From an uncultured Clostridium sp. (GTDB taxonomy: Bacteria; Bacillota; Clostridia; TANB77; CAG-508): a stretch of DNA of 64,000 nucleotides. Position numbers and translations under genes: made by a program. Below are positions 1 to 64,000 of the stretch, piece after piece (positions within the stretch are counted from its first letter, which is position 1; each line of letters opens with the position of its first letter). The stretch lies in contig CAMJCT010000004.1 in assembly GCA_946404215.1 (NCBI GenBank), positions 22,847-86,846 of the forward strand. The letters are read 5' to 3'. Below the pieces are notes generated by a model that was given only the letters and a program-made list of their open reading frames with translations, made no database searches and had not been told where the DNA came from.

Positions 1-9904: not shown

Positions 9905-11866
9905 ATGGAAAATAAATATTTAAATGAAGCAATAATTGGAAATAAAAGTATGCTTGCAACATATACAGGGAAAGGAGAGCTAGAAAGATTATACTTCCCT
10001 AGCAAGGATAATAGACAATACATTGATTTTTTTCATGCAGGTGTAAAAATAAATAATTCCGATTTGATTTATTTACATGATGATATAAACAACATATATA
10101 AACAATACTATGAGTTAGACACAAATATTTTAAATACAGAAGTGACAAATACATATTTTAATTTGAAGATATTGCAAACTGACTTTATTTTAGTAAAAGA
10201 AAATGTTTTAGTGAAGAAATACACGTTTGTTAATGACGGAAAAATAGATTTAAATACAAGTTTTTATATACATTCCGGATTATTATCAGATATAAATAAT
10301 CATGTAGGTTGTAAAATAATAGATGGAGGAATGCTACAATACTCACATGATTTTATTGTAGCCACATTTGAAAAAGACAGAGATATCTCAAGACATCAAA
10401 TTAATGGAAGTAAAGAAACAATAAAAAGAGGGGAAATATACGACAAAGATTATATAGGAATGTCAAGTGAATCAAGTGTTTGCTATGACTTAGGTATTAT
10501 AAAGCCACAAGAGAAGAAAAAAATAGAAATATGTGTGCTAATAGGAGAAAATAAAAATATTTCACAAATTGAATCCGAAATTGAAAGAATAAAAAAGATT
10601 GACTTAAATAAAGAATATTCAAATACAAAAAATTATTGGAGAAAGTATGTAAAAGCACACAACGGTTTAAATTTAAAAGAACCTCAAAATAGTTATGAAG
10701 AACAAATATATGAAATTTACAGAAGAAGTATATTATTATTTCCATTGTTAACTAATCAAGAGACAGGTGGAATTATAGCTTCTCCTGAAATTGATGAAAA
10801 TTTTACAAAATGTGGTAGATATGCATATTGCTGGCCAAGAGATGCAGTATTTATAACAAAAGCTTTAGATATTTTACAAATGGAAAAAGAAACAGAAAAA
10901 TTTTATAAAGATTTTTGCAAAAAGACACAGAGTAAAAATGGAATGTGGGAGCAGAGATTTTATACAGATGGAAAACTAGCTCCATGCTGGGGGTATCAGA
11001 TAGATGAAACAGCAAGTGTAGTATATGGAGTATATGAACATTATAAATACACAAAATCCGAAAAGTTTTTAAAAGAAAATCTACAAATGTGTGAAAAAGC
11101 GGTGGATTTTTTGAAAAAATATGTAAAAGATTGGCTTGGAATTGAAGATAAAGATGAAAGAGAAAAGGATAAAGTACAAGAAGAAATTGAAAAAAGTGTA
11201 AATAGGCAAGGTCATAAATATCATGTCAGCTATGATTTGTGGGAAATGAATGAAGGAATTCATTTATATTCTATAGCTAGTATATATAGTGCTTTTGAAT
11301 GTATATTACAAATATATAGAATACTTGGGGATAAGGTATCTGACTTTGAAAATAATAGATTAAAAGAGGAAAAAATCAACAAGAATAAAAAAGCTCTAGA
11401 AAGATTGCAAACCCAAATAAAAAAATATATAAATGATAATCTGTATGATGAGGAAAGAAAGACATATTTTAGAAATACAGAGGATAAAAAAATGGATATT
11501 AGTATATTAGGTGCGGTTACTCCATTTAATGTATTTAAACCAAAAGAAAACAAAGTAAAAAATACAGTAGAAAATATAAATATGAGAATAAGAACATATA
11601 CAGGAGGGTATCAAAGATTTGAAGATGATCATTATATGAATGGAAATCCATGGCCAATAGCAAATCTTTGGATGACACTATACTATTTAGAATCTGGCGA
11701 AAAAAGAAAAGCAAAAGAAGCATTTGATTTTGTTGTGAAAACAGCAGGAAAACATCATTTCTTAGGAGAGCAAATAGATAATAGTACATTAAAGCCAAAC
11801 TGGGTTATAGGACTTGGGTGGTCACATGCAATGTTTATAATAGTGCTTGAAAAACTTTATGGATAG
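9905..11866 (+). CDS. glycoside hydrolase family 15 (glucoamylase/glucodextranase-like) protein
   Basis: 653 aa. GGIIASPE...YAYCWPRDA (the GH15 WPRD motif)...GMWEQRFYTDG...GYQRFEDDHYMNGNPWPIANLW is the (alpha/alpha)6 barrel signature. Confidence 0.6.
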   Translation: MENKYLNEAIIGNKSMLATYTGKGELERLYFPSKDNRQYIDFFHAGVKINNSDLIYLHDDINNIYKQYYELDTNILNTEVTNTYFNLKILQTDFILVKENVLVKKYTFVNDGKIDLNTSFYIHSGLLSDINNHVGCKIIDGGMLQYSHDFIVATFEKDRDISRHQINGSKETIKRGEIYDKDYIGMSSESSVCYDLGIIKPQEKKKIEICVLIGENKNISQIESEIERIKKIDLNKEYSNTKNYWRKYVKAHNGLNLKEPQNSYEEQIYEIYRRSILLFPLLTNQETGGIIASPEIDENFTKCGRYAYCWPRDAVFITKALDILQMEKETEKFYKDFCKKTQSKNGMWEQRFYTDGKLAPCWGYQIDETASVVYGVYEHYKYTKSEKFLKENLQMCEKAVDFLKKYVKDWLGIEDKDEREKDKVQEEIEKSVNRQGHKYHVSYDLWEMNEGIHLYSIASIYSAFECILQIYRILGDKVSDFENNRLKEEKINKNKKALERLQTQIKKYINDNLYDEERKTYFRNTEDKKMDISILGAVTPFNVFKPKENKVKNTVENINMRIRTYTGGYQRFEDDHYMNGNPWPIANLWMTLYYLESGEKRKAKEAFDFVVKTAGKHHFLGEQIDNSTLKPNWVIGLGWSHAMFIIVLEKLYG

Positions 11867-11892
11867 TGGTCCGTCCCCTTGGCAATAATATG

Positions 11893-11925
11893 TTGACTTT
11901 TAAATTTTTTTAGTATAGAATGAAA
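11893..11925 (+). promoter_or_regulatory. putative sigma-A promoter for gap
   Basis: TTGACT, a 17-nt spacer, then TAGAAT, about 70 nt upstream of the gap RBS. Confidence 0.4.
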
Positions 11926-11977
11926 TTACTCAAATAATTTGGGTAATACTATAAAAAATAATGCTAATAAGCATTAA

Positions 11978-13000
<1,023 letters not shown>

Positions 13001-13020
13001 CAAAGAGAAATATTTAAGTA

Positions 13021-13049
13021 AAAAGAATACCTAAAAAGTATTCTTTTTA
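13021..13049 (+). terminator. Rho-independent terminator after gap
   Basis: aaaagaatac-ctaaaaa-gtattctttt followed by tat. Confidence 0.6.
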
Positions 13050-13115
13050 TAGAATATAATAAAACAAAATTAAAACAAATTATAATAAGAAAAAACACTA
13101 AGGAGGAATTATATT

Positions 13116-13484
13116 GTGAAAGATAATCAAAAAGGTATAACTATAATAGCTTTGGTAATTACTATTGTATTATTATTAATAATATCTGGAATAGCAATAG
13201 GGAGAATTAAAGGAAACAATGGAATTCTAAACGAGAGCAAACAGACAGTTTCAAATACAGAAAGAGAGTCTGCTATAACAAAAGTAATGGCAGAGGTATA
13301 TAAAAGTCGTTCAAGCGATGGAACAATTAATATTAATAAATTAAATAATTATTTATCAAAAATACAAAAATTAAAGTTCAATGGTGGAAACATAACAGAT
13401 AGTAACAAAATTGTGGAATTACCAGCAAATATAGAGGTAAATGAATATAGAATTACTATAAATGAAGATGGAAGTGTGGAGTAA
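13116..13484 (+). CDS. small protein with a pilin-like (prepilin-type) N-terminal hydrophobic segment
   Basis: GTG start 9 nt after AGGAGG. MKDNQKGITIIALVITIVLLLIISGIAIG resembles a class III signal/pilin N-terminus but lacks Glu5. Paralogous to the N-terminus of the gene at 28225. Confidence 0.45.
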   Translation: MKDNQKGITIIALVITIVLLLIISGIAIGRIKGNNGILNESKQTVSNTERESAITKVMAEVYKSRSSDGTININKLNNYLSKIQKLKFNGGNITDSNKIVELPANIEVNEYRITINEDGSVE

Positions 13485-13751
13485 GTTACTGTTCAGTCTT
13501 AAAATTAGAATTGTTCTGCTTAAACGTGATTACTATCTAAATATTTTTCGAATAATCTCGGCTTCCTTGCATTAAACACTAAAAAAATCTAACTAATTTC
13601 GAAAGCACCCTCAAAGATGAACTTTGAGATTCCCTTTCGAAATTACCAAGATTTTTTAAGTTATTTCAAGTCGCATTCGATTAATTCTCAAAATAGTAAT
13701 CACTTAACTAAGGACTTCTAATTAAATATGACTGAACAGTAACTGGAGTAA
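13476..13751. mobile_element. MITE-like non-autonomous element (259 bp) with 15-bp terminal inverted repeats and an 8-bp target-site duplication
   Basis: TSD TGGAGTAA at 13476-13483 and 13744-13751. TIRs AGTTACTGTTCAGTC (13484-13498) and GACTGAACAGTAACT (13730-13743). No ORF inside. Internal modules recur at 35598-35783, 57381-57440 and 63905-64000. The left TIR recurs alone at 52828-52849. Confidence 0.65.
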
Positions 13752-13860
13752 AAAAGAAAACCAAAAGAATGCTTGAAAAGTATTCTTTTTTGGTATAGAA
13801 TGGTATCGTATCAAAAATATGGTAAATACTAAATATAAATAAAGTTTAGGAGGAAATAAT

Positions 13861-15045
13861 ATGAATAAAAAAACAATTAAAGACATTGATTTGAAGGGAA
13901 AGAAGGTACTTGTAAGATGCGATTTTAATGTACCGATGGATGAAGAAAGAAACATTACAGATAATACAAGAATAGTTGCAGCTTTACCAACTATTAATTA
14001 TTTAATAGAAAACGAATGTAGTATAATTTTATGCTCACACTTAGGAAGACCTAAAGGAGAGGTTAAAGAAGAGTTTTCACTAAAACCAGTTGCAAAAGAG
14101 TTATCTAAATTATTAAACAAAGAAGTGATAATGGCAAAAGATGTTATAGGAGAAGATGCTAAAACAAAAGCAAATAATTTACAAAAAGGTCAAATAATGT
14201 TACTAGAAAACGTAAGATTTCATAGAGAGGAAACAGACAATGATCCTGAATTTGCAAAACAATTAGCAGAAATGGCAGAGCTATACGTAAATGATGCATT
14301 TGGTGCTGCACATAGAGCACATAGTTCAACAGCAGGAGTAGCACAATATTTACCAGCTGTATCAGGATTTTTGATAGAAAAAGAATTGGAATTCTTAGGA
14401 AACGCAATTACAAATCCACAAAGACCATTTGTAGCGATACTTGGAGGAGCAAAAGTATCAGATAAAATAGGAGTAATAGACAGTTTGCTTGAAAAAGTAG
14501 ATACATTAATAATAGGTGGAGGAATGGCATATACATTCTTTAAGGCACAAGGATATGAAGTCGGAAATTCAATATGCGAATTAGACAAATTAGATTTAGC
14601 AAATAGTTTAATAAAAAAAGCCAAAGAAAAAGGTGTAAAATTCATGCTTCCAGTGGATACAAAAATAGGAAAAGAATTTAAACCAGACACAGAAAGCAAA
14701 ACTGTAAAATATACAGAGATACCATCAGATTGGGAAGGTTTTGACATAGGAGAAGAAACAATTAAGATGTTTGCAGAAGAAATAAGAAAAGCAAAAACTG
14801 TAGTATGGAATGGTCCAGTAGGATTATTTGAATTTGATCAATTTGCTGTAGGAACAAATTCAATTGCTAAAGTATTATCAGAAATAGATGCAACAACAAT
14901 AATAGGAGGAGGAGATTCAGCAGCAGCAGTAAAAAAAGCAGGTTTAGAGGACAAAATGACACATATTTCAACAGGAGGAGGAGCATCACTTGAATTCTTG
15001 GAAGGAAAGAAATTACCAGGTATAGAGTGTCTTTTAGATAAATAA
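13861..15045 (+). CDS. pgk: phosphoglycerate kinase
   Basis: [10 protein letters not shown]...MAKDVIGED...[12 protein letters not shown] are canonical PGK motifs. 394 aa. Confidence 0.9.
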
Positions 15046-15052
15046 TGCTCTT

Positions 15053-15085
15053 GGGTGTTTTTGGGGACACCTTCCAAAAACATCC
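15053..15085. repeat. GGACACCTTCCAAAAACA palindromic repeat unit (hairpin) after pgk
   Basis: gggtgtttttggggacaccttccaaaaacatcc. Stem tgtttttgg/ccaaaaaca. Same motif as 15754-15800 and 45601-45690. Confidence 0.6.
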
Positions 15086-15169
15086 TAAGCTAATTGCAAC
15101 CATTTTGGACGTTTTTATAACAAATTTCAAAGGAAGGAGAAATTCGTATAATAAATATATTTACATTAT

Positions 15170-15748
15170 ATGAGAAATAATTATAATATGGAATTATTAG
15201 ATGTGTTAGATGAACAAGGTAATAAAATAGGTGTAGAAGAAAGAAAAATAGTTCATGAAAAAGGTCTTTGGCATATTCATGTAGGGGTATGGATAATGAA
15301 TCAGAATGGAGAGCTTTTATTACAACAAAGATCAGGAGCTAAGAAGGTAAATCCGTATAAATGGACTCGTACAGGAGGACATGTAGATAGTGGTGAAATT
15401 CCAATAGATGGAATACAAAGAGAAGTTGAAGAGGAAATAGGCGTAAAAATTTCAAAAGACGATTTTGAACCTATGGGGATAGAGAAGATTGAAAAAGTAA
15501 ATAGTAATCAAAATATTATAAATAGAAATTATGTATATAGTTATTTTGCATTTGTTAAATATAAGTTAGAAGATTATAAAATACAAGAAGAGGAAGTTTG
15601 TAACTTGAAATATATGTCCATAGAAGAAATAGAAGAAGCAATGGAAAATCAAGACGAAAACTATACATTTCTATTTTGGAAAACAGAAAAATTTAAAAAG
15701 ACTATAAGTTTTTTGAAAAGCAAAAGAAAAAGTCTTTTGAATAATTAG
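15170..15748 (+). CDS. Nudix hydrolase
   Basis: Nudix box GGHVDSGEIPIDGIQREVEEEIGV. The start may be the internal ATG at 15188. Confidence 0.6.
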   Translation: MRNNYNMELLDVLDEQGNKIGVEERKIVHEKGLWHIHVGVWIMNQNGELLLQQRSGAKKVNPYKWTRTGGHVDSGEIPIDGIQREVEEEIGVKISKDDFEPMGIEKIEKVNSNQNIINRNYVYSYFAFVKYKLEDYKIQEEEVCNLKYMSIEEIEEAMENQDENYTFLFWKTEKFKKTISFLKSKRKSLLNN

Positions 15749-15753
15749 ATGCT

Positions 15754-15800
15754 TTTGGAAGGTGTCCCCCAAAACACCAAAAACACCCCAAAATTTGAAA
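15754..15800. repeat. GGACACCTTCCAAAA repeat unit (reverse orientation) between the Nudix gene and tpiA
   Basis: ttttggaaggtgtcccccaaaacaccaaaaacaccccaaaa. Confidence 0.55.
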
Positions 15801-15813
15801 GGAGAATATGTTT

Positions 15814-16566
15814 ATGAAGAAAAAAGTAATTGCAGGTAACTGGAAAATGAATATGCTTCCAAATGAAGCTATAAAATTTATAGAAGAATTAGCACCGCTA
15901 GTTAAAGACACAGAGAATGAGGTTATTCTATGTGTTCCATATACAGATTTATTTTATGCATTACTTACTGCACAGGGTACAAATATAAAAATAGGAGCAC
16001 AGAATATGCATTTTGAAGAAAAGGGAGCATATACAGGAGAAGTATCTGCCGAAATGTTAAAATCTATAAATGTAGAATATGTAATAATAGGACATTCAGA
16101 AAGAAGACAGTATTTTGCAGAAACAGATGAAACAGTAAATAAAAAGATAAAAGCAGCATTTAAGGTTGGCTTAAAACCAATAGTATGTGTAGGAGAAACA
16201 TTAGAACAAAGAGAAGCAGGAGAAACAGTAGCAATAATTACAAAACAAACAGAGCTAGCATTAGAAGGATTAACAGAAAATCAAGTTCAAAATACAATAA
16301 TTGCATATGAACCTATTTGGGCTATTGGCACAGGCAAAACAGCGACAAAGGAAGATGCTAATGAAAGCATAAGGGCAATAAGAGAGAAAATTGTAGAAAA
16401 ATATGGACAAATGGTAGCAAAAGGAGTTATAATACAATATGGCGGAAGCGTCAAAAGCTCAAATGCAAAGGAATTATTCGAAATGTCAGATATAGATGGT
16501 GGACTTGTTGGAGGTGCAAGTCTTAATGCAGAAGAGTTTGGCAAAATAGTTAATTTTGAAAGATAA
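15814..16566 (+). CDS. tpiA: triose-phosphate isomerase
   Basis: KKKVIAGNWKMN...IIGHSERR...AYEPIWAIGTG...QYGGS are TIM motifs. The ATG at 15814 has better RBS spacing than 15808. Confidence 0.85.
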   Translation: MKKKVIAGNWKMNMLPNEAIKFIEELAPLVKDTENEVILCVPYTDLFYALLTAQGTNIKIGAQNMHFEEKGAYTGEVSAEMLKSINVEYVIIGHSERRQYFAETDETVNKKIKAAFKVGLKPIVCVGETLEQREAGETVAIITKQTELALEGLTENQVQNTIIAYEPIWAIGTGKTATKEDANESIRAIREKIVEKYGQMVAKGVIIQYGGSVKSSNAKELFEMSDIDGGLVGGASLNAEEFGKIVNFER

Positions 16567-16659
16567 CTAAATATGATTAACTATATATGGTATAAAAATA
16601 TTTAAATACATAAAGATATAGTTAAGTGTAAGAGAAGAGAAGAAAAGGAAGGTAACGCA

Positions 16660-18201
16660 ATGAAAGATAAACTAACAATGCTAATGATATTAGATGGTTT
16701 TGGTGATAATCCAAATAAAGATGGAAATGCAGTAAAGCTAGCCAAAAAACCTAATATAGATAAACTAATGAAAAAGTATTCAAATGTAGATATATTCACA
16801 AGTGGTTTAGCTGTAGGACTACCAGAAGGGCAAATGGGAAATTCAGAAGTTGGACATACAAATATTGGAGCTGGTAGAATTGTTTATCAGGAATTAACAA
16901 GAATAACAAAATCAATAGAAGATGGAGATTTTTTCACAAACACAGAATTTATAGAAGCAATTGAAAATTGCAAAAAAAATAATTCAAAATTACACATTTT
17001 AGGGTTATTATCAGACGGAGGGGTTCATAGTCATAATCGCCATTTATATGGGTTATTAGAAATGGCAAAAAGAAGAGACTTTGAAAATATATATGTACAT
17101 TGCTTTTTAGATGGAAGAGATACTCCACCAGCATCAGCAGAAGGATATATTCTAGAGTTACAGGAAAAAATGAATGAAAAGAAAATTGGGAAAATAGCAA
17201 GTATATCTGGAAGATTTTATAGTATGGATAGAGACAAAAGATGGGAAAGAGTAAAAAAATGTTATGATGCATTAGTAAAAGGAGAAGGAAAAAAGGCTAG
17301 TAGTGCAATAAAGGCAATAGAGGATTCTTACCAAAAAGAAGTGTTTGATGAATTTGTTGAACCAACAATAATTTGCAATGGTGATGAACCAATTGCAAAA
17401 ATTGAAAAAAATGATTCTGTTATATTTTTCAATTTTAGACCAGATAGAGCAAGAGAAATAACTAGAGCCTTAGTTGACCCAAAATTTGATGGTTTTGAGA
17501 CAAAGAAAGATTTAAATTTACATTTTGTATGCTTTACAAACTATGACGAAACTATGCCAAATGTTTATATAGCCTTTAAAAAAGAACCATTATATAATAC
17601 ATTTGGTGAATATATAAGCAAAAAAGGTTATACACAACTTCGTATAGCTGAAACAGAAAAATATGCACACGTTACATTTTTCTTTAACGGAGGAGAAGAA
17701 AAACAATATGAAGGAGAAGATAGAATTCTTGTACCATCTCCAAAAGTAGAAACATATGACTTAAAACCAGAAATGAGTGCATATGAAGTTACTGAAAAAG
17801 TTATAGAAGCAATAAAAAATGACAAATATGATTGTATAATTTTAAATTTTGCAAATACAGACATGGTAGGACATACCGGAAGCTTAGAAGCAGCAATAAA
17901 AGCTGTGGAGACAGTAGATGAATGTGTTGGAAAAATAGTTGCACTAGTAGAAGAAAAAAAAGGTAATCTACTTATAACAGCAGATCACGGAAATGCTGAA
18001 CAAATGATAGACTATAAAACAGGTGAGCCTCATACAGCACATACAACAAATCCTGTTCCACTTATATTAGTTACATCAGATAAAAACATAAAACTTAAAA
18101 CAGAAGGAAAACTAGCAGATTTAGCACCAACAATGCTTGATTTAATGAATCTTGAAAAACCTGAAGAGATGACAGGTAATAGTTTATTAGATAAGGAATA
18201 G
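16660..18201 (+). CDS. gpmI: 2,3-bisphosphoglycerate-independent phosphoglycerate mutase
   Basis: LMILDGFG...[18 protein letters not shown]...[11 protein letters not shown] are iPGM motifs. 513 aa. Confidence 0.9.
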
Positions 18202-18206
18202 AGTAA

Positions 18207-18932
18207 ATGTTAAATCATACAAAAAAAATAAAAGAAATTTACGAAGAAATCCAAAGAAAAATATATTATATGATACCTGAAAGATGGGAAGAGCTATATC
18301 TATACAGTGCTGTATTAGATGAACCAGACCGAGAAGGAAAAACAGGAGAGCTGTTTTTCTATTATATTCCTAAAGGAATACTAAAGAAAAGACCAGTAAA
18401 TGTATATGAAATTCCATCTAGATTCAATTTAGAAGAAACAGAATATTTAAAATTGGTAGATGTTTTATATCAAAAAATTAAGAAACTAAGAAACGAATTC
18501 AAAAAGTCTGAAAGTGAAAAAATATGGACTAATATTACAATGTCTATACATGGAATAAAATTTAGAGTTGATTATGATTATACAGATTTGCAAAATTCTG
18601 AATTTTCAAGCTATGAAAGACATGTGATTTGGAGAAGTGAATATTTAAACATAAGTGAAAACCAATTAAGTAGAACAGAGAAAGATATTATAAATAGATT
18701 CAAATTAAGTGAAAAAACACTAGCAAAGAAGGACCATTACGATACTGGAATTTATATAAAAAATATTGATAATATGGTCACATATAGCACCAAAAATTAT
18801 GAAGAAGGTTACGATAAAATAGATGACAATTCATGCAATAAAAAATTTAAAAATCAGATTTTATCTTCTAAAGAAGAAATATATAGAATGAAAAATATTA
18901 AGAGAAATGAAGAAGATAAAAAAGAAGAATAA
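18207..18932 (+). CDS. DUF600/YezG-like immunity-type protein with a C-terminal K/E-rich extension
   Basis: EIYEEIQRKIYYMIPERWEELYLYS...ELFFYYIPKG...LYQKIKKLRNEF...WTNITMSIHGIKFRVDYDYTDLQNSEF matches the DUF600 pattern (polymorphic-toxin immunity proteins). No adjacent LXG/WXG toxin gene. Confidence 0.5.
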   Translation: MLNHTKKIKEIYEEIQRKIYYMIPERWEELYLYSAVLDEPDREGKTGELFFYYIPKGILKKRPVNVYEIPSRFNLEETEYLKLVDVLYQKIKKLRNEFKKSESEKIWTNITMSIHGIKFRVDYDYTDLQNSEFSSYERHVIWRSEYLNISENQLSRTEKDIINRFKLSEKTLAKKDHYDTGIYIKNIDNMVTYSTKNYEEGYDKIDDNSCNKKFKNQILSSKEEIYRMKNIKRNEEDKKEE

Positions 18933-18995
18933 TTATAAAAAAGTTATTTAACTTTAGGGAAAGCCTAAGAATAATATATAATTAAAAACAAAGAA

Positions 18996-19706
18996 TTGAA
19001 AGGAGCAATTAAGATGATTTATTCAAAAGAATTAGAAGGAATGTGCCAAGTAGCAAAAGGAGTAGACCATGGACCAGCACCAATTCCAGAAGAAGGAAAA
19101 TGGGTAAAAGCAAAAGAAATAAAAGATATTTCAGGTTTAACACATGGTATAGGATGGTGTGCACCACAACAAGGAGCATGTAAATTAACATTAAATGTAA
19201 AAGATGGAATTATTCAAGAAGCTTTAATAGAAACAATAGGATGTTCTGGAATGACACATTCAGCTGCTATGGCAGGAGAAATATTAACTGGAAAAACAAT
19301 ATTAGAGGCATTAAATACAGACTTAGTATGTGATGCAATAAATACAGCTATGAGAGAATTGTTTTTACAAATAGTATATGGAAGAACACAAACAGCATTT
19401 TCAGAAGGAGGACTTCCAGTAGGCGCAGGACTTGAAGATTTAGGAAAAGGACATACATCACAAGTTGGAACAATTTACTCTAGTTCATTAAAAGGACCTA
19501 GATACTTAAACTTAGCAGAAGGATATATAGTAGAATTAGGACTAGATAAAGATGACCAAATAATTGGCTATAAATATGTACATATTGGAAAAATGATGGA
19601 TAATATAAAAGCAGGAATTAATCCAATGGAATCAATTGAAAAAGCTTCAGGAACTTATGGAAGATTTGATGAAGCTACTAAGAAAATAGATCCACGTCAA
19701 GCTTAA
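18996..19706 (+). CDS. NifU/IscU-like Fe-S scaffold-domain protein
   Basis: HGIGWCAPQQGACKLTLNVKDGIIQEALIETIGCSGMTHSAAMAGEILTGKTILEAL resembles the IscU three-Cys scaffold. 236 aa. Confidence 0.45.
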   Translation: MKGAIKMIYSKELEGMCQVAKGVDHGPAPIPEEGKWVKAKEIKDISGLTHGIGWCAPQQGACKLTLNVKDGIIQEALIETIGCSGMTHSAAMAGEILTGKTILEALNTDLVCDAINTAMRELFLQIVYGRTQTAFSEGGLPVGAGLEDLGKGHTSQVGTIYSSSLKGPRYLNLAEGYIVELGLDKDDQIIGYKYVHIGKMMDNIKAGINPMESIEKASGTYGRFDEATKKIDPRQA

Positions 19707-19932
19707 AACGAATGAAAAGCACTATCTTGCGTTGTCAAACTTCGACGTACCAACGTACGCCTTGAGCTTGCCCATTTGTATAAAAATGCACATCTCACTA
19801 ATTTGAATCAATTTATATAATAAGATAGTAAATTCGGAGAATTGATATGGAAGGACAAATAATATATCAAAAAGAGCATAATTTAGATAGTGTTAATTGA
19901 TATATTAACAAATTTAAGGAGGAATAAAAATT

Positions 19933-20934
19933 ATGGCAGTAACATTTGAAAGTTATGAAAGAAGAATAGACCAAATAAAACCAGTAATGGAAAAATACGG
20001 AATTAAAGATTTCGAAGATGCATTAAAAATATGTACAGACAAAGGATTTAATCCATACGAAATAGTAAAAGGAGTTCAACCAATCTGCTTTGAAAACGCA
20101 GCATGGGCATACACTTTAGGTGCAGCTATAGCAGTAAAAAAAGGATGCACAAAAGCAGCAGATGCAGCTAAAGCAATTGGAGAAGGTCTGCAAGCATTTT
20201 GTATACCAGGTTCTGTTGCAGATGATAGAAAAGTAGGGTTAGGACATGGAAATTTAGCATCTATGTTATTATCTGAAGAAACAAAATGTTTTGCATTTTT
20301 AGCAGGGCATGAAAGCTTTGCAGCAGCAGAAGGAGCAATTGGTATTGCAAAATCAGCAAATAAAGTTAGAAAAGAACCATTAAGAGTAATTTTAAATGGA
20401 CTTGGAAAAGATGCAGCCCAAGTAATATCAAGAATTAATGGATTTACATATGTAAAAACAGATTTTGATTTCTTTACAGGAAAAGTTAATGTAGTAGAAG
20501 AAATAGCATATTCAGATGGAGAAAGAAGCAAAGTTAGATGTTACGGAGCAAACGATGTTAGAGAAGGAGTAGCAATTATGTGGATGGAAGATGTTGATGT
20601 TTCAATAACAGGAAACTCAACAAATCCAACAAGATTCCAACATCCAGTTGCAGGAACATATAAAAAAGAGAGAATTGAAGCAGGAAAGAAATATTTCTCA
20701 GTAGCTAGTGGTGGTGGAACAGGAAGAACACTTCATCCAGACAATATGGCTGCTGGACCAGCTTCATATGGTATGACAGATACAATGGGAAGAATGCATT
20801 CAGACGCACAATTTGCAGGAAGTTCGTCTGTACCAGCACACGTTGAAATGATGGGACTAATTGGTATGGGAAATAATCCTATGGTTGGTGCATCAGTAGC
20901 AGTAGCTGTGGCAGTAGAAGAATCAATGAAATAA
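19933..20934 (+). CDS. GGGtGRT family protein (conserved, function unknown)
   Basis: Contains the eponymous SVASGGGTGRTLHP motif. 333 aa, Ala/Gly-rich. Co-directional with the NifU-like gene upstream. Confidence 0.6.
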   Translation: MAVTFESYERRIDQIKPVMEKYGIKDFEDALKICTDKGFNPYEIVKGVQPICFENAAWAYTLGAAIAVKKGCTKAADAAKAIGEGLQAFCIPGSVADDRKVGLGHGNLASMLLSEETKCFAFLAGHESFAAAEGAIGIAKSANKVRKEPLRVILNGLGKDAAQVISRINGFTYVKTDFDFFTGKVNVVEEIAYSDGERSKVRCYGANDVREGVAIMWMEDVDVSITGNSTNPTRFQHPVAGTYKKERIEAGKKYFSVASGGGTGRTLHPDNMAAGPASYGMTDTMGRMHSDAQFAGSSSVPAHVEMMGLIGMGNNPMVGASVAVAVAVEESMK

Positions 20935-20935
20935 A

Positions 20936-21019
20936 AAAGACTAGGTATGTAGCGAAACCAAAATGTTAGACATATTTGTTTAATAATTTGGTTTCACTAC
21001 AAGTAAGCCTAGTCTTTTA
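20936..21019 (+). terminator. long compound hairpin (two nested stems) after the GGGtGRT gene, terminator-like
   Basis: aaaagactagg...cgaaaccaaa ... tttggtttc...cctagtctttt. Confidence 0.45.
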
Positions 21020-21109
21020 AATTGCAATATGTAAATATATTGCCTCTTTATTTTTTTAAAAATATATGCTATAATAATATTAGTGATATAAAAAGGGAGG
21101 ATTTTTATA

Positions 21110-41934: not shown

Positions 41935-43947
41935 ATGGATTTAAATATGAATATAGAGGGTAAGCTATTAGCAGGCAGATACGAAATTATCGAAAAAATA
42001 GGTAATGGGGGAATGGCTACTGTATATAAAGCAACAGACAAAGTATTAAAGAGAAATGTAGCAATAAAGATATTAAGGGATGAATTTACCACAGATGAAG
42101 AATTTATAAGAAGATTTGAAGTAGAAGCACAATCTGCAGCCAGATTAACACATGCAAATATAGTTTCAATATATGATGTAGGAGTAGAAGGAAATCTATA
42201 CTATATTGTAATGGAATTAATACAAGGTAAAACTTTAAAAGAAATTATTATAGAAGAAAGAGGACCATTACCTTGGAAATGGTCTGTAAATGTGGCTATT
42301 CAAATAGCATCAGCGTTAGAGATGGCTCATAGAAATAATATAGTACATAGAGATATAAAACCTCATAACATAATAATAACGGAAGATGGAGTAGCCAAGG
42401 TTACAGATTTTGGAATAGCAAAGGCAGTTTCAAATTCTACTATTACATCATTTGGAACCACGATAGGTTCTGTACACTACTTTTCACCAGAACAAGCAAG
42501 AGGTGGCTACACAGATGCAAAGTCAGATATATATTCATTAGGAGTTGTTATGTATGAAATGATAACTGGAAGAGTGCCATTTGATGCAGATACACCAGTT
42601 TCAGTAGCATTAAAGCATATGCAAGAAGAGCCAGAAGAGCCAATAAAATTAAATCCAAACATTCCAGTTTCAATTAATAAAATAATAATGAAAGCCATCC
42701 AAAAGGAAACAGGCTTAAGATATCAAACAGCGACCGAAATGGTAACAGATTTAAAGAAAGCATTAAAGGATCCAGATGGAGATTTCGTTGAGGAACTAGA
42801 ATATGATCCTACTGCCAGAACGCAAGTAATAAATAGCCAGCAAATAGATGAAGAAAAAATTAAAAGTCAAAAAAACAGTTCAAAAGGAAAAAAAGAAAAT
42901 AAAATTAAAACATTTATAAAAAATCATAAGGTACTAAGTTCATTTATTGGAATTATTCTATTATTTGTAATAAGTTTGGGCACTACTCTATTTGTGTTAA
43001 ATATAACAAATCCTCCAGAGGTAGCAATGCCAAATGTTGTAGGATTAACCAAAGAAGAAGCTCAAAAACTAATAGAAGAAGCAAAACTTGTATTTGAAAT
43101 AGATAAAGAAGAATATGATAAAGATGTAGAAGAAGGTCATATAATATCTCAAGATCCAACGTACATGGAAAGATTTAATAAGGTTAAACAAGGAAGTACT
43201 GTAAAAGTTGTAGTAAGCAAAGGACAAGAAAAGACCAAGGTCCCTAATGTAAAAGGAAAAGGTAAAGAAGAGGCAATAAAAAGCATTGAAGATGCAAAAT
43301 TAAAATCAGAGATAATAGAAGAAAATAGCAAAACAGTAAAAGAAGGATATGTAATTAGCCAAGAAACTGATCCAGATACAGAAGTATTTGCTGGAGATGT
43401 TGTAAAAATACACATAAGCAAAGGTATAGAAAAAGCAGTTGTTCCAGATGTTGTGGGAAAATCAGAAGCAGAAGCAAAACAAGAATTAGAGGCTGAAGGG
43501 TTTGTGGTTGTAAAAGCATCATCAGAAGATAGTTCAAAGGCAAATGGTGTTGTATTAAAACAAAGTATAGATTCTGGTAAATCGGTAGAAAAAGGAAGTA
43601 GTGTAACAATAACAATAAATAGCTTTAAACAAAGTAAAACAGTAAAACTGATTATAAATGTTAAATCTTTAACAGGTGGATACTCTGAAGATAAAAAAGA
43701 AGCTGACACAGAAAACAACAATAACGAAAATTCAACTACAGCTACAGCTGTAGAAAAAAAGGTAAATGTTTCAGTATCAATAGATGGAAAAGAAGTTGAA
43801 ACAAGACAAAACATTGATAAAAATACAACTAATTTAGAAATACCAGTTAGTGGAGTAGGAACCCAAACAGTTACTGTAAATGCAGGAGGAGCAAAAACAA
43901 CTAAAACTATAGATTTTGAAAATTCTACCACTGTAAATATACAATAA
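41935..43947 (+). CDS. prkC: Ser/Thr protein kinase with extracellular PASTA repeats
   Basis: Kinase domain (GGMATVYKA...VAIK...HRDIKPHNII...DFGIAK), a TM segment, then three PASTA-like repeats (...VPNVVGLT..., VPNVKGK..., VPDVVGKS...). Confidence 0.85.
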   Translation: MDLNMNIEGKLLAGRYEIIEKIGNGGMATVYKATDKVLKRNVAIKILRDEFTTDEEFIRRFEVEAQSAARLTHANIVSIYDVGVEGNLYYIVMELIQGKTLKEIIIEERGPLPWKWSVNVAIQIASALEMAHRNNIVHRDIKPHNIIITEDGVAKVTDFGIAKAVSNSTITSFGTTIGSVHYFSPEQARGGYTDAKSDIYSLGVVMYEMITGRVPFDADTPVSVALKHMQEEPEEPIKLNPNIPVSINKIIMKAIQKETGLRYQTATEMVTDLKKALKDPDGDFVEELEYDPTARTQVINSQQIDEEKIKSQKNSSKGKKENKIKTFIKNHKVLSSFIGIILLFVISLGTTLFVLNITNPPEVAMPNVVGLTKEEAQKLIEEAKLVFEIDKEEYDKDVEEGHIISQDPTYMERFNKVKQGSTVKVVVSKGQEKTKVPNVKGKGKEEAIKSIEDAKLKSEIIEENSKTVKEGYVISQETDPDTEVFAGDVVKIHISKGIEKAVVPDVVGKSEAEAKQELEAEGFVVVKASSEDSSKANGVVLKQSIDSGKSVEKGSSVTITINSFKQSKTVKLIINVKSLTGGYSEDKKEADTENNNNENSTTATAVEKKVNVSVSIDGKEVETRQNIDKNTTNLEIPVSGVGTQTVTVNAGGAKTTKTIDFENSTTVNIQ

Positions 43948-43977
43948 TTAAACAATTATGAGAAATTAAAATAATTA

Positions 43978-44006
43978 AAAAGAATGGAAATATCCATTCT
44001 TTTTAG
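43978..44006 (+). terminator. Rho-independent terminator after prkC
   Basis: agaatgga-aatat-tccattct followed by ttttag. Confidence 0.6.
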
Positions 44007-44021
44007 CAAAGAGAGGGAGTA

Positions 44022-44957
44022 ATGCAGGGTTTAGTTATAGAAAATATTGCGAATTTATATAAAGTAAAAGTAGAAGAAAATGAACAAATAGACTGTCCTA
44101 AAAGCTTAAATAGTATTGAAACAAAAAGCGTAGTATATGATGCTACTGCAAGAGGAAAGTTTAAAAAGGATGAAACAACTCCAGTTGTAGGAGATATTGT
44201 AGAAATAAGTATTGTAAATAAGGAAAATAGAACAGCTGTAATAGAAAAAATACAAAATAGAGAAATATACATTAAAAGACCTAAGATGGCAAATATTACA
44301 CAAATAATATTTGTATTATCAAGTAAAGACCCTAAACCGGATTTATTAATGCTAGATAAACAATTATCATTTGCTGAATTTATTGGAGTAAAAAGTATAA
44401 TAGTTTTAAACAAAACAGATTTAGATAATAGACAAGAATTTAAGAACATAAAAAATGTATATCAAAAAATAGGATATAACGTTGTAGAAACGCAGGCTAA
44501 GACTAAAAAAGGTATAAAAGAATTAAAAGAATTATTAAAAGGAAATATAAATGCTTTTTCAGGAAATTCTGGAGTTGGCAAGTCAACATTAATTAATGGT
44601 ATTTTTAATAAGGATATTACATTAGAAGGAGAAATAAGTAAAAAAAATAAAAGAGGAAAAAATACTACTACAACAGTTAAATTATATGAAATTGATAAAG
44701 ATACATATATAGCAGATACGCCTGGATTTTCTACTTTTGAAATCACTGAAATAGAGAGCAAGGATTTAGCAAGATATTTTAAAGAATTTAGAAATAAAAT
44801 AGTAGATTGTGAATTTGTTGGATGTAAACATATAAAGGAAGAAAAATGTGGCATAAAAGAAGCAATTAGAAAAGGTGAAATAAGTATAGATAGATATCAA
44901 AGATTTTGTAAGATATATGAAGAACTAAAAGAAAAGGAGGATAAAAGAAAATGGTAG
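44022..44957 (+). CDS. rsgA: ribosome small-subunit biogenesis GTPase RsgA
   Basis: OB domain, circularly permuted GTPase (VLNKTDL...; FSGNSGVGKSTLIN; DTPGF), C-terminal Zn-finger (CEFVGCKH...C). Confidence 0.8.
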   Translation: MQGLVIENIANLYKVKVEENEQIDCPKSLNSIETKSVVYDATARGKFKKDETTPVVGDIVEISIVNKENRTAVIEKIQNREIYIKRPKMANITQIIFVLSSKDPKPDLLMLDKQLSFAEFIGVKSIIVLNKTDLDNRQEFKNIKNVYQKIGYNVVETQAKTKKGIKELKELLKGNINAFSGNSGVGKSTLINGIFNKDITLEGEISKKNKRGKNTTTTVKLYEIDKDTYIADTPGFSTFEITEIESKDLARYFKEFRNKIVDCEFVGCKHIKEEKCGIKEAIRKGEISIDRYQRFCKIYEELKEKEDKRKW

Positions 44958-45613
44958 AAGTATCAACATCTATTTTATCAATAAAAGAAGAAAATGCAAC
45001 TGAAGATTTTTTAAAGTTAGAAACTTCCAAAACAGATTATTTTCATATAGATGTAATGGATGGTAAATTTGTAGAAAAAAATACATATGAAAAGATGCTA
45101 CAATATACATCATATATAAAAAGAATATCAAATTTACCATTGGATATTCATCTAATGGTAGAAGATATAAAAACAGCAATAGATGATTTTATATCAGTAG
45201 AGCCCAATATAATAACATTTCATTATGAAGCATGCAAAAACAAAGAAGAAGTATATGACATAATAAATTATATAAAAGAAAATAATTGTAGAGTAGGAAT
45301 ATCAGTAAAGCCAAATACAGAAATAGAGGAAATATATGAATTTCTCCCATATGTACATATATGTTTAGTAATGACTGTAGAACCTGGAAAAGGAGGACAA
45401 ACACTACTAACAGAAATGATACATAAAATAGAAAAATTAAAAAAATATATAACTGAAAATAACATTGAAATTGAAATAGAAGCAGATGGAGGAATTAATT
45501 TAAAAACAGCACCAGAAATAAAAAAAGCTGGAACAAATATATTAGTATCTGGAACAGCTATATTAAAGGCTCAAAATTATAAAGAAATAATAGACGAATT
45601 GAGGGTGATTTAA
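44951..45613 (+). CDS. rpe: ribulose-phosphate 3-epimerase
   Basis: ILSIKEENATEDFLKLE... should be read with the full sequence: ...SILS...FHIDVMDGKFV...LDIHLMV...VEPGKGGQ...ADGGIN. The last 4 codons lie inside the downstream palindrome. Confidence 0.8.
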   Translation: MVEVSTSILSIKEENATEDFLKLETSKTDYFHIDVMDGKFVEKNTYEKMLQYTSYIKRISNLPLDIHLMVEDIKTAIDDFISVEPNIITFHYEACKNKEEVYDIINYIKENNCRVGISVKPNTEIEEIYEFLPYVHICLVMTVEPGKGGQTLLTEMIHKIEKLKKYITENNIEIEIEADGGINLKTAPEIKKAGTNILVSGTAILKAQNYKEIIDELRVI

Positions 45614-45690
45614 GGGACACCTTCCAAAAACACCTTGAGTGATTAATCACTCAAGGTGTTTTTGGAAGGTGTCCCTTAAATCACCCTATT
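45601..45690. repeat. 88-bp near-perfect palindrome (GGACACCTTCCAAAAACACC family) between the convergent rpe and DUF4097-like genes
   Basis: gagggtgatttaagggacaccttccaaaaacaccttgagtgattaatcactcaaggtgtttttggaaggtgtcccttaaatcaccct. The 70-bp core is perfect. It spans both stop codons. Confidence 0.8.
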
Positions 45691-46879
45691 TCTTTATAAC
45701 TAGATTTGAAACAACAATACCAGTTCCTAGAATAACTAATGCTAGTGATATTAAACCTCCCAAAATAGGAATTAAACATACTAACCAAGTTACTATTGCT
45801 GAAATAACTAAAATTCCAAATTTAATAAGTAATTTCTCGATTTTTAATTTATTACAAATTAAGTTATTAATTGATATTACTGTTATAGAAGAACTTATAC
45901 CTAGTAAAGTAAACAGTACTGGCAATAATAAAATTGCAAATGAAGATGTAATACCAGTAATTAACAATATTATAAATGCAATTATTAATGCAATAGGTGT
46001 AAGAAGTCCAAGACCTATAACAGGTAGAGTTTTCTTAGCAAGTAAATTATCGCATGATTTTATAAATTTAGGTGTTAACCAAAGGCCAACTAACCAAATA
46101 AGAACAATAGTACTTACAAATGTAGCTAATGACATAATATATGATGATATTGATTTTTCATCTGTGTCATGAGCAATCTTAGTAAATTTAATACTACCAT
46201 TAACATTTTCCTGTGATAAAGGTAATTCTTCTTCTGAAGAATATTCTAAATTTCCTGCAATTCTTCCGCTAGATTTAGTTGTAAATTCTGAATTTTCTTC
46301 AGATTCTTCTGTTGAAGTAGTTTCATCAACAAAGTTTAATTTTTCGCAATTTACAAAAGCGTTTCTACCTACTGTTCCAAATATATTTAAAGAGTTTGCA
46401 GATACTTTTATATCTCTATAAACATATCCTGAAATATTCAAATCTTTACAAACAGAGTATAAATCATATACAATACCTTTAATATTTACAGTCTCTGCTG
46501 CAACAAACATATTACTGAAGATATATCCTTTTTCACTAACATTAACTGATTTAGCTAAAATAAAAGCATCTCCACCAATTTGAGAGTCTATAGTTACAGA
46601 ATTTGCAATAATAAATAAATTACCATCTACTATATAATCTATAGTTACATTATCACCTGTTAAATAAACATCTTCTTTCTTTAAAGTATTTTCTTCTGAA
46701 TTTTGTTCTATAATTTCATTTGAATCTTCAGAAGAATCCAAATTAGAGTCTGTTACTATAGAAACGTCGTCATCTGCATTAGCTTCTATGTCTTCATTAT
46801 GTGCAATAACTACAGGAAAAGTTAAAGACAAAACAAGAAGTACAATTAGAGCAATAATGCTAATTCTTTTTTTAATCAT
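45686..46879 (-). CDS. membrane protein with beta-helical repeat domain (DUF4097/bactofilin-like putative adhesin) and C-terminal multi-TM region
   Basis: Signal/TM at N-terminus, acidic linker, repeated V.V.T..G strands (GDNVTIDYIVDGNLFIIANSVTIDSQIGGDAFI...), then 4-5 TM helices. The ATG at 46879, after GGAGG, is the preferred start. Confidence 0.45.
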   Translation of the reverse strand: MIKKRISIIALIVLLVLSLTFPVVIAHNEDIEANADDDVSIVTDSNLDSSEDSNEIIEQNSEENTLKKEDVYLTGDNVTIDYIVDGNLFIIANSVTIDSQIGGDAFILAKSVNVSEKGYIFSNMFVAAETVNIKGIVYDLYSVCKDLNISGYVYRDIKVSANSLNIFGTVGRNAFVNCEKLNFVDETTSTEESEENSEFTTKSSGRIAGNLEYSSEEELPLSQENVNGSIKFTKIAHDTDEKSISSYIMSLATFVSTIVLIWLVGLWLTPKFIKSCDNLLAKKTLPVIGLGLLTPIALIIAFIILLITGITSSFAILLLPVLFTLLGISSSITVISINNLICNKLKIEKLLIKFGILVISAIVTWLVCLIPILGGLISLALVILGTGIVVSNLVIKK

Positions 46880-46999
46880 ATAAAAACCTCCTAATAAAAT
46901 ATATGTATACATGCAAAATATATATCTTTATAAAGAAAATGTCAATCGAAAAATATACAATTTTATATTTTTTTACAAAATACTACAAATTTTTTGACG

Positions 47000-47622
47000 T
47001 TACGATTTGTTATTGTTTTTACAAAACTTACTAATAGGGCAGTCATTGCATTTTGGATTTCTTGCAGTGCATGTAGTTCTTCCATGCCATACAAGTAAAT
47101 GATTTAAGTCTTTTAAATATTCTTTTGGAAAAAGTTTGATTAAATCTTGTTCTATTTTTTCTGGGTCTTTTTTATCTGATAATCCAACAAGATTAGATAT
47201 TCTTTTTACATGTGTATCAACAGCTATTCCTTCAGCAATACCAAAAACCTCCAGTAAAATCACATTTGCAGATTTTCTACCAATACCTGCTAAAGAAGTA
47301 AGTTCTTTCATAGTATGAGGAACCACTCCACCAAAGTCATCTAAAATCTGTTTTGCACATAATTTAATATTCTTAGCTTTATTCCTGTAAAATCCACAAG
47401 GATGTACAAGATGTTCCAATTCTTTTATGTCTATGTTTACAAAATCCTCAATAGTTTTACATTTTGAAAATAATAAAGGAGTTGTCTTATTTACTCTTTC
47501 ATCAGTACATTGAGCAGAAAGCATAACACTAACTACAAGTTCAAAAGGTGTATTAAAATTTAAACTACAACCTGCATATGGATATTTATTTTTTAAGCAT
47601 AAAACGAATTCTTTTGTGTCTT
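47000..47622 (-). CDS. nth: endonuclease III
   Basis: HhH-GPD fold (LTSLAGIGRKSANVIL) and the C-terminal 4Fe-4S cluster loop (CTARNPKCNDCPISKFC). Internal ATG chosen as start. Confidence 0.8.
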
Positions 47623-47846
47623 TTTTTTGCATATAATTTTCAACCCTTTCAATTATAAATAGTATAAGTAATATTATTTTACAAAAAAATACATAAAACG
47701 TCAATTTGTTATAGAATTCCTATTATACATAAAAAGGAACAAATAATTTTTTAAATAATATAATATATAAAAAACAAAACTAGTAGATTAAAAAAATTTT
47801 CTATTAGAAATAGTCAATAAAATTCATAAAAAATGGAGGAAATAGG

Positions 47847-47996
47847 ATGGGAAGATTTTTAAAAAAAACATTAGCAGTTTGCCTAATTGGACTTGGATTA
47901 GGAATATTATTGGTCCTATTACTACCAATAACTGGATGGTTGTTTATTATAGGAGTAAGCATTGTATGTGTGGGTTTTATGTGGCTAGCATGCTAA
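47847..47996 (+). CDS. small hydrophobic membrane protein (49 aa)
   Basis: GGAGGA RBS 6 nt upstream. MGRFLKKTLAVCLIGLGLGILLVLLLPITGWLFIIGVSIVCVGFMWLAC. Not in the ORF track because it is below the length cut-off. Confidence 0.3.
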   Translation: MGRFLKKTLAVCLIGLGLGILLVLLLPITGWLFIIGVSIVCVGFMWLAC

Positions 47997-48135
47997 AAAG
48001 GAGGTAAATACATATGACTATTGTAGTAAAAAAGGTACCTAAGTGTTTAAGGGGATTTGTAAAATTGATTTTTGGAATTAAAGATTAAAATACTATATTG
48101 TAAAACTATTAAAATCATAAAATAAATTTAATAAA

Positions 48136-48160
48136 ACAAAAAAAGAGCATTAAGCTCTTT
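48136..48160 (-). terminator. Rho-independent terminator for rpmB (minus strand)
   Basis: Plus-strand aaaaagagc-atta-gctcttttt. On the minus strand the stem is followed by a T-run. Confidence 0.6.
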
Positions 48161-48347
48161 TTACTTTACCATCTTTTAAACACTTAGCACATACATAAAT
48201 TCTTTTTGTTTCACCGTTTACATCAACGGCAACTCTTCTTAAATTAGGTTTCCATGTACGTGGAGATCTCTTACTTATATGAGAACGAGTAATACTAAGT
48301 TTATTTCCATGATTAGCTGTTTTTTCACATATTGCACATTTAGCCAT
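48150..48347 (-). CDS. rpmB: 50S ribosomal protein L28
   Basis: MAKCAICEKTANHGNKLSITRSHISKRSPRTWKPNLRRV...RIYVCAKCLK matches bL28. Confidence 0.8.
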   Translation of the reverse strand: MAKCAICEKTANHGNKLSITRSHISKRSPRTWKPNLRRVAVDVNGETKRIYVCAKCLKDGKVKRA

Positions 48348-48509
48348 TCTTAATTGCACCTCCTAAATAACTTAAATAAATTGACTATTAATAAGTCTAA
48401 CACAAATAATAAAAAAAAACAAGTATTTTTTAAAAAATATAAAAAATTCCTTGCAAAATAGGAAAAATATGGTATAATAATTAAGCTATATGATAAAAAA
48501 GGAAAGGAT

Positions 48510-49805
48510 TTGAAAAAAATGAATTGTAAAGTAGAAAAAACAAAAAACGCAAATGAAGTAAAATTAGAAATAACAATTGAGTCTGGAAAATTTGATGAAG
48601 CAATAAAAAAAGTATATTTTAAAAGTGCAAAATATTTCAATATACCTGGTTTTAGAAAAGGAAAGGCTCCAATGCAAATAGTAGAAAAATATTATGGAAA
48701 AGAAATTTTCTATGAGGATGCATTTAATGAAATAGCTCAAGAAGCTTTAGAAGAAGCTGTAAAAGAAAATAGTTTAGAAATAGTAAGTAGACCTGAAATA
48801 GATGTTACACAAATTGAAAAAGGAAAAGACCTAATATTTACAGCAGTAATGCAAACTAAGCCAGAAGCTGAACTTGGAAAATATAAAGGAATAGAAATAA
48901 AGAAAATAGAGTATAATGTTACAGACGAAGATATAGAACATGAGTTAAAACATATGCAAGAACATAATAGCAGAGTTATAACAATAGAAGATAGAGCTGT
49001 AGAAAGCGGAGATATAGCAACAATAGATTTTGAAGGATTTGTAGATGGAAAAGCATTTGAAGGTGGAAAAGCCAAAGGACATGATTTAGAAATAGGAAGC
49101 AACACATTTATTCCAGGTTTTGAAGACCAAGTAATAGGAATGAAAAAAGATGAAGAAAAAGACATAAAAGTAAAATTCCCAGACGAATATTTTTCAAAAG
49201 AATTAGCTGGTAAAGACGCAACATTTAAGGTAAAAGTAAATGAAATTAAGAAAAAAGAATTACCAGAGTTAGATGATGAATTTGCAAAAGATGTTAGCGA
49301 ATTTGATACTATTGCCGAACTAAAAGCAGACATTAAGGCAAAACAAGAAAAACAAAATGAAGAAAAAGCAAAATATGAAACACAAGAAGCTGTTATAAAA
49401 GCGGTTTGTGAAAATGTTAAAGTAGAAATTCCAACAGGAATGATAGAAACAGAAACAGAAAATATGCTAAAAGATATGGAACAAAGATTATCATATCAAG
49501 GCTTAAAATTAGAGCAATATCTTCAAATGATGGGAAAAACACAAGAAGATATGAAAAAAGAATATGAGCCTCAAGCAATAGAAGGTATTAAATCAAGATT
49601 AGCTTTAGAAGCAATAATAAAAGCAGAAAAGATAGAAGCCACAGATAAAGAAATTGATGAAAAATTAAAAGAAATGGCTAAAAACTATGGAAAAGAAAAT
49701 GATGAAGAATTTTTGAAAAATGAAAATGTAAGAAATTATATAAAACAAGGCATTACATCTGAAAAAGCAATAGATTTCTTAGTTAAAAATGCAAAAATAA
49801 AATAA
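48510..49805 (+). CDS. tig: trigger factor
   Basis: N-terminal ribosome-binding domain (GFRKGKAPM), central FKBP PPIase (DFEGFVDGKAFEGG), C-terminal arm. Directly upstream of clpP-clpX. Confidence 0.85.
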   Translation: MKKMNCKVEKTKNANEVKLEITIESGKFDEAIKKVYFKSAKYFNIPGFRKGKAPMQIVEKYYGKEIFYEDAFNEIAQEALEEAVKENSLEIVSRPEIDVTQIEKGKDLIFTAVMQTKPEAELGKYKGIEIKKIEYNVTDEDIEHELKHMQEHNSRVITIEDRAVESGDIATIDFEGFVDGKAFEGGKAKGHDLEIGSNTFIPGFEDQVIGMKKDEEKDIKVKFPDEYFSKELAGKDATFKVKVNEIKKKELPELDDEFAKDVSEFDTIAELKADIKAKQEKQNEEKAKYETQEAVIKAVCENVKVEIPTGMIETETENMLKDMEQRLSYQGLKLEQYLQMMGKTQEDMKKEYEPQAIEGIKSRLALEAIIKAEKIEATDKEIDEKLKEMAKNYGKENDEEFLKNENVRNYIKQGITSEKAIDFLVKNAKIK

Positions 49806-49954
49806 GTTTAAAAAGAAAGGTTGGGGGGAATTTTAAAAGAATTTTAATCCCAACCTAAATTTTATAAAAAAACTTGTTTATATTTTAAATTAATGATATA
49901 TAATTATAAATATAACAATTAAGAAAAAACTAATTGTTCAAAGGAGGAAAATTT

Positions 49955-50560
49955 ATGTTAGAAAAAAATAGTTTAGTACCATATGTTATTGAACAAACAA
50001 GCAAAGGTGAAAGGTCTTATGATATTTTTTCTAGATTATTAAAAGATAGAATAATATTTTTAGGAGAAGATGTTAATCAGGCTACATCTAGTCTAATAAT
50101 AGCACAATTATTATTTTTAGAATCAGAAGATCCTGATAAAGAAATATCATTATACATAAATTCACCAGGAGGTTCTATAACAGATGGAATGGGAATTATA
50201 GATACAATGAATTATATAAGTTGTCCAGTATCTACAATATGTATAGGAATGGCAGCAAGCATGGGGGCAGCGCTTCTTGCAGCTGGAGAAAAAGGAAGAA
50301 GATTTGCTACTCCAAATGCAGAAATTATGATCCACCAACCATTAATAGGCGGGGGAGGATTATCTGGTCAAGCAACAGAAATTAAAATTCACGCAGACCA
50401 TTTAGTAAGAACAAGAGAAAAATTAAACAGATTTTTAAGTGAAAGAACTGGTCAAACAATAGAAACAATTGAAAAAGACACAGAAAGAGATAACTATATG
50501 ACAGCAGAGGAAGCTCTAAAATATGGCTTAATAGACGGAATTATGGACAAAAGAAAATAA
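49955..50560 (+). CDS. clpP: ATP-dependent Clp protease proteolytic subunit
   Basis: ...[10 protein letters not shown]...[14 protein letters not shown]...[11 protein letters not shown]...MIHQP... The ATG at 49955 follows AGGAGG. Confidence 0.9.
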
Positions 50561-50580
50561 AAAATAAAGGAGAGAATTAT

Positions 50581-51900
50581 ATGGCAAATAAAGACACACC
50601 AAGAAGTGTAAGATGTTCTTTTTGTGGAAAGTCACAAGAAAATGTAAGAAAAATTGTAGCTGGACCAGGAGTATATATTTGTGACGAATGTGTAGAGCTT
50701 TGCACAAATATAATAGAATCTGAATTATATGAAGAAGATAAAGCAGGGTACACATTGAACGAACTAAGTAAGATTCCAAACCCAAAAGAAATAAAAGAAG
50801 TGTTAGATGATTATGTAATCGGCCAAGACAATGCTAAAAGGACATTAGCAGTAGCAGTTTATAATCATTATAAAAGAATAGCACATGAAGAAATAACAAA
50901 TAGTGATGATGTAGAAATTCAAAAAAGTAACATATTACTTTTAGGCCCTACAGGATGTGGAAAAACACTACTTGCAAGAACGTTGGCTAGAATTTTAAAT
51001 GTACCATTCGCTATAGCAGATGCAACAACACTTACAGAAGCAGGTTATGTTGGAGAAGATGTTGAAAATATATTACTTAAACTAATACAAGCGGCCGATG
51101 GAGATGTCCAAAAGGCAGAAAAAGGAATTATATATATAGATGAAATAGATAAAATAACAAGAAAATCTGAAAATCCATCTATAACAAGAGATGTTAGTGG
51201 AGAAGGAGTTCAACAAGCATTACTTAAAATAATAGAAGGAACTATAGCATCTGTACCGCCACAAGGAGGAAGGAAACATCCAAATCAAGAGTTAATACAA
51301 ATAAATACAGAAAATATTTTAATTATATGTGGAGGAGCTTTTGAGGGATTAGAAAACATAATAAGAGACAGAACAGGAGAGAAATTAATTGGTTTTGGAG
51401 CCAAAAGAAAAACACAAAAAGATATTAGTCAATATGAAATATTCCAAGAACTATTACCACAAGATTTATTAAAATTTGGATTGATACCTGAGTTTATTGG
51501 AAGATTACCAATAATTGCAACACTAAAGGATTTAGATAAAGAAGCACTAATAAAAATATTGGTAGAACCTAAAAATTCATTGGTAAAGCAATATCAAAAA
51601 CTATTTGAAATAGATGGTGTAGAATTAGTATTTGAACAAGAATCTCTAGAAGCAATTGTTGAAAAAGCAATAGAAAGAAAAACAGGTGCAAGAGGACTTC
51701 GTTCAATTATAGAGGAAATAATGAGAGATATAATGTTTGAAATCCCATCTAATCCAAATATAGAAAAATGTATTATTACAAAAGGTACCGTTCTAAATGG
51801 AGAAGGTCCACAAATAATTATTGGTGAGAATAAAAATAAAAATAAAACAGAAAAGAAAAAAAGACAGACACCAAATTCAGAAGCAAAAGAGACTGCATAG
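50581..51900 (+). CDS. clpX: ATP-dependent Clp protease ATP-binding subunit ClpX
   Basis: Zn-finger (CSFCGKSQ...CDEC), Walker A (GPTGCGKT), Walker B (IIYIDEIDK), ClpX signatures. Confidence 0.9.
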
Positions 51901-51940
51901 TGCAAACAAATATAAAATAAATTCATAATAGACATCTAGT

Positions 51941-51974
51941 ACCCCATATTATTTAATATGGGGTATTTTGTTTT
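51941..51974 (+). terminator. Rho-independent terminator after clpX
   Basis: accccatat-tatttaa-atatggggt followed by attttgtttt. Confidence 0.65.
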
Positions 51975-52052
51975 AGGAAAATTAGTAATTTCTTAAATTA
52001 TTTTCCAAACAAAATATTAGCCATTTTACAAATCAAGAAAGGAATGATTTTT

Positions 52053-52829
52053 ATGAAAGTTTTAACACTAAAAAAGAAAAGCATTTTAAAAACAGCAATA
52101 GTTATTATATTTACATTAACAGTATTTACTTTTTCAACATCTTTAGGAATGCAACATTATTACAATACAGGATTTTCAACAGGTTTAGTTACAGCAACTA
52201 CTTTAAATGTAAGAAGCGGACCAGGTATACAATATAAAGTAGTAGCAACAGTTAATAAAAATGAATATATAAGAGTGTTTGCAGGAATAGGAGACTGGTA
52301 TATTGTTCAAGTAGAAGGAGATTATGTGGGAGCTGTAAGTAAAAAATATATAAAACCAATTTATCCAAATGCAACAAATACAGGAGGAATAACAAGTGTA
52401 AATACATCTAATAGTAACTCAAACAACAATACAGTTTCAAGTAGTATGAATGCAGACGAAAAAGAAGTGTTTGATTTAATAAATAAACAAAGAACTAATA
52501 ATGGACTTCAGCCATTAAAAGTAGATGAAGAAGTTCAAAAAGTTGCAAGAATTAAAGCACAAGATATGGTGCAGAATAATTATTTTTCACATGAATCACC
52601 AACATATGGTTCACCATTTGATATGTTAAAAAGTTTTAAGGTTTCGTATAGAACTGCTGGAGAAAATATTGCAGCAAATTCAAGTAATAGTGGAGCTGTA
52701 ACAGCATGGATGAACTCTTCTGGACATAAAGCAAATATTTTAAATAGTAATTTTAACTATACCGGAATAGGAGTAGTAAGTAGCTCTAAATATGGGAAAA
52801 TATTTGTACAACAGTTTATTGGTAAATAG
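52053..52829 (+). CDS. secreted SH3b-domain plus CAP/SCP (YkwD-like) domain protein
   Basis: Signal peptide, SH3_3-like (ATTLNVRSGPG...DWYIV...), C-terminal CAP domain (NYFSHESP...GENIA...GHKANIL). The stop codon abuts a solo MITE TIR. Confidence 0.65.
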   Translation: MKVLTLKKKSILKTAIVIIFTLTVFTFSTSLGMQHYYNTGFSTGLVTATTLNVRSGPGIQYKVVATVNKNEYIRVFAGIGDWYIVQVEGDYVGAVSKKYIKPIYPNATNTGGITSVNTSNSNSNNNTVSSSMNADEKEVFDLINKQRTNNGLQPLKVDEEVQKVARIKAQDMVQNNYFSHESPTYGSPFDMLKSFKVSYRTAGENIAANSSNSGAVTAWMNSSGHKANILNSNFNYTGIGVVSSSKYGKIFVQQFIGK

Positions 52830-52849
52830 TTACTGTTCAGTCTTAAAAT
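52828..52849. repeat. solo copy of the MITE left terminal repeat (AGTTACTGTTCAGTCTTAAAAT)
   Basis: 22/22 identical to 13484-13505. No matching right end nearby. Confidence 0.6.
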
Positions 52850-52945
52850 ATAGAAAAAAATATTTTACAAAACATTGAAACCCAAAATTCGATGTGATAG
52901 AATATGAAAGGAAAAACGAAGTAATGCTAAAATGGAGGAGTAATC

Positions 52946-64000: not shown

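Follow-up and report, generated by a model that had tools for sequence, protein, structure and literature searches.

A probable 259-bp MITE with an 8-bp target-site duplication at the 3' end of a pilin-like gene in an uncultured Clostridium sp.

What the palindrome between a pilin-like gene and pgk is, how it came to lie there, and what its arrival did to a gene whose stop codon it touches are the questions raised by this locus of an uncultured Clostridium sp. In the window, by which we mean the whole stretch of 64,000 nucleotides analyzed here, the genes follow one another as gap (11996-13000), a 122-aa pilin-like ORF, the element, pgk (13861-15045), a NUDIX gene, and tpiA. Using a computational approach, we conclude that positions 13485-13743 are very likely a miniature inverted-repeat transposable element (MITE) of 259 bp, derived from an insertion sequence and without coding capacity, that inserted just 3' of the stop codon of the pilin-like gene. 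The site is composed of the following parts:

13116-13484, + strand: upstream 122-aa pilin-like gene, whose product has a weak N-terminal methylation motif of the prepilin type; the insertion leaves the coding sequence as it was
13477-13484, no strand assigned: left copy of the target-site duplication, TGGAGTAA, an exact 8-mer holding the upstream gene's last sense codon and TAA
13485-13743, no strand assigned: body of the probable MITE, 259 bp, 29% G+C, an end-to-end imperfect hairpin without a credible ORF
13485-13498, + strand: left terminal inverted repeat, GTTACTGTTCAGTC, 14 bp, perfect
13583-13679, no strand assigned: central module of ∼97 nt, with 85% identity to 63906-64000 (local alignment z = 35.6)
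13730-13743, − strand: right terminal inverted repeat, GACTGAACAGTAAC, the reverse complement of GTTACTGTTCAGTC at 14/14 positions; the boundary after GTAAC is backed by the flank of contig L002
13744-13751, no strand assigned: right copy of the target-site duplication, TGGAGTAA, an exact 8-mer, placed by BLAST breakpoints
13763-13801, + strand: native hairpin (13763-13790) overlapping a promoter-like TTGAAA-17-TAGAAT before pgk; the sequence is kept in the empty site

The boundaries of the element can be set to the nucleotide. Read from left to right, the window has ...GAAGTGTGGAGTAA followed directly by GTTACTGTTCAGTC, which opens the 259 bp, and GACTGAACAGTAAC, which closes them, followed directly by TGGAGTAAAAAAG...; the two junctions thus read ...GTGGAGTAAGTTACTG... 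and ...CAGTAACTGGAGTAA.... The preliminary description of this DNA had placed the start of the feature at 13476 and given it terminal repeats of 15 bp (AGTTACTG.../...CAGTAACT), and both values need correction by one: the feature starts at 13477, and the perfect repeat is 14 bp because the 15-bp version counts the flanking base of the duplication twice, using again the last A of its left copy and the first T of its right copy. In the same way, the repeat stretches to 18 nt at 94% solely when bases overlapping the duplication are counted. The partition into 8 plus 14 bp is fixed independently by (i) the empty site in a sister species; (ii) the right flank of a conspecific contig (L002), which starts after ...GTAAC; and (iii) a relative of the element on sister-species contig L040, in which AATAGTAT precedes GTTAC at one end and follows GTAAC at the other. 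Matches to GTTACTGTTCAGTC with at most 2 mismatches occur 4 times in the window compared to 0.29 expected, a number reached in 0/100 shuffles, and the chance of identity between two adjacent 8-mers is ∼6e-5 in sequence of 28.5% G+C, as estimated from base composition.

The strongest evidence for an insertion comes from the sister species, in which the site can be seen unoccupied. Six contigs from six samples (L040 to L045), all of one sister species and 87 to 94% identical in nucleotide sequence to the window across the neighboring genes, have the syntenic order gap/pilin-like/pgk/NUDIX/tpi/gpmI with a pilin-to-pgk spacer of 110 nt, compared to 377 nt in the window; the difference of 267 nt equals 259+8. 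These contigs carry a single TGGAGTAA, the site reading GTGGAGTAAAAAATAAAAC or, in longer context, ...GTGGAGTAAAAAATAAAACTGAAAGAATACTTG.... In the BLAST alignment, window position 13484 corresponds to L040 position 10369 and window position 13744 to L040 position 10362, such that both flanks fall on the same 8 bp (10362-10369), which demonstrates an insertion with an 8-bp target duplication. This is the comparison with an empty site in relatives that had been asked for beforehand, and it upheld the reading of the locus as a complete MITE with an 8-bp target-site duplication, in line with the exact 8-bp repeat and the inverted repeats.

The duplication and the terminal repeats point to mobilization in trans, most likely by a DDE-type transposase with an 8-bp stagger. 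Acting in trans, this enzyme would bind both 14-bp terminal repeats GTTACTGTTCAGTC and cut the strands of the target TGGAGTAA, which comprises the last codon and stop of the pilin-like gene, with an offset of 8 bp; gap repair would then duplicate these 8 bp.

The position of the target within a gene raises the question of what the insertion changed for the host. The upstream gene (13116-13484) indeed ends ...GAG TAA inside the left copy of the duplication, as had been described, and TAA is thus contained in that copy; the further claim that the duplicated copy gives the gene its stop codon does not hold, since the stop belongs to the pre-existing target and the empty site reads GTGGAGTAA. A functional role of the element in supplying the stop codon was rejected for the same reason, the empty site already ending GAG TAA. 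As the insertion duplicated a stop codon native to the target, the pilin-like gene is unchanged. The Pfam N_methyl model matches the 122-aa ORF at E = 6.5e-4, below the curated cut-off, and orthologues with 57 to 58% identity occupy the same gap-X-pgk position. On the other side of the element, the insertion moved the native hairpin/promoter-like module 267 bp away from the upstream stop codon and left the module intact. With the ORF and its stop unchanged and the promoter-like module intact, the consequences for the host look small. The 3' UTR of a transcript reading through from the pilin-like gene would be predicted to form a very stable hairpin.

Several features of the neighborhood deserve mention in their own right. 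The hairpins that follow gap (13020-13047) and the MITE (13763-13790) are two copies, 82% similar, of a single terminator-like module, followed by TATAGAAT. The pilin-like gene (13116-13484) and its counterpart at L040 10001-10369 are 57% identical in amino acids and 72.7% in nucleotides, compared to 90 to 91% nucleotide identity for the neighbors gap and pgk, and the last ∼45 nt of the gene together with the downstream spacer are near-identical between the sister species. The gap-to-pilin spacer is ∼185 nt longer in L040 and L046, both of the sister species (L040 9763-9985 compared to window 13061-13100); it contains several short palindromes and possibly a further small insertion. A second pilin-like N-terminus (KGITLIALVVTIIVLLILAGVAI...) lies at ∼28250-28400 in the window, with an apparent early stop just before a 532-aa ORF (28433-30031) that could not be annotated.

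The element itself is palindromic over its full length and forms a single long hairpin. Its RNA fold has a predicted energy of −81.6 kcal/mol on the + strand and −88.2 kcal/mol on the − strand (z of −11.7 and −11.0), its DNA fold one of −48.4 kcal/mol (z of −9.8), and a hairpin with 28-nt arms occupies the center (13578-13661). The preliminary description had found no ORF in it, and our analysis agrees: the overlapping ORFs are only 34 to 37 aa long, and the longest stop-free translation, of 42 aa, has no relative among the 5.8e9 or 1.8e9 proteins of two protein libraries. Rfam gave no family match in the element stretch at E ≤ 1, nor anywhere in the window at gathering score, and returned only sub-threshold noise (rox1 and STnc420).

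These properties place the element among known MITEs. Bacterial MITEs are ∼50 to 600 bp long, have lost the transposase gene, and are moved in trans by a parental element (PMC6382973). At 259 bp and 29% G+C, the window element falls within the expected size range (∼50 to 600 bp), is AT-rich, and is bounded by terminal inverted repeats; it has no internal transposase gene, it has related copies at other loci, and its duplication can be shown against an unoccupied site, TGGAGTAA being present twice in the window and once in the six sister-species contigs. A useful point of comparison is MITEAba12 from Acinetobacter, which is 113 bp long, generates 9-bp duplications, and has a perfect 16-bp terminal repeat in common with ISAba12 (PMC6382973). 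Both elements are small, AT-rich, and non-coding, with terminal inverted repeats, a duplication of fixed length, and an AT-rich intergenic site, and both families include decayed copies that lack a duplication. Unlike MITEAba12, the window element is 259 bp long, has an 8-bp duplication, is fully palindromic, and has no known parent insertion sequence.

Intergenic, hairpin-forming, non-autonomous repeats also include the Correia elements of Neisseria, RUP of Streptococcus pneumoniae, and ERIC/IRU of the enterobacteria, which are often cotranscribed with their neighbors and can influence the processing or the stability of the mRNA. For Correia and RUP the duplication is a TA dinucleotide; ERIC lacks a regular one. 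Their sequences are unrelated to that of the window element, and none of them was matched in the Rfam scans. A Correia/RUP type of element (IS630-like, with a TA target) was ruled out by the 8-bp duplications of two independent elements, and a REP/BIME or IS200/IS605-type palindrome by the presence of terminal inverted repeats together with an 8-bp duplication. The element is best regarded as a well-documented yet ordinary MITE.

An 8-bp duplication had been taken to indicate an ISL3/IS256/IS1595-like parent, and the duplication in the window agrees with this without discriminating between families. Duplications of 8 bp are made by ISL3, IS256, and IS1595 and also by IS6, IS66/ISBst12, and IS1. 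The likeness to these six families is limited to the 8-bp duplication and to short terminal repeats of the size bound by such transposases. The typical terminal start of ISL3, IS256, IS1595, and IS6 is GG, whereas GTTACTGTTCAGTC starts with GT; IS66 ends are GTAA, to which the GTTAC of the window element is near but not equal.

The autonomous parent was not found among the scanned window ORFs, GTDB representatives, JGI metagenomes, IMG/VR, plasmids, or phages. In the window, a Pfam scan of three minus-strand and seven other ORFs detected no transposase, which amounts to a spot check of the earlier statement that the window contains no cognate one. An 18-nt terminal-repeat pattern had one chance match in 185,579 GTDB representative genomes, inside a coding region of a Saccharofermentans MAG, and 30 matches in JGI metagenome contigs plus 4 in IMG/VR, none of which extended beyond 18 to 25 nt. 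A degenerate terminal-repeat pattern and a core pattern gave chance matches or none in IMG/VR, BLASTN with the element as query found no match in plasmid or phage collections, and a search of the literature for the terminal repeat as a string yielded unrelated primers only. Exact-protein look-ups with pgk, tgt, the CAP-domain ORF, and the last ORF, made to reach sequence beyond the window or orthologous sites, found none on record.

Related sequences at other loci show that the element is not alone. One of them is a 203-bp foldback at L040:3760-3962, bounded by terminal repeats GTTACTGGTCAGCC/GGCTGACTAGTAAC and flanked by an 8-bp duplication of its own, AATAGTAT. A subterminal part of ∼65 nt on the left of the window element is homologous to one end of this relative, and alignment of the ends shows that both of the distinct subterminal end types of the window element are kept in it; we conclude from the conservation of both end types that the two elements share an ancestor whose left and right ends already differed. 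Two further loci in the window are needed for what follows:

52829-52855, + strand: solo left-end fragment of ∼27 nt (28 nt at 96%; nhmmer E = 0.012), without a right end
63906-64000, + strand: incomplete and diverged copy of the central module, truncated at the end of the window

Neither a right end nor a duplication is visible at the solo left end. A possible solo end at 27776-27793 was treated as a chance match (3 mismatches; nhmmer E = 0.88). Within the window species, contig L002 has the same left flank and a copy of the element that is 96% identical with an 8-bp indel, yet it runs from ...GTAAC straight into the 5' region of secA and not into TGGAGTAA-pgk. The secA junction could represent a second copy or a chimera created by an assembler jump between copies, and even a chimeric contig implies a second copy of the element somewhere; the SecA N-terminus of L002, used as a query for a second locus, recovered only fragments of at most 80% identity from other species. 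Two short contigs (L003 and L004) stop inside the element, as expected at a repeat that breaks assemblies. It had been proposed that the MITE reading would fall if there were no other copies and the identity of the flanking 8-mers were coincidental, and this is contradicted by the relative with its own duplication, the fragments, and the empty site.

The ends and the center of the element have different relatives. The center of L040:3760-3962 differs, and the central module is not common to the two elements. The module copy at 63906-64000, in turn, has no GTTACTG-type end upstream of it, and it is weakly related (z = 8.5) to the center of 35584-35797. The family thus consists of conserved ends with exchangeable palindromic centers. 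Because the center of the element occurs at loci without these ends, a simple internal deletion of one insertion sequence does not account for its origin; the modular arrangement may come from nested insertion, from recombination, or from deletions of a parent that differed between elements. Two observations belong to these loci: the module copy at 63906-64000 is preceded by a separate hairpin with 41-nt arms (63815-63910), and 35584-35797 is a 214-nt palindromic intergenic element with 44-nt arms that are 84% complementary, in which a motif on the right side (GGTTATGCTAA..) is directly repeated.

These comparisons bear on the alternative that the element is a composite, in which MITE ends enclose a palindromic module of ∼100 nt from another repeat family, acquired by nested insertion or recombination and not left over by deletion of a parent insertion sequence. 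We hold this to be possible, if the less probable course. It would account for the ends (∼65 nt on the left and ∼55 nt on the right) matching the L040 element (z = 12) while the center does not, for the 85% match (z = 35.6) of the center to a locus without an upstream GTTACTG end, and for the z of 8.5 between 63906-64000 and 35584-35797. However, we identified no internal duplication or internal terminal repeat of the kind that a nested insertion would leave, the window end truncates the copy at 63906-64000 and hides its right end, and the window element compared to 35584-35797 is not significant by itself. Moreover, different deletions of one parent can also give related MITEs variable interiors.

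A seventh contig of the sister species bears on the age of the insertion. L046 is 98.27% identical to L040 over 4,453 nt with one gap, and this only gap is a stretch of 25 nt in L046 at the insertion site, consisting of TGGAGTAA + TATTACTGAACTGTAAC + GGAGAAAT, that is, 17 nt of the element's right end and a decayed second copy of the duplication, in the same orientation as the window copy. This remnant suggests an insertion that predates the split of the two species and was followed by decay in one lineage and by loss in another, favored by the palindromic structure, and the insertion is thus probably old. Loss between direct repeats that flank a long palindrome is a known route.

Alternatively, the site could be a hot spot, with the window element and the L046 remnant representing independent insertions into the same TGGAGTAA, directed by sequence or structure near a stop codon and terminator. 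The site is polymorphic within the sister species, with the remnant in L046 compared to six empty contigs at 98.3% identity, stop codons directly adjoin several of the ends (window 13484, window 52829, and L040 6890), and the duplication and terminal repeats of the window copy are perfect despite a divergence of ∼10% between the species. On the other hand, the remnant has the same orientation, with a right-type end ...ATA beside the right copy of the duplication, and its repeat is nearer to the window type (..GTTCAGT.) than to that of the sister species' own element (..GTCAGCC). The duplication copy and repeat of the remnant are also decayed at ∼5/25 positions, which fits age and not a recent event, and the 8-mers flanking the ends (TGGAGTAA, AATAGTAT, GGTAAATA, TAAAATTT, and GAATTATT) have no consensus beyond AT-richness. 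We therefore consider a hot spot unlikely; the shared orientation and window-type repeat of the remnant favor a single ancestral insertion.

A more far-reaching proposal is that the family is moved by an undescribed transposase and lands preferentially at the 3' boundaries of genes, or persists only there. Four observed ends abut or overlap stop codons, in one of them the first base of the repeat completes TAG, one and the same 8-bp target is filled in both species (window element and L046 remnant), and the terminal repeat is absent from the 185,579 representative genomes. On this view, the exchangeable centers could constitute a separate mobile or functional module. We nevertheless give this proposal little credence. 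As to the individual ends, the TAG stop of the CAP/SH3-domain ORF at 52044-52829 is made of TA from the flank and the first G of the solo left end's repeat. In L040, a solo right end of ∼58 nt (6889-6946) directly adjoins the TAA stop of a gene for a hydrolase that has an unusual, basic C-terminal tail, and two tandem tRNA-Gly(TCC) genes come after it.

Finally, a native structured element (a 3' UTR hairpin, regulatory RNA, or REP-like palindrome) with coincidentally identical 8-mers is extremely improbable: the exceptionally stable fold on both strands and the richness of the window in other intergenic palindromes would suit it, but the empty site is shorter by exactly 259+8 bp with both flanks on one 8-mer, a different 8-bp duplication flanks the relative at an unrelated locus, the stem of the 63906-64000 copy is broken by non-compensatory changes, and Rfam has no match.

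For an uncultured, low-G+C, gut-type bacterium, the value of the probable MITE lies in having the filled, empty, and remnant states of one site all in hand. The element can serve to mark strains or species and to aid annotation, and it explains why contigs break at this site. The insertion leaves gene content as it was and does not call for a new mechanism.

More broadly, several families of palindromic repeats reside in the intergenic DNA of this lineage. At 9736-9890, between two genes, lies a palindrome of 155 nt whose 52-nt arms are 96% complementary, and a conspecific contig (L039, 231-293) has a similar palindromic insertion of 61 nt at window position ∼11868-11870 that is absent from the window. 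A perfect 86-nt palindrome at 45602-45687 is built from a GGGACACCTTCCAAAAACA-type hairpin, and hairpins of the same type bracket the NUDIX gene between pgk and tpiA (15051-15084 and 15748-15781), which looks like a REP-like family.
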